A DNA stretch of 64,000 bases from Actinomycetota bacterium (lineage in GTDB: Bacteria; Actinomycetota; Acidimicrobiia; Acidimicrobiales; Ilumatobacteraceae). Below, piece by piece: positions 1-64,000 of this stretch; positions within the stretch are counted from its first letter, which is position 1; every line of letters begins with the position of its first letter. Where the stretch lies: positions 14,376 to 78,375 of the forward strand of contig JBDKIV010000240.1 in the NCBI GenBank assembly GCA_039796935.1, given 5' to 3'. The translations under genes and the position numbers were made by a program. Under the pieces are notes generated by a model. It was not told the origin of the DNA and searched no databases. It worked only from the letters and a program-made list of their open reading frames with translations.

Positions 1-553
1 CGGCGAGCACGGGCCAGTCCCAGCCCTTGTCGACGATCCACTCCGACGGCGGATAGTTGGGCCGATCGGCCGACACGGCAGTCGTCACGCCGATGACCTG
101 CAGGCCCTCGGGCACTGCCCCGCTCGCCTGCCACTTCAAGAGCTCGGGTACTTCTCGGTTGCAGTGTTCGCACCAGTGGGCGAGGAAGACCAGCATGACC
201 GGACCCTTCGAGGGGTCGATCTCGACCGGGGTGCCGTCGAAGGTGTACCCCGACAACCCCGGTGCCGGTGTCCCGACGGCAGGATCGGCTGCCGGGTCCT
301 CGAGCGGGGGCAGCGGCGAACCCGTCACGGTGATCGGCCAGGTCTCTGCCACCGTCCCGGACGGCACGGACCCATCGGCGGGAACGCTCCCCTCGGTCAC
401 CTCGTCGTCACCGCCGGCACCGACGATGGCGACCAACCCGGCGATCGCCACGACGGCGGCGACACCGACCGCGATCCAGAGTCCCGTGCGCTTGGGGGCC
501 GGTGACGATGCCTGGCGCCCGCTCGGACGCGGCTTAGCGGTGTTCTTGCCCAT
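1..553 (-). CDS. Membrane-anchored thioredoxin-fold thiol:disulfide oxidoreductase (TlpA/ResA-like); 3' end cut by window edge
   Basis: My own minus-strand translation from ATG (551-553) gives MGKNTAKPRPSG..LWIAVGVAAVVAIAGLVAIVG (TM anchor)..PVMLVFLAHWCEHCNREVPELLKW. It has a WCxxC redox motif and strong GC3 bias. It is absent from the ORF track because it runs off the window. Confidence 0.8.
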   Translation of the reverse strand, partial: MGKNTAKPRPSGRQASSPAPKRTGLWIAVGVAAVVAIAGLVAIVGAGGDDEVTEGSVPADGSVPSGTVAETWPITVTGSPLPPLEDPAADPAVGTPAPGLSGYTFDGTPVEIDPSKGPVMLVFLAHWCEHCNREVPELLKWQASGAVPEGLQVIGVTTAVSADRPNYPPSEWIVDKGWDWPVLA

Positions 554-1073
554 GGGGGTCCTCCTCGTGGGGAAGTAGCAGCAGGGCGAGCACCGTCAGG
601 AAACCCGCACCTGCCATGAACGACAGGGTGACGAAACCGAACTCACGGAAGTACGGCGAACTGCACGGGGCGAACAGATCGCACGAACCCGTCTCGATGC
701 CGGGGAACCATTCGACGAGATAGTGGTACACCGACACGGCCGTGCCGACCGCTGCGAGCGGAACGGCGTACCAGCGGACACCTCGGTCACGACGGATCGC
801 CCCGACGAGCAGCACCAGCGCCAGCGAGAACATGGCGATCCGCTGGTACCAGCAGAGCTTGCAGGGGATGAAGTTCTGGACCTCGCTGAAGTAGAGGCTG
901 CCGGCCGTCGACACAGCCGCCACGGCGAAGGCCATCCAGCGCGACGACGGGCCGATCTGGTTGAGCAGCGACCGGCCCGACGGCACGAGCCGAAGGACCA
1001 CCATCACCACACTGCCGGCCAACGCCAGCAGCGCCAGCAACGAAAAGAACCGCTGAGCCGCCGACAGGGACAT
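534..1073 (-). CDS. Disulfide bond formation protein, DsbB/BdbC family
   Basis: Track ORF 534..1157. Four TM segments and a CKLCWYQRI motif (CxxC followed by WYQR, typical of BdbC/DsbB). Start placed at the internal ATG (MSLSAAQRFF). It overlaps the downstream thioredoxin gene by 20 nt. Confidence 0.75.
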   Translation of the reverse strand: MSLSAAQRFFSLLALLALAGSVVMVVLRLVPSGRSLLNQIGPSSRWMAFAVAAVSTAGSLYFSEVQNFIPCKLCWYQRIAMFSLALVLLVGAIRRDRGVRWYAVPLAAVGTAVSVYHYLVEWFPGIETGSCDLFAPCSSPYFREFGFVTLSFMAGAGFLTVLALLLLPHEEDPHGQEHR

Positions 1074-1143
1074 CGCCCTCATTCTGCCCGGTGTTTCACC
1101 CGTTGGGGCTTCGCTCGAGCAAGAGCGCTGGCATGATGCTCGT

Positions 1144-1962
1144 GTGATTCCTGTCATCGTCGATGCGGCGTTCGTGGCCGCGCACCCGGATGCGGTGCTC
1201 GCCGACGTGCGCTGGTACCTCGACGGCCGCGACGGCCGCGCTGCGTACGAGCAGGCCCACCTGCCCGGCGCGGTGTGGATCGACCTCGACCGCGATCTGG
1301 CCGGTCACGGGTTCCCTGCCACGCAGGGTCGGCACCCGCTTCCATCGCCCGACGATTTCGCGCGCTCGATGGGGGCGGTCGGCATCGGTGACGACAGCAC
1401 CGTCATCGTGTACGACGACACCGGGGGCATGACCGCCGGACGCCTGGTGGTGATGCTGCGAGTCGTGGGGGTCGCCGCAGCAGCCCTCGACGGAGGGTTG
1501 GCGGGATGGACGGGCCAGGTCGAGCAGGGCTGGGTCACGCCCGTCCGGCGGGCGTTCACCGCTCGGCCCTGGCCCTCCGAGCGCTTCGCGACGGCCGACG
1601 AGACCGGGATCGCTGCAGCAGCGGGCCGCCCGGTGCTCGATGCCCGCAGTGCCGAACGATTCCGGGGCGAGACGACGGTGGTCGACCCTCGGCCCGGGCA
1701 CATCCCGGGCGCACGGAGCGCCCCGTGGAACGCGGTGCTCGACGAGCACGGCAGGTTCCGCCCACCGGCCGAGCTCCGCCGGTACTTCGCATCGCTCGGG
1801 GCGACCGGCGGCGACGTCATCGCCTCGTGCGGGTCGGGGGTCAGTGCGTGCATGAACGTGATGGCGATGGAGCATGCCGGCCTCACCCCGGCGCGGTTGT
1901 TCACGGCGAGTTGGTCGGGATGGTCGGCCGATCCCGACCGGCCGGCGGAGTGCGGTGCATGA
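1144..1962 (+). CDS. Thiosulfate/3-mercaptopyruvate sulfurtransferase (tandem rhodanese)
   Basis: 272 aa. Two rhodanese halves, an active-site loop CGSGVSAC, and RFRGE..EPRPGHIPGA-type motifs. Confidence 0.85.
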   Translation: MIPVIVDAAFVAAHPDAVLADVRWYLDGRDGRAAYEQAHLPGAVWIDLDRDLAGHGFPATQGRHPLPSPDDFARSMGAVGIGDDSTVIVYDDTGGMTAGRLVVMLRVVGVAAAALDGGLAGWTGQVEQGWVTPVRRAFTARPWPSERFATADETGIAAAAGRPVLDARSAERFRGETTVVDPRPGHIPGARSAPWNAVLDEHGRFRPPAELRRYFASLGATGGDVIASCGSGVSACMNVMAMEHAGLTPARLFTASWSGWSADPDRPAECGA

Positions 1963-3620
1963 CCGACACGTCGACCGGGATCGCCGCTGTCCGCGCGCTG
2001 CGGGCACGACGTCAACGCAACCGCCTGGGCGACATGGAGTGGTTCGACGCCGCCTATCGCGTGTACGTGGTCGGTCTGTTCGGCCTGATCGCCCTCGGTT
2101 GGCTGAGCGACCTGGTCGGTGACGCCGAACTCTCGGCGGCCGCGGCGGCCGACGTGACACGGCGCGGACCGGCGGTACTCGGGCTCGTGGCCGTCGCTGC
2201 GCTGGCGGCGGGCCTTCGTGGCGGTAGCCAGGGCGGCCCGCTCGCCCTCGAGGCGGCCGACGTGGTCCACGTGATGACAGCACCGGTACCGAGGCGCGCC
2301 GTGCTCGTGCGACCTGCGTACCAGCGGGCGCGCAGCGCCGCATTCGCGGGCGGTGTCGTGGCCGCGGCGCTCGCTCAGCTCGCAGGCCGGCGCCTACCCG
2401 GCTCGGCGGTCGCCTGGTTCTTCGGTGGATTGCTCTTCGGCGGGGTGATCGGGCTGCTGTGGGTGGCCGGAGCGTTGATCGCTCACGAACGACGGATCCC
2501 CCAGACGACGAGCACCGTCGTCGGGCTGGCCCTCCTGGCCTGGCAGGCGGCAGCTGCCGCGACCGGCACCATCGGACCGGCCGACACGATCGGCAGCATC
2601 GGGCTGTGGGGGTGGCGGCAGGAGCCTGCCGACGCCATCGGCCTGCTCGTGGTGGTGGCCCTCGTGGCAGTGGGGTTCGGCGGCATCGAGCGACTCTCGG
2701 TCGACGCGCTCGCACGACGGAGCAGTCTCGTCGCACAACTTCGCTTCGCCGTCACGATGCAGGACCTGCGCACCGTCATCCTGCTCCGCCGTCAGTTGTC
2801 GCACGAGCACACCCGAAGCACGCCCTGGGTCGAACTACCGATGCGCACCGACGGGCGGGCGGTGTGGCGTCGTGGTTGGCACAGCCTGTTGCGGATGCCG
2901 AGCGGACGACTGCTCCGCATGAGCGCATGCGCCGGTGCTGCCGGGGCGTGCCATGTCGCCGTGCTGCACGACATCACCCCGGCACTGTTCGGCACGATGA
3001 TCGTCAGCTTCGTGCTCGGCCTCGAGGTACTGGAGCCCCTCTCGCAAGAGGTCGACCAGCCCGACCGCACCGCCGGTTTCCCGATCGAGCGCGGGCACCT
3101 GATGCTCCGTCACCTGGCGGCGCCGGCCGTGGCACTCGTCCCGTTCGCATGCCTCGCCGGCGTGGCTGCGGTGACGATCGATGCGCTCGCCACCGATGCC
3201 GAACGGATCGGCCCGGCGGTGGCCACGGCAGCGGTGCTCGCACTGCCGACGCTGCTGGCGGGTGCAGCAGGTGCGGTGGTCAGCATCGTCCGCGACGCAC
3301 CTGACCCGACGCCGAGCGGCCGCCAGGACACGTTCATGCCACCCGAGATGACAGGCTTCACGACCGTGCTCAAGACAGCGCTGCCGCTCCTCGTCCCGCT
3401 GCTGGCCGCACTGGCGATCCTGCCTGTCCGCGCGGCGTTGCCGGACGGGTCCGACGCGGTGCTGGCGGCTGCGACCCGCATGGCGCTCGGATTGTTCCTC
3501 GCCACGGCCGCCGTCGCTGCATGGGTCCGTCACCGCGACCGCGTGTGGCACAAGATCCGAGCCTTCATGGACGAAGGTCGCACCGTCACCGCCCAGCAAC
3601 GAGCAGCCCGATCATCATGA
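1959..3620 (+). CDS. Large polytopic membrane protein, family not recognised (likely partner of downstream ABC ATPase)
   Basis: In-frame ATG at 1959 inside track ORF 1506..3620, overlapping the rhodanese stop (ATGA). About 10 hydrophobic helices. Its stop overlaps the ATG of the ABC ATPase (ATGA at 3617-3620). Confidence 0.6.
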   Translation: MTDTSTGIAAVRALRARRQRNRLGDMEWFDAAYRVYVVGLFGLIALGWLSDLVGDAELSAAAAADVTRRGPAVLGLVAVAALAAGLRGGSQGGPLALEAADVVHVMTAPVPRRAVLVRPAYQRARSAAFAGGVVAAALAQLAGRRLPGSAVAWFFGGLLFGGVIGLLWVAGALIAHERRIPQTTSTVVGLALLAWQAAAAATGTIGPADTIGSIGLWGWRQEPADAIGLLVVVALVAVGFGGIERLSVDALARRSSLVAQLRFAVTMQDLRTVILLRRQLSHEHTRSTPWVELPMRTDGRAVWRRGWHSLLRMPSGRLLRMSACAGAAGACHVAVLHDITPALFGTMIVSFVLGLEVLEPLSQEVDQPDRTAGFPIERGHLMLRHLAAPAVALVPFACLAGVAAVTIDALATDAERIGPAVATAAVLALPTLLAGAAGAVVSIVRDAPDPTPSGRQDTFMPPEMTGFTTVLKTALPLLVPLLAALAILPVRAALPDGSDAVLAAATRMALGLFLATAAVAAWVRHRDRVWHKIRAFMDEGRTVTAQQRAARSS

Positions 3621-4330
3621 GCACCGACACCACACCAGCACGTCGACCCGCCCTGCAGACCCGCGGTCTCACCAAGTCGTACGGGGCTGCGCACGAACGC
3701 GCCGCCCTCGCGCCGCTCGACCTGAGCATCGAGCAGGGTCAACTGGTGGCGCTCGTCGGGCACAACGGCAGTGGCAAGACCACGTTGCTGCGCATGGCGG
3801 CCGGATTGCTCGACCCGAGCGGCGGATCGGTCGAGATCGACGGGTCGCCCCGCGGGTCGATCCCGGCCCGAGCCGCCCTGGCCTACCTGTCGGACCACCC
3901 CACGTTCTACGACGACCTGTCGCTGCTCGAACACCTCGAGTTCGTGGCCCGGATGCACGGGGTCACCGAGTGGCACGAACGAGCGGTCGAGTTGACGACC
4001 CGGCTGGGCATCGAGGAGCGGCTCGACAAGCTGCCCAACACCTTCAGCCGCGGCCTTCGACAGAAGGCCGCGATCTCGCTCGGATTCATCCGGCCGTTCT
4101 CGCTGCTGATCGTCGACGAGCCGTTCGTCGGGCTCGACTCGGCCGGCAAGTCGACGCTGTTGGACCTCTTCGACGAGGCCCACCGCAGCGGGGCCACCGT
4201 CGTGGTGGCCACGCACGAGCTGGGATTCGTGAGTCGCGCCGATCGCCTGATCGCACTGGCCGACGGAGAGCTCCGCTACGACGGTCCGCCGGGCGAGACC
4301 GACGTCCAACAACTCGTCTTCCACACCTGA
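3617..4330 (+). CDS. ABC transporter ATP-binding protein
   Basis: Walker A GHNGSGKTT, signature-like FSRGLRQKAA, Walker B LLIVDEPFVGLD, H-loop ATHE. Start at the internal ATG (MSTDTTPARRP) of track ORF 3521..4330. Confidence 0.9.
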   Translation: MSTDTTPARRPALQTRGLTKSYGAAHERAALAPLDLSIEQGQLVALVGHNGSGKTTLLRMAAGLLDPSGGSVEIDGSPRGSIPARAALAYLSDHPTFYDDLSLLEHLEFVARMHGVTEWHERAVELTTRLGIEERLDKLPNTFSRGLRQKAAISLGFIRPFSLLIVDEPFVGLDSAGKSTLLDLFDEAHRSGATVVVATHELGFVSRADRLIALADGELRYDGPPGETDVQQLVFHT

Positions 4331-4440
4331 CTCGTACGTCGTCACGCCCGCGACGACTCGCAACGATCGAGTCGGTGGTGGTGACGCCTGCCCGCCGAGG
4401 TGGGGCCCACCGGTAGGCCTGCGAGCAGTAGCATCGCCGC

Positions 4441-4947
4441 ATGCAGGAGTTCACGACCGTCAGCTCGTCGACCTACGAACCAGCAGCGCTCGCCGCTCGG
4501 CTCACCGAGAAGTCAGCCGAGGGATGGCAGGTGCTCAGCATCGTCCCGACCGGGGGTGACATCACCGCATTCCTCGTTCGTGAAGCCGCCGCCGCCGCCG
4601 CGAGCGACGCGAGCGCAGCCGTGACGGCAACGGCGGCCGACCCCGCGCCAGCCGCCGCGGTGGCGGCGGCAGCGGCAGCAGCGACCGAGCCGGCCGGGTG
4701 GGCAGTCGCCCCGGTCTCGACCAGCACGCAGGACACCGGCTACACCGCGTCGGCCACCGCAGCGGTGTCGACACCGGCCACCGTGGCACCTGCCGCATCC
4801 ACGCCGGCTGCCGCGACCCCCAGCGTTCCGGCCGGCTGGTACGCCGATCCCTCGGGCCGCTACGAGCTGCGCTACTGGGACGGCACCGAATGGACCGAGC
4901 ACGTGTCACGCGCCGGTCAGCAGTACACCGACCCGCCCGTGCGCTGA
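4441..4947 (+). CDS. DUF4177-like N-terminus / DUF2510-like C-terminus protein with Ala/Thr/Pro linker
   Basis: The C-terminal GWYADPSGRYELRYWDGTEWTEHV is the DUF2510 signature. The N-terminal segment LTEKSAEGWQVLSIVPTGG resembles DUF4177. Confidence 0.7.
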   Translation: MQEFTTVSSSTYEPAALAARLTEKSAEGWQVLSIVPTGGDITAFLVREAAAAAASDASAAVTATAADPAPAAAVAAAAAAATEPAGWAVAPVSTSTQDTGYTASATAAVSTPATVAPAASTPAAATPSVPAGWYADPSGRYELRYWDGTEWTEHVSRAGQQYTDPPVR

Positions 4948-4964
4948 TCGTCGCGCCGCCCCCC

Positions 4965-9555
<4,591 letters not shown>

Positions 9556-10563
9556 TCAGGCGGGCACGGGCGATTCGCCGTGCACCCACACCACGCTACG
9601 CATGGGCATCAGGTCGAGCGCCCAGATCATGTCCATGGCCGGCACGCTCACGCGCACGCAACCGTGCGATGCCGGGTAGTTGGGGATGCTGTTCGACCCG
9701 TGGACAGCGACACCGCCGCGGAAGTACTTCGGTCGGTAGATCTCGCCCAGATCGCCCTCCCACCAGCCTTCGGGGCGCTCACGATCGACCTTCCACAGAC
9801 CGCTCGGGGTGAGCGACACACCTCGCTGGATCTCGCCGGGCGTGTTCTGATCCTCTTCTTCGTACGGGAGACCGTTGCCGGTCGAGGTGTTGAGCACCAT
9901 GACGGTCTTGCCGGCACGGATGACGAACAGCAACTGCTTGGTCTTGTCGACCTCGATGAGATCACCCGTGTCCGCGGTTCCGCGTGCCCGCTCGGGGAAC
10001 ACCGCCAGGTAGGCGGCGGTGTCGGGGTCGACCTCGCCCGACGCCCGCAGACCGAGGTACTTCTGGAACGCCATCACTGCCTGACGCGTGGTCAACCCGT
10101 ACTTGCCGTCGACACCGCCGTGCCAGAAACCCAGGTCGAGCAACCGTTGCTGGACGGCCTTGGTCGCCTCGCCGCTGCGCGAACCCACCGGGTCGATCGC
10201 GTACGCCGCCGGGCCGATGATCTCGACGTTCGGGGCGAGCGTCGTCGTCGGCGCGGGTGGCGCCGTCGTCGTGGTGGTGGTGGTCTCGGCGGTGGTCGTC
10301 GTCGCCTCGGTGGTCGTCGTCTCGTCGAGGGTCGTGACCGGAGCTTCGGTCGTGGTCGGCGCGGCCGTCGTGGTCGGGGCGACCGTCGTGTCGGCTGTCG
10401 AGGGCGGCAGCGGCGAGACCGGGACCGTTGCCGGCACCGCGGCCTCGGCCGTCGGACCGACCTCGGTCGAGCACGACGAGACGAACGCCACCGTCAACGG
10501 CAGCGCGATCAGCGGGGCGACGCGAATGGCCCGGCGAGGGAATCGGGGATTTCGCAACGACAT
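9556..10563 (-). CDS. L,D-transpeptidase lipoprotein with peptidoglycan-binding domain
   Basis: YkuD catalytic motif HGSNSIPNYPASHGCVRVS. PG_binding_1-like VQQRLLDLGFWHGGVDGKYGLTTRQAVMAFQ. Lipobox VSSC and a Thr-rich linker. Start uncertain (ATG 10563 or GTG 10599). Confidence 0.8.
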   Translation of the reverse strand: MSLRNPRFPRRAIRVAPLIALPLTVAFVSSCSTEVGPTAEAAVPATVPVSPLPPSTADTTVAPTTTAAPTTTEAPVTTLDETTTTEATTTTAETTTTTTTAPPAPTTTLAPNVEIIGPAAYAIDPVGSRSGEATKAVQQRLLDLGFWHGGVDGKYGLTTRQAVMAFQKYLGLRASGEVDPDTAAYLAVFPERARGTADTGDLIEVDKTKQLLFVIRAGKTVMVLNTSTGNGLPYEEEDQNTPGEIQRGVSLTPSGLWKVDRERPEGWWEGDLGEIYRPKYFRGGVAVHGSNSIPNYPASHGCVRVSVPAMDMIWALDLMPMRSVVWVHGESPVPA

Positions 10564-10595
10564 GAGGCCACAAGAGTACAACCGCAATTCCGAGC

Positions 10596-11225
10596 TCACA
10601 TGGCAGGCAGCTCGAACCAGATCGTCAGCGAGTACTTCACGCCGCTGACCAGGCGGTTCGTCCGATGCGGATGCGTGACCAGCGACGGCCAGGCCAGGAG
10701 CGACCCGACGGGGAACGACTCGTTGGTCACCGCCTGACGTGGAAACTCGAGCACGCCACCGCGGTAGTCGTCGTTCAGCTTCACCGATGCAGACACCTGG
10801 GCCACGTCGTGGTGGATGCGCAGCTCTTCCTGCTCGCCCAACGCGTACTTGATGACGAACACGTCACGAAGGCCGTAGTAGTCGATGTAGGGCCAGACGG
10901 TGCGAAGGCGCGGCCAGATCCGGAGGCCGAGATCGTCCTGCACCGCCTCGAACAGTCGGGGGCTGATCACCGCGAGCGACACCTCGTGACCGGGCACCGG
11001 GTCGTCCTCGTGCGGCTCGAAGGCACCGACGGCTTCGGCGGCACGGATGATCGTGCGACAGAAGGTGGGTGTCCAGAACGGTGTGAGATAGATCTCGTCG
11101 CCGACCCGACCGAGGGTGTCGTCAGAGTCGTCGGCGGCGCCGCGGTAGCCGAGGATCTGCTGCAGTTCGTCGGGCTGGTCGATGTCGGGATCCACGGTGC
11201 CATCGTGGCAGACGCGACCCGTCAA
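10596..11225 (-). CDS. 2OG-Fe(II) oxygenase superfamily protein (prolyl-4-hydroxylase-like)
   Basis: HHD...(THPH)...K/R facial-triad-like pattern (RIHHDVAQ, LVTHPHRTN, GVKYSLTIWF). There is no internal ATG. The start is probably TTG 11225 overlapping the gluQ stop, or GTG 11195. Confidence 0.6.
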   Translation of the reverse strand: MTGRVCHDGTVDPDIDQPDELQQILGYRGAADDSDDTLGRVGDEIYLTPFWTPTFCRTIIRAAEAVGAFEPHEDDPVPGHEVSLAVISPRLFEAVQDDLGLRIWPRLRTVWPYIDYYGLRDVFVIKYALGEQEELRIHHDVAQVSASVKLNDDYRGGVLEFPRQAVTNESFPVGSLLAWPSLVTHPHRTNRLVSGVKYSLTIWFELPAM

Positions 11226-12157
11226 CCCGTTGCCGCCTCCGTCGACCCGGAGTCGCCCGGGGCCAGGTCCGTTCCGGCCACCCAGGGGGTTCGCGGAACC
11301 CGCGACCACGAGAACCGCTCGACCAGATCGGCTGCCGTCACGGCCTCGTCGCGGTCGCACAGCCCGAGGCTCGACCCGAGCAGCGACCGGACGGCGTCGA
11401 CGGGACCGGCGTCGGCCAGCGTGACCGCACCGTGTCGCTTCGCGAGTCGCTCGCCGTCTGCTCCGACGGCCAGCGGCAGATGGGCGTACACCGGCGTGCT
11501 CAATCCGAGCAGCCGCTGCAGGTGCATCTGGCGTGGCGTCGACGACAGCAGGTCGTCGCCGCGCACCACCTCGGTGACTCCCTGGAGGTGATCGTCCACC
11601 ACCACGGCGAGGTTGTAGGCGGGCACACCGTCGTTGCGCTGCACGACCACATCGTCGACGGCACCCTCGACACGCCCGGCGACGATGTCGTCGAACTCCA
11701 TGCGTTGGCCGGCGGTACGTAACCGCAGTGCCGCGCGGCGGCCCTCACGCTCGAGTTGGCGACGGCGCTGCTCGCTCAACAGCCGGCACGTGCCCGGATA
11801 CGCCCCGTCGGCCATCGACCAACCGTGCGGCGCCGACGCCGCCTCGCGGATCTCGCGCCGTGTGCAATAGCACGGATAGACGAGACCGTCGGCCGACAGT
11901 CGCGCGATGGCGTCGCGGTACAGGCCGAACCGCTCCGACTGGCGTACCACCACCCCGTCATGATCGACACCCAGCGCAGCCAGGTCGGCCAACTGCTGAA
12001 CCTCGTGCCGCCTCGAGCTCGTGACCGGGTCGAGGTCCTCCATGCGCACGATGAACTCGCCGTGTTGCACCCGTGTCGACAACCACGCCACCAGCGCCGT
12101 GCGGAGGTTGCCGAGGTGGAGCCGACCCGTCGGGGAGGGGGCGAACCGACCATGCAT
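11222..12157 (-). CDS. gluQ: Glutamyl-Q tRNA(Asp) synthetase
   Basis: GRFAPSPTGRLHLGNLRTAL (class I HIGH region), truncated GluRS-like length (about 310 aa), LAKRHGA near the C-terminus. Start placed at ATG 12157; the TTG at 12193 is an alternative. Confidence 0.85.
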   Translation of the reverse strand: MHGRFAPSPTGRLHLGNLRTALVAWLSTRVQHGEFIVRMEDLDPVTSSRRHEVQQLADLAALGVDHDGVVVRQSERFGLYRDAIARLSADGLVYPCYCTRREIREAASAPHGWSMADGAYPGTCRLLSEQRRRQLEREGRRAALRLRTAGQRMEFDDIVAGRVEGAVDDVVVQRNDGVPAYNLAVVVDDHLQGVTEVVRGDDLLSSTPRQMHLQRLLGLSTPVYAHLPLAVGADGERLAKRHGAVTLADAGPVDAVRSLLGSSLGLCDRDEAVTAADLVERFSWSRVPRTPWVAGTDLAPGDSGSTEAATG

Positions 12158-12240
12158 GAACCCCAGTGTGGCCGTCGCGAAATTGTTGCTCAACCTCGGG
12201 CCGTTCCGCGCCGAAGACGTTGACCGTGACGACAGGTCGG

Positions 12241-12270
12241 GACAGCGGTACGGACAGCGGTACAGACAGG
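12241..12270. repeat. 12-bp tandem repeat GACAGCGGTAC(G/A) x2 plus a partial unit
   Basis: GACAG occurs at 12231, 12241, 12253 and 12265, in the gluQ / GGDEF-EAL divergent region or in the extreme 5' end of the longest GGDEF ORF. Confidence 0.7.
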
Positions 12271-12342
12271 CAAGCCCCGCGTCGCTTCGGGTCGGCGTGG
12301 CCCCGCCTGGGCCGGCGCGGACGTTCCGGTCACGACACCCCG

Positions 12343-13725
12343 GTGGTCGCCGATCTGGCCCTCGCCTACCGGCAACTGGTCGAGACCAACGCCCAACTCG
12401 CCGAACTCGCCAGGCTCGCCGGCGTCGATCCGCTCACCGGTCTCCGAAACCGGCGCGGCATGGTCGAGTCCCTCGACGCAGCGATGGATGGGCGCGGCGA
12501 GCACGACCACATGAGCGTGCTGTACTGCGACCTCGACCGCTTCAAGCAGGTCAACGACCACCTCGGGCATCGTGGCGGCGACCGATTCCTCGGCGTGGTC
12601 GCAGAGCGGATCGCCAGTGCCGTCGGCGACGACGGTTCCTGCTGCCGCGTGGGCGGCGACGAGTTCGTCGTGGTGCTGCCGCATCTCGACGTCGACGCAG
12701 CCGCCGGCGTGGCTCGCCGCGTGGTCGAGGCCCTGGCGCGCCCGGTGGTGATCGACGGCCGTTCGATCCCCTCGTCGGCGAGCGTGGGTGTCGCGACCGC
12801 CCCCCAGCACGGACGGACGGGCACCGATGTCGGTCGCCACGCGAACACGGCCCTGTTCCACGCGAAGCGTGAGGGCCGGAACACCGTTGCGGTCTTCGAC
12901 CCGTCCATGCAGCGCAGGCACTCGGCGTCGCTGCACGCCGAGCACACGTTGCGACGGGCGATCGACTCGGGCGAGGTCATGCCGTTCTTCCAGCCCGAGA
13001 TCGATGTGCTCACCGGGTCGGTGATCGGCGCCGAACTCCTGGCCCGGTGGCTCCGTCCCGATGGTTCCATTGCCGCTGCCGCCGACTTCGTCGATCTGGC
13101 CGACCGGGCCGGCCTGCTCGACCGGCTGACCGAGCGGATGCTGGTGCAAGCCCGTCCCGACATCCGCCGCCTCCAACGCCTCGGTCTGCCCGAGGGGTTC
13201 AGGTTCCGGGTGAATCTCGGTCCGGCGTCGACCGATCGCACCTGGCGCGGCGGCAGCGCCGAGCAACTGGTGCGCGGGATCGACCCGGCGGTGATGACCG
13301 TCGACGTCCTCGAGACGATCGTGGCCGACGACCTGAGTGCTGCGGCGGCGACGTTCTCGTCGTTCCGCGAGGCGGGCGGTCGAGTCTGTCTCGACGACTT
13401 CGGCCGTGGAGTCACCTCGCTCAGCCTGCTCCGGCAGGTTCCCCTCGACGAGGTCCGCATCGACCGTCAGACCATCGACAGCGTCACCGCACATCCGCAC
13501 GACCGGGCGATCGTCCGGTCGATCATCGCCCTGGCGCGCGACCTCGGGCTCGACGTCAGCGCCGACGGGATCGAGACCGGGGCACAGTCGGACGTGCTCA
13601 CGGCGCTCGGCTGCACCCGCCAGCAGGGGCATCTCTACGCGGCGGCACTACCGATCGATCCGTTCGAATCGTTCCTGCTCGAGCGCGGGGCGACGACCCG
13701 GCCGGCGGCCACCCACTCGAACTGA
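12343..13725 (+). CDS. Diguanylate cyclase/phosphodiesterase (GGDEF-EAL) protein
   Basis: DPLTGLRNRR, RVGGDEFVV (GGDEF), then an EAL domain (FQPEID..GAELLARW, LDDFGRGVTSLSLL, GIETGAQ, QQGHLY). The start is uncertain: GTG 12343 is used, and the longest ORF starts at 12166. Confidence 0.8.
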   Translation: MVADLALAYRQLVETNAQLAELARLAGVDPLTGLRNRRGMVESLDAAMDGRGEHDHMSVLYCDLDRFKQVNDHLGHRGGDRFLGVVAERIASAVGDDGSCCRVGGDEFVVVLPHLDVDAAAGVARRVVEALARPVVIDGRSIPSSASVGVATAPQHGRTGTDVGRHANTALFHAKREGRNTVAVFDPSMQRRHSASLHAEHTLRRAIDSGEVMPFFQPEIDVLTGSVIGAELLARWLRPDGSIAAAADFVDLADRAGLLDRLTERMLVQARPDIRRLQRLGLPEGFRFRVNLGPASTDRTWRGGSAEQLVRGIDPAVMTVDVLETIVADDLSAAAATFSSFREAGGRVCLDDFGRGVTSLSLLRQVPLDEVRIDRQTIDSVTAHPHDRAIVRSIIALARDLGLDVSADGIETGAQSDVLTALGCTRQQGHLYAAALPIDPFESFLLERGATTRPAATHSN

Positions 13726-13747
13726 GCGCCCACTACCGTGCTCACGC

Positions 13748-14395
13748 ATGAACTCGTCGGAGACGGTGGTCCTGATCGCAGCGGTCGTCGCCGCCGTCAC
13801 GATGGTCGCCAACTGGTGGTCCCGGATCGTCGATGACCGCCGTGTCGAACTGCTGACCAAGCCGACGGCAACGGTCGCCATCGGGGTGGCCGGAGTGGTC
13901 GGCGCAGGAGATGCACCCGACACCGCCGTCGTGGCCGCCGTCATCGCCTTCGCCCTGTGTCTCGCCGGTGATGTCGCGCTGCTGCCCGCCGTCGACCGGT
14001 TCGTCATCGGCCTGGGCATGTTCTTGGCGGGCCATCTGGCGTTCGTCGTGATGTTCGTGGCGCTCGGGCTCGACCGGTGGTGGATGGCCGTCGCTGGCGC
14101 AGTGGTGACCGTGATGGGGGCAGGCCTGGTCGGACGGCGGATCATCGCCGGGGCGGTCGAGCGCGACCCGGGCCTTGCGTACCCGGTGCGCGCCTACCTG
14201 GCGATCATCTCGCTGATGGTCGTGGTGGGCTGGGGCACCGGCATCGCGGCGGCGTTCGTCGGCTCGGCGCTGTTCCTCCTGAGTGACTCGGTCCTCGGTT
14301 GGCGTCAGTTCGTCGGCGGCCGGCGGTGGATGGCTCCGGTCGTGATGATGACCTACCACGGTGCGCTGGTGGGGCTGGCGCTGAGCCTGCGATGA
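13748..14395 (+). CDS. YhhN-family (lysoplasmalogenase-like) membrane protein
   Basis: ATG 13748 within track ORF 13337..14395. About 7 TM helices. GDVALL and FLLSDSVLGW motifs typical of YhhN/TMEM86. Confidence 0.65.
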   Translation: MNSSETVVLIAAVVAAVTMVANWWSRIVDDRRVELLTKPTATVAIGVAGVVGAGDAPDTAVVAAVIAFALCLAGDVALLPAVDRFVIGLGMFLAGHLAFVVMFVALGLDRWWMAVAGAVVTVMGAGLVGRRIIAGAVERDPGLAYPVRAYLAIISLMVVVGWGTGIAAAFVGSALFLLSDSVLGWRQFVGGRRWMAPVVMMTYHGALVGLALSLR

Positions 14396-15654
14396 GCCGG
14401 TGGCATCGATGTTCGGCCCGGCGCGGCTGGTCGATCGCCGTCGTGATGATGCTCGCCGCGGCCTGTGCCGAGGTCGATCCGAGCGCGACGGTCTCGAACG
14501 GCACGACGCCCGGCACGACGCCGGGCACGACGGTGGCCGCGTCGACCAGCTCACCGGTGACGACGACCGCGACATCGTCGACCACCCCGACGACGGCCGC
14601 GTCGTCGTGGACGACTGTGACCACGACGACGGTCGCGACCAGCGCTCCCGCTGCACCGACGACGTCCACGGCGCCGTCACCGGTCGCCACGCCGTCGGTC
14701 GCCCCGGCGACGACCGCCAGACCGCTCGAGCCGGGGCCCTACCCTGCGCTGGCGGCAGCAACTGCCGAGTTGGCCGTCGGCAACATCGCCGTGTCGGTCA
14801 GCGTGCGCCGAGACGGCGCGACGCCCTTCGATCGAACCGTGGGTACGCGTCGCGATGGCCGCGCCGTCGATGCCGATTCGCCGTTCGTGATCGCCAGTGT
14901 CGGCAAGCTGTTGACGGCACTCGCCGTCGCGCGTCTGTCGACCGCCCGACGAATCGACGTCTCTGCCCCGGTTCCGTGGGAGGCGATGGGCCTCGTCCGG
15001 CACCCCGACTGGGACACGGTGACGGTGCGCGACCTGCTCGACCACTCGAGCGGGATGCCACCGAACCGGGGGGACTGGCTCGACGACCCGGCACCGTGCA
15101 GCGTTCCCCTCACCACGGCGATGGCTGCACCGCCGACCGACACGAGGGGCCGGTGGCGGTACTCGAACGGCAACTACTGCGCCCTCGGTCTGCTCGTCGA
15201 GCACGTCACGGGGCAGCGGCTCGATGCTGCCACCGATGCGTTGGTCTTCCAGCGGGCCGGCGTCACCGGCCCGTATCTGGCCCGCGACGGTGACCGACCC
15301 GACAGCGCCCCCTATGCGAAGGGCACGGCACGCCTGCTCCGCCTCGGCGGTGCCGGCGAGTGGCTCGCCTCGACGACGGACATCGCCGACGTGCTGGCCG
15401 ACGTGACCGACGACGACCTCGTCACGATGCGTTGGCCCGGAATCTTCCGCGACCAGTACGGCTGGGGTCACACGGGGACGCTCGACGGCGCCAAGGCGTG
15501 CGCATGGGTGCTCGAGGCAGGCCGCACCGTCCTGGCTGCTGCGGTGTCGGGCGAGACACCCCGCACCGGGGGCGGGGTGTGCGACCGATTGCTGCCCGCT
15601 CTCGCCGCAGATCTCGGCATGTGGGCCGGTGAACCGGTCCGCGTGCCGCTGTGA
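14392..15654 (+). CDS. Serine hydrolase (beta-lactamase/DD-peptidase fold) lipoprotein
   Basis: ATGA overlap with the YhhN stop. Signal plus lipobox LAAAC, a long Thr/Pro linker, the SxxK motif IASVGKLLTA, and YSNGNY (YxN). Confidence 0.75.
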   Translation: MSRWHRCSARRGWSIAVVMMLAAACAEVDPSATVSNGTTPGTTPGTTVAASTSSPVTTTATSSTTPTTAASSWTTVTTTTVATSAPAAPTTSTAPSPVATPSVAPATTARPLEPGPYPALAAATAELAVGNIAVSVSVRRDGATPFDRTVGTRRDGRAVDADSPFVIASVGKLLTALAVARLSTARRIDVSAPVPWEAMGLVRHPDWDTVTVRDLLDHSSGMPPNRGDWLDDPAPCSVPLTTAMAAPPTDTRGRWRYSNGNYCALGLLVEHVTGQRLDAATDALVFQRAGVTGPYLARDGDRPDSAPYAKGTARLLRLGGAGEWLASTTDIADVLADVTDDDLVTMRWPGIFRDQYGWGHTGTLDGAKACAWVLEAGRTVLAAAVSGETPRTGGGVCDRLLPALAADLGMWAGEPVRVPL

Positions 15655-15682
15655 CGGCCAGTTCGTGCTGAACTCGCGGTTC

Positions 15683-16582
15683 ATGTCGCACCAGCCGTCG
15701 CCGACCTCCACGACCGTCACGCTCACCGGCACCGGGGTGCCCCACCCGTCACCGGGCCGAGCGGGGGCCGGCGTCCTCGTCCGTCGTGGCGACGTGGCGC
15801 TGCAGTTCGACGCAGGGCGCGGCACCGTCATCAGGCTCGCCGAGGCGGGCACACCGCCACCGTTGCTGACGGCGGTGTTCATCACGCACGTGCACAGCGA
15901 TCACCTGGTCGGTCTGCCCGACCTGGCGATGACCCGGTGGGTGCAGCAACAACTCCACCGGAGCGGTCCCCTGGTCGTGTATGCGGTCGAGGGGGTGGCT
16001 GCTCGGTTCGTGCGGCGGATGCTCGAGCCGTTCGACGACGACATCGCCGCCCGGATGGAACACGTGGGGGCCGACCACCCCGAGGTCGACCTGCGGACCT
16101 TCGCCGTGCCGGTCGAACCGGTCGAGGTGTGGCGTTCCGACGATGGTTCGGTCGTGGTCGAATCGGTGGCCGTCCGGCACGAGCCCGTCCCGGAAGCGGT
16201 GGCATTCCGGGTGACCACCCCCGAGGGAGTCGTGGTCATCTCGGGCGACACCCGCGTGTGCGCCGAGGTCGAGGCGTTCGCCGCACGAGCCGATGTGCTC
16301 GTCCACGAGGCGTGCCGGACCACGGCGATGAGCGCCGCCATCGGCGGCACGGTGTTCGAGACCATCTTCAGCTATCACGCCGACTCGGTCCCACTGGGCG
16401 CAATGGCCGAGCGTGCGGGGGTGAAGCACCTGATGCTGACGCACCTGATCCCCCAGCCGACGAAGCCGGACGAGGAGGCGGCGTTCGAACGCGACGTCCG
16501 TCGGGGTGGCTACACCGGCCAGGTCAGCGTCGGACGCGACCTGATGACCGTCACCCTCGGTGACGCCACGGATGGGCAGTAG
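15683..16582 (+). CDS. MBL-fold metallo-hydrolase (RNase Z/ElaC-like)
   Basis: ATG 15683 (MSHQPSPT). ITHVHSDHLVGLPDL (HxHxDH motif) and a C-terminal LTHL. Confidence 0.75.
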   Translation: MSHQPSPTSTTVTLTGTGVPHPSPGRAGAGVLVRRGDVALQFDAGRGTVIRLAEAGTPPPLLTAVFITHVHSDHLVGLPDLAMTRWVQQQLHRSGPLVVYAVEGVAARFVRRMLEPFDDDIAARMEHVGADHPEVDLRTFAVPVEPVEVWRSDDGSVVVESVAVRHEPVPEAVAFRVTTPEGVVVISGDTRVCAEVEAFAARADVLVHEACRTTAMSAAIGGTVFETIFSYHADSVPLGAMAERAGVKHLMLTHLIPQPTKPDEEAAFERDVRRGGYTGQVSVGRDLMTVTLGDATDGQ

Positions 16583-16744
16583 CGGCGATCGTCACCTCTG
16601 TCCAGGCGCCCAGGGAACGTCGGTGGCGAGCATGCACCGTGTGCGACCATGACCCGTTCCTGGGTCACACGGTCCATGTCCGGGTCGAGTGCGGGCCTGA
16701 CGAATTCACCCGTTGGGGGACGGAACGCTTGATCAAACCTTTAC

Positions 16745-16750
16745 TAGATT
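16745..16750 (+). promoter_or_regulatory. Possible -10 hexamer TAGATT 7 nt upstream of the TetR ATG (leaderless transcript candidate)
   Basis: Lies in the only clearly AT-rich stretch of the window (cttgatcaaacctttactagatttttcttcATG), which also contains the perfect palindrome TTGATCAA (16729-16736). Confidence 0.3.
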
Positions 16751-16757
16751 TTTCTTC

Positions 16758-17432
16758 ATGCTTCAGGATCCGGAGAGTCGAACCGGTCGACGGCGTGCCC
16801 CGATGCGCCATCGAGACACCCACAGCCGCGAGGAGATCCTCGAGCGGACGATCCAGATCATCGAACACCATGGCGAGGCGGCGGTCCGGGTGAAGGACCT
16901 CTGCGACGAGGTCGGTGTCGCAGTCACGTCCCTCTATCACTTCTTCGACAACCGCGAGGGGCTGATCGAAGCCGCGCAGGTCGAGCGGTATGAGCGCGAG
17001 TTGCGACGTGCTGCCGACGACATCACCGACCACATCTCGGCGTGCCGCACCCAGCGCGAGTTCCGCTCGCTCGTCAGGCGCCTGCTCGACATGCTCTGCG
17101 CGCACGAGCGTGCCGGTGCTCGACTCAACCGCATCAACGTGATCGGCAGCGTGCAGGGCCGGCCCGACCTCGAACGACGCATCGGCGCAGCGCAGACCGC
17201 GTTCCATCACGACCTCGCCGCAGCACTCGAACTGCCGCAACAGCGCGGCTGGATTCGCCGCGACCTCGACCTCGCCGCCCTCACCGCATGGTTCTTCGGT
17301 CAGATCACGAGCCGAATCCTCATCGAGATCGGCGACTCCGACATCGACGGGCGGGCATGGAACCGGATGGCCACCGAAGCCATCACCGCCGTGATGTTCG
17401 GCGAGGTTCGCAGCATCCGGTCTGCCGCCTGA
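16758..17432 (+). CDS. TetR/AcrR family transcriptional regulator
   Basis: N-terminal HTH EEILERTIQIIEHHGEAAVRVKDLCDEVGVAVTSLYHFFDNREGL. Start at ATG 16758, or at 16803. Confidence 0.85.
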   Translation: MLQDPESRTGRRRAPMRHRDTHSREEILERTIQIIEHHGEAAVRVKDLCDEVGVAVTSLYHFFDNREGLIEAAQVERYERELRRAADDITDHISACRTQREFRSLVRRLLDMLCAHERAGARLNRINVIGSVQGRPDLERRIGAAQTAFHHDLAAALELPQQRGWIRRDLDLAALTAWFFGQITSRILIEIGDSDIDGRAWNRMATEAITAVMFGEVRSIRSAA

Positions 17433-17478
17433 CCGCACCGGCACCGGAACACACCGGCCCCGGCATCATCGGCAGGCG

Positions 17479-18468
17479 TCAGTCCGGCTCGCCGCCTTCC
17501 GACTCGGTCGGGACGTCCGCATCGTCGTCGCCGAGCATCGGCACGCGCCACAGCGCATCGGCGGCCACACGCTGCAGTGTGTCTGCTTGCGCGCCGGTGA
17601 GCGGCTGGGCGGTACGCACCTCGACCTGCATCATCGGCTCGCTACCCGGCTCGGTCCGCACCGCGGCCTTCACGTCGTCGACCAGCACCAGACCGGTGAG
17701 CCTGCGGTCGCCGGCGGCCTGAGCCAGCGCGAACGCCACCGCATCGGCCGCCGCCTGCTCGCTGTGGACGCCCTCGTCGATGTGGGTCGGGAGCGGAACG
17801 TCGAGCGAGGTGGTGACCGGCCGTTGTGACAGGTTGCGGACCCGCGTGAGCTCGCCGTTCGACACGTGGAAGGTCGACCCCTCAGAGCTGAGTCGGGTGC
17901 TGAAGGCGCCGACGTGCTCGACGACCCCGTCGATCTGGGTGCCGGTGGACGTCTCGAAGGCCACCCGGTCGCCCACACCAAGACGGTCCTCGACCAAGAT
18001 CCCGATGCCGGAGATGAAGTCCCGGACGGCGTGCTGACCACCGATCGCCAGGCCGGCACCGATGAACCCGGCGCTGGTGAGGACCGGCACGAGATCGACC
18101 TGCATGACGTGCAACACCACGATGACGGCAGTCACCCATGCGAACAGGGCGATGAAGTGCGCGACCATCCGGCTCATCGCATCGATGCGCTGGCGGCGGC
18201 GCTTCTCGGCGAGCTCCGGTGTCTCACCGAACACTCGCTGGACTCGCGTCCTCCAGAACGACGACGACGCCGGCTGCAGCACGCTGCGATCGGCGACCCG
18301 ACGGACCGAGCGGTGGACGACGCTGCGCATGATGCGAACGAACAACCAGGTGACGATGACGACGCCGATGGCGATGGCCGGCCTGGTCAGCAGCACGTCG
18401 ACGGCCTCGCCAGCCGTGACGTCGTCGACGATCGCAGTGCTGTCCGGTGGTGGGGCTACGGCACGCAT
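17479..18468 (-). CDS. Mechanosensitive ion channel, MscS family
   Basis: TM3-like AGFIGAGLAIGGQHAVRDFISGIGILVEDRLGVGDRV followed by a beta-domain. Confidence 0.8.
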   Translation of the reverse strand: MRAVAPPPDSTAIVDDVTAGEAVDVLLTRPAIAIGVVIVTWLFVRIMRSVVHRSVRRVADRSVLQPASSSFWRTRVQRVFGETPELAEKRRRQRIDAMSRMVAHFIALFAWVTAVIVVLHVMQVDLVPVLTSAGFIGAGLAIGGQHAVRDFISGIGILVEDRLGVGDRVAFETSTGTQIDGVVEHVGAFSTRLSSEGSTFHVSNGELTRVRNLSQRPVTTSLDVPLPTHIDEGVHSEQAAADAVAFALAQAAGDRRLTGLVLVDDVKAAVRTEPGSEPMMQVEVRTAQPLTGAQADTLQRVAADALWRVPMLGDDDADVPTESEGGEPD

Positions 18469-18527
18469 TGCTCCATGGTGCCACCCGGACGGCCGTCGCC
18501 ATGATCAGGACCTGCAACGATGGAGTC

Positions 18528-19763
18528 ATGCGCTCCGGGGTGAGGGTGAGTACGGGACTTGCGCTCGTGGCCGGCCTCGCCGCCTGCAGCGCCTCGACGA
18601 CCGCACCGATGACGACCGCCACCGTTGCGCCGACCGTGTCGATCGCAGCCGCACCACCCCCACCACTGCCGCAGACCGATCGGGACGGATCGGCGCCCAC
18701 CGCCGGTGACATCACCAGCACGACGATCGAGACGACCACCACCGTCGCCCCCGGGCCCGTGCGCCTCGTCCTCACCGGCGAAGTGCTGATGCACTCACCG
18801 CTGTGGGCGCAGGCCCGCACGAACGGTGGCGGCGACACGCACGACTTCGCCCCGATGTTCGAACACATCCGGCCCCTCGTCGAGGGTGCCGACCTGGCGG
18901 TGTGCCATCTCGAGACTCCGATCGCGCCCCCGGGCGAGGCGTACTCGACCTCGCCGCTCTACGGAGTTCCGGCCGAGGTGGTCGACGGCATCGCCGCTGC
19001 AGGCTTCGACCACTGCTCGACGGCCAGCAACCACACCTTCGACCGCGGTGTCGCGGGCCTGGTCGCCACCGCCGACCGGTTCGACCAGGTGGGCGTCACC
19101 CAGCACGGCATGGCCCGGCAGCCCGCCGATGCCGCTCCGGTCCTCATCGACGTCGACGGACTCGTCATCGCTCACTTCGCAGCCACCTACGGATTCGACG
19201 CCGGACAGCGACCGAGGGACGAACCGTGGCGAAGTTCGCTGATCGACGCCGAGCAGATCGTCGCCGAGGCGACCGGTGCGCGCCGTCGTGGCGCGGAGTT
19301 CGTGGTGGTGTCGCTGCACTGGGGCAACTCGAACTCGCACCGGGTCTCCGAGCGGCAGCGAACGATCGCCGAGGTCGTCGCTGCGTCGGGTCAGGTCGAT
19401 CTCATCGTCGGGCACCACAGTCACCTCGTCCAGCCCGTCGAGCGGGTCGGCGACATGTGGGTGGCGTTCGGTCTCGGCAATCTGGTGTCGAACCTGCCGG
19501 TCCCGACCGGGATCTGGACCGAAGCCAGCCGGGACGGCGCGGTCATCGAGGTGACGGTCGAGCGCAACGCCGACGACACCGAGGTCGCCATCGCCCCGCC
19601 GGTCGTTCGGGCGGTCTGGGTCGATCGCGAGGCGGGATGGGTGGTTCGCGATGTCGTCAGCGCACTCCGCGATCCCGAACTGAACGCACGACTCGGCGAT
19701 CAGTTGGTGACCTCCCTACGACGGACGACCGATGTCATGGGCGCTGCCGTCGCGCAGCCCTGA
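18528..19763 (+). CDS. CapA-family (poly-gamma-glutamate synthesis/metallophosphatase-like) lipoprotein
   Basis: ATG 18528 preceded by GGAG. Lipobox LAAC. LTGEVLMH, CHLETP, NHTFD and HWGNS motifs typical of the CapA/PGA_cap family. Confidence 0.7.
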   Translation: MRSGVRVSTGLALVAGLAACSASTTAPMTTATVAPTVSIAAAPPPPLPQTDRDGSAPTAGDITSTTIETTTTVAPGPVRLVLTGEVLMHSPLWAQARTNGGGDTHDFAPMFEHIRPLVEGADLAVCHLETPIAPPGEAYSTSPLYGVPAEVVDGIAAAGFDHCSTASNHTFDRGVAGLVATADRFDQVGVTQHGMARQPADAAPVLIDVDGLVIAHFAATYGFDAGQRPRDEPWRSSLIDAEQIVAEATGARRRGAEFVVVSLHWGNSNSHRVSERQRTIAEVVAASGQVDLIVGHHSHLVQPVERVGDMWVAFGLGNLVSNLPVPTGIWTEASRDGAVIEVTVERNADDTEVAIAPPVVRAVWVDREAGWVVRDVVSALRDPELNARLGDQLVTSLRRTTDVMGAAVAQP

Positions 19764-19817
19764 TTTCGCCATCACGTCGACCCGTTCGGTGGGTCATCCG
19801 CGGTACGGTCGGCCACG

Positions 19818-20303
19818 ATGAACCGCCGCAGCTTCCTGTTCGCCGCCGCCGCCTCTGCGCTCGGCGGGTCAGCGGTCGTGGTCGGCTGCGCCTCGACCGA
19901 GACGGCCCCGCGCAGCGGACGCCTGCTCGACGGGGTCTCGCTCGAGGTCCATCGCGATCCTGGTTGAGGCTGCTGCGTCGAGTGGGTCGTGTACCTGCGT
20001 TCGCACGGTGCCTCGGTGAGCGACACCGAAGATGCCGACCGCGCGTCGCTGCGCGCCCGGATGGGGATCCCCGATTCGGTGGCGTCGTGCCACACCGCGC
20101 TGGTGGCCGGCTACGTGGTCGAGGGCCACGTCCCGGCGCCGGCGCTGCGCCGACTACTCGACGAAGGCCCGGACGTGGTGGGCCTGGCCCTGCCAGGCAT
20201 GCCGGGTGACTCGCCCGGCATGGGTGGTGACGAGACCACGTGGGCCGCGCAGGACGTCCTGGCGGTCATGGCTGACGGACGCCTCAGCCGCTTCGGGTAC
20301 TAG
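19818..20303 (+). CDS. CopG/DUF411-type periplasmic metal-binding lipoprotein with in-frame TGA (19965-19967) at the first Cys of the CxCC motif; candidate selenoprotein or nonsense pseudogene
   Basis: ATG 19818 gives a Tat-like signal MNRRSFLFAAAASALGGSAVVVGC..EVHRDPG, then TGA, then GCCVEWVVYLRSHG continuing in frame into track ORF 19989..20303 (SCHTALVAGYVVEGHVPA, LALPGMPGDSPGMGG). The whole length matches the DUF411 pattern. Confidence 0.6.
19982..19998 (+). other. Hand-folded hairpin GUGGGU-CGUGU-ACCUGC 15-31 nt after the UGA; possible SECIS-like element
   Basis: Six pairs including two G-U wobbles, with a pentaloop containing G. The position fits the bacterial SECIS window. Not validated by any folding tool. 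Confidence 0.2.
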
Positions 20304-20346
20304 ACGAGGGCGTGCTGTCACCCCGTCGACCGGTCGAACGAGCGGG

Positions 20347-20769
20347 TTAGACCGTCTTGACGATGTGGACGTCGCAGGGTGCGTGGTGGGCCACGGTGTT
20401 GGCCACGCTGCCGAGCACACGACCGATTCCCTGCATGCGGCGGTTGCCGACCACGATCATCCGTGCCTCGACCTCTCGGGCCCGTTCGATGAGGACATCG
20501 GCAGGCTTGCCGTCGCCGGCGCTCACCTCGATGTCGGACACGATCGCCCGAAGCCGCGCTGCGACATTGGTGGCGGTCTGCAGCGCGTCTTCGGCCGAGC
20601 CGATCACCCATCGCTCGCTGCCGATCTCGACCACCTCGACATCGTTGCGGTCGAATGCGCTGACGATGTCGAGTCGTGCGCCCAAGGCCGCGGCGAGCTC
20701 GGCCGCTTCGTGCGCCGCCTTCAGTGCCGTCTCGCTCGCGTCGACTCCGACCACGATCACGTTGGCCAT
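20347..20769 (-). CDS. Universal stress protein (UspA family)
   Basis: ATG 20769 preceded by GGGAGGG. MANVIVVGVDASE...MIVVGNRRMQGIGRVLGSVANTVAHHAPCDVHIV is the canonical USP ATP-binding tail. Confidence 0.85.
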   Translation of the reverse strand: MANVIVVGVDASETALKAAHEAAELAAALGARLDIVSAFDRNDVEVVEIGSERWVIGSAEDALQTATNVAARLRAIVSDIEVSAGDGKPADVLIERAREVEARMIVVGNRRMQGIGRVLGSVANTVAHHAPCDVHIVKTV

Positions 20770-20824
20770 GGATTTCCCTCCCCACGATCGGCACGATGCC
20801 GAACCGTCAGGGTAGACGGTGACG

Positions 20825-23386
20825 TCACGGCTGGGCGAGGAGCTGTTCGATGATCCCGACGGCGAAGCCCGGCATCCCGTCGGCTGCTGCCATCCGCGAG
20901 AGCTCGGCGCGGAGCAGCACTCGGCGGTCGTCGTCGAAGCGCTGGAACTGCAGCAGGTCACCGACCAGGCGCACGGCGAGCCCGGCGTTCACGGGCATCA
21001 GCTCGATCAACTCGTCGGTGAAGAGGCGATAGCCCGCCCCGGACCGGTCGTGGAAGACCGTCCGATTGCGGGTGGCGAAGGGGAACCAGACCGCCATCAC
21101 TCTCGAACGATCGCTCCGGTCGTAGAGCGGACCGGCCGCCAGTCGGGCGACTCGCGCGATGGTGTCGCTCCGGCGCGCGCCCGACTGGGCGCGGAGCCAC
21201 CGGTCGACGAGCTTCGGCGACGCTTCCCACCGCCGGAACGTCATCTCGACGAGCGCATCGGCGTCGACGGCATCGAGATGCAGCAACTGGCCGAGCGCCC
21301 GCACGGACCGAGTGGCATCGGCCGAGTCGAGCTGCGCCCGCGCGGCGGCGAGCGCCTCGTCCGAGCCGGTCGCGACGAGCAGGGCGAGGACCGGCTCGAC
21401 GAGCGACCGGGCGGCGATCTGATCGGCACGGTACCCGCCGACGACCCCGGCATCGGTCTGGCGCACGAGGTCGAGGAGGTCGTCGTGGAGCGCAGATCCC
21501 AGCACCGTGCGAAGGTGTGCCAGCCCGCCGCCGACCCCGTCGACATCGATGCGCGGCTCGCGATCACCCAGCATGAACTCGTCGGGCACGGCCAGCAACT
21601 GCGCGAGCAGCATGGGTTCGGTGCCGCCGCGACGGATCAGGTCGCGCAGGGCGGCGGCGAGCGCGTCGAGGCAGGGCTGAGCGGCGGCGGTGTCACCGTG
21701 CCGGTGCGCATCGATCGCTGCGATCATCAGCTCTTCCGATGCCCACCAGCGCACATAGGCGTCGTCGTCGTGGCGGACCAGTGCGGCGAGATGCTCGACC
21801 GGGAGCGCGCAGGTGAGATCGACCGGTGCCGAGTAGCCCCGCAGCGGCGAGACGACGAGTGCCTCGGCCGGGGTGTCGGCGTCGGGTCGCAGCACCCACC
21901 GGGCCTCCCGGCCGCTGAGCACCTCGGTCCGAGGTGCGCTGGCTCGACGGCCGTCGAGCGTGCGCAGTGCGAGCACGACCGGCATGGCGAGTGGCGGGTC
22001 GTCGGTGAGGGCGTCGGTCCGTCGAGCGTCGACGACCACCGCGCCGTCCTCGTGCCCGACGGTCAGCTCGAGCGACGGCCGGCCGGCGGTGACGAACCAG
22101 CGCGCGACCCCGTCGATCGCGGCGGCACGGTCGGGTGCGAGTTCACGAGCGAGTCCGACGAACTCGTCGACGCCGGTGGACGCCAGGTCGTAGCGGCGGA
22201 CGAACTCGGCGAACACCGCCGCCCACGTCTGCTCGCCGAGCAGCGTGCGCAGCATCCCGAAGATCTCGGCACCCTTCAGGTAGGTGGTGCGCGTGTAGAG
22301 CTGCGACGGATCGTCCACCTCTCCGCGGAGCACCGGAGCGCCCATCGTCAGCTCTTCGGGGAACTGCAGCCGACGCAGGTCGAGCACGTCCATCACCCGG
22401 CCGACCGGCCCGAGCCAGTGCCGCCGGTAGTCGTTCTGCCCCATCAAGACGGTGAGGCCTTCCTTCAGCGCCAGCTGACCCCACGACCGCACCGTCACAC
22501 GGTTGCCGCGCACGTGATGGCCGTATTCGTGGGCGATGTTGGCGCAGATGAGGAGCAGGTCGTCGTCGACATGACCACGCTGGTCGACGACGAGGATCGA
22601 CGACTCGAAGAACATGAGGCCGTGGTACTCGGTGGCGTCCGGGTATCCCGGGATGGCGACGAAGGTGAGTACGTCGAGGTCGTGCTCGACACCGCCGTTC
22701 GCCTCGTCGAACGCCATCACGTCGGCCATCCGCTCGAGCGCGAACTCCGAGCCGTCGATCTGGTCGGGGAGCGCCGCGACACGCAGGTCGACCCGGCGAC
22801 CCGAGCGCGTGATGTACGGCTGTGACACCACGCGGAGATCGCCCGCCACGAACGAGAACAGATAGGTCGGTTTCGGTACCGGATCGTCGAAGCGCGCCCA
22901 GTGACGACCGTCGGGCAGCGTGCCCTGCTCGACGAGATGCCCGTTCGAGAGCAGCACGGGGAACGACTCGCGCTCACCCACCAGCGTGACGTCGAAGGTG
23001 GCGCGCTGGTGGGGCGCGTCGACGGCGTAGGTGATCCGCCGGAACCCGTGCGGTTCGCAGGTGCTGCTCAGCAGCTCGGGACGGGCCGTGATGCCCGCAT
23101 CATTGATGCCTCCGGGCACGACGTTCACCGAGGTGCCCACCACGTGATCACCGGGGGTGAGCGAGACCGTCAGCGTTCGATCGGTCTGCTGGTAGCGATC
23201 GGACGCCACGACCTCGCCGTCGATGCGCACCTCGAGCAGTTCGAGGCCACGCCCGTCGAGCACGAGGGGCACCTCGGCCGGGCCGTCTCCCGACGGCATC
23301 GAGACGTGGAGGTCGGTGTCGACCCCGACCCGGTGTGCGCTCAGATCGAGGCGCATCGTCACGTGGTCGACACGCCACGTGGACAT
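20825..23386 (-). CDS. pepN: Aminopeptidase N (M1 family)
   Basis: HEYGHHVRGNRVT..(18)..LKEG is the HExxH-x18-E zinc motif, with a GAMEN-like region upstream. The ATG at 23384-23386 shares 1 nt with the upstream stop. Confidence 0.9.
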   Translation of the reverse strand: MSTWRVDHVTMRLDLSAHRVGVDTDLHVSMPSGDGPAEVPLVLDGRGLELLEVRIDGEVVASDRYQQTDRTLTVSLTPGDHVVGTSVNVVPGGINDAGITARPELLSSTCEPHGFRRITYAVDAPHQRATFDVTLVGERESFPVLLSNGHLVEQGTLPDGRHWARFDDPVPKPTYLFSFVAGDLRVVSQPYITRSGRRVDLRVAALPDQIDGSEFALERMADVMAFDEANGGVEHDLDVLTFVAIPGYPDATEYHGLMFFESSILVVDQRGHVDDDLLLICANIAHEYGHHVRGNRVTVRSWGQLALKEGLTVLMGQNDYRRHWLGPVGRVMDVLDLRRLQFPEELTMGAPVLRGEVDDPSQLYTRTTYLKGAEIFGMLRTLLGEQTWAAVFAEFVRRYDLASTGVDEFVGLARELAPDRAAAIDGVARWFVTAGRPSLELTVGHEDGAVVVDARRTDALTDDPPLAMPVVLALRTLDGRRASAPRTEVLSGREARWVLRPDADTPAEALVVSPLRGYSAPVDLTCALPVEHLAALVRHDDDAYVRWWASEELMIAAIDAHRHGDTAAAQPCLDALAAALRDLIRRGGTEPMLLAQLLAVPDEFMLGDREPRIDVDGVGGGLAHLRTVLGSALHDDLLDLVRQTDAGVVGGYRADQIAARSLVEPVLALLVATGSDEALAAARAQLDSADATRSVRALGQLLHLDAVDADALVEMTFRRWEASPKLVDRWLRAQSGARRSDTIARVARLAAGPLYDRSDRSRVMAVWFPFATRNRTVFHDRSGAGYRLFTDELIELMPVNAGLAVRLVGDLLQFQRFDDDRRVLLRAELSRMAAADGMPGFAVGIIEQLLAQP

Positions 23387-24684
23387 CAGCGGCGCCCGAG
23401 GAACTCGCCGACCAGGCCGACCACCGTGTCGATCTCGTCGAGTGTGTTGTAGTGCGTCGGCCCGATCCGTACGACCCCGCCCTGGTCGGCCAGGCCGAGC
23501 CACTCGACGACCGGCAACGCGTACGAGTGTCCGTTCCACACGTAGACGCCGTGGGTGTCGAGGAAGGTGGCCATCTCGGCGGGCACCATGCCCTCCGCGG
23601 TGATCGACACGGTGGGCACCCGGCGGCCGAACGCGGCGGGGTCGGTGATGCCGTGCACCCGGACCCCGTCGATCTGCTGCAGGCCGGCGACGAGGCGCTC
23701 GCTGAGGAGCTCTTCGTAGTGGGCCATCGCTGCGAGGCCGGCGTGGATGTCGCGGGTCCGCTCACGCAGATCGGCGGTGCTGGGCCGATGGGCGCCGCCC
23801 ATCTCGGTGCCCACCCACTGGAGGTACTCGAGCGCTCCGATCGTGCCGGCCTGGCCCTCGAGTGACTGCGTGCCGGTCTCCCACCTGTCGGGGCTCTCGT
23901 CGGGCACCACGCGCAACTTGTAGGAGGGGAGCGAATCGAGGAGTTCGCTGCGACCGAACAGCACACCCTGGTGCGGGCCGTAGAACTTGTAGGCCGAGCA
24001 GACGAGGAAATCGCACCCCAACGCCTGGACGTCGATCGGCCCGTGCGGTGCGTACTGCACGGCGTCGATGTAGGTCATCGCACCGGCGGCGCCGAGCATG
24101 CGGCAGGCGGCGGCGACGGGGTTGATCGTGCCGAGGAGGTTGCTGGCGTAGTTGATGGCGGCGAACTTCGTCCTGGGCGTGATCAGCGCGGCGAGTTCGT
24201 CGAGGTCGAGTTCGTACGTGTCACGGTCGAATCCCCAGGTCTTCACCACCAGTCCACGCTCGGCGGCCATCGTGCGCCACGGGGTGTTGTTCCCCTCGTG
24301 CTCCATCGAGGTGATGATGATCTCGTCGCCCTCGGAGAACGTGGGGCCGAGCACCCGGGCCATCATGAAGGTCAGGGTCGTCATGTTCGGACCGAACACG
24401 ACCTCGTGGGGACCGGCGGCGTTGAAGAAGTCGGCCATCGCCAGGTGCGACCGCTCGACCAGATCGGTGGATTCGCGCGAGGTGCGGAAGTTGCCGTGCA
24501 TGTTGGCCTTGAAGTCGACGAGCGCCTCGCGCATCCGGTCGAGGACCTGCACGGGTACCTGGGTCCCGGCCGGGTTGTCGAGATAGACGCGGGGCCGGGT
24601 CGGGTCGTGGGGCAGCGACAACGCCGGGAACTGGGCGCGGAGCGTGTCGAGGTGCAGGGAATGGCTGGAGGAGTTCGCGGTCAC
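23386..24684 (-). CDS. Class V PLP aminotransferase, cysteine desulfurase-like (SufS/CsdA-related)
   Basis: GTG start at 24684 (VTANSSSHSL) with GGAAAG upstream. The PLP-Lys motif is CSAYKFYGPHQG, and RIGPTHYNT lies near the C-terminus. Confidence 0.8.
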   Translation of the reverse strand: MTANSSSHSLHLDTLRAQFPALSLPHDPTRPRVYLDNPAGTQVPVQVLDRMREALVDFKANMHGNFRTSRESTDLVERSHLAMADFFNAAGPHEVVFGPNMTTLTFMMARVLGPTFSEGDEIIITSMEHEGNNTPWRTMAAERGLVVKTWGFDRDTYELDLDELAALITPRTKFAAINYASNLLGTINPVAAACRMLGAAGAMTYIDAVQYAPHGPIDVQALGCDFLVCSAYKFYGPHQGVLFGRSELLDSLPSYKLRVVPDESPDRWETGTQSLEGQAGTIGALEYLQWVGTEMGGAHRPSTADLRERTRDIHAGLAAMAHYEELLSERLVAGLQQIDGVRVHGITDPAAFGRRVPTVSITAEGMVPAEMATFLDTHGVYVWNGHSYALPVVEWLGLADQGGVVRIGPTHYNTLDEIDTVVGLVGEFLGRR

Positions 24685-24717
24685 GTGGTCATCTTTCCGG
24701 TCGGACTGCTGGCGTCG

Positions 24718-24734
24718 TCTTGTACGGTGTGCAA
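24718..24734. promoter_or_regulatory. Degenerate copy (13/17) of the 17-mer operator-like motif: TCTTGTACGGTGTGCAA
   Basis: Lies in the 60-nt divergent region between the sufS-like start (24684) and the serine hydrolase start (24745). Palindromic core is TTGTAC-N3-GTGCAA. Confidence 0.4.
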
Positions 24735-24744
24735 CAGTAGCGCG

Positions 24745-26157
24745 ATGGAAGACAGCGAGTCGCGCCAGCGTGCCGTCGAGCACGGGTTGGTGCCGATCGT
24801 GCGGATCGCCGATCATCCGGTGCACTGGACCATCGACGAACGCCTGCAGCACTACGCCTGCCCGGGCGCGGCCGTGGCCGTCATGCACGACGGACGACTC
24901 GACTGGGCGGCCGGATACGGCGTGCGCGACGTCGACCAGCCCGGTCCCGTGGGCCCCGACACGGTGTTCATGGTGGCATCGTGCAGCAAGCCCGTCACGG
25001 CGATGCTCGTGCTCCAGCAGGTCGAGCGAGGAGCGCTCGACCTCGACACCGACGTCAACCGCTATCTGCGCCGATGGCAGGTGCCTGTCGACGAGTTCAC
25101 GAGCGAGCAACCCGTGACGCTGCGCCACATCCTCAGCCACACCGCCGGCCTGACCGTCAACGGGTTCGGCGTCACCCCGCGCGACGGCCGACCGGTCGCC
25201 ACGTCGCTCGATCTGTTGAACGGAACACCACCGTCGGCAGAGCGACCGGTACGCGTCGACAAGCACTACGACGGGACGAGTCGCTACTCGGGGGGTGGCT
25301 ACGTCATCGCCCAGTTCGTGCTCGAGGACGTGCTGGGCACCGACTTCGCCGACCTCGCCCAGACCACGCTCTTCGGGCCGCTGGGCATGACCAACTCGAC
25401 GTTCCGCCACCCTCTGCCCGAGCGGTTCCACCACGATGTCGCATCGGGTCACGGCGACGACGGCCGGGCGCATGCCGGCGGCTGGATGCTCTCGAGCGAG
25501 ATGGCGGCGGGCGGATTGTTCAGCACGGCACGCGACTACGCGACGTTCCTGCTCGCCTGCCGCGCCTCGTTCCACGGCGAACGCGGCGCACCGCTCGGGC
25601 GGTCACTCGCCCGCGAGATGATGACGCGTCACGACCGCGGCGAGTTCGGTCTGGGCGTACGGGTCCTCGGAAACGATTCGACCGCTCGTTTCAACCACGG
25701 CGGCTCGAACGACGGCTACCAGAGCGAGACCAACACGTACCTCGAATCGGGCGATGGGGCCGTCGTGCTCACCAACGCCACCTCCGGCCTGTTCCTGTAC
25801 CGCGAGATCCACAACGGCATCGCCGAGGTCTACGACTGGCCCGAGTACCTGCTCACCCCGAAGCGTCTGCGCACGCTCAGCGACGACGAGATGCAGCGCT
25901 ACGTCGGGTCGTACCGCATCAAGATCGGTATCGAACTGCCCTTCATCGAGGTCTGGGTCGAGGACGGACGCCTGCTCAGCCAGGTGCCCGGCCTGCGCTT
26001 CGGTGTGCAGGAGACGTTCTGCGACGAACACGGCGTGCTGTTCCAGCAGACGGGTCCGTTCGAGACCTACGTCGAGTTCGGGCCCGATGGCCGAGCCCAG
26101 GAACTGGCCGTCCGCGAGGGAGCGGTCGAGTTCATCCGTGCCGAACGAGTCTCTTGA
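24745..26157 (+). CDS. Serine hydrolase, class C beta-lactamase / D-aminopeptidase-like fold
   Basis: ATG 24745. SxxK motif VASCSKPVTAM, YSGGGY (YxN-like), HGGSNDGY. The C-terminal about 100-aa beta domain is as in paralog 32608..34017. Confidence 0.8.
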   Translation: MEDSESRQRAVEHGLVPIVRIADHPVHWTIDERLQHYACPGAAVAVMHDGRLDWAAGYGVRDVDQPGPVGPDTVFMVASCSKPVTAMLVLQQVERGALDLDTDVNRYLRRWQVPVDEFTSEQPVTLRHILSHTAGLTVNGFGVTPRDGRPVATSLDLLNGTPPSAERPVRVDKHYDGTSRYSGGGYVIAQFVLEDVLGTDFADLAQTTLFGPLGMTNSTFRHPLPERFHHDVASGHGDDGRAHAGGWMLSSEMAAGGLFSTARDYATFLLACRASFHGERGAPLGRSLAREMMTRHDRGEFGLGVRVLGNDSTARFNHGGSNDGYQSETNTYLESGDGAVVLTNATSGLFLYREIHNGIAEVYDWPEYLLTPKRLRTLSDDEMQRYVGSYRIKIGIELPFIEVWVEDGRLLSQVPGLRFGVQETFCDEHGVLFQQTGPFETYVEFGPDGRAQELAVREGAVEFIRAERVS

Positions 26158-26168
26158 ACAGCGTACAA
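26152..26168. promoter_or_regulatory. Operator-like 17-mer TCTTGAACAGCGTACAA (imperfect palindrome TTGAAC-N3-GTACAA)
   Basis: Identical to 39043-39059. AT-rich in a GC-rich genome. Sits 35 nt upstream of the SBP start codon and overlaps the stop of the preceding hydrolase gene. Confidence 0.5.
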
Positions 26169-26203
26169 TCCTGACCGAAGGTCACTGACAGGGGGAGCCA
26201 ACC

Positions 26204-27898
26204 ATGACCAACCTCATTCGCCGGTCCCGCGCCCGTTCGCGCGGCCTCGCCGGGCTGGCGGCACTCGCCGTTCTCGCCGCTGCGTGCGGCGGGAACGATC
26301 CGGCCGCATCGAGCACGACCGCGGCGCCCGAGGTGACCAGCGCCTCGAGCGAACCGCCGGCCACGGAAGCCCCGGTGTTCACCAATGCGCCGACGACCAC
26401 CAACCCCGAGATCGTCGCCACACCGGGCGGCACACTCACCATCGCCCTCGACGGCGAGTCGACCGGCTTCCACCCGCACGTCGACGCGTGGGCGAACGCC
26501 GGCCACAACGTCGCGAAGGCCGTCTTCGAGACCCTGATGGCCTTCGACGCCTCCGGCAAGCCGGTGCCGTACCTCGCCGAGTCGATCGAGGCGAACGACG
26601 ACGCAACGGTGTGGACCATCACGCTCCGCTCGGGGATCACCTTCCACAACGGCGAGGCCTTCGATGCCGAGGCCGTCAAGCTCAACTTCGAGTCGATCCT
26701 CGCCAGCGCCCAGTTCAAGGACCAACTCGCGCTGGTCGCCTCGTTGAACGTCGTCGACGAACTCACCCTCGACGTGACGATGAGCCAGCCATGGGGCACG
26801 TTCCCGACGGTCCTCACCGGTGACATCGGATCGCAGGTCGGCTACATGGCCGCCCCGGCGATGCTCGCCTCACCCGACGGAGGCCGCAACCCGATCGGTA
26901 CCGGACCGTTCACCTTCGTCGAATGGATCCCCGACGGACAGCTCACGGTGGCGAAGAACGCCGACTACTGGCAGGGGCCGGTGTACCTCGACGAGGTGAT
27001 CTTCCGACCCATCCCCGACCCGACGAGCCGGAAGGCCGCCTTCGACGCGGGCGACGTCGACCTGTACTACACCGGCGACAGCGGTGACATCGTCGAGTAT
27101 CTGGCGCAGCAAGAGGCCGGTGACGTCAACGTCACCATCGGTGCGCCCAGCAGCCCCGACGTCGTGATGTTCAACACCCGCTCGGCACCCCTCGACGACG
27201 TCCGTGTGCGCCGCGCCCTCGTCATGGCCGTCGACATCCCCCGCCTCTACGACTACCTCGAAGCGACCGGGGTGAAGCGGCCGCTCAGCGGCCCGTATGC
27301 CGACGACTCGTTCTGGTTCGCCGAGAGCAACTACCCCGAGTACGACCCCGCCGGGGCGAAGGCGCTCATCGACGAGTACGTGGCCGAGACCGGCACTCCC
27401 GTCGAGTTCGAGTTCGCCGGCAACCAGAGCCCGTTCCTCGTCAGCTACCAAGAGCTGTTCCAGTCGATGTGGTCCGAGATCGGCGCCACCGCCAACATCG
27501 TCTCGCGGGCACAGAGCGAGAACGTGAATGCCGTGATCGGCGGCGACTTCCAGGTCGTGCTGTGGGGCGGTATCGGCGGCGGCGACCCCGACAAGGACTA
27601 CCAGTACTTCCACTCCAGCGGCTTCAACTTCTCGGGCTTCAACACGCCGACGATCGATGCCGCGATGGACGAGGGGCGCAGGCTGTCCGACCCGGATGCC
27701 CGCAAGGAGCAGTACGCGATCGTCCAGCAGGAACTCGGTGACGCGGTGCCGTACATCTGGACCGGCACCAACCAGTTCGCCGTGATCGCCCAGAGCGCCG
27801 TGATGGGAGTCGCCGAGTTCATGCTGCCCGGCGACGTCGCCGGTCAGCCGCTCACCGGCGGCCAACTCTTCCTGAACGGCGTTTGGCTGATGCAGTGA
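26204..27898 (+). CDS. ABC transporter substrate-binding lipoprotein, family 5 (peptide/nickel type)
   Basis: Signal plus lipobox LAAACGG. Length 564 aa. Typical DppA/OppA-like blocks (GPFTFVEWIPDGQLTVAKNADYW). GGGGGAG RBS upstream. Confidence 0.85.
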   Translation: MTNLIRRSRARSRGLAGLAALAVLAAACGGNDPAASSTTAAPEVTSASSEPPATEAPVFTNAPTTTNPEIVATPGGTLTIALDGESTGFHPHVDAWANAGHNVAKAVFETLMAFDASGKPVPYLAESIEANDDATVWTITLRSGITFHNGEAFDAEAVKLNFESILASAQFKDQLALVASLNVVDELTLDVTMSQPWGTFPTVLTGDIGSQVGYMAAPAMLASPDGGRNPIGTGPFTFVEWIPDGQLTVAKNADYWQGPVYLDEVIFRPIPDPTSRKAAFDAGDVDLYYTGDSGDIVEYLAQQEAGDVNVTIGAPSSPDVVMFNTRSAPLDDVRVRRALVMAVDIPRLYDYLEATGVKRPLSGPYADDSFWFAESNYPEYDPAGAKALIDEYVAETGTPVEFEFAGNQSPFLVSYQELFQSMWSEIGATANIVSRAQSENVNAVIGGDFQVVLWGGIGGGDPDKDYQYFHSSGFNFSGFNTPTIDAAMDEGRRLSDPDARKEQYAIVQQELGDAVPYIWTGTNQFAVIAQSAVMGVAEFMLPGDVAGQPLTGGQLFLNGVWLMQ

Positions 27899-28848
27899 CC
27901 GTACTGGTGTCGCGCATCGCCCGCCTGCTGGCCGTGCTGCTGGCGGTGACCGCAGCGTCGTACGGCATGGTCAGCCTGCTCCCGGGCGACACCGTGACGG
28001 CAGTGCTGGGCGAGCGCGCCTCCGAAGAGGACCGCGCCGCGGCCCGCGAAGAACTCCACCTCGACGATCCGCTCCCCGTGCGGTACGTGCGCTGGCTGGG
28101 CGACGCCGTCACCGGCGACCTCGGCTCGTCGTACCGCACGGGACAGCCGGTCACCGAGGCGCTCGGGCAGAGGATCTGGGTGACGATCGAGCTGGTGGTG
28201 ATGTCACAGTTGATCGCCTTGGCGATCGCCGTCCCGATGGCGGTCGCCGGCGCCCTCCGACCCGGGTCGTGGCTCGACCGGGTGCTGAGCGGGACGCAAC
28301 TGGCGATGTTGGCGCTGCCCGGCTATCTGGTGGCCGTCGGCCTCATGGCGATCTTCGCCGTCCGTCTCGGGTGGTTCGACACCAGCGGCTACGTGACGTT
28401 CACGGACAACCCGCTGCGCAACATCCGCTCGCTGCTGCTCCCGGCGATCGCGCTGGGCGTCGAACAGGTGGCGCTCTATGCGCGAGTGCTCCGTACCGAT
28501 CTGGTCACGACCTTCGACCAGGACTTCATCTGGTTCGCCCGCGCCAAGGGCAACTCGACCCGTCGGATCGTTCTCCGCCATGCACTGCGCCCGTCGTCGA
28601 TCGGCCTCGTCACGTTGACGGGCATCTCCCTCGGGCGGATGATCGGGGCGACCGTGCTCGTCGAGGTGATCTTCTCGCTGCCAGGTCTCGGCCGGTTCAC
28701 GATCGACGCGATCAACAACCGTGACTTCATCGCCCTCCAGGGTGCGGTGGTCGTGCTCACCACGGTGTTCGTGCTGGTGAACTTCGCCGTCGACCTCCTC
28801 CACGGCGTGATCGATCCGCGCATCCGGCACGCGGAGCGCGCCGCATGA
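27895..28848 (+). CDS. ABC transporter permease (DppB/OppB-like)
   Basis: Six TM helices and an EAA-like loop (FIWFARAKGNSTRRIVLRHALRPS). GTG 27895 overlaps the SBP stop; the TTG at 27883 is an alternative. Confidence 0.85.
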   Translation: MTVLVSRIARLLAVLLAVTAASYGMVSLLPGDTVTAVLGERASEEDRAAAREELHLDDPLPVRYVRWLGDAVTGDLGSSYRTGQPVTEALGQRIWVTIELVVMSQLIALAIAVPMAVAGALRPGSWLDRVLSGTQLAMLALPGYLVAVGLMAIFAVRLGWFDTSGYVTFTDNPLRNIRSLLLPAIALGVEQVALYARVLRTDLVTTFDQDFIWFARAKGNSTRRIVLRHALRPSSIGLVTLTGISLGRMIGATVLVEVIFSLPGLGRFTIDAINNRDFIALQGAVVVLTTVFVLVNFAVDLLHGVIDPRIRHAERAA

Positions 28849-29678
28849 GTGCACCCGTGCGCCAGCGATGGGGTGTCGCCGTCTGGATGTCGGTCGGCTG
28901 GCTGGTCGTCATCACGGTCGCCGCCGTCTTCGCCGACGTGTTGCCCCTCGCCGACCCGACCGACACGCGTGCGGGGATCCCCCTCTCGGTGCCCACATCG
29001 CAGAACTGGCTCGGGACCGACCAGCTCGGACGGGACCTGCTGTCGCGCACCATCCACGGCGCACGGGTGTCGCTCGTGGTCGGTGTCGCTGCGGTACTGC
29101 TGTCGGCCGTCGTCGGCGGTGCGATCGGTCTGATCGCCGGCTACTTCCGTCGCCGTGTCGAGACGATCACCCTGTTCACCGTCGACGTCTTGATGGCGTT
29201 CCCGACGATGCTGCTCGCCGCGTCGATCGTCGCCTTCACCGACCGGCGCGGCCTCGCCACGGTGGTGATGGTGATCGCCCTGATCTACCTCGGCCCCACC
29301 ATCCGGATCGTTCGCGCCCTCACGTTGACGATCGCCACGCGCGAGTTCGTGCTGGCCGCCCGTTCGGTCGGGGCACGGCATGGTCGGGTCATCCGGCGTG
29401 AGATCCTGCCCAATGCCCTGCCCACCGTGGTGTCGATGATGGTGGTCGCGATCGCCGGGGCGATCGTCGCCGAGGGTGGCCTCGCCTATCTCAACTTGTC
29501 GGTGCCGCCCCCGCAACCGACGTGGGGTTCGATGATCGCCGCGGGTCAGCCGAAGATCGACGAGAGCCTGTACCCGGTGCTCGTGCCGGGTGGCGCGCTG
29601 TTCCTCACCGTGCTGGCCCTGACGCTCATCGGCGACGCGATCCAGAAGCGGCAGCGCCGCGACATCGGGGCGGTCTAA
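28845..29678 (+). CDS. ABC transporter permease (DppC/OppC-like)
   Basis: ATGA overlap with the upstream permease. EAA-like loop REFVLAARSVGARHGRVIRREILPN. Confidence 0.85.
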   Translation: MSAPVRQRWGVAVWMSVGWLVVITVAAVFADVLPLADPTDTRAGIPLSVPTSQNWLGTDQLGRDLLSRTIHGARVSLVVGVAAVLLSAVVGGAIGLIAGYFRRRVETITLFTVDVLMAFPTMLLAASIVAFTDRRGLATVVMVIALIYLGPTIRIVRALTLTIATREFVLAARSVGARHGRVIRREILPNALPTVVSMMVVAIAGAIVAEGGLAYLNLSVPPPQPTWGSMIAAGQPKIDESLYPVLVPGGALFLTVLALTLIGDAIQKRQRRDIGAV

Positions 29679-30385
29679 CGGCGTCGCTGCAGTTGCGCTG
29701 CCAGACCGTCGATGAGGACCCGGAGCAAGAACTCGAACGAATCGTCGAGCGAGGCCGCATCACCCGAGGACCACTTGATCGACAGCGCTCGATTGGCGAG
29801 CTGATCGATGTGGCCCGTGATGTGCGGGAACTGCTGCGGATCGAGATTCCGCAAGACCTCGTCCGATCCGTCGTCCGACGGCTCGGGGCCGGCCGTCAGC
29901 AACGACAGCTCGAGCAGCACGAAGCCCTGTACTGCCCCGAGCAGGGCATTGAACGCGTGGACCACGTCGTCGCCGAGACCGAGCGCCGCGAGTCGCCCCA
30001 CGATCGCATCCGGGATCATCAGGGCATCGGTGTTGCGAGCGCGCTCGACCGTCACCAACCAGGCGACGTTCGGCTGACGATGGGCGTTGGCGCGGAAGCG
30101 GTACGCCAGTTCGAACATCCACTCCCGCCAGTCGGTGACCTCGGGGATCTCGACGGCCGACACCCACCGGTGCTCGATGAGGCCGAGCAGCTGCGCACGG
30201 TCGCCGACGTGCCAGTAGAGCGTCGCCGGGAACACGCCGAGCTCGGATGCGAGGGCGCGCATGCTGAACTGGTGCGGGCCTCGGTCGTTGATCAGCGAGA
30301 TCGCCGCATCGACGATCGCATCGCTGGTGATCGGCGTCTCGGCACGGGCGCCACGCCGGCGAGGTGTCGAGCGGGTCGCTGTCAT
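29675..30385 (-). CDS. TetR family transcriptional regulator
   Basis: ATG 30385 preceded by AGGAGG. HTH is DAIVDAAISLINDRGPHQFSMRALASELGVFPATLYWHVGDRAQL. Confidence 0.85.
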   Translation of the reverse strand: MTATRSTPRRRGARAETPITSDAIVDAAISLINDRGPHQFSMRALASELGVFPATLYWHVGDRAQLLGLIEHRWVSAVEIPEVTDWREWMFELAYRFRANAHRQPNVAWLVTVERARNTDALMIPDAIVGRLAALGLGDDVVHAFNALLGAVQGFVLLELSLLTAGPEPSDDGSDEVLRNLDPQQFPHITGHIDQLANRALSIKWSSGDAASLDDSFEFLLRVLIDGLAAQLQRRR

Positions 30386-30437
30386 GAGGCCTCCTGGGCG
30401 ACACCGCTGCCGCCACCGTTCGACGATGACTGTACCG

Positions 30438-31193
30438 TCACCGCGCGACGTACCCCTCGACACACCAGCCCACGATCGTGCGGCCGGCTTCATCGAGTGC
30501 GGCCAGTTGACGACCCATCGTCGCCCGCCACTCTCGGGCACGTTCGGGGTCGTCCGTGCGCAAGGTCGGGTAATCGGCCGGCACCGCGACGACGGTGTCC
30601 CCGGGCAGCACGTCGACCTCGGCCGCGCCGACCGGGTGCTCGAGCATCCAGGACACCTCGAGCCGATCGGTGCGCTCACCGGTGTTGAACGCATCGCGTC
30701 GATCGCCGTAACAGTGCGGGAGGAACGCCACCGGCCTGGCGCCGAGACGGACGAGGTTGAACCGTGCGTTGGCGCGCAGCATCGGGTCGAAGGTCCAGCG
30801 CATCTCGGTCACGCCGTGGTCGAGGCACTGTGCCCGCTGGGCGAGTTTGAGGGCCACGCCCACACCCGTGGCCCGAGCCGTCGGGACGACGCCCACCTGG
30901 TGGGAGTGGAGGTGGATCCCGTCGGCCCATCCGAGCCACCCGAGCGCGAACCCTGCGGCCGACCCGTCCGACCGGCGACGCGCCAGCAGCAACGACCCGC
31001 CCCCGATGGCCATGCCCCTCAGCAGGTTGCGGGGCGGCACGACCTCGGCACCCCAGATGGCATCGAGCGTGGCGCGGAGTGCGTCGAGTTCGGCCGGGGT
31101 CTCGACGGCGTCGATCCGAACTCCGGCGTGGGCGGCGGCTGCGGCCGCGGCTGCTGCGGCGCCTGCCGCGGCGGCTTCAGCCGTGTTGCTCAT
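30438..31193 (-). CDS. GNAT-family N-acetyltransferase-like protein
   Basis: ATG 31193 (ATGA overlap with the M20 stop). Ala-run N-terminus. HQVGVVPTARATGVGVALKLAQR resembles the acetyl-CoA binding Q/RxxGxG/A segment. Confidence 0.6.
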   Translation of the reverse strand: MSNTAEAAAAGAAAAAAAAAAHAGVRIDAVETPAELDALRATLDAIWGAEVVPPRNLLRGMAIGGGSLLLARRRSDGSAAGFALGWLGWADGIHLHSHQVGVVPTARATGVGVALKLAQRAQCLDHGVTEMRWTFDPMLRANARFNLVRLGARPVAFLPHCYGDRRDAFNTGERTDRLEVSWMLEHPVGAAEVDVLPGDTVVAVPADYPTLRTDDPERAREWRATMGRQLAALDEAGRTIVGWCVEGYVAR

Positions 31194-32611
31194 CGCGCGG
31201 CGCGCCCGTGCGCCTCGAGCACGTCGGCGACGCTGGCGGTCACCCGTCGAACCGTCGGCAGGTGCAGGAACTCGTCGGGCCCATGAGCGTTCGAGCCGGG
31301 ACCGAGCACACCCACCAGGAGGAACTGTGCGTCGGGCAGCCGTTCGCCGAGCATCCCCATGAACGGGATCGTCCCACCCACCCCGCACGATGCGGCCGGG
31401 CGGCCGAAGTGACGCTCGCTCGCCTCGTCGGTCGCTGCGACGAGCCACGACTCGAATGCCGGCGACTCCCACCCCGGCCCCAGCGCGCCGCCACGGAAGC
31501 GGACCCGGGCACCGAACGGCGGGTCGGTCTCGAGGACCTCGGTGAGCTCGGACGCGATCGCATCGATGTCGGCCGTCGGCGGCACACGGAACGAGAGCTT
31601 CACCGCCAGCCGTGACCGGAAGACGTTGCCAGCGTCGGCGACCGGTGGCAGCCCATCGGCGCCGATCACCTCGAGCGCCGGACGCCACGTCTCGTTGATC
31701 AACTCGTCGTGCGGCTCGGCCCCCATCGACTGGACCCCCTCGACCGGGTGGAACGACGTGGACAGCCGCTCGAACGCCGACGCAGCCACGACCGCTTCGG
31801 CGACACGGTGCTCGGGGATCTCGGCGTGGGCGCTTCGCAGCAGCACGGTGCCCGTGCGGGAGTCCTCGACGCGGTCGAGGAGCACGCGCAGGATCCGGAA
31901 CGCCGACGGGAGGACCCCGCTGGCGCGACCGCTGTGCGGGTCGTCGGCGCACACATCGATCTCGAGCACGCCGCCGACCACGCCGCGCGTCGACGTCGTC
32001 GTCCAGAGCCGGTCGTAGCTCTCGCAGAACGAGTCGAGCGTGATCACCAGATCGGCTCCGGCGAACCGCGGGAACAGCTGCGCAAGGTGCTCGCTCAGGT
32101 GGACCGACGAGCTCTCCTCGCTCGCTTCGATCAGCACGACGATCCGTGCATGCCCGCCACCGGCCTCTCGAACCGCGCGGATGGCGATGAGGGCGGCGAA
32201 GACCGAGTAACCGTCGTCTGCCCCACCGCGTCCGTACAGGCGATCCCCGTCGAGCACCGGTGTCCACGGTCCGAGTCCGGGTGACCAGGGCTCCATCTCG
32301 GGTTGCTTGTCGAGATGGCCGTACATCACCACGGTCCGACTCGACAGCGAGTCGTCGGTGGCCGGGATCTCGAGCAGCAGCACGGGGGTCAATCCGGGCC
32401 GCTCGATCAGTTCGACGGTCATGCCGTCGATCGGCTGACGTCGGGCCCAGTCGGCCAACATCCGCGCTGCAGTGGCGATGTGGCCCGTCGTCTCCCAGTC
32501 GACGTCGAACATGGGAGAACGCGCCGGGACGGCGATGTAGTCCATGAGTGTCGGGAGTGCGGCGTCCCACTCTCGATCGATGAACTCCGTCGAGGCGGTC
32601 ACCCCGTTCAC
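31190..32611 (-). CDS. M20 family dipeptidase
   Basis: MYGHLDKQP, GRGGADDGYS and EASEESSS match the M20 metal ligand/catalytic motifs (HxD, D, EE). GTGA overlap with the upstream gene. Confidence 0.8.
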   Translation of the reverse strand: MNGVTASTEFIDREWDAALPTLMDYIAVPARSPMFDVDWETTGHIATAARMLADWARRQPIDGMTVELIERPGLTPVLLLEIPATDDSLSSRTVVMYGHLDKQPEMEPWSPGLGPWTPVLDGDRLYGRGGADDGYSVFAALIAIRAVREAGGGHARIVVLIEASEESSSVHLSEHLAQLFPRFAGADLVITLDSFCESYDRLWTTTSTRGVVGGVLEIDVCADDPHSGRASGVLPSAFRILRVLLDRVEDSRTGTVLLRSAHAEIPEHRVAEAVVAASAFERLSTSFHPVEGVQSMGAEPHDELINETWRPALEVIGADGLPPVADAGNVFRSRLAVKLSFRVPPTADIDAIASELTEVLETDPPFGARVRFRGGALGPGWESPAFESWLVAATDEASERHFGRPAASCGVGGTIPFMGMLGERLPDAQFLLVGVLGPGSNAHGPDEFLHLPTVRRVTASVADVLEAHGRAAR

Positions 32612-34017
32612 GACCGCACCTCGACCGGAGCGAACGACATCAGTTCGGCATCACCGACGAGCACGGCGATGCGTTCGACGGCGTGTGCCCCGCCGGCCGC
32701 GGCCGGGTGCACCTCGAGCGTGGCGCCGGTCTCTTCGTCGAGGAACCTCGTCGCCGACAGCGGGAGCATCCGACGCCGGCCGTAGGGGGCGGGGCTCGAC
32801 AACTCGCCGTCGAGGAACTCGAGCGTGAGCGGACGATCGAACGGTCCGCGGTACCGGCCGGCGTACGAGGCCAGGGTCTCCGGATCGACCTGCGCCACAT
32901 CGACCACGAACATGTCCATCGCTCCCCATCCGTACTCGGCGGCGATCGCTCGCCGGATCTCTCCCATCAGTGTCGTACCACCTTCGGCGTTGGTGAGGAT
33001 CGCAGCACCGAGCGGTTGCTCGACCAGTCCGTCGACCTGGCTGCGGAACCCCTCGTTCGAACCGCTGTGACCGAAGCGGCGAAGCGGTCCCGATCCGCCG
33101 AGCTCGGGGCCCAGGCCGAACGGTCCCGGCTGACCCGCCACGTCGACGGGGGTGACCATCTGGTGTGCCGTTGCTCGAGAGATGGGCCCGGTGCGGTCGC
33201 CGCGGAGGATCTCCTGCACGCAGATCGTCCAGCGCGCCAGGTCGACCACCGTGGTCCACAGGCCGGCTGCCTGCAGCTCGGGATACACGTGGTGACCACC
33301 CTCGACCGGCGCACCGGTCGGTCCGTGACCCTCGGCGGCACGAGCCGCCCGATCGACGCCGAGTGGTTGGGCGTACGCGCTGTCGACCATGCCGAACGGC
33401 ACGAGCACGAGATCGGACATCACCTCGGCGAAATCACGGCCCGTGACATCGGCGACGAGTTGCTGGACGATGGTCGACCCGCCACCGGAGTACTGCGACA
33501 CGGTGCCCGGCGGGGCGAACGATTCGACGGCGGGAGTGTTGGCTGCACCGCGGCCCGAGAGGATGTCCGCGACCGAGGGGAGGTCTGCCGTGCGCGGATA
33601 GCCGGGGAAGCCGGGCACGGTCGTCCCGGCCGTGTGACTCAGCAGGTGCCGGACGGTCACCGGCCGGTCTGCGGTGTGTGACGACTCGGGGAGCCGCCAA
33701 CTCCGCAGCAGCGAGTTGACATCGGCATCGAGGTCGAACGCACCGTGCTCGACGAGGGCGAGCACACCGACGGCCGCGACCGCCTTGCTGATCGATGCCG
33801 CCTGATATCTCGTGGTCGCGTGCGCCGCGCTCCGACCCGCGATCGCCTCGCCGTACCCTCCGGCCCACGCGATCTCGCCGTCGTCGATGACCGCGATGCT
33901 CACCCCGGGCACGCAGTACCGGCGCATCCGCTCGAGCAGGGAATGCTGCTCGAGCGGACGGCCGGCGATCTGGAGGGCGGCGAGCAAGCCGTGTTCGACG
34001 CGCTCGCGACGGCTCAT
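32608..34017 (-). CDS. Serine hydrolase (class C beta-lactamase / D-aminopeptidase-like fold)
   Basis: SxxK motif AASISKAVAAV, YSGGG, HSGSNEGF. Same architecture as 24745..26157. Confidence 0.8.
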   Translation of the reverse strand: MSRRERVEHGLLAALQIAGRPLEQHSLLERMRRYCVPGVSIAVIDDGEIAWAGGYGEAIAGRSAAHATTRYQAASISKAVAAVGVLALVEHGAFDLDADVNSLLRSWRLPESSHTADRPVTVRHLLSHTAGTTVPGFPGYPRTADLPSVADILSGRGAANTPAVESFAPPGTVSQYSGGGSTIVQQLVADVTGRDFAEVMSDLVLVPFGMVDSAYAQPLGVDRAARAAEGHGPTGAPVEGGHHVYPELQAAGLWTTVVDLARWTICVQEILRGDRTGPISRATAHQMVTPVDVAGQPGPFGLGPELGGSGPLRRFGHSGSNEGFRSQVDGLVEQPLGAAILTNAEGGTTLMGEIRRAIAAEYGWGAMDMFVVDVAQVDPETLASYAGRYRGPFDRPLTLEFLDGELSSPAPYGRRRMLPLSATRFLDEETGATLEVHPAAAGGAHAVERIAVLVGDAELMSFAPVEVRS

Positions 34018-35120
34018 GCCGGCACCTCGAACGACTCGGGGAACGTGTCACGGGCAGCTGCGACCACTGCGTGCATCAGCTCGTCGGGCCGCCGTTCCGC
34101 CTGACTGATCGTCCCGGTGATCGTCAGCCCGCTGACGGGATCGATGTGCATGAGCGCGCCCCAGTACCCACGGTGGCCGCGAAGCACGAGCCCGCTGCTC
34201 TCTCGGGCATCGACCCCGCAGCCATACCCCACGTACCCGGGGGTGTGCAGATCGGGGTCGAGCGTGCGGAACCGGTAGTCGAGCATCTCGTCCAAGAGGG
34301 GCTGCGGCACGAGCGTGCCGTCGATGAGTGCTCGGGCGAACACGGCCAGGTCGTCGGTGTCGGACACGAGTCCACCACCCGCCCAGTCGGCCGAGCCATC
34401 GATGACGGAGGCGTCCAGATCGCCCTGATGGGGATGGATCATCGGCTCACCGCGATGCTCCTCGTAGCCCTCGAGGTAGGTCGCGGCGAGGCCGAGCGGT
34501 CCGATGATCCGGCGCCGGTACGACTCGTGCAACGGACCGGCATCGAGTCCTTCGATGATGCAGCCGAGGAACACGTACCCGGTGTCGCTGTAGGCGTAGC
34601 CGTACCCTTCGCCCGGCGGGAAGTGTGCAGCGCCCCACACACCAGCCCCTTCGAGCATCTCGCGCGGCGACCAGTGCCGCCCGGGATCGGCCGCGATCGC
34701 GGTGAAGAACCCTGCGCTCTGGGCGAAGTCGAACAGACCGCTGGCGTGGGTCAGCATCTGGCGGACCGTGATCCGGCGCCCGTACGACACGCCATCGATC
34801 ACGTGCACCCGGTCGACCACGTCGTGGAGGTCGGCGGGCAGATGATCGATCATCGCGTCGTCGAGGCCGAGACGGCCCTCGGCCACCAACTGCATCACCA
34901 CCGCTGCCGTGAAGGGCTTGGTGATGCTGGCGATGCGGAACGAACTGAGCGGGTGGGCCCGGGCCTGCCCGCGGACGATGCCGCCGGCGGCGTGGCGGAC
35001 GACGACGCCCTGGTCGGGCAGTTCGACCCGGACGACGCACGCATCGTCGGAGACCGCGGACTGCGACTCGACGACGCGAACGATCCGCTGGCGAAGATCG
35101 TCGGCACGGGTGGCATTCAT
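34014..35120 (-). CDS. Serine hydrolase (beta-lactamase / DD-peptidase fold)
   Basis: ATG 35120 preceded by GGAGG. SxxK motif IASITKPFTAAV, YSDTGY (YxN-like), GHRGYWG. Confidence 0.8.
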   Translation of the reverse strand: MNATRADDLRQRIVRVVESQSAVSDDACVVRVELPDQGVVVRHAAGGIVRGQARAHPLSSFRIASITKPFTAAVVMQLVAEGRLGLDDAMIDHLPADLHDVVDRVHVIDGVSYGRRITVRQMLTHASGLFDFAQSAGFFTAIAADPGRHWSPREMLEGAGVWGAAHFPPGEGYGYAYSDTGYVFLGCIIEGLDAGPLHESYRRRIIGPLGLAATYLEGYEEHRGEPMIHPHQGDLDASVIDGSADWAGGGLVSDTDDLAVFARALIDGTLVPQPLLDEMLDYRFRTLDPDLHTPGYVGYGCGVDARESSGLVLRGHRGYWGALMHIDPVSGLTITGTISQAERRPDELMHAVVAAARDTFPESFEVPA

Positions 35121-36133
35121 GTCGACCTCCGGTCGAGTGGATCGTGGACGAGGCGATGTCGATGGACGAAGGCTGCGGCGTCGTCGCGGTCGCTGCAGGT
35201 GGTGAGCGCCGCCATGGTTGCGAGTCTGGCCTTCTGAGCGTTCAGGCCACCGGCGCCGACGGCACCGAGGAAGTCGAGGTCGTCGGTTCGTGCCGTGTCG
35301 GTGAAGGGCCTCGAGGCGAGCACGACGAGGACTCCCGCATCGGCCGCAGCCCGGATGGGACCCCACAGCTGGCGCGGCACGTGCAGGTCGCCGAACACCT
35401 CGAGCACGACGCCACGGTGGCCGTCGGCGACGGTGTCGAACGCCCCCGGCTCGATACCGGGGTAGCAGGTGAGGAGGGGCACGTCGACGTCGAGACCGCG
35501 TGCCGGGGGCCGCTCGGCGGGCGCGTCGCCGACGAACTCGACCCGACCGTCGCGCACCCGGCCCGACGGCGCGAGCGGAGCGGACTCGAACGCGTCGACG
35601 GACCGCGCGTGCACCTTGGTGACCGCTGCCGACGAGTGGATGCGGCCGTCGAGGCACACGAGCACGTCACGCCCGGCAGCAGACGGCGACCAGGCCGTGC
35701 GCACGGCGTCGGCGACGTTGCCGGGTCCGTCGGGGTCGGGGTGCGACCGCACTCGCATCGCCCCGGTGAACACCACCGGCCGGCGACCCGGACGAACCCC
35801 GAGGAGCAGGTCGGTGACGAACGCCGTCAGCTCGATCGTGTCGGTTCCGTGCAGCACGACGACCCCCGCGGCCGGTGCACCGGAGGCATCCCCGGCGAGG
35901 CATGCCTCGATCCGCCGTGCGATCGCCACCATGTCGGCGACGGTGAGGTTCGAGCTGGGTCCGGCAGCGACGTCGTCGACGTCGATCCGCTCACGCTGCC
36001 CGGCACCGAGCAGTCCCGACCTGACGACGTCGTCGAGGAGCGCGCCGCCGGGTGTCTCCGTCCAGGTGCCGTCGACCAGGCACGAGGCGATCGTGCCGCC
36101 GGTGGCGAGCACATGGATCCGGTCGTCGCTCAT
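35117..36133 (-). CDS. L-asparaginase (type I-like)
   Basis: HVLATGGTIAS (catalytic Thr motif) and VVLHGTDTIE (second Thr motif). ATGA overlaps on both sides. Confidence 0.8.
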   Translation of the reverse strand: MSDDRIHVLATGGTIASCLVDGTWTETPGGALLDDVVRSGLLGAGQRERIDVDDVAAGPSSNLTVADMVAIARRIEACLAGDASGAPAAGVVVLHGTDTIELTAFVTDLLLGVRPGRRPVVFTGAMRVRSHPDPDGPGNVADAVRTAWSPSAAGRDVLVCLDGRIHSSAAVTKVHARSVDAFESAPLAPSGRVRDGRVEFVGDAPAERPPARGLDVDVPLLTCYPGIEPGAFDTVADGHRGVVLEVFGDLHVPRQLWGPIRAAADAGVLVVLASRPFTDTARTDDLDFLGAVGAGGLNAQKARLATMAALTTCSDRDDAAAFVHRHRLVHDPLDRRST

Positions 36134-37686
36134 ACGTGCTCGGGTCGTCGTGCCCGGTGGGCGAGGCGTGGCTGCGGCTCCCAGTCGTCGATCTGGTCGA
36201 GCGGGAACACCGGGCGCTCGACATGGCACCACGCGACCGACCACAGGTCGTTGGTCGCGACGCCCGGAGCGCCGACTTCGATGATCTGGTCGTCGGTGAA
36301 CAGGTGGTCGAACCCGGCACGGAAGTGGCCGCGCGACTTCACGACGACCACGGTCGCCGCGGCCGGGTCGAGCCCGACGTGGCGCAGTGTGTCGTCGTCG
36401 GCGCACTGCACCGGCGAGGACGACACCCCGATCCGGATCCCGTCGATCTGGAGCGCGCACGACCGACCCGGTCGGCGCGTGCTGCCGGCATAGACGCCTC
36501 GGCCCGGCACGAGCGGTTCGTCCACCAGGGACAGCACGCTGGCGCGGGCGGCGAACGTGGGGGCGAGCGGGTCGTCACTGTCGGCGTTGAACTCGACGTC
36601 GAGTGATGCGCCCACACCGGCGGCCCAGGCGGCGGCGACGACACGCGCATCGCAGTGGAGTCCCATCACGACCTCGGTCGCGCCCGCGTGGACGAGCGAG
36701 CGGAGGATGAACGGCGCCGTGGCGGGCGCTCCACCACCGGGATTGTCCGAGGTGTCGGCCAGCAGGACCGGGCGGCGGTCACCGGCACAGGCGCGCACGG
36801 CCTCGGTGACGGCGTCGTCGAGCGTGACGGTGTGCAGGCGGTAGCGGTGACGCCGATCCCATGCCGCGCGGCACACCGCTGCGACCACCTCGCGGGCCAG
36901 GTCCTCGTGGCCGTCATCGACGCTCGCGCAGACGGCCATGCCTGCCCCGGGGACGTCGGAGAGCGAGAACCCCCCGAAGACCGAGACGTTCCGTACCGGG
37001 GGCTCGGCCTCGGCGACCGCCATCACCTCGGCGAAGACCTCACCGGGCGTGGTCAGCTGTGCGATCTGCGGGAGCATCATCGGCACCGGTGCCCACACGA
37101 GGCGAGCGCGCGCCGAACCGGCGAGCAGGCGGCGGACGTGATCGGCGGCCTCGACCAACCGGGCCTCGATGTCGACGTGCGGATTGGTGCGATAGCCGAC
37201 GACGACGTCGAGCGCATCGCACAGTCGTTGCGTGAGGTTGGCGTGGAAGTCGAGCACGGCGACGACGGGCGCGTCGTCGCCGACGGTGGCCCGGACGGCT
37301 TCGACGAAGGTGGCGTCGGGGTCGAGGTCGTCGGTGGTCCGGCCGGCACCGTGGCCGAGGACGAGCACGGCGTCGACGGGCGCGGCGGCGTGGAGTGCCT
37401 CGACGACCTCTGCGACCACCGTCTGGAAGTCGTCGCCGTCGAGCAGCCCGCTCGCACCGAACTCCCAGACCGGCAGGTCGATCACCTCGACGGGCCGACC
37501 GGCGAACCGGCCCTCGGTGACGCTGCCTCCGGTGAGACGGCGCACGGCGGCACCGGCCTCCCAGCTGGCAGCCAGCCCACCGGGATGCTGCGATGCGTCG
37601 ACGCCGTCGCGGCGGCGAACGGGCGCGGCGAAGGCGTTCGCTTCGTGGGCGTAGCCGGTGATCGCCACCCGAACGGGACGGTTCAT
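36130..37686 (-). CDS. M81 family metallopeptidase, MlrC-like
   Basis: 518 aa. The N-terminal VRVAITGYAHEANAF and the HGAG...DFHANL blocks are typical of the MlrC N-terminal/C-terminal domain family, recognised by eye. Confidence 0.7.
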   Translation of the reverse strand: MNRPVRVAITGYAHEANAFAAPVRRRDGVDASQHPGGLAASWEAGAAVRRLTGGSVTEGRFAGRPVEVIDLPVWEFGASGLLDGDDFQTVVAEVVEALHAAAPVDAVLVLGHGAGRTTDDLDPDATFVEAVRATVGDDAPVVAVLDFHANLTQRLCDALDVVVGYRTNPHVDIEARLVEAADHVRRLLAGSARARLVWAPVPMMLPQIAQLTTPGEVFAEVMAVAEAEPPVRNVSVFGGFSLSDVPGAGMAVCASVDDGHEDLAREVVAAVCRAAWDRRHRYRLHTVTLDDAVTEAVRACAGDRRPVLLADTSDNPGGGAPATAPFILRSLVHAGATEVVMGLHCDARVVAAAWAAGVGASLDVEFNADSDDPLAPTFAARASVLSLVDEPLVPGRGVYAGSTRRPGRSCALQIDGIRIGVSSSPVQCADDDTLRHVGLDPAAATVVVVKSRGHFRAGFDHLFTDDQIIEVGAPGVATNDLWSVAWCHVERPVFPLDQIDDWEPQPRLAHRARRPEHV

Positions 37687-39014
37687 GCGTCGCCGATCCG
37701 CTCCTCGACCAGCATCTGCATGCCGTCGCGCATGTGCCCGAGTGTCTCGTCGATGTCGTCCTCGGTCATGGCCGTCGACAGCAGCATCAGGCCGTGCGGG
37801 ATGATCGTGACGCCGTGGTCGAGCAGGTACCGGTGCAGTGCGTAGATCATCTGCGCCTCGCGGCGACGAATCGGGAGCTGACGGAAGTTGGTGAAGGGGG
37901 CGTCGTTGAAGATCAGTGAGACCATCGACGCGCAGCCGTGGACACCCCCGGCGAGGCCGGTGTCGCGCAGCGCCGCGCGCAGGCCCTCGCGCAGTCGATC
38001 ACCCAGCCCGTTGAGCCGGTCGTACGCCTCGGGCGTCATCTGCTCCATGCAGGCCAGGCCGGCCGCCATCGTCATCGGGTTGGCGTTGTAGGTGCCACCG
38101 TGCTCGACGCGGAGTGGCTTCTTGGTCTGGTCGAACACCTCCATCACGTCGGCGCGGCCACCCGTGGCCCCGACCGGCAGTCCTCCGCCGATGATCTTGC
38201 CGAGTGCCGTCAGGTCGGGCGTGACCCCGACGGATCCCTGCGCACCGTCGTAGCCCACGCGGAACGAGAACACCTCGTCGAACACGAGCAGGATGCCGTG
38301 CCGTTCGGTGACCTCGCGCACCATCTGGAGGTAGGCGGGTGTTGCCTGCACGAACCACATGCGCGAGACGACCGGGTCGATCACCACGGCCGCGAGCTCG
38401 TCGGCGTGGCGCTCGATGATCGCCTGCGATGCCTCGACATCGTTGAAGGGCAACACGATGCTGTCGCGCAGCACCCCGTCGGTGAGGCCGTCCGTGGCGG
38501 GCACGGTGGACGGTTCGGTCGGGCTCCCCCACAGGTTGGGTGACGGGGCGACGCTGACCTCGATGGCGTCGGCGTTGCCGTGATACGAACCCTCGACCTT
38601 CGCGATCTTCGGTCTGCCCGTGAACGCCTTGGCGGCACGCAGCGCCATGAGGACACCCTCGGAACCCGAGTTCGAGAACCGGATCGTGTCGATGCCGGGA
38701 ACCCGTGCGGTGAGCAGTTCGGCCAGTTCGATCTCGACCTCGGTCGGCATGCCGACGGCGAGCAGTCGCTGCGCCTGGTCGGTGATCGCGGCGAGCACCT
38801 TCGGGTTGCCGTGACCGTGGATGAGCGACGACCAGTTGTTGACGAAGTCGATGCGCTCGACCCCGTCGACGTCGGTGACGCGGCAGCCCTTTCCCGACAC
38901 GGCATAGAGCGGGTACGGCTCGAACATCACCCCGACTCGACTGTTGCCGCCGGGCATCACCCGACGCCCTCGTTCGAACAGGGCTGCCGATGTGGAGTTC
39001 GGATCGGGGTACAT
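37683..39014 (-). CDS. Class III PLP aminotransferase (glutamate-1-semialdehyde aminomutase-like)
   Basis: ATG 39014 preceded by GGAG. RVMPGGNSR, FSNSGSEGVLMALRAAKAFTGR, LVFDEVFSFR and LGKIIGGGLPVGA (PLP Lys) are GSA-AM-type motifs. Confidence 0.8.
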   Translation of the reverse strand: MYPDPNSTSAALFERGRRVMPGGNSRVGVMFEPYPLYAVSGKGCRVTDVDGVERIDFVNNWSSLIHGHGNPKVLAAITDQAQRLLAVGMPTEVEIELAELLTARVPGIDTIRFSNSGSEGVLMALRAAKAFTGRPKIAKVEGSYHGNADAIEVSVAPSPNLWGSPTEPSTVPATDGLTDGVLRDSIVLPFNDVEASQAIIERHADELAAVVIDPVVSRMWFVQATPAYLQMVREVTERHGILLVFDEVFSFRVGYDGAQGSVGVTPDLTALGKIIGGGLPVGATGGRADVMEVFDQTKKPLRVEHGGTYNANPMTMAAGLACMEQMTPEAYDRLNGLGDRLREGLRAALRDTGLAGGVHGCASMVSLIFNDAPFTNFRQLPIRRREAQMIYALHRYLLDHGVTIIPHGLMLLSTAMTEDDIDETLGHMRDGMQMLVEERIGDA

Positions 39015-39042
39015 GGGGATCTCCTGCCTGATGCGCACCGGG

Positions 39043-39059
39043 TCTTGAACAGCGTACAA
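39043..39059. promoter_or_regulatory. Operator-like 17-mer TCTTGAACAGCGTACAA, identical to 26152-26168
   Basis: Centred in the 73-nt divergent region between the 7-gene operon (start 39014, minus) and the MaoC-like gene (start 39088, plus). Confidence 0.5.
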
Positions 39060-39087
39060 CGTGAGCGGGGCGTGCCATGATCCGGGC

Positions 39088-39942
39088 ATGCCCCTGCACG
39101 CTCAGGCCATCGGTGAACCGATCGGCGCGATCGACGTCCACTGCGATCGACGCTGGGTCATGTCGTTCGCCGCCGGGATACCCGACGACAGCGCCCCGTT
39201 CTACGACACGGTTGGCCACCTCGCCGTCCACCCGCTGTTCCCGGTCGCCGCCGAGTGGCAGCTCGTCGTCATGAAGCGCACCGACCCGTCGGGCATGTCC
39301 GCCGACGAGCGGCGGCGAGGCATCCACGTCGCTCACGACCTCGCGATCGAACGGCCGGTCCGGCCCGACGAGACGATCAGCCTGACGGCGTCGTTGCTCG
39401 GCGTCGGCCGGCGTCGGTCGGGTGCGACGCAGGAGGTGTTGTTCGTCGCCCGGGACACCGCCGGCGACATCGTGTGGCGGAGCCGCTTCACGTCGCTCTT
39501 CCTCGGCGTCGAGCTCGTCGGCGAGCCCGCGACGCTCGAGATCGACTGGCCCGCCACCCCGCCTCGACCGGACACGAACGGACCCCTCGTCGCGACCGAG
39601 TCGACCGTTCGGCTCGTCGACGCACACGTCTATTCGGAATGCGCGCGCATCTGGAACCCGATCCACACCGACCGGGCGGCGGCGCGAGCGGCCGGGCTCA
39701 CCGATCCGATCCTGCACGGCACGGCGACGCTGGCGCGAGGCGTGTCGCTGGTGACGGCCGCCGCCGGGGTTCGACTCGACGCGGTCACCCGAGTCGACTG
39801 CCGCTTCGTCGGCCAGGTGGCGCTCGGCAGCACCATCACGGCACGGCTACTCGCCCGCGACGACCATCACCTGTGGTTCGACGTGCTGACGGCCGACGGC
39901 GCGACGGCCATCGGCGACGGCCTCGTCTCGATCAACGCGTGA
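39088..39942 (+). CDS. MaoC-like (R)-hydratase/dehydratase, double hot-dog
   Basis: ATG 39088. The C-terminal half has YSECARIWNPIHTDRAAARAAGLTDPILHGTAT, a MaoC dehydratase motif. Confidence 0.65.
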   Translation: MPLHAQAIGEPIGAIDVHCDRRWVMSFAAGIPDDSAPFYDTVGHLAVHPLFPVAAEWQLVVMKRTDPSGMSADERRRGIHVAHDLAIERPVRPDETISLTASLLGVGRRRSGATQEVLFVARDTAGDIVWRSRFTSLFLGVELVGEPATLEIDWPATPPRPDTNGPLVATESTVRLVDAHVYSECARIWNPIHTDRAAARAAGLTDPILHGTATLARGVSLVTAAAGVRLDAVTRVDCRFVGQVALGSTITARLLARDDHHLWFDVLTADGATAIGDGLVSINA

Positions 39943-40555
39943 ACCGCGGCTTGAGGAAGCGCTTCCAGACGAACAGGGCGACGAGCGCGACGATCACGAT
40001 GATGACGACCGCCTGGAGCAGCCCGACCACGTTGCCCACCTGATCCCATCGGTCGCCCAGCACGGCGCCGGCGGCGATGAGCGCGATGTTCCAGATGGCG
40101 CTGCCGATCGCCGTGAGCACGGTGAACCGCACGAACGGCATCCGCCGGAACCCGGCCGGCACCGACACGATCGAGCGGATCAGCGGCACGCACCGGCCGA
40201 TCAACACCGCCGCATCGGAGCGGCGGTCGAACCACTCCTCGGCCCGGACCAGATCGGGCTCTTTGATGCCGAACCACCGACCCGAGCGGACCACGAAGCC
40301 GTGCAGCCGCTCGGGGCCGATCGCCGCCGAGATGCCGTACAGGATCCAGGCACCGACGACCGAGCCGATCGTCGCGGCGACGATCATGCCGATCAGCGAT
40401 GCATCGCCCCGTCCCGCCACGAAACCGGCGAGGGGAAGGATCACCTCGGACGGGATCGGGGGGAACAGATTCTCGACGGCGACGAGGAGCGCGACGCCGA
40501 CATAGCCGACGGTCTCGACGACATCGGTGACGAAGGTGGTGAGGTCGCCGAACAT
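39932..40555 (-). CDS. DedA family membrane protein
   Basis: VENLFPPIPSEVILPLAGF and RCVPLIRSIVSVPAG are canonical DedA/SNARE-associated motifs. Confidence 0.85.
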   Translation of the reverse strand: MFGDLTTFVTDVVETVGYVGVALLVAVENLFPPIPSEVILPLAGFVAGRGDASLIGMIVAATIGSVVGAWILYGISAAIGPERLHGFVVRSGRWFGIKEPDLVRAEEWFDRRSDAAVLIGRCVPLIRSIVSVPAGFRRMPFVRFTVLTAIGSAIWNIALIAAGAVLGDRWDQVGNVVGLLQAVVIIVIVALVALFVWKRFLKPRFTR

Positions 40556-40578
40556 GCGACCTGCATCGTAACGAGCGG

Positions 40579-42819
40579 CTACTGCTTGCCCATCTCGGAC
40601 CGCTGCTCGGTGGATGCGTCGGGGCCGACGGCGCGACCGAGCAACTCGATGTCGACGTGGTGCAGGACCCCTGCGAAGGAGAACGGCGACTCGTAACTCG
40701 TGCCGACGGGAGCACCGGCGTCACACCCGACGCTCAGGCCGTTGAACGGCATGAACCCGCGGATGACACGAGGGATCTCGACCGAACCCACGGGTCGACC
40801 GTCGACACCGAGCTCGCCGCGCGCCGACACCCGATCGAGCATCGTCAGGGTGAAGGTGACGTCGTGGTCACCCGGGTCGAGCGGCGTCTCGGCGCGGACC
40901 TCGTGACGCTCCATCGGGAAGTGGTAGTGGAAACATGCCCGACCGTCCTGGACGAACATCGCGTACCCGCCCCACCGGTCGCCCTCGGCGACCAGCACGC
41001 CATCGGTGGCACCCTCGCCGACGGTGATGCGGGCGTCGATCCGGAAGCCGGTGTTGACCAGCCGTGGACCGGCGTCGGACGGCAGCCGGACCAGACCGGG
41101 CCACAGCCGCCACGTGCGGCGGACCGGCCGGCGACGGCGACTCCCGGCGCCACCCCGATCGTCGATCGGCAGCACCTGGTAGCGCTCGGCCTCGTCCCAC
41201 CAGCGCTCGACCAACGCCTCGAGCACCTCGGGGTGCTGGCCGGCGAGATCGTGGCTCTCCGAGAAGTCCTCGTCGAGGTGGTACAGCTCCCACACGTCCT
41301 CGTCGAGCGGGCGTCGGGCGTCGTGCATGGTGACGGCCTTCCATCCGCCGGCGACGATGCCGCGGTGGCCGAGCATCTCGAAGTGCTGCACCGACTTGCG
41401 GGTCGGTGCGTCGGGCTCGGCGAAGGTGTAGGCCATCGAGGTGCCGTGCATCGGCATCTGGGCCACGCCGTTCACCGCCGGGGGCAGCGACGCTGCTGCG
41501 ACGTCGAGCACGGTCGGGGCGAGATCGCTCACGTGGTGGAACTGCCGCCGCAGCCCACCCGCAGAGCCCTCGGGCAACCCGGCCGGCCAATGGACCACGA
41601 GCGGGTCGCGCACGCCTCCGCCATGAGTGTTCTGCTTGTAGAACTTGCACGGCGTGTTGCCCGCCATGGCCCACCCGAGCGGGTAGTTGTTGAACCACTG
41701 CGTCTCGCCGATCTGGTCGAGCAGACCGAGCGACTGCTCGAGCGTCATCGGGGCGCGTTCGAAGTACCGGCCCTGGTGGAGCGTGCCGAACGGGCTGCCT
41801 TCCTGCGACGCCCCGTTGTCGCTCATCACCACGAACACGGTGTTGTCGAGCCGACCGACTCGCTCGAGCGTGGCGACCAGCCGACCGATCTGGGTGTCGG
41901 TGTGGCTGAGCATCGCCGCGTACGCCGCCTGGAACCGCACGTACAACCGCTGTTCGTCGGCCGACAGCGACTCCCACTCGGGCACACCGGGGTTGCGCGG
42001 CGGCAACTCGGTCGACCCGGGGATGATCCCCATCGCCTTCTGGCGGGCGATGCGGTCGAGGCGGGTGGCGTCCCAACCCTTCCGGAAGCGCTCTTCGTAC
42101 GCGTCGATCATGTCCTTCGGCACGTGATGGGGCGAGTGTCCGGCACCGAAGGCGAGGTACAGGAAGAACGGCTTCTCGGGGGCGACCGAGGTCTGGTCCG
42201 AGACGAGACCGATCGCCCGGTCGACGAGATCGGTGGTGAGGTGATAGCCGGGTGTGTCGGGGGTGGGGATGTGGTGGTTGTCCTCGGTGAGGAACGGCTC
42301 CCAGTGGTTCATGGCCCCGTCCATGAACCCGTAGAACCGGTCGAAACCACGCTGTGTCGGCCACTGGTGGAACGGCCCCGACGGGCCCGTGTGATGCATC
42401 GGCGTGAGATGCCACTTGCCGACCGCCCAGCTGTTCCAGCCGCGTTCGCGAAGGATCTCGGGCAGCAACGCCGCCTCGCGCGAGATGGCCCCCCGGTAGC
42501 CGGGGTGGCCCATGTCCCAGTTGGCGAGCGTGCCCATGCCGACGGCGTGGTGGTTGCGGCCGGTGAGCAACGAGGCGCGCGTCGGCGAACAGAGCGAGGT
42601 CGTGTGGAAGTTGGTGTACCGCAGCCCGCCCGCAGCCAGCCGGTCGATGTTCGGCGTGTCGATCTCGGACCCGTAACACCCGAAGTCGGAGTAGCCGACG
42701 TCGTCGAAGACGCAGAACACCACGCTCGGTGTACCGGGAGGTGCCTCGAACTCGGCCGGCCACATCGGCTCGGCGCTCGACATGGTGACGCCGGGGCGGA
42801 CTCGCGCTGTATCGCTCAT
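40579..42819 (-). CDS. Arylsulfatase (type I, formylglycine-dependent) with C-terminal extension
   Basis: DDVGYSDFGCYG and SLCSPTRASLLTGRNHH (C-x-P-x-R formylglycine motif). Start at ATG 42819, or at 42783. Confidence 0.85.
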   Translation of the reverse strand: MSDTARVRPGVTMSSAEPMWPAEFEAPPGTPSVVFCVFDDVGYSDFGCYGSEIDTPNIDRLAAGGLRYTNFHTTSLCSPTRASLLTGRNHHAVGMGTLANWDMGHPGYRGAISREAALLPEILRERGWNSWAVGKWHLTPMHHTGPSGPFHQWPTQRGFDRFYGFMDGAMNHWEPFLTEDNHHIPTPDTPGYHLTTDLVDRAIGLVSDQTSVAPEKPFFLYLAFGAGHSPHHVPKDMIDAYEERFRKGWDATRLDRIARQKAMGIIPGSTELPPRNPGVPEWESLSADEQRLYVRFQAAYAAMLSHTDTQIGRLVATLERVGRLDNTVFVVMSDNGASQEGSPFGTLHQGRYFERAPMTLEQSLGLLDQIGETQWFNNYPLGWAMAGNTPCKFYKQNTHGGGVRDPLVVHWPAGLPEGSAGGLRRQFHHVSDLAPTVLDVAAASLPPAVNGVAQMPMHGTSMAYTFAEPDAPTRKSVQHFEMLGHRGIVAGGWKAVTMHDARRPLDEDVWELYHLDEDFSESHDLAGQHPEVLEALVERWWDEAERYQVLPIDDRGGAGSRRRRPVRRTWRLWPGLVRLPSDAGPRLVNTGFRIDARITVGEGATDGVLVAEGDRWGGYAMFVQDGRACFHYHFPMERHEVRAETPLDPGDHDVTFTLTMLDRVSARGELGVDGRPVGSVEIPRVIRGFMPFNGLSVGCDAGAPVGTSYESPFSFAGVLHHVDIELLGRAVGPDASTEQRSEMGKQ

Positions 42820-42849
42820 GGCCTGTTTGTAGCCGATGCGCGAACCCTC

Positions 42850-42896
42850 GTCGACCACGGTTCGCCCCGGTCGACGCGGGATCGGTACCGTCGACC
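42850..42896. promoter_or_regulatory. Three GTCGAC palindromes at an exact 20-bp period in the sulfatase/kinase divergent promoter region
   Basis: GTCGAC occurs at 42850, 42870 and 42890. The outer context GGTCGAC (42869-75) and GTCGACC (42890-96) forms a 7-bp inverted repeat. Confidence 0.3.
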
Positions 42897-42924
42897 CGTT
42901 CCGAGACGACAGACGGGGGATGCG

Positions 42925-44010
42925 ATGTCGACAACGCAGGACGTTCGCGGGGAGCCCGCACAGATCGACGGGCCGTGGATGACCGAGGTCCTCGAGGCGG
43001 CAGGCGTCGCCCGAGGTGCGACCGTCACCGCCGTCACGCTCGACGGTTTCATCGGCACGGGCCAGACGGGCCGCAACGCCCGTTTGTCGCTCACGTGGGA
43101 CCGGCCCGACGATCGACCGGGCACCGTGGTCGGCAAGTTCCCGTCGGCCGACCCGACGGCACGATTCGCCGCGTTCGAGAACGGCACGTACCTGACCGAG
43201 TGGTCGTTCTACGACCAACTCGCCGACACCCTCTCGATCAGGACCCCGGCCTGCTACGCAGCACGGTTCGACGCCGACGCCCGCGACTTCGTGTTGATCA
43301 TGGAGGACCTGGCCGGCTCGCGCCAGGGCGACCAGTTCCGCGGGCTCACGGTGGACGAGGCATCGCTGGCCATCGAGCAGGCCGTCGGCCTGCACGCCCC
43401 CCGGTGGGGAGATCCCACGATCGCCTCCTTCGGCAGCCACCGACCGAAGGGTGACGAGGCCGCCGCTGCCCTCGGGATGGTGTACGGCATGATGGTCGAG
43501 CCGTTCCTCGATCGACTCGGGGGCGGGCTCGACGACGACGTCATCGAGTTGACCAGGGCGCTCATCCCGTTCGCCGGGGCGTGGGCCAGTGGGACCGACA
43601 CACCGCGTACCGTGGTGCACCTCGACTACCGACCCGACAACTTCATGTTCGGCGCCACGCCGGATGCGCCGCCGCTCGCCGTCGTCGACTGGCAGACGTG
43701 CACCGACGGCAACGCCATGTGGGATCTCGCCTACATGATCGGTGGCGGCTTCGAGCCGGCGCACCGGGCGCAGGTGGAGCGCTCGCTGCTCGACGACTAC
43801 CGCGCCCGCATGTCGAGCGCCGGTGTCGACTACGACGCCGACACGATGTGGCGCGACTATCGCCACGCGTCGCTGTGGGGCGTGGTGATGACCGTGATCG
43901 CCACGATCCTCGCCGCCGAGACCGAGCGGGGCAACGAGATGCTCACGGTGATGGGCCAACGCCACGGCCGGCATGCACTCGACCTCGAGGCGCTGGAGTT
44001 GCTGGGCTGA
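42925..44010 (+). CDS. Small-molecule phosphotransferase, APH/choline-kinase/EcKL-like fold
   Basis: ATG 42925 preceded by GGGGGA. Catalytic loop HLDYRPDNFMF (HxDxxxxN) and metal-binding VVDWQ. LIMEDL hinge-like segment. Confidence 0.75.
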   Translation: MSTTQDVRGEPAQIDGPWMTEVLEAAGVARGATVTAVTLDGFIGTGQTGRNARLSLTWDRPDDRPGTVVGKFPSADPTARFAAFENGTYLTEWSFYDQLADTLSIRTPACYAARFDADARDFVLIMEDLAGSRQGDQFRGLTVDEASLAIEQAVGLHAPRWGDPTIASFGSHRPKGDEAAAALGMVYGMMVEPFLDRLGGGLDDDVIELTRALIPFAGAWASGTDTPRTVVHLDYRPDNFMFGATPDAPPLAVVDWQTCTDGNAMWDLAYMIGGGFEPAHRAQVERSLLDDYRARMSSAGVDYDADTMWRDYRHASLWGVVMTVIATILAAETERGNEMLTVMGQRHGRHALDLEALELLG

Positions 44011-44012
44011 CG

Positions 44013-45263
44013 ATGATGCACACCGCGACGCTGCGTGTCCGCCGGATGGTGGTGCTCGGCGCATTCGTCGCGGTGATCGCGACCGCCTGGCTCGCCTTCG
44101 GACACCGGGGCCAGCACGTCGCGCGCGGCCTGTTGTTCCCCGGCGCCGGACTGGTCGACGAGCGGCCGTTGCTCGCAGCGCTGTGCCTCGCTGCCACCGT
44201 CGTGGCAACGCTGGCCTGGCTGCGATGGGGCGCGGACTGGCTGGTGGCCACCGCCGCCGGGCTCTCGGTGGTGCTCTCGGCCCTCGCCGTACCGGTGGGC
44301 CAGCACGCGAGCGGACCGGTGCACGATTCGTGGCAGGCATCCGCTGCAGCCCACGAGTTCCCGCTCGTCCTGATCGTCGTCGCGGTCGTCGCCTGGCTCC
44401 GGGCGCTCACCCTCCGGGTCCCGCTGATCGCTGCCTGGGTGAGCGCACGGCACCGACGTCGTGCGGGTCTCGGTGACACCGGCCAGCTCCCTCCGGTCGA
44501 CCGGTCACGGACGGCCGCGGTACTCGCCCTCGTCGGTGGCGAACTGGCCGGTCGCGCTGCGGCAGTGGCGGCCGATCCCGAGGTCGTCGAACGGGCCCGC
44601 CGGGTCGGTCTGGTGGCCCGGTTCCGCACCGGCGGCGACCCGTTGCGACATGACCATGCCCACGCCCGCGCTGCGCTGGCACTGACGGGTCGCGCCGACC
44701 GGGAGACGCTCGATCGACTGATCGCCGACACCGATCGTCACCCGCTCGGCGTGGTGTGCAGCGAGCCGGGGTGGGTCCGCCCCCTCGACGCAACCCTCGT
44801 CGCACTGGCGGTGTCGCGAGCGGGGGTTCGCCCCACCAGGTGGACCAGCGCGCTCGAGCAGCAGTTCGCCCTCGACCGTGGGCACCGGCCGGCCTGGTGG
44901 TGGACACCCCTCGGCATCGGCGCCGGATCGATGCCGGCGTGGGAGCACGCCACCACGGCATGTCTGGCGCGCGCCGCAGGGTGGATCGATCACGATCGCG
45001 ACTGGGAGGCACTCCGCCGCACCGCCCTCGGGGCATCGGCGCGCGGCACCTCGGTGGCCGCCGACGAACGCCTCATCGCCGCAGCCCGGATCCTCGCCTC
45101 GCTCGCCGGTGACACCGAGGCCGGCCGCCTGTTGGCCCGGCCGACGGTGCGCCACGACCCACTGGCCGTGGCCATCGACCTCCTCGCACGACGTCTCGCC
45201 GACGACCCATCAGCGCTCGCTCCCCGTGGGCTCGCACCGACCGAACGGACCTTCACCGCATGA
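44013..45263 (+). CDS. Membrane protein; divergent, shortened paralog of the two downstream Ldi-like genes
   Basis: ATG 44013, 2 nt after the kinase stop. N-terminal TM module with GLLFPGAGL ... LAWLRWG resembles GLSLVFPGGGF ... LVLWWG of the paralogs. VVCSEPGW resembles FFPCEPGW. Confidence 0.6.
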   Translation: MMHTATLRVRRMVVLGAFVAVIATAWLAFGHRGQHVARGLLFPGAGLVDERPLLAALCLAATVVATLAWLRWGADWLVATAAGLSVVLSALAVPVGQHASGPVHDSWQASAAAHEFPLVLIVVAVVAWLRALTLRVPLIAAWVSARHRRRAGLGDTGQLPPVDRSRTAAVLALVGGELAGRAAAVAADPEVVERARRVGLVARFRTGGDPLRHDHAHARAALALTGRADRETLDRLIADTDRHPLGVVCSEPGWVRPLDATLVALAVSRAGVRPTRWTSALEQQFALDRGHRPAWWWTPLGIGAGSMPAWEHATTACLARAAGWIDHDRDWEALRRTALGASARGTSVAADERLIAAARILASLAGDTEAGRLLARPTVRHDPLAVAIDLLARRLADDPSALAPRGLAPTERTFTA

Positions 45264-45277
45264 GCATCACCGTATGA
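45260..45277 (+). other. Five-codon relay mini-ORF (MSITV) created by a 14-bp tandem duplication
   Basis: The ATG at 45260 overlaps the stop of 44013..45263 (ATGA). Its TGA (45275-77) overlaps the ATG (45274-76) of the next gene. Confidence 0.4.
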
Positions 45278-45287
45278 GCATCACCGC
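45260..45287 (+). repeat. 14-bp direct tandem duplication ATGAGCATCACCG(T/C)
   Basis: Units at 45260-45273 and 45274-45287 are 13/14 identical. The duplication copies the start codon and the first four codons of the downstream gene. Confidence 0.9.
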
Positions 45288-47271
45288 ACCTCCCCCGGCC
45301 GGGACCGACACCGTCGAGCCGCAGGCCATCCCGCTGCTGCCCGAGCGACCGAAGCGGATGGGTCCTGTCACCCGATGGCTCGTGCTCCGCAGCGTTGCGG
45401 TCTTCGTCGTCTGGCAGGCGATCGCGGCTTCGCTCGTCGTGTTCGGCGGTGACACCGCCCGCGCCGGCGGCCTGTCCCTCGTCGTACCGGGAGGCGGGTT
45501 CGTGTTCACCGCCAGCCCGGTGCTGTTCGCGCTCACCTGGGTGGCGATGTCGGTCGCCGTGGTCCTCTGGTGGGGCATGAGCCTCCACGTCGGCATTCCG
45601 GTGGTGTGGATGCTGAGCGCCGTGGGCAGCGCGCTGGTGGCGAACGGCCCGCGCCTCTGGGTCGAGCGCGGCACCACGTGGGGATGGGCGATCCCGGCGA
45701 GCTACCTGCTGGCCGTCGTGCTGGTCGGCGCACTCGTGTGGTCGTTCGAGGCCCGCTTCCGTCGCAAGCGAGCCGCGGTCCCCGAGCTCAACGAGTACCT
45801 CGCCTCGGCCCGGCTGCCCGAACCGTCCCGAGCGCTGCGGACCCCCGACGAGATGGATGCCGAACTGCTCCGCTGGAGCTACGAACTCGCCCTGCAGCCC
45901 ATCGACCGCTTCGACGGGTTCGAGTGGGGCGAACAGTTCCACGGCGGGACCGTGGTCCGTTACCAGTTGAACTACCTCGGCTGGGCGCTCGCCCCCTACG
46001 CGGTCAACTACGTGCCCAACGCGCCCGGCCAGATCGAGCTGGCGCTTCGCAACCTGGTCATCAAACAGACCGACCTCCGTGTCTGGCAGTACTGGCAGAC
46101 CCTCAACCGGCTCGGCAACTTCGACGGCAATCCCGATCCGCTGGTGCGCGACAACATCATGTTCTCGGGCTTCACGGGCGACCAGATCAACCTCTACGAG
46201 GCCGCGACCGGCTCGACCTACTTCGACCAACCAGGTTCGCTGACGTTCGTGTGGAAAGACGGCCGCACCTTCGCGTACGACCACCACAGCTGGATGGAGG
46301 CGGTGCGCAAGAACTTCGAGCAGAGCCGGTTGGGGTTCTTCCCGTGCGAGCCGGGGTGGGCCTTCGCGGCGTGCAACACCCTCGGCGCGCAGGCGCTGTA
46401 CGGGCACGACCGCCTGCACGGGACGTCGCTGTGGGCGTCGGTCGAACCCAGATGGCGCGAGACGCTCGAACGCGAGTACCTGATGCCGGACGGCAACTAC
46501 GCCAACATCCGGTCGACCCACACGGGGCTGTCGTGGGACACCGGCGAGACGCCGGGCGGCGAGTACTTCGCCACGGGGACCCACCAGTTCCGCGATGTCG
46601 CACCCGACCTGGCAGCACGCGGTCGAGCACTGAGCTTGCGTCACGCACCGCAGAAGCTGGCCAAGCTCCGGGCCCTCATCGCCGATGGTGTGCTGCAGAT
46701 GCAGCTGCCCGACGAGTGGGAGCGCAACCGCGCCCGGCGCAGCGCGGTGCCCGGCTGGACGAAGCTGATCGGCGGTGCCCGGGCGGTCGGCGACGAAGAA
46801 CTCGCCGTCGCGGCCCAGCGCGCCCACGACCGACAGTGCGCCACGGGTCAGCGGTGGCCCGAGCGGCCGCTGGCCGTCGGGGTCTCCAACCTCGCCCTGC
46901 ACCTGCTGGTTCGCTGGTCGACCCCGATCGACAATGCTGCGTTGAACATCCGCGGCTACGTGCCACCGGTCGGTCCGGTCCTGCACGACGCGCCCTGGCC
47001 GGCAGTGCTGGTGACGCTGGCCCGCTCGAGCGACGGTGTCACACTCGACCTCGTGCTCCGTCCCGGCCCGGAGGCCGATGCGCGACCGGTCGGTCTCGGC
47101 TTCACCGCCCTGCAGCCCGGCACGACGTATCGGCTCGCGGGGGACGGGTTCGACGTCGAGTTCGTCGCCGACGGCGACGGGCACGGGTCGATCGACGTCA
47201 CCGTCGGGGCCACCCTGGCCCTGCGACTCGAGCCGGTCACGGCCGACACGGCGGACCGGGTGCTGTCATGA
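45274..47271 (+). CDS. Membrane-anchored protein with linalool dehydratase/isomerase (Ldi)-like domain, paralog A
   Basis: 665 aa. An N-terminal 4-TM module is followed by a soluble domain with RVWQYW, DNIMFSGF, FFPCEPGWAFAACN (C-x8-C) and GHDRLHGT, which align with my recollection of Ldi. Strong GC3 bias. Confidence 0.7.
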   Translation: MSITAPPPAGTDTVEPQAIPLLPERPKRMGPVTRWLVLRSVAVFVVWQAIAASLVVFGGDTARAGGLSLVVPGGGFVFTASPVLFALTWVAMSVAVVLWWGMSLHVGIPVVWMLSAVGSALVANGPRLWVERGTTWGWAIPASYLLAVVLVGALVWSFEARFRRKRAAVPELNEYLASARLPEPSRALRTPDEMDAELLRWSYELALQPIDRFDGFEWGEQFHGGTVVRYQLNYLGWALAPYAVNYVPNAPGQIELALRNLVIKQTDLRVWQYWQTLNRLGNFDGNPDPLVRDNIMFSGFTGDQINLYEAATGSTYFDQPGSLTFVWKDGRTFAYDHHSWMEAVRKNFEQSRLGFFPCEPGWAFAACNTLGAQALYGHDRLHGTSLWASVEPRWRETLEREYLMPDGNYANIRSTHTGLSWDTGETPGGEYFATGTHQFRDVAPDLAARGRALSLRHAPQKLAKLRALIADGVLQMQLPDEWERNRARRSAVPGWTKLIGGARAVGDEELAVAAQRAHDRQCATGQRWPERPLAVGVSNLALHLLVRWSTPIDNAALNIRGYVPPVGPVLHDAPWPAVLVTLARSSDGVTLDLVLRPGPEADARPVGLGFTALQPGTTYRLAGDGFDVEFVADGDGHGSIDVTVGATLALRLEPVTADTADRVLS

Positions 47272-47408
47272 TCTCGATGTACCTCAACTGCGCACAGGTG
47301 TGGGTCCGTCTCGTACGGCTCTGGTGCCGGCTCACCCGCCGGCCTCAGGTGACCTACGAGGCCCCGCCGCTCGCCCATGCCCGACCATCCGGTGGAGACC
47401 GCTCGTGA
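47268..47408 (+). CDS. Conserved micro-ORF (46 aa) coupled to both flanking genes
   Basis: MISMYLNCAQVWVRLVRLWCRLTRRPQVTYEAPP... Its ATG overlaps the upstream stop (ATGA) and its TGA overlaps the downstream GTG (GTGA). It is homologous to the micro-ORF at 49330..49428. Confidence 0.45.
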   Translation: MISMYLNCAQVWVRLVRLWCRLTRRPQVTYEAPPLAHARPSGGDRS

Positions 47409-49330
47409 CCGATCTGCTCCTGCTCCCTGAACGACCGAAGCGTTTCGGCCCGGTCACGCGCCGGTTGCTCGGCCGCTTCGTCGCCGTGATGCTGATGGTC
47501 GAGATCGTCGGCGCCGCGCTCGTGTTCGTGGCCGACGATCCGGTCGCCCGGGCGGCCGGTCTGTCCCTCGTGTTCCCGGGCGGCGGGTTCCTCTACGCCG
47601 CGTCGCCGGTGCTGTTCGTCGCCACGCAGGTCCTGGTGGTCGTGGCGCTCGTGCTGTGGTGGGGTCTCAGCACCCACTTCTCGATCCCCGCCGTCTGGGC
47701 GCTCGGCGTGATCGGTTCGGTGCTGCTCGCCGACGGGCCCAGGGTCTGGGTCGATCGCGGGACGCACTGGGACTGGGCGGTGCCGGTCGTGTACGCCGCA
47801 GCGCTCGTCACGCTGGGTGTGATGGTCTGGAAGGTCGAGCGGCGCTTCCGCGCCAAACGCGCCCGCGTGCCCGAGATCAACAGCTATCTGCGCGACGCAG
47901 CCGTTCCCGATCGCGTGACCGAACTCCGAGCGCCCGACGCGATGGATGCCGAGTTGCTTCGCTGGTGCTACTCGTTCGCCGACCAACCCGACGACGGCCT
48001 GGCCGGACTCGACTGGGGCGAGCAGTTCCACGGCGGCACGCAGCTCCGCTATCAGCTCAACAGCGTCGCTTGGTCGATGGCGCTGTACGCCGCGAACTAT
48101 CTGCCCAATGCCCCGCGCCGGATCGAACAGGCGCTCGGACGGGTGGTCGCCAAGCACACCGACCCGCGTGTGTGGGGCTACTGGCGCACGCTCAACCTGC
48201 TCGGCAACTTCGACCCGAACCCCGACCCGATCCGCCGCGACAACATCATGTTCTCGGCGTTCCTCGGCGATGTGATCAACAGCTTCGAGGCCGCCACCGG
48301 CTCGAGCCGGTTCGACGAGGCAGGGTCGCTCACGTTCGTGTGGCGCGACGGGCGCACCTTCGCCTACGACCATCACTCGATCGTCGCGGCGGTGCGCGCC
48401 AACTACGACCGCAGCCGGCTCGGGTTCTTCCCGTGCGAGCCCGGTTGGTCGTTCACGGTGTGCAACGTGATGGGCGCCCAGGCGCTCCACGGCCACGACA
48501 CGCTGCACGGCACCGACGAGTGGGACCAGGTGCGTGAGCGCTGGCGGCAGACCCTCGACGAGGAGTACCTCACACCCGACGGCTCGTATGCCCACATCCG
48601 TTCCAACCACGTCGGCCTGTCGTGGGACACGGGCGAGGTGCCGGGCGGTCACTACTTCGCCAACGGCACCCACCGGTTCGTCGACATCCTCCCCGATCAC
48701 GCTCGCCGCGCGAAGGCACTCGACCTTCGCGGGGCCAGCGGCAAGATGGCGGCGCTGTCGTCGATGATCCGCGACGGACGGCTCGAACTCGAACTGCCCG
48801 AAGAGCCCGAACGCCACCGGACCCGCTCGAGCGCACTACTCCCGTGGAACAAGGTGATCGGCGGCGCGCGCATGGTCGGCGACGCAGCCCTCACCCGAGC
48901 GGCGGTCGAAGCGTCGGCCCGGCAGTGCGCCACGGGTGAGCGCTGGCCGGGACGTCCGCTCGCCGTGGGTGGTGCCGGCATCGGCTCGCACATGCTGCTG
49001 CGCTGGTCCGCCCCACTCGACCTGGCCGCGCTCAACATGCGCGGCTACCTGGCCCCGGTGGGTCCGGTCGTCGACGAGGCCGACGACCGGGTGCTCGTCA
49101 CGCTCGCCCGCTGCGATGACGGTGTTCGGCTCGACCTGATGCTCGAGCCGTACGGCGAAGCCGTGCACGACGCCGTGCTGGCCGTCAGCGGGTTGGCCCC
49201 GTCGACCACGGCTCGGATCCACGGCGACGGTATCGACCTGAGCGTCGTTGCAGCGCCCGACGGGTCGGCGCGTGTCGTCGTGCCGCTCGTCGACCGACCG
49301 GTGCGTCTCGTCGTGGAGGCAGCGTCGTGA
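47405..49330 (+). CDS. Membrane-anchored protein with Ldi-like domain, paralog B
   Basis: GTG 47405 (VTDLLLLPERPKRFGPVTR parallels PLLPERPKRMGPVTR of paralog A). Shares long identical blocks with paralog A (WGEQFHGGT, GSLTFVW.DGRTFAYDHHS, RLGFFPCEPGW, GLSWDTGE). Confidence 0.7.
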   Translation: MTDLLLLPERPKRFGPVTRRLLGRFVAVMLMVEIVGAALVFVADDPVARAAGLSLVFPGGGFLYAASPVLFVATQVLVVVALVLWWGLSTHFSIPAVWALGVIGSVLLADGPRVWVDRGTHWDWAVPVVYAAALVTLGVMVWKVERRFRAKRARVPEINSYLRDAAVPDRVTELRAPDAMDAELLRWCYSFADQPDDGLAGLDWGEQFHGGTQLRYQLNSVAWSMALYAANYLPNAPRRIEQALGRVVAKHTDPRVWGYWRTLNLLGNFDPNPDPIRRDNIMFSAFLGDVINSFEAATGSSRFDEAGSLTFVWRDGRTFAYDHHSIVAAVRANYDRSRLGFFPCEPGWSFTVCNVMGAQALHGHDTLHGTDEWDQVRERWRQTLDEEYLTPDGSYAHIRSNHVGLSWDTGEVPGGHYFANGTHRFVDILPDHARRAKALDLRGASGKMAALSSMIRDGRLELELPEEPERHRTRSSALLPWNKVIGGARMVGDAALTRAAVEASARQCATGERWPGRPLAVGGAGIGSHMLLRWSAPLDLAALNMRGYLAPVGPVVDEADDRVLVTLARCDDGVRLDLMLEPYGEAVHDAVLAVSGLAPSTTARIHGDGIDLSVVAAPDGSARVVVPLVDRPVRLVVEAAS

Positions 49331-49428
49331 TGCTCGACTGCGACCGCCTGTGGACGCGTCTGGTGACACTCGTCTACCGGATCCGCCGCCGGCCTCGGGT
49401 GACTACGCCGCCGCAGCGACGGGGATGA
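49330..49428 (+). CDS. Conserved micro-ORF (32 aa) after paralog B
   Basis: MLDCDRLWTRLVTLVYRIRRRPRVTTPPQRRG. The ATG shares 1 nt with the upstream TGA. It aligns with 47268..47408 (L-[ND]-C-x2-[VL]-W-x-R-L-V-x-L-x2-R-[LI]-x-R-R-P-x-V-T), with synonymous differences at conserved residues. Confidence 0.4.
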   Translation: MLDCDRLWTRLVTLVYRIRRRPRVTTPPQRRG

Positions 49429-50749
49429 CGAGTCGGAACGTGGCGCCGCCGGCGTCGTGTTCGACGAGTTCGATCGTTCCGCCGCAGCGTTCGAGGAGCA
49501 GGTGGACGGTCGGCAGACCGAGCCCTCGACCCTCGCCCTTGGTCGACGAGAACGGCGTGAAGACGTCGCGGGCCAGCTCGGCCGGGACACCCGGGCCGTC
49601 GTCGCTGACCAGGACTTCGACCGCCGGACGACCGGACTGCACGGTGCTCGACAGCTTCACCCGGATCGAGCCGTGACCCTGCTGGGCATCCCCGGCGTTC
49701 GACACCAGATTGAGCATCACCTGCAGCAGATCGCCCTCGGACAACTCGACGACGGTGTGCTCGTCGACGTCGAGGTGGAAGCGGAGGTCGACCCCGCGAC
49801 CGGCCACCGAACGCAGGAACCCCATCGAACCGGCCAGGGCCGGAACGATCACGCACGACCCGCCCTCTGCCCCGCGTGACCCGCTGCGCAGTCGCTGCAA
49901 ACGTGCCGTCATGGCGGCAGCGTTGTCGCACGCTTCGAGGATCCGCTCGACACCCTGACGAGCCGAGTCGGACAGCTCCTCGCTCTCGAGCAGGCTGCAC
50001 TGGAGCGAGATCATCGTGATGAGGTTGTTCATGTCGTGAGCGACACCCGACGCCAGCCGTCCGATGTACCCGAGCCGCTCCTGCCGTTCGGCGAGCGCCC
50101 ACGCCTCTCGTTCGGCCGCTTGGGCTGCAGCACGCTCTCGATCGGTACGGATCACGTCGATCATGTGGGCACAGACCGCCAGGAACGGCTCGAGGAACTC
50201 GATGTCGTGCTCGTCGAACCCTCCCGGGCGGTTGGCGACCCCGATCATGCCGATCAGCACGTCGTTGCGACGAAGCGGCAAGCCGAGGAAGCTCACGAGC
50301 GGTGGGTGCCCGGGCGGAAGTCCACCACGACGCGGGTCGTGCGCCGGTTCGTTGCTGATGAGCGGCTCGCCCGAGGTGAGCACCCGACCGAACAACGTGT
50401 CGAGGTTCGAGAACACCAGCCCGCGGTCTTCGCCCTGGTTGTCGAGGTAGAGCTGCCGGGTGGCGTCGTCCCAGGCGATGTTGGTGAGCGCCCAGCTCTT
50501 CAGGTACGGCCGAGCGTCATCGGTGTAGAGCACCTCCCCGATGAAGCCGTACTCGCAGCCGGTGAGCCGCAGCACGTCGTCGAGGATCCGCTCGAACAGC
50601 TGCGGCCGATCGGCATCGCGGAAGTACAGCCGATGAGCACGTTCGATCGCGCCGAGGAGCTCGGACGCAGGTGACGTCGCTGTCTCCTCCACGACGGCCA
50701 ACTTAGTGCGTCCGACCTCGCTCGCGCGCGTGCTGGTCGCCGGCGGCAT
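49403..50749 (-). CDS. GAF-domain sensor histidine kinase
   Basis: GAF (CEYGFIGEV..FLGLPLRRNDVLIGMIGVANR), H-box ASGVAHDMNNLL, N-box LNLVSNAGDA, G1 DDGPGV, F FTPFSSTK, G2 GRGLGL. The start is uncertain (ATG 50749 used). Confidence 0.8.
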   Translation of the reverse strand: MPPATSTRASEVGRTKLAVVEETATSPASELLGAIERAHRLYFRDADRPQLFERILDDVLRLTGCEYGFIGEVLYTDDARPYLKSWALTNIAWDDATRQLYLDNQGEDRGLVFSNLDTLFGRVLTSGEPLISNEPAHDPRRGGLPPGHPPLVSFLGLPLRRNDVLIGMIGVANRPGGFDEHDIEFLEPFLAVCAHMIDVIRTDRERAAAQAAEREAWALAERQERLGYIGRLASGVAHDMNNLITMISLQCSLLESEELSDSARQGVERILEACDNAAAMTARLQRLRSGSRGAEGGSCVIVPALAGSMGFLRSVAGRGVDLRFHLDVDEHTVVELSEGDLLQVMLNLVSNAGDAQQGHGSIRVKLSSTVQSGRPAVEVLVSDDGPGVPAELARDVFTPFSSTKGEGRGLGLPTVHLLLERCGGTIELVEHDAGGATFRLVIPVAAAA

Positions 50750-51116
50750 GCGCCTCGGCCGGACGATCCGGCCGTGGCGCTGCCACGAGATTTGACGGTG
50801 CTGCGGGCGGGCACCACAGCACCGTCGATCTGCGAGCACGGGCGCTCATGCCGTGCTCACGCCCGCATGGTGTCGGGCAAGGCGGTGAGACCGCCGGCAG
50901 CCACGCTCTCGGGGCTCAAGCCCAGCGTGACTGCCGAGGCTGTTGGCGCACCACCCGCCGCGATCGCGAAGGCGCCGGCGTCCGCCGACCGGCGCAGCCA
51001 CCGCGCAGCGGGGGTTCGAGGTGGCTCGATCGGGCGGGGGTGCGTCACGGGTTGTAGAGAACCTGATCGTTCGTCGCTGCGAAACTCAGGAATCCATCAA
51101 TCTCCGGCGGGATGCT

Positions 51117-51144
51117 CCTCACTCTGGTGAGGGACATCCCTCAC
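51117..51144 (-). terminator. Two mutually exclusive GC-rich hairpins at the 3' end of the response regulator gene
   Basis: In plus-strand notation, CCTCAC-TCTG-GTGAGG lies at 51117-51132, or alternatively GTGAGGG-ACAT-CCCTCAC at 51127-51144. There is no U-tract. The third arm covers the stop codon at 51141-43. Confidence 0.3.
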
Positions 51145-51815
51145 GTGCGCGAGCCCGCCGCCCGCATGACCGCATGCACTCGGGGATTGACGCCGTCGTC
51201 GCCGGCATCGATGCCCAGCTTCGAGTAGATGGTGGTCAGCATCCGCTCGACGGTCTTCACCGACAGGTGCACGCGTTCGGCGATCGCTCGATTGCTGAGT
51301 CCGGCCGCCAGCGCTGCCAGGACCTGGCGCTCGCCGTCGCTCAGCGAGGCCACCTGTGCGTCGGTCCGCTCACCCAGACGATGCAGCTCGGGGTCGATCA
51401 TCACGAACCCCGACACCACCGCATCGATCGCCTGGCGCAGTCGACGACTCGTGTTCGTGCTCTTCAACAGGTACGCCCACGCCACGTCGAGTCGCTGGGG
51501 CAGCACCGCCACCAGATCCGGGCGGGCATCGCCGCTGAGGATGACGACGCCACGAGGACGGTCGCCGCCATGGCCACCGGCGACCACATCGGCTGCCACG
51601 TCGAGCCCTTCGCCGTCGGGAAGACCGAGGTCGACCACCAAGACGTCGACCGCGACACCGCGGAGTCCGCGTCGAGCCTCGTCGGCGGTACGGAACACGC
51701 CCGCCAGGCACAGGTCGTCCTGCTTCGACACCCACTCGCCCAGCAGGTCGGCGAGCAGATGTTCGTCTTCGACCACAGCGACGCGCACGACCTGACGGTC
51801 GACGTCGACGGTCAC
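51141..51815 (-). CDS. Response regulator, NarL/FixJ family (LuxR-type HTH)
   Basis: Receiver (VAVVEDEHLL, VLVVDLGLPDGEG, YLLKS) plus LuxR HTH (LSDGERQVLAALAAGLSNRAIAERVHLSVKTVERMLTTIYSKLG). GTGA overlap with the upstream gene. Confidence 0.85.
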   Translation of the reverse strand: MTVDVDRQVVRVAVVEDEHLLADLLGEWVSKQDDLCLAGVFRTADEARRGLRGVAVDVLVVDLGLPDGEGLDVAADVVAGGHGGDRPRGVVILSGDARPDLVAVLPQRLDVAWAYLLKSTNTSRRLRQAIDAVVSGFVMIDPELHRLGERTDAQVASLSDGERQVLAALAAGLSNRAIAERVHLSVKTVERMLTTIYSKLGIDAGDDGVNPRVHAVMRAAGSRT

Positions 51816-52822
51816 GCTGCGCCCTGCGACAACCGCTCGATGGACTGGACCAGCTCGAGTGCCCGGAACGGCTTGCGCAGCACGGTCGCATCGTCGGGAA
51901 GCCGCCGGGACAGGTCGGCACCGGCGTGCCCGGTGATGAACAGCACCGGCAGATCGGGCCGCCGCGAGCGCAGTTCCTCGGCCAGCGTGACACCGTCCAT
52001 CAACGGCATCGACAGATCGGTCACCAGGAACTCGAACGGCGTGCGATCGGCGACGTCGAGCGCCTCGACACCGTTCGATGCGACGTGCACGACGTATCCC
52101 CGGCGGCTCAGGATCTGCGCGACCGTGTCGAGCAGGGTGGGCTCGTCGTCGACCACCAGCACGATCGGGCGGTCGTCGGAACCGTCCATCGGCACGGTCG
52201 GGACCGTCGGCCGCAGTCGCTCTCCGGATCGTTCGAGCAGCTGAGCACCGAGGCGTGCGGCGCGGTCGAGCAGATCGCGCAGCGCCCCGGCATGCACGGT
52301 GTCGTCGGCCAGGTCGAGCTGCAGTTGCATCGCCGCCAGCAGATTGTTGAGCTCGTGCGCCGTCTCTGCGGCCACCCGGGCGACCGCCGTCTCGGCCGCG
52401 AGTTCGCGCTGCACGCGGTCGAGCTCTTCCTGTTCGGTCCGGTCGACGATCAGCCCGAGCATGGCGACGACCTCGCCATCGGGCCCCCGCAATGCCCGGG
52501 CGATCAACCGTCCCGGGAACGTCGAGCCGTCCGGCCGCATGTACTGCTTGTCGGTGACCATCTCGTCGAGCTCGCCGCTGGCGAGTCGGCCCAGGTAGTC
52601 GCGAGTCCGGTCACGGTCGTCCGGGTGGGTGATCGCAACCGCGCTCTGCTCGGGCAGGTCGGCCGGATCGAGGCCGAGCAGTTCGACGAACGCCTCGTTC
52701 GCGTCGAGTTGATTGCCGTCGACGTCGAGCAGCGAGAGCGCGACCGGAGCACGATCGAACGCCAGCCGACCCAGCAGCAGACGCGGCGTGTCATCGCTTC
52801 TCACTCCCGGCACGTTAGCCAC
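51812..52822 (-). CDS. PAS - HisKA(DHp) - receiver protein lacking a HATPase_c domain
   Basis: PAS (FDRAPVALSLLDVDGNQLDANEAF...KQYMRPDGSTF), H-box AAETAHELNNLLAAM, then directly a receiver (IVLVVDDEPTLL, FLVTDLSMPLMDG, VLRKPF). No N/G1/F/G2 boxes. Start uncertain (52804-52876); GC3 is weak upstream of about 52820. Confidence 0.7.
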   Translation of the reverse strand: MANVPGVRSDDTPRLLLGRLAFDRAPVALSLLDVDGNQLDANEAFVELLGLDPADLPEQSAVAITHPDDRDRTRDYLGRLASGELDEMVTDKQYMRPDGSTFPGRLIARALRGPDGEVVAMLGLIVDRTEQEELDRVQRELAAETAVARVAAETAHELNNLLAAMQLQLDLADDTVHAGALRDLLDRAARLGAQLLERSGERLRPTVPTVPMDGSDDRPIVLVVDDEPTLLDTVAQILSRRGYVVHVASNGVEALDVADRTPFEFLVTDLSMPLMDGVTLAEELRSRRPDLPVLFITGHAGADLSRRLPDDATVLRKPFRALELVQSIERLSQGAA

Positions 52823-52898
52823 ACGAGCCGACGGCGACGTCACAAACGGGTGACACCCATCCGTTGAAGCGTTCATCCACGCCCGACCGGAGGACCGC

Positions 52899-53255
52899 AT
52901 GAGCGACGACCACACCCCCATCGACGACGAGACCGCCCAGATGCTCGAGCACGTCTACGTGCGGGCAACGCGGATCGAACCGCAACTGCGCCGGTTCTCG
53001 CGGGTCCTCGCCGACCTCGGCCTACCCGTCCCGGCCGACTGGGCGTCGCAGGACGACCTGAGCACCGTGTCGTTCGCCGACCTCACCGTCACGCAGTTCG
53101 ACCGTCTCCTCTGCCTGTTCGAGGATCTCGCCGCCAACCGGCCCATCTCGGTCACCGTGGTGCGCGGCGGGCCGACCCTGTTCGATCCGGGTCCGCCCTC
53201 CGGGCCGGTCTCGCCGCCCTCGACGTCGAGCGTTCACATGGTGGTGCCGCGATGA
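52899..53255 (+). CDS. Hypothetical protein (118 aa), no family recognised
   Basis: ATG preceded by GGAGG. Strong GC3 bias. ATGA overlap with the next gene. Confidence 0.5.
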   Translation: MSDDHTPIDDETAQMLEHVYVRATRIEPQLRRFSRVLADLGLPVPADWASQDDLSTVSFADLTVTQFDRLLCLFEDLAANRPISVTVVRGGPTLFDPGPPSGPVSPPSTSSVHMVVPR

Positions 53256-54439
53256 GCGCCCCGTCGACCACGGTCAGCGACCGCGAACTCGTCCTGCTGC
53301 GCGCCGCCCTCGCGTCACTCGGCCTCGACGAGGTGCAGGGCGAGGCGTTCCACCTCGACGTCGACGAGCTCGGCCGTCACTGGATCGTCCAGAACGACAC
53401 CGGCCAGATGGTCATCGACCGGCACGACCCCGACAGCGTCGACGGTCTCGAGGGCAACTTCGCGATCCCCGAGCGGATCCGGCGATTCGGCGAGTGCTTC
53501 AGCGCCGACGGCCTCACCCTCTCGGTCGTCGACTCGACCACCGTGGTCGCTCAGATCGGAACGGGCATCGGCTCGGTCAGCGTGGCGGTCGACCTGGTCG
53601 CCGGTGACCGGCAGCCGACCGAGCCGTGGCAGGTGCTGCCCACCTCGACCGCCGTCGTACCCGCCCGCGAGTTCATGCTCATGCTCACGGCGATCAGATC
53701 GATGCCGACCGGGCTCGAACCCGCCGAGTACCCGGTACCGCCGATGTGGCTCCAGATCGAACGAGGGACCGTCGGCCTGCACGTCGACTGGAGCGACTTC
53801 GTGCCGAGCCGGGGTACCTACCGACTCGCCGCCTCGTCGACCGAGGGATCCGCGACCGTCGCCATCCCGCACGGCGCCATCGAAGCGCTGCTTCGCCAGC
53901 TCCCCTGGTTCGGCGACGACAGCGAGGACGACAGCCAGGGCGACAGCGACCTGACCATCGAGATCGGCGCCGTTCGCCACCGGGGCGACGTCGGTGACGC
54001 GATCAGCGTGGCCGGCGACGACTGGAGGGTGGTGTTCTGGACCCTCCACCCGCTCGAGCACCGCTGGGGCGCACCGATCAACCAGATCCTCACCGAGGCA
54101 GGGATGACGGTGGTCGACCGCGATCAGGGCGAGTGGATCGTCTCGAGCCGCTCGATCGATGTCCGCGTCGTGCTCCACCACGGCCACCCCGACATCGCCC
54201 GCGTGAGCGCCCTGCTCATCGACGGCGCCGACGACAACATCGATCTCCTCCGCGAGCTCAACCAGCTCAACGCCGCCTCGACGGGAGTGCGGCTGTGGCT
54301 CGAGCACGGCGCCGTGCACGCCGCCGCCGACGTGCGCTGCAACGACCTCAGCCCGTTGCCGGCGGTGATCCGCCAGGTCGGCACGACCGCACATCAACTC
54401 GCCCCGGTCCTCGCTGCACTGGCGACCAGCGGCGAGTGA
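53252..54439 (+). CDS. Hypothetical protein (395 aa); C-terminal part resembles YbjN/T3SS-chaperone-like sensory transduction regulator fold
   Basis: Strong GC3 bias. The C-terminal segment VRVVLHHGHPDIARVSALLIDGADDNIDLLRELNQLNAASTGVRLWLEHGAVHAAADV looks YbjN-like by eye only. Confidence 0.5.
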   Translation: MSAPSTTVSDRELVLLRAALASLGLDEVQGEAFHLDVDELGRHWIVQNDTGQMVIDRHDPDSVDGLEGNFAIPERIRRFGECFSADGLTLSVVDSTTVVAQIGTGIGSVSVAVDLVAGDRQPTEPWQVLPTSTAVVPAREFMLMLTAIRSMPTGLEPAEYPVPPMWLQIERGTVGLHVDWSDFVPSRGTYRLAASSTEGSATVAIPHGAIEALLRQLPWFGDDSEDDSQGDSDLTIEIGAVRHRGDVGDAISVAGDDWRVVFWTLHPLEHRWGAPINQILTEAGMTVVDRDQGEWIVSSRSIDVRVVLHHGHPDIARVSALLIDGADDNIDLLRELNQLNAASTGVRLWLEHGAVHAAADVRCNDLSPLPAVIRQVGTTAHQLAPVLAALATSGE

Positions 54440-54460
54440 CGGCACCGATCACACGGCGGC

Positions 54461-55339
54461 TCACGCCGCACGTGCCCAGAGCCGACGGCCGGCGAACCGC
54501 CAGATCAACCACAGACTGACCGACACCCCCGCCAGGCCGAACGCGGTCTGGGTGACGAACCCGGCCCACGTGTCGGCCCGCTGGAACGAGGGCGCCCGCT
54601 CGACCCACGCAGGACCGCCCCACGTGAGGTCGATCGTCTGGGTCGCCCGCTCGGGATTGATCAACCTCGCCCACAGGAACCAGCCGAAGATGCGACACGC
54701 GCCGTAGACGAAGTAGGCGCGGTACACGGCGAGCATCACGGTCTCGGTCATCGAGAACCGGCGCTGCAGCCGACCCCAGACCGGATCGGCGGGGACGATG
54801 CGGTCGCGGAAGAACTGCCGGGTGAAGACCCGCGGCCCACCGAGCGCGAGGCAGAGCCAGAAGAAGTCCCACGCTCCGCCCAGGCTCGAGAAGTAGGCGG
54901 CCGCGTCGCCGTACCGGCCCTCCTGCGCCGCATACGCCCACATCCCGGTCGAGTAGTGCTGGGTCGTGAAGGGGAACAACAGCATCGTGCCCACCGAATC
55001 GAAACAGTCGGTCAGCACATGCGCCCACCCGCCGAGCAGCAACCCGAGACCCCACGCCCGGTTCCGGCTGAACGCCAGCACCACGAGCACGACCACCACG
55101 ATGAACAGCAGCGAATGCGTCGGCCCGACACCGGGCCAGCCACGGTGGTACTTCCATGGTTCCTGCGCCTTGATGAGCGTCATCGAACCGATGTTCAACC
55201 CGTAGACCGGCAACTTCGTGAACAGGTCGGGCAACAGACAGCCCAGCAGCACGGCGAGGTAGCTGATCTTCGACTTCAGCCGTCCCTCGAGGTGGTCCTG
55301 GAGGAAGTAGCTCTCGAGTTCGTGAGCCGCCCAGCTCAC
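54461..55339 (-). CDS. Membrane-bound metal-dependent hydrolase-like protein (YdjM/DUF457-like)
   Basis: Polytopic. His-containing motifs THSLLF and WAHVLTDCFD. The family call is tentative. Confidence 0.5.
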   Translation of the reverse strand: MSWAAHELESYFLQDHLEGRLKSKISYLAVLLGCLLPDLFTKLPVYGLNIGSMTLIKAQEPWKYHRGWPGVGPTHSLLFIVVVVLVVLAFSRNRAWGLGLLLGGWAHVLTDCFDSVGTMLLFPFTTQHYSTGMWAYAAQEGRYGDAAAYFSSLGGAWDFFWLCLALGGPRVFTRQFFRDRIVPADPVWGRLQRRFSMTETVMLAVYRAYFVYGACRIFGWFLWARLINPERATQTIDLTWGGPAWVERAPSFQRADTWAGFVTQTAFGLAGVSVSLWLIWRFAGRRLWARAA

Positions 55340-55506
55340 CGTTCACCCCGATCGAACCGACCGAACAGGCGCGTGCTGACGATGACACAGACGACGACCA
55401 GAGCCGGTCCCACGATCCAGTTGAGGATGACCGTCTGGACCAGCGCACCACCCACCACGAGGATCACGACCGCCAGCAGATACCCGATCTTCTCCGACCG
55501 AGCCAT
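55336..55506 (-). CDS. Small membrane protein (56 aa, two TM helices)
   Basis: MARSEKIGYLLAVVILVVGGALVQTVILNWIVGPALVVVCVIVS. 4-nt overlap with the downstream gene. No clear RBS. Confidence 0.45.
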   Translation of the reverse strand: MARSEKIGYLLAVVILVVGGALVQTVILNWIVGPALVVVCVIVSTRLFGRFDRGER

Positions 55507-55520
55507 GATCGACGGACGCC

Positions 55521-57257
55521 TCAGCCCGCGTCGCCGACGGACGACCGGGCCGGGAGCTCGCACGCCTGATCGGTCTCGATCCGCTCGTGCAGGATCGGGC
55601 ACGCATGAGCACCGGCACCCCACGACGGGAACACCGACGAGTACAGGCCCCCGCCGCCGGCGACCGCCACCAGGATGTGGTCGGGGCTGGCGATCGCGTG
55701 GATCTCGTCATCGGGATCGCCGCGCGGCACGAACATCGGGTTGAGCGACTGGAGCCGTCCCCGGCGGTTGGTCGCCAGTCGCTGTAGTTCGACCTGCACC
55801 TCGCGCCGGCCGAGACCTGCACGTGCGAGCACCTGCGCATGCTCGGGATTCAGCAGCACCGCCGCCGAACCGACCCGGAAGAACGCGTTGTTCGAACCCG
55901 TCGTGGCGATCACCGCGGCCACGGCGCGCAGCAGGCGGTACGCCGAATCGGGGTCATCGGCGTCGTCGACGAACACGACCGAGTGCGGGGCTTCGACACC
56001 CACGACGGTCACCACCGAGTCGGACGGCTCGAACCCGACGGCCACCGACAGCGGCTCCCACGGCGACTCGGCCTCGGCCTCGGCCAGACACATCGAGAAC
56101 TTGCCGGGATGACCGAGCAGCGCCATGTCGGACACACCCGGCCTCGCCCCGCCGATGTTGATCATGCACAGGCGCAATGCTCGCCCGATCGAGGCATTGG
56201 CCCGGTGGCCGGGCCCGAGCGCACCGAAGCCGCTCGCCACCCCGCACGCTGCCGGCACGGGACCGTTCACCACCACGAGCGGCGACACCGAGTGCGTCGT
56301 GCTCTGCACTTCGGACAGATCGAACTCGGGACGCAGCAGGGCGCGCAGCCCAGCCACCACGATCGGCATGTGATCGGGGAGACAGCCGGCCATCACCGCA
56401 TTGACGGCGACCGACTCGATGGTCGTCGCCGACCCGAGCGGCCCCATGATCCCGAGGTCGATCGAGCCGTCGAGACCGGTGGCCACGACGAGCCGCTCCA
56501 CACGCTCGCGAGTCGGCACGATCACCGGGAACCCGTCGGTGCAAGCCAGATCGTGCAGCAACTCGAGCGCTTCGGACTCGTCGGAGGCGGCCAGCAACGT
56601 TGTGTCGGCCTCTGACCGCGCCTGCGCCTGGTCGGGCTCGACCGGTGCCCCGACCGCGCCGGGCGCATCGGTCGCGTCGGTCGCGTCGTCGGGTGAGTGA
56701 GCCGGGTTGTCGGGCGACGCTTCGCCACGGAGCACACCGATGAGCCGCGGAGCCAGGTCGGCCGCGAGCGCTGCCATGGCCGACGCCCCCGTCCCTGCCA
56801 CCGGGTGCGGCAACCGGAGCCGGGGCACGTCGGGCATGCCGTTCGAGAGGGCGACGAGATCGCCCTGCTGCCAGAACGCCTCGGTGACCAACGCGACGAC
56901 AGCGCGGTCTCGACGAGCCAGTTGGATCCCGTCACGCACGGTGCCGGAGGTGCAACTGCCTCAATGTCCGTATGCGGCGATCACCGCCGTGCAGGTGGCT
57001 GCGATCTCGGTCAGTTGCTCGTCGCTGGCCAACGCCGACGCGTTGCCCTTGTTCCAGACCCGCACCGACACATCAGGCATCGCCGCCTCGAGCGCCGCAC
57101 CGATGTGCTCGACGAAGGCCACCGAATCGGGAAAGCCGTTCGCGAACAATCCGATCGTGTCGCCCGGACCGATGGGCGCCGAACACGTATACGGGTCGAT
57201 CGGTCCAGCAGGTCGGCCGCGCGGATCGTGGAACTCCATGCGTGCAGCTTCCCACAT
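55521..57257 (-). CDS. UGSC-family selenoprotein candidate (in-frame TGA at 56961-56963) fused to an uncharacterised C-terminal domain of about 330 aa
   Basis: Track ORFs 56961..57257 (…CTAVIAAYGH) and 55521..56939 are in the same frame, separated only by TGA. The read-through gives AAYGH-U-GSCTSGTVRDGIQLARRD. Start at ATG 57257, or at 57239 (GGGAAG upstream). Confidence 0.6.
56919..56958 (-). other. Hand-folded extended hairpin 3-42 nt after the UGA; possible SECIS-like element
   Basis: In the mRNA sense, the lower stem is CAGUUG/CAACUG (perfect 6 bp, plus-strand 56919-24 and 56953-58). The upper stem is CCGU/ACGG capped by the pentaloop GCGUG. Not tool-validated. Confidence 0.25.
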
Positions 57258-57266
57258 CGGGCGAGA

Positions 57267-59240
57267 TCACGGCTCGAGCGAGAGCGCCTCGGCCAGACCC
57301 GTCATCCGCTCGGCCGGGGCCGCCACGCAGGCGCCGACCGCGCCCGCCGAGCCGACCACCACGAGATGCCGGCGCGCCCGTGTGACCGCCGTGTACAGCA
57401 GCTCGCGACCGGCGAGCGGCGAAGTCGCCGGCGGGAGGATCACGACCACCGTCGGGTACTCCGAACCCTGGCTCTTGTGCACCGTCATGGCGTAGGCCGT
57501 CTCGACCTGCTCGAGTTGCACGAGATCGATCGGGCGCGGATGGTCGGGGGTGCCGAACACCGCCACCAGGTCGCCCTCGCGGCGCACCACGACACCGACG
57601 TCGCCGTTGGCGAGACCCAGGCGGGGTTCGTTCCGAGTGACCAGCAGCGGCCGCCCCGGGTACCACAGATCGTCGCCCGCACCCATCCACCGGGCGGCGA
57701 GTTCGTTCCACCGCGACACCCCGTACGGTCCGTAGCGATGGGCGCACAGGATTCTCGCCGCGCCCGACGACGTCAGCGCCTCAGCGAAGTCACCGGCCTC
57801 GGCAGCCGCACGAACCCTGACCAGGACGGGCAACATCACGGAGCGAACGGCATCACGAGCCGTCCGGTCGGGCGCCTCGTCGACTTCGACGAAGGTGATC
57901 TCGTCGGTCTCGCGTCGCAACACCTCGAGCGCCGGGGCACCCACGTCGGTGTCCGGCGCCGGCTCTCGCTCGGCCAGACGAACCGCATCGGCCACCGCGG
58001 CGATCGCCGACTCGGCGCCGTAGCGATGGACACGGTCGAGCCTGACCACGCGACCCGCCAAGGGACCCGACCGCTCGCCGGCACGGACCATGTCGCCGAG
58101 CACGGCACCCAGCTCGACGCTCTCGAGTTGGTCGGGATCACCGATCAGCACCAGACGGGCATCGGGGCGCAAGGCCTCGCACACACGGGCGAGGAGTGGG
58201 GCCGAGACCATCGAGGTCTCGTCGATCACCACGACGTCGTGCGGCAACGGATCGGAGCGATCGTGGCGGAACCGGTGCAGTTGATTGCCCTTCGGGCCGA
58301 GCAAGCGATGAACGGTCGTCGGTGTCAGCGCAGAGAGCTGAGCACGCACCTGCTCGGGCAGAGCAGCCCGCATGTCGTCGGTGGCCAATGCGCCATCGAT
58401 CGACTCCTTCAGACGCGCCGCTGCCTTGCCCGTGGGTGCCGCGAGCGCAACACGTACGGGTCGCCCGGTCTCGGTGGCCTGGGTCATCAGCACGGCGAGG
58501 ATCCGCGCCACCGAGAAGGTCTTCCCGGTGCCGGGCCCTCCGGCGATCACGGCGAACCGCCCGGAGAGCGCCAGGTCGGCGGCCACGCGCTGCCGATTCG
58601 CCACGCCCCCCGACGTGACCGCAGGGAGGAGGCGCTCGAGGAGTTCGAGCACGGCGGGCGTGACGGCGGGCTGGACAGCGGGCGAGTGATCGGCCGATGC
58701 CTGCCCGTCGGGTGCAACCGTCACGCCACCCTCGACCGAGAGGTGACGCAGCATCGATGCGACGACACACTCATCGACCCAGTGTCGCTGCAGGTACACG
58801 CTGGTACCGCGGAGCACCAGCGGACGAGCATCGAACTGCGGCACCGCGTCCCACGACTCGGTCAGCCGCACCACCACGTCCGGTGCACGGTGCAGCGCGT
58901 CGAGCCACTCGCCGACATTCGGCCACGGAAGGTCTCGATCGACGGCACCGAGCGTCGGGTCCGACGGGTCGATCGGATCGATCGGATCGACGAGCTCGCG
59001 CCTGCCCACCTCGCGTTCGACCACTCGGGCCAGCTGACCCAGCGTGGCGCACGAATGACCATGACGGGCCGACCAGGCCGCCATCGCCACGGCGAGGAGC
59101 ACGAGCTGGTCGGAGCACCCGGACGACCGCGCCACCCACGCCGCCAGATGCACCTCGGCAGGCCCCAGAACGCCCGCCTCGACGAAGGGGATGAGCGACT
59201 CCGCTTCGGCCGGGACGAACGGCGACGACATGCTGCTCAT
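57267..59240 (-). CDS. recD: Exodeoxyribonuclease V alpha subunit
   Basis: Walker A AGGPGTGKTF, DETSMV (Walker B), C-terminal TVHKSQGSEY. ATGA overlap with recB. Confidence 0.85.
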   Translation of the reverse strand: MSSMSSPFVPAEAESLIPFVEAGVLGPAEVHLAAWVARSSGCSDQLVLLAVAMAAWSARHGHSCATLGQLARVVEREVGRRELVDPIDPIDPSDPTLGAVDRDLPWPNVGEWLDALHRAPDVVVRLTESWDAVPQFDARPLVLRGTSVYLQRHWVDECVVASMLRHLSVEGGVTVAPDGQASADHSPAVQPAVTPAVLELLERLLPAVTSGGVANRQRVAADLALSGRFAVIAGGPGTGKTFSVARILAVLMTQATETGRPVRVALAAPTGKAAARLKESIDGALATDDMRAALPEQVRAQLSALTPTTVHRLLGPKGNQLHRFRHDRSDPLPHDVVVIDETSMVSAPLLARVCEALRPDARLVLIGDPDQLESVELGAVLGDMVRAGERSGPLAGRVVRLDRVHRYGAESAIAAVADAVRLAEREPAPDTDVGAPALEVLRRETDEITFVEVDEAPDRTARDAVRSVMLPVLVRVRAAAEAGDFAEALTSSGAARILCAHRYGPYGVSRWNELAARWMGAGDDLWYPGRPLLVTRNEPRLGLANGDVGVVVRREGDLVAVFGTPDHPRPIDLVQLEQVETAYAMTVHKSQGSEYPTVVVILPPATSPLAGRELLYTAVTRARRHLVVVGSAGAVGACVAAPAERMTGLAEALSLEP

Positions 59241-62200
59241 GCGTCACCCCCGAGCGCGAGGACCTGATCGAGCGCCACGATCGTGGCCGGCGGCGGCTCC
59301 CAGGCGAAGACGCCGTAGGGGCGTCCGTCGGCCAATGGTGTCTTCGCGCCGACCATTCCCCTGACGAACAGATAGGCGATACCACCGAGGTGAACTGCCG
59401 GGTCGTACCCGCGGAGCCGCCAACGGAGATACCGGTGCAGCGCCACGCTGTAGAGCAGCGCCTGCAGCGGGTAGTCGTGATGGGCCATCGCCGCAGGCAG
59501 CCGGTCGGGATGGTACGAATCCAACGGTCGCGCCGCGCCCCGCTCGTGCAGTCGATTGGTCTTGTAGTCGACCACCACGAATCGCGGAGCTCCGACCGGA
59601 CCGGGCACCCGGAGGACCGCGTCGATCGAACCCTGCAGGTAGCCGGCGATCTCGACGGAGAACCGGCCGTTGGCCAACTGGTCGGCGTACGGACGCTGGG
59701 GGTCGTCGCCCGGAAGGGTGTCGAGCAGCACCTCGCCGATCCGTCGAGCCGGTACACGATGCCGGGTTCCGGCCAGTGGGAGGTCGAAGGCCAGCTCTGC
59801 GAGCCGGTCCGTCGGACCGATGTCGGCAAGGCGGCGGCCACCGAACAACGGCCCGAGTGGCGACGCGAGCATGGCGCTCAACCCCGCCACCAGTTGTGCC
59901 GGCTCGACCGGCAGCCGATCTCGCTCGAGTTGGTCGTCGACACGGGCGGCCAAGTCGTCGGCGAGCGTGACGCTCGTCGGGTCGATCCCCTCGAGCACGG
60001 CGTGCACCAGATTGCCGAAGGCTCGGCCGCCGACCACGTCGGCGAGCGGCATGGCCACCGCGTGGTCCCCCGGCTCGGGCCACACCGCGTCGAGGCCCGG
60101 CCCCTGACCGAGCGCCTCGCCGCCGATGGCGGTGGCGGTGCTCGACTCGTCGGCTCCACCGACGACCGGTGCTGCATCGTCGACCGAGCCGAAGGTGTGT
60201 TGCCGGGTTCGCGACACCGAACTGAACGACCAGCGCTTCCAGTTCGGGTCGATGACGACTCGGTCGCCGGGGTCGGCGACCGTCAGCACCGGCGGCGGTT
60301 CGAGCACTGCGGGCCCCGACCACCGGCGTTCCGACCCGACCCGCGGACAGACCGACACCTCGATCAGCCCACCGCTACGGTCTGCCACCGATCGCAGCGC
60401 CTCGTCGGCGGTGTCGTCGTCCATCGGTACGGACGCCTTGACCGCTTTCAACGTGGGTGCGCCACCGCGTGCCGTGGCCTCGACGAGGGCCGGGCGCGAA
60501 CCGCGCGGTTCGCCAGCCTCGTCGCGGTCGAGGAGCAGTGTCGACAGTGCCCACTGACCGACGTCCTTGCACGGCGCCCACCACACGATCGTGCGGTGCC
60601 GAGCACGGGTGAGGCCCACGTACAGCAACCGGAGTTGATCGCCGAACTGCTCGATGTGGGTCCGGTGCTTGCGAACGTCCTTGGTCTCGAGTCCCGCTCT
60701 CCAGCTCCAGTTCGATGCGATGTCGACGACCCGAGTCGCCGTGCCGTCGTCGTGGTAGACCGACGGACCGAACGAGGACGCCTTCTGCCACGAGAACGGC
60801 ATCAGCACGATCGGGTACTCGAGACCCTTGCTGGCGTGCATCGTGGTCACCTGAACCGCATCGGCATCGGAGTCGATCCGGCGCATCTGCGGATCTCGCT
60901 CGTCGGCGTCACCCGAGCCCGAACGCAGCCGGTCGAGGCAACGGCGGAGGGTGGCCGCCGAGGTACCGGACCCGTGCAGTTCGGCAGCCATCAACTCGGC
61001 GATGTGGTCGAGATCGGTGAGATCTCGCTCACCCCCTCGCCGGTTCAGCAGTGTGGTGACGACACCGCTGTCGGCCCGGACGCGGTCGTACCAGGCGAGC
61101 AAGGGCATGGCGGCGAGGTCGGCGGCCCATTGGGCGCACTGGCGCTGCAGGCCCGCGATCAACTCGTCCGAACCGGTCTCGTTCGGGTCGAGTTCTTGCG
61201 GTGTCCGGCCGAAGAACACTCCGAGCCCGGCGGCTCGCACCGTCGACGACGACGAGGGTCGTTCGATCGCAGCGAGCAACCGGGTCCACTCGTGGCCGGC
61301 CGGCGACGACAGCACGCTGCCGGTGCGCGTTCGCACGGCGGGCACCCCCGCATCGAGCAGCGCCCGCACGACCAGGTCGGCACCCGAGTGGGTCGGCACC
61401 AGCACGGCGATGCTCGCGGGCGTGACGGGCTTCGACCCCTCCGCCCCCTCGATTCGATGGTGGTCGAGGAGGTCGATCACGACGTCGACGAGATCGGCGA
61501 CGATGATCTGGCGCGCGTCGCCGGTTGCCACGAGGTCGGTGTCGCCGGGGTCTCTCGGCACCCGCCGAATGACGAGCGGAGCGCCCGGCTGCAGTGCCCG
61601 GTCGCGCGCCGACGGCGCTGCGTCGACCGGCATCGCCACGATCCGGTCGTCGCCGAGCGTGACGTCGGCGAGCAAGGCATTGGTCGCGGCGACCGTGTCG
61701 CGGTCGCTGCGGTAGTTCGTGGCGAGGTGCACCGTTCGCTGACCATCGGTCGCGGACAGGTAGGTGTGCACGTCGGCACCACGGAATCGGTAGATCGCCT
61801 GCTTCGGGTCGCCCACCAGCACCATGTCGCCGCGGAAACCCCGATCGAAGATCTCCCACTGCACCGGATCGGTGTCTTGGAACTCGTCGACCAGGACCAG
61901 GTGGTAGCGCTCGTTGAGCGCGTCGACCACCGCCTGGCCGTGAACGGGGTCGACGATCGCGTCTCGCAGGCCGGTCAGGAGATCGTCGAAGCCCTGTTCG
62001 TTGCGGAACCGACGTCGACGACCGACCTCGGAGGCGGCCCGGTGCACGAGTTCGATCCAACCCGCCAACTCCGGGGCGTCGTCCGCGGTCGGAACGACCG
62101 ACGATCCCGAGTTGGCCAGGACGGCGGTGACCGACTCGACGAGTTCGGACAGCACCTTGCCCGGGGTGGTGCCGCTGTCCCAGTCGAACCGCGATGCATC

Positions 62201-62695
62201 GTCGAGCAACGAGGCGACCACGAGGTCGCGACAGACCTCGTCGATCACCGCCTTGCCGCTGCTGCCGAGCGAACTGTCGAGCGTTGCGGCCGACCGGACG
62301 CCCAGTTGGCGAAGCGCCTGTTGACAGAACCCGTGAATGGTCGAGATGGTGGCGTCGTCGAAGCTGGCGATCGCCTGCGCGACCCGACGGCGGCGATGTG
62401 CCCGGTCGGCGGCGTCACCCTGCAGCAACACCTCCATCCACGAGCCGTCGGGCGCAACGCCAGCCTCGAGTACCTCGAGCGCATCGACCAATGCCCGCCT
62501 CGACCGGTCGCGCAGCTCGGCGGCCGCTGCCTTGGTGAAGGTGACCACCAGCAGCGACGAGGCCGGGCGGTCGAGTTCGGCCACGTGGCGAACCACGAGC
62601 GCGCTCAGCGAGTAGGTCTTGCCGGTGCCGGCACTGGCCTCGATGACCAGTCGCCCGCGCGGCAGCTCTCCTCGAAGATCGAGGTGCGTGGTCAT
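59237..62695 (-). CDS. recB: Exodeoxyribonuclease V beta subunit
   Basis: ATG 62695 preceded by GGGGGA. EASAGTGKTYSL (Walker A), VDEFQDTDPVQW, and the C-terminal nuclease motif GSIDAV...VVDYKTN. Confidence 0.85.
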   Translation of the reverse strand: MTTHLDLRGELPRGRLVIEASAGTGKTYSLSALVVRHVAELDRPASSLLVVTFTKAAAAELRDRSRRALVDALEVLEAGVAPDGSWMEVLLQGDAADRAHRRRRVAQAIASFDDATISTIHGFCQQALRQLGVRSAATLDSSLGSSGKAVIDEVCRDLVVASLLDDASRFDWDSGTTPGKVLSELVESVTAVLANSGSSVVPTADDAPELAGWIELVHRAASEVGRRRRFRNEQGFDDLLTGLRDAIVDPVHGQAVVDALNERYHLVLVDEFQDTDPVQWEIFDRGFRGDMVLVGDPKQAIYRFRGADVHTYLSATDGQRTVHLATNYRSDRDTVAATNALLADVTLGDDRIVAMPVDAAPSARDRALQPGAPLVIRRVPRDPGDTDLVATGDARQIIVADLVDVVIDLLDHHRIEGAEGSKPVTPASIAVLVPTHSGADLVVRALLDAGVPAVRTRTGSVLSSPAGHEWTRLLAAIERPSSSSTVRAAGLGVFFGRTPQELDPNETGSDELIAGLQRQCAQWAADLAAMPLLAWYDRVRADSGVVTTLLNRRGGERDLTDLDHIAELMAAELHGSGTSAATLRRCLDRLRSGSGDADERDPQMRRIDSDADAVQVTTMHASKGLEYPIVLMPFSWQKASSFGPSVYHDDGTATRVVDIASNWSWRAGLETKDVRKHRTHIEQFGDQLRLLYVGLTRARHRTIVWWAPCKDVGQWALSTLLLDRDEAGEPRGSRPALVEATARGGAPTLKAVKASVPMDDDTADEALRSVADRSGGLIEVSVCPRVGSERRWSGPAVLEPPPVLTVADPGDRVVIDPNWKRWSFSSVSRTRQHTFGSVDDAAPVVGGADESSTATAIGGEALGQGPGLDAVWPEPGDHAVAMPLADVVGGRAFGNLVHAVLEGIDPTSVTLADDLAARVDDQLERDRLPVEPAQLVAGLSAMLASPLGPLFGGRRLADIGPTDRLAELAFDLPLAGTRHRVPARRIGEVLLDTLPGDDPQRPYADQLANGRFSVEIAGYLQGSIDAVLRVPGPVGAPRFVVVDYKTNRLHERGAARPLDSYHPDRLPAAMAHHDYPLQALLYSVALHRYLRWRLRGYDPAVHLGGIAYLFVRGMVGAKTPLADGRPYGVFAWEPPPATIVALDQVLALGGDA

Positions 62696-64000
62696 GGTTC
62701 CCCCGTCTGTCCGACATCGGCGCCCGAGTCGGATTCGGGGGGCATCGCCGCCGCCTGCATCGCCTTCTTCGTCTTCGCGTCGAGCTTGGTCTCGGTCTCG
62801 TCGATCGCCGCCCGGTAGGCACCCCAGATCCACGATGCGGCGCGAGCGGCACACCCGCCGGTCGACCCGCCACCGTGACCACCGGGGCCGAGCAACCAGT
62901 CGAGTCGCTCGGGGACCTCGACGGCCAGGAAGTCGTCGAACGACACCTCGGACCACACCATCGCGGCGTGCTCGTCGTAGCCGATGTCGTCACCCTCGAA
63001 CGCAGCGCGCGCCTTGGCCGCCTGACCGGCGGCAAGCTGGAACGACGTCTCGTCGAGCAACGGCACCACGTCGTGGCGAGCCCACCACAGCACGGTGATG
63101 GCAGCCCGGAGCAGGCGATCGACCGCATCGCCGTCGGTCTCGTCGCCCCGGCGCACCCTGAGCCGATAGGTGACCGGCGCCGTACCCGACGAAGGCCTGC
63201 CGATGACCACCGCCGTCCAGTCGAGGTCGGGGCGCTCCCGGTGCAACACCGCCAACCGGAGTGCGGCGGTCAGGCGGTGCCACGGCTTCGTCGTGCCGTA
63301 CCGGACGTCGACGAGGCACCCGTCACGATCACCGACGACCAGGTGACCGATGGTGCCCGACAGCTCGACCCGTTCGAGCCGACCCGCGATCTCGACCTCG
63401 ATCGCCTGCTCCACCTCGATGGCCTCGACCGCATGCACCGGAACACCGGCCACCTGCGCTGCCATCTGCAGGAGTTCGGCCTGCTCGCTGACGGTCTGGA
63501 TCGTCGCCGAACCGAGTTCGCCCGGCGGGAGCCAGCCGTGAAGCCGGACCGCTTCTCTCCACTCGGCGACGTCGGTGACGCTCGAGTCGCTGCCGAGCGC
63601 TGCCAGCAACTCGCGGCCCAACTGCGCCCGGTGCAGTGCACTGGCTTCGACGGGCAGGCCGTCCTCGAGCGCAACGGACTCGCCCGGTAGCCGGATGTCG
63701 AGTCGCCGGCGGAGATAGACCTGGGCGGGACGTCGGACTGCGTCGAGCAGTTCGTCGAGGTCGACGTGACTGATCGGCGCAGGCGGCAGCGCCCACCGAG
63801 ACCAGGCATCGCCTGCATCGAGCGTGCTTGCCGACGCCGAACGCTTCGCCAGCGCTGCGTCGAGCATCGCGGGGTCGAACGTGAACGGTCCCGGTCGAGT
63901 CGTCCCCAGCCCGCTCGGCCGGAGCGCTCGATCGTCGAACCCGTGGCGGGGGTGACGCACGACGACCGGGCCGAGTTGGTCGTCGAGGTCGACGAGGTCG
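62692..64000 (-). CDS. recC: Exodeoxyribonuclease V gamma subunit, C-terminal part (5' end beyond window)
   Basis: The frame stays open from 64000 (no stop upstream of the track start at 63960). It overlaps the recB start by 4 nt. Position and length are consistent with recC; the sequence itself is only weakly recognised. Confidence 0.7.
   Translation of the reverse strand, partial: DLVDLDDQLGPVVVRHPRHGFDDRALRPSGLGTTRPGPFTFDPAMLDAALAKRSASASTLDAGDAWSRWALPPAPISHVDLDELLDAVRRPAQVYLRRRLDIRLPGESVALEDGLPVEASALHRAQLGRELLAALGSDSSVTDVAEWREAVRLHGWLPPGELGSATIQTVSEQAELLQMAAQVAGVPVHAVEAIEVEQAIEVEIAGRLERVELSGTIGHLVVGDRDGCLVDVRYGTTKPWHRLTAALRLAVLHRERPDLDWTAVVIGRPSSGTAPVTYRLRVRRGDETDGDAVDRLLRAAITVLWWARHDVVPLLDETSFQLAAGQAAKARAAFEGDDIGYDEHAAMVWSEVSFDDFLAVEVPERLDWLLGPGGHGGGSTGGCAARAASWIWGAYRAAIDETETKLDAKTKKAMQAAAMPPESDSGADVGQTGEP

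Follow-up and report, generated by a model that had tools for sequence, protein, structure and literature searches.

The minus-strand gene at 55521..57257 of the 64-kb stretch of DNA analyzed here (the window) very probably encodes a UGSC selenoprotein in which a UGA codon is decoded as selenocysteine (Sec) by way of a SECIS hairpin, and which is fused to its usual neighbor, with which it would form a redox relay. Sequence comparison identifies the locus as a genuine UGSC-family selenoprotein gene. In this Ilumatobacteraceae-like lineage of the Acidimicrobiia, it has been joined in frame to the gene that usually comes next. An earlier note on this DNA had drawn attention to the interrupted frame; that observation is confirmed, and its interpretation as a UGSC selenoprotein fusion is supported by the analyses described below.

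A UGSC-family reading frame with a conserved in-frame TGA

Translation of the minus strand yields a single 578-codon frame that ends with TGA 55523..55521 and whose sole internal stop is TGA 56963..56961, just as the earlier note had described. The internal codon lies between the residues TCTAVIAAYGH and GSCTSGTVRDG, and the ORFs on its two sides, 56961..57257 and 55521..56939, are both present in the mechanical ORF list. The proposed layout of an N-terminal module, an Asp/Ala/Pro linker, and a large C-terminal domain was likewise recovered in full. The main features of the gene are as follows.

55521..57257, minus strand: whole fusion gene (UGSC module, linker, and partner module); one frame, one internal TGA
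56730..57230, minus strand: UGSC module, residues 10-176, predicted flavodoxin-like alpha/beta fold (PF24696, NF041046, AF2 model of the homologue P0141)
56961..56963, minus strand: in-frame TGA (Sec), residue 99, or 93 counted from ATG 57239; aligned with Cys in Cys-type homologues
56952..56954, minus strand: Cys102, the C of U-G-S-C and presumed resolving cysteine; invariant in 77 orthologues and 20 diverse UGSC modules
56583..56729, minus strand: Asp/Ala/Pro-rich linker, residues 177-225 (about 49 residues), replacing the ancestral stop/start overlap
55524..56582, minus strand: partner module, residues 226-578 (about 350 aa), an uncharacterized family with no Pfam or NCBIfam model
56382..56384, minus strand: Cys292 in NAVMAGC, the only invariant cysteine of the partner module in the 20 diverse fusions of alignment A3

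The true start is likely ATG 57239 (MEFHDPRG), which is favored over the upstream alternative ATG 57257 because it matches the start of the Ilumatobacter coccineus orthologue (MEFLDPRG); the fusion product from ATG 57239 would comprise about 572 aa. Public annotation recognizes only the 472 aa that follow the TGA (P0001, 'hypothetical protein RI958_2496'). Elsewhere in the window, a scan for TGA-bridged ORF pairs returned two candidates, neither with a redox motif.

Membership in the UGSC family, which the earlier note had proposed from the motif context, was borne out by Pfam. PF24696 scores 131.2 bits (cut-off 25) in an alignment that runs unbroken across the TGA and takes in positions 3-170 of the 172-position profile. 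The match to NCBIfam NF041046 (88 bits, E 6e-25) does not reach the equivalog cut-off of 125, and neither do those of the I. coccineus protein (96), the Streptomyces murinus protein (96.5), and the Cys fusions (114-120). Since scores fall under the cut-off in all partner-linked forms tested, these forms appear to constitute a divergent branch; by profile score, the window protein and the tested partner-linked forms are related to the NCBI-defined equivalog but fall outside it. The window gene has in common with the family the domain from end to end, the position of the U-G-S-C motif, the use of TGA for the first motif residue, and the existence of Cys homologues. It differs in that the domain is here part of a 572-aa fusion with an NF041046 score below the equivalog cut-off.

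The UGSC family is listed as a selenoprotein family in the relevant passages of Zhang & Gladyshev 2008 (PMC2398784) and of two reviews (PMC9312934, PMC13188914), and its function is still given as unknown in a 2026 review. The passages of PMC2398784 on the GOS metagenome count 255 Sec and 21 Cys forms, which places UGSC among the most abundant selenoproteins of aquatic metagenomes.

The earlier note had asked whether orthologues carry Cys or TGA at the motif. The aligned codon is TGA in 79/79 testable related Acidimicrobiia loci, and purifying selection in these loci is strong on both sides of it. Cys (CGSC or CGNC) occupies the position in more distant homologues, namely P0141, P0136, P0178, and the protein of Streptomyces murinus. 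Within the motif, an alignment of 20 diverse UGSC modules shows no variation at columns C94, G95, and C97 and almost none at S96.

The components of Sec insertion were sought in the window itself. With E. coli queries, tblastn gave no match for SelA, SelB, or SelD in the 64-kb window or in any fetched locus, and ARAGORN detected no tRNA-Sec in the window. Two cultured relatives, Ilumatobacter coccineus and I. nonamiensis, are SelD+ SelA+ SelB+, with 15 and 10 selenoproteins, respectively (PMC5029168 Tables S1/S2); a literature search combining Ilumatobacter with selenocysteine returned nothing relevant in main texts. As no Sec machinery was found in the 64-kb window, we infer Sec decoding in this MAG from its relatives, and Sec is presumably inserted in vivo.

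These data also bear on a simpler reading, in which translation ends at the TGA, as a genuine stop or through a nonsense mutation, and the locus consists of a truncated fragment of 98 aa and an independent gene for 472 aa, with no selenocysteine. Such a reading would fit the public call of the 472-aa ORF only, the absence of Sec machinery from the window, and the unremarkable energy of the hairpin discussed below. It is nevertheless extremely improbable, given that the UGSC domain is contiguous across a TGA that is conserved throughout the related loci and flanked by sequence under purifying selection, that this codon aligns with the active-site Cys of the Cys homologues, that synonymous sites just downstream are frozen, and that relatives possess SelABD and many selenoproteins.

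A candidate SECIS hairpin downstream of the UGA

If the UGA is read as selenocysteine, a SECIS element would be expected to direct its decoding, and a candidate, with its 19-nt core 13 nt downstream of UGA 56963..56961, is present in the following form.

56929..56947, minus strand: conserved 19-nt core of the candidate SECIS, CCG.CAC[CGUGC]GUG.CGG, beginning 13 nt after the UGA (RNAalifold consensus)
56919..56958, minus strand: extended 40-nt hairpin with a lineage-specific lower stem, CAGUUG/CAACUG (minimum-free-energy fold of the window)

The 40-nt hairpin proposed in the earlier note stood in part. It is present in the minimum-free-energy fold of the window, which combines the lower stem CAGUUG/CAACUG with an upper helix, UCCG.CAC[CGUGC]GUG.CGGG; the same bases can alternatively form the CCGU/ACGG upper stem given in that note. 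Conservation is confined to the apical 19 nt, with all 6 pairs of the RNAalifold consensus retained in 73-75 of 75 sequences. The lower stem, paired in only 56.9% of cells across the 75 relatives and with apparent covariation at one pair that does not exceed controls, was rejected as a conserved feature.

Constraint at the RNA level is evident in the codons that form the core. Across 77 sequences, codon entropy for G105-T106-V107-R108-D109 is 0-0.24 bit, whereas most other degenerate codons that are conserved have 1-2.2 bit. Seven of the 58 conserved degenerate codons are near-invariant, all of them between codons -3 and +10 relative to the UGA, and by our own calculation the chance that all 7 would fall in those 14 columns is about 1e-5. 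Synonymous sites frozen at a hairpin core are, at the sequence level, the signature of a bacterial SECIS, and the element is designated a candidate on that basis. The core motif occurs once in the window.

The energy of the hairpin is not better than that of shuffled sequence (z = +0.99 and -0.36), so that its stability is what chance would provide in DNA of 70% GC; its relevance instead derives from the comparative data, that is, from the codon freeze and the consensus fold. No compensatory changes occur among the 75 sequences, because the hairpin is invariant. Rfam returned no SECIS or other RNA family, either at gathering scores over the whole window or in an E-value search of 56800..57100.

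In the E. coli fdhF-type SECIS, an apical hairpin that binds SelB lies about 11 nt after the UGA. The candidate in the window resembles this element in being a short apical stem-loop within the coding sequence, located 13 nt after the UGA, with G and U in the loop and under RNA-level constraint. Unlike the fdhF element, it has a stem of only 3+3 bp around a G.A mismatch, which shows no covariation. The stem is also weaker than the one found in UGSC fusions of other phyla, where Sec forms carry a different, strong 9-bp hairpin at the same place.

Fusion of the UGSC module to a partner protein

In relatives, the partner is a stand-alone protein of 350-370 aa, and its family comprises 4515 cluster representatives at E<=1e-3. 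Searches of partner proteins against Pfam and NCBIfam gave no match; Foldseek, run with the partner domain alone, returned nothing from the PDB below E 0.5, and the profile of alignment A4 matched no PDB sequence. The AF2 model of the partner has a pLDDT of 78 alone and 93.9 within a fusion homologue. The invariance of Cys292 was read from the invariant columns of alignments A3 and A1.

The UGSC gene and its partner form an obligate pair. In 77/79 related Acidimicrobiia loci, the partner is a separate gene, typically joined to the UGSC gene by a 4-nt ATGA overlap in which the partner ATG lies over the UGSC stop; the suggestion that the C-terminal domain might occur elsewhere as a separate neighboring gene was thus correct. 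In the window, the site of the ancestral overlap contains no stop and no ATG or GTG. The UGSC stop and the overlapping partner ATG have been lost, and both modules are joined by the Asp/Ala/Pro linker, which contains a 9-nt tandem repeat in 3.8 copies at 56655..56688. The same junction is found in three independent assemblies (P0001, P0272, and P0273) that differ by single residues, and the only other in-frame fusion among the related loci, L008, has a different junction. Translation might possibly also begin at an internal TTG at the junction, giving some separate partner protein.

An assembly or sequencing error, such as an indel in the GC-rich, repeat-containing linker, could in principle have joined two genes that are really separate. 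The arrangement in the 77 loci with separate genes, the tandem repeat itself, and the absence of the exact 24-nt junction from a scan of JGI metagenome contigs would all be in keeping with such an error, as would L008, whose differing junction could itself reflect an indel. We consider an artefact very unlikely, however, since P0272 and P0273 come from two independent JGI assemblies and contain the same in-frame junction together with different single-residue differences elsewhere. Furthermore, the ancestral ATG is gone (ACA ACG TTG), a loss that an indel error would not explain, and there is no stop near the junction in any frame.

More generally, fusions of the two modules are widespread and common in other phyla, where they contain Sec or Cys and occur in both orders (P0133 has the reversed order). 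Full-length Cys fusions measure 530-590 aa, and Sec fusions are split by gene callers into a piece of 90-96 aa and another of 411-437 aa. A 'UGSC/Unknown_1' fusion from the GOS metagenome, consisting of UGSC and a conserved domain that certain aquatic organisms also encode on its own, is described in the part of PMC2398784 that accompanies Fig. S1A. By that description, to which the likeness is limited, it has exactly the same pattern as the window gene; a UGSC fusion of this pattern was already reported in 2008, and Unknown_1 may be the partner domain seen here. Unlike UGSC/Unknown_1, the fusion in the window arose separately, within a clade in which the genes are normally split.

Genomic context and a possible redox relay

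The gene lies directly downstream of recD, among the following neighbors.

57267..59240, minus strand: recD, directly upstream (Pfam RecD_N, AAA_30, UvrD_C_2)
59237..62956, minus strand: recB (Pfam UvrD-helicase, PDDEXK_1)
beyond recB, minus strand: 3' part of recC (Pfam RecC_C)
55336..55506, minus strand: 56-aa hydrophobic ORF downstream, between the fusion gene and ydjM
54461..55339, minus strand: YdjM-family membrane protein (Pfam YdjM, 52 bits)

Both the short spacing from recD and the downstream genes, a small TM protein and a YdjM-like gene, agree with the earlier description. From the recD stop (57267), the gap is 9 nt to ATG 57257 and 27 nt to ATG 57239. With the genes on the same strand and no promoter-like or terminator-like site in 54300..57700, co-transcription is plausible, and a functional link with RecBCD, for instance redox control of recombination or repair, might be imagined from the 27-nt gap. 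Such a link has very little probability: by tblastn, recD or recB lies within 4 kb of the pair in 0/80 related loci, and neighborhoods of the pair elsewhere are catabolic or otherwise varied. Across these loci the recBCD adjacency is specific to this lineage and probably incidental. In the closest relative (L001/L002), the partner gene is likewise followed by the TM ORF and YdjM, an arrangement that tblastn found in no other of the 80 loci.

When neighboring ORFs of 82 Acidimicrobiia loci were clustered, only an AMP-binding enzyme recurred (19/82). An operon in Streptomyces murinus and Nocardioides has the order UGSC, partner (40% identical, E 2e-76), TrxR-like flavoprotein (TIGR01292, 274 bits), CoA-transferase, two ACADs, and ECH; the TrxR-like gene is not next to the gene in the window. 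Neighboring genes in some relatives may point to acyl-CoA or organic-acid catabolism, an acyl-CoA theme drawn from a handful of neighborhoods and echoed in the Acidimicrobiia loci only by the AMP-binding enzyme.

The homologous Cys fusion P0141, modeled with AF2, served as a stand-in for the window protein. Its full-length model has a pLDDT of 93.9 and a pTM of 0.93, the latter of which suggests two domains in a fixed arrangement. The UxxC-bearing module is a five-strand alpha/beta domain, for which Foldseek matched flavodoxin, MsuE, and WrbA (E about 1e-3, TM 0.4-0.58 normalized to the target); at 7-16% identity, the likeness to these proteins is one of fold only. The UGSC module is predicted on this basis to be flavodoxin-like rather than thioredoxin-like. 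A thioredoxin-like fold is proposed for UGSC in the portion of PMC2398784 dealing with the family, a proposal that the P0141 model does not support, with no thioredoxin-fold protein among the 50 Foldseek matches listed.

Based on these features, the flavodoxin-like N-terminal module would hold a redox pair of selenol and thiol (U99-G-S-C102) at the turn between a strand and a helix, and the U99/C102 pair would serve the C-terminal module, presumed to be catalytic, with its one invariant cysteine, C292. Both modules together would form a two-part reductase, whose redox pair is probably re-reduced by the TrxR-like flavoprotein encoded beside the pair in some relatives. Several homologous fusions that have no CxxC/UxxC motif keep C292, which suggests that the partner can in some cases do without a redox-active N-terminal module.

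Alternatively, the UGSC module might itself be catalytic and remotely related to the segment that bears the Sec in GrdB/PrdB, component B of the reductases for glycine, sarcosine, betaine, and D-proline. The partner would then take the substrate-binding role of GrdE/PrdA, and the Sec would attack the partner-bound substrate, form a selenide-sulfide with C102, and be reduced by a thioredoxin-type system. Secondary NCBIfam matches of UGSC modules to TIGR01917 GrdB (5/20, best E 8.7e-4), NF040794 GrdF (3/20), and TIGR01918 (2/20) all fall around the Sec position of the respective family. In hhalign, the Sec/Cys columns of UGSC modules and GOS PrdB/GrdB coincide in an alignment of 71 columns (E 3e-4), although with a probability of only 39.7%. 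The local pattern of a beta-strand, UxxC, and a helix ending in E..G(I/V)P(T/A)V, seen as E..GIPTV, is common to both, and the TrxR-like gene of the Streptomyces murinus/Nocardioides operon recalls grd operons, which contain a thioredoxin-reductase-type gene.

No family threshold is reached, however, with about 11-14 bits against cut-offs above 600. Membership in GrdB/PrdB was rejected on the profiles TIGR01917, TIGR01918, and PF07355, the last of which gave no match at all, and the similarity serves as a lead to remote homology. The UGSC module measures about 170 aa, compared to about 430 aa for GrdB, and has no GrdE/PrdA-like, GrdA, or GrdC/D partner; the protein it does pair with lacks similarity to GrdE/PrdA or to any Pfam/NCBIfam family. 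Some fusions, moreover, lack any U/CxxC motif. Cultured members of the host clade include aerobic Actinomycetota of marine and soil origin, as opposed to Stickland fermenters. Catalysis by the UGSC module is therefore a possible but doubtful reading, and a redox pair that serves the partner remains the preferred one.

The repeated fusion of the two modules, in either order and in several phyla, amounts to a Rosetta-stone link between UGSC and the partner. The UGSC module thus has a fixed partner, encoded by an overlapping gene in most of the Acidimicrobiia loci. Handles for experiment are offered by the Cys version in the operon of cultured Streptomyces murinus and Nocardioides and by the single invariant partner cysteine. 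The way in which gene callers divide selenoprotein fusions, into pieces of about 90 aa and about 415 aa, represents a systematic mis-annotation. A broader proposal, speculative and rather unlikely in its entirety, is that UGSC and its partner constitute an unrecognized, widespread two-component (seleno)reductase, with a catalytic fold that has no solved relative, a Sec module of GrdB/PrdB stock, re-reduction by the TrxR-like flavoprotein, and an acyl-CoA or organic acid as substrate. If true, such an enzyme would be an aerobic counterpart of the Stickland-type selenoenzyme reductases and would explain the abundance of UGSC in aquatic metagenomes.

A UGSC-family selenoprotein gene

The minus strand of the window carries, at 57257..55521, a single 578-codon frame whose sole internal stop is TGA 56963..56961, in the context ...TCTAVIAAYGH*GSCTSGTVRDG. 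The earlier note's claim of one frame broken only by this TGA was borne out by translation and by the mechanical ORF list, which holds the two halves:

56961..57257, minus strand, half upstream of the TGA
55521..56939, minus strand, half downstream of the TGA

The current annotation of the gene is a truncated hypothetical protein only. A second ATG at 57239, 27 nt downstream of the recD stop, is the likelier start because its product, MEFHDPRG, agrees with the MEFLDPRG that begins the Ilumatobacter coccineus orthologue. The GC content of the window is 70%.

For domain searches, U was replaced by C. Residues 10–176 then matched Pfam PF24696 (UGSC) at 131 bits over nearly the entire profile and NCBIfam NF041046 at 88 bits (E 6e-25), the equivalog cut-off of 125 bits not being reached. 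The other UGSC proteins tested that are linked to the C-terminal domain (hereafter the partner) were also sub-threshold against NF041046 (96–120 bits), so that a low score is a shared property of partner-linked forms, which points to a divergent branch of the UGSC family rather than a doubtful match.

To survey relatives, one genome per GTDB species was scanned with the partner, and 482 species proved to have one; the 80 top-ranking loci, nearly all labelled Acidimicrobiia or unclassified Actinomycetota, were fetched. In all 79 loci with enough upstream sequence (window included), a UGSC gene lies directly upstream of the partner with TGA at the exact Sec codon, and Cys occupies that codon in none of them. 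Cys is found in more distant homologues, as CGSC or CGNC in the proteins P0141, P0136 and P0178 and as LDCGSCASW in Streptomyces murinus. Aligning 20 diverse modules showed no variation at the Sec/Cys position, at the Gly or at the second Cys. Read from these comparisons, TGA 56963..56961 is a conserved selenocysteine codon. The UGSC-family selenoprotein gene is real, and the interpretation in the earlier note is correct. Neither a tRNA nor a SelA, SelB or SelD homologue was found within the 64-kb window; the cultured relatives I. coccineus and I. nonamiensis are recorded as SelD+ SelA+ SelB+, with 15 and 10 selenoproteins, respectively (PMC5029168).

Two more TGA codons in the window, 9558 (minus strand, PA*RP) and 44507 (minus strand, RP*PV), lie between long open frames of high GC3. 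No redox motif is present at either, and the frames around them are probably adjacent genes sharing a frame by chance.

Codon constraint and the candidate SECIS hairpin

A 40-nt hairpin proposed to follow the UGA was found in the window, and its apical part is conserved; its lower stem, CAGUUG/CAACUG, did not hold up, being paired in only 57% of cells among relatives. The energy of the hairpin is ordinary for its composition (z +0.99 and -0.36) and it matched no Rfam family. Comparative data constitute the decisive evidence. Across 77 distinct orthologues, G105, V107, R108 and D109 each use one codon (GGC, GTG, CGT and GAC), and T106 is ACC in 96%. Codon entropy over G105–D109 is 0–0.24 bit, compared with 1–2.2 bit for most other conserved degenerate codons of the gene. 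All seven near-invariant codons, including Y96 and H98, fall between -3 and +10 codons from the UGA, a clustering with a chance of ~1e-5 by our own calculation. Tyr96 (TAC) and His98 (CAT), 5' of the UGA at 56964..56972 (minus strand), are each kept in 96% of the 77, whereas His151 is CAC in just 56% of sequences, which suggests that the sequence 5' of the UGA is under constraint too. RNAalifold folds the near-invariant bases downstream of the UGA into a consensus hairpin, CCG.CAC[CGUGC]GUG.CGG, at 56947..56929, starting 13 nt past the UGA; it displays no covariation because its bases are invariant. In other phyla, Sec UGSC fusions carry at this position a strong hairpin of 9 bp that differs from this one.

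The partner family, the fusion junction and the recBCD context

The C-terminal part of ~350 aa matched nothing in Pfam or NCBIfam, and its family comprises 4515 representatives (50% clustering, E<=1e-3). As the earlier note had asked, the domain does occur separately: in relatives, it is the stand-alone next gene, of 350–370 aa, and its ATG and the UGSC stop overlap (ATGA) at the majority of the 79 loci, an arrangement typical of translational coupling. At the window junction the stop and any ATG or GTG are absent, and a linker of ~49 Asp/Ala/Pro-rich residues is found instead. Within this linker, a 9-nt tandem repeat (56655..56688, minus strand, 3.8 copies) encodes (D-A-T)n, and repeat slippage may have helped to cause the frame change that joined both genes. 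An assembly error was considered and rejected, since two JGI assemblies (P0272 and P0273), whose proteins each show a single residue difference from that of the window, share its in-frame junction. The window UGSC gene has been fused independently to its conserved partner.

The only other in-frame fusion among the 79 loci, L008 3701-5056 (CAVZPA010000024.1), has an unlike junction, with GTG in place of the partner ATG and an upstream shift of the UGSC frame, which may reflect either an indel error or a separate fusion event. At L019 3989-6100, from an Ilumatobacteraceae MAG, the partner ORF extends to 703 aa, perhaps through fusion with the gene after it; at 19 related loci, the gene in that position encodes an AMP-binding enzyme.

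Fusions are also common outside this clade. By our count, they make up ~1/3 of the best 150 of the 4515 representatives. Proteins of 530–590 aa with a complete UGSC domain have Cys or no redox motif, and those of 405–470 aa are best read as post-TGA remnants of Sec fusions: in three verified genomes, a 90–96 aa call for the UGSC N-half is followed by TGA and then, in the same frame, by a 411–437 aa call. The reversed order also exists, in the fusion P0133 and in reversed split pairs. UGSC fusions were described along with the family in 2008 (PMC2398784), among them UGSC/Unknown_1, in which Unknown_1 may correspond to the partner.

Several side observations were made in these loci. Gene callers consistently split Sec UGSC–partner fusions into ~90-aa and ~415-aa calls (L084, L085, L086, L090 and many proteins), and many public ~415-aa proteins with PF24696 are probably truncated selenoproteins. 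L085 (10880-12198) and the P0331 locus hold a second paralogous pair in the same neighbourhood in reversed order, a partner-like gene of 344–345 aa overlapping a separate UGSC selenoprotein gene (GD*GSCSSGS) by 4 nt. In L086, an additional partner-like paralogue has lost the otherwise invariant Cys (AMAGLGP). Six proteins of ~710–740 aa (P0130, P0131, P0140, P0146, P0152, P0226) contain two or three matched partner stretches and look like tandem duplications; P0130, the one scanned, lacks the UGSC domain.

The neighbours named in the earlier note are in place: Pfam identifies RecC (C-terminal part), RecB and RecD on the upstream side; downstream, a hydrophobic ORF of 56 aa (the TM ORF) separates the fusion gene from ydjM, whose YdjM-family product Pfam also recognises. 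No promoter-like or terminator-like site was found in 54300..57700, which makes co-transcription with recD possible. A functional link to RecBCD is unlikely, since recD or recB occurs within 4 kb of the pair in 0 of 80 related loci; among these, the TM ORF and ydjM are common only to the window and its closest relative.

Predicted fold and leads to function

Modelled alone (pLDDT 78, pTM 0.81), the partner retrieved nothing better than E 0.59 from the PDB by Foldseek, and a profile search against PDB sequences gave no match. Among its cysteines, C292 alone is invariant, within the motif NAVMAGC. A model of P0141, a full-length Cys fusion sharing 39% identity with the protein of the window, was built from 74 aligned sequences (pLDDT 93.9, pTM 0.93) and gave only weak PDB matches (E ~1e-3, 150–190 aligned columns), to flavodoxin-like proteins, among them MsuE, flavodoxin, WrbA and flavodiiron flavodoxin domains. 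These were assigned to the N-terminal module because the partner-only model had none. The predicted fold of the UGSC module is therefore flavodoxin-like and disagrees with the thioredoxin-like one suggested in 2008 (PMC2398784); the U/CxxC motif is located between a beta-strand and the next helix.

A scan of 20 UGSC modules against NCBIfam gave recurrent secondary matches to one family alone, that of selenoprotein B (TIGR01917 GrdB, 5/20, best E 8.7e-4; NF040794 GrdF, 3/20; TIGR01918, 2/20). In the one match with coordinates, module 1 aligned with TIGR01917 around Sec, at positions 337–401 of 431. Comparison by hhalign with PrdB/GrdB sequences of the GOS supplement aligned the Sec columns (E 3e-4, probability 40%). 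These matches are suggestive of kinship with GrdB/PrdB, short of proof. A GrdB-like catalytic role of Sec is the main alternative to the reading that we favour, a two-part reductase. In such a reductase, the Sec/Cys pair of the predicted flavodoxin-like module would serve the catalytic partner and would be re-reduced by a TrxR-type enzyme. A purely redox-carrier model leaves unexplained the full-length fusions whose UGSC-like module lacks C/UxxC while C292 is kept (P0153, P0191, P0210, P0218, P0222, P0236, P0247).

Cys-type UGSC and partner genes share an operon at two loci:

L091 6001-12549, Streptomyces murinus CP066774
L092, Nocardioides sp. Kera G14 CP085839

The first gene is Cys-type UGSC, followed by the partner (E 2e-76, 40% identity to the domain in the window) and by genes for a thioredoxin-reductase-like flavoprotein (274 bits to TIGR01292) and a family III CoA-transferase; a pair of acyl-CoA dehydrogenase genes and one for an enoyl-CoA hydratase come next. 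Beside the operon lie a MarR regulator and a divergent gene of FAD lactone-oxidase-like type. The acyl-CoA theme recurs in other, otherwise variable neighbourhoods (ACAD, CoA ligases, MaoC dehydratases, thiolase, thioesterase, AMP-binding enzymes).

New here are the strict UGSC–partner gene pairing across relatives, the frozen candidate SECIS core, the predicted flavodoxin-like fold of the UGSC module, a partner for which PDB searches returned no solved structural relative, and the GrdB/PrdB and TrxR-operon leads to function. The operon, residing in cultured actinomycetes, would offer a tractable system for finding that function.
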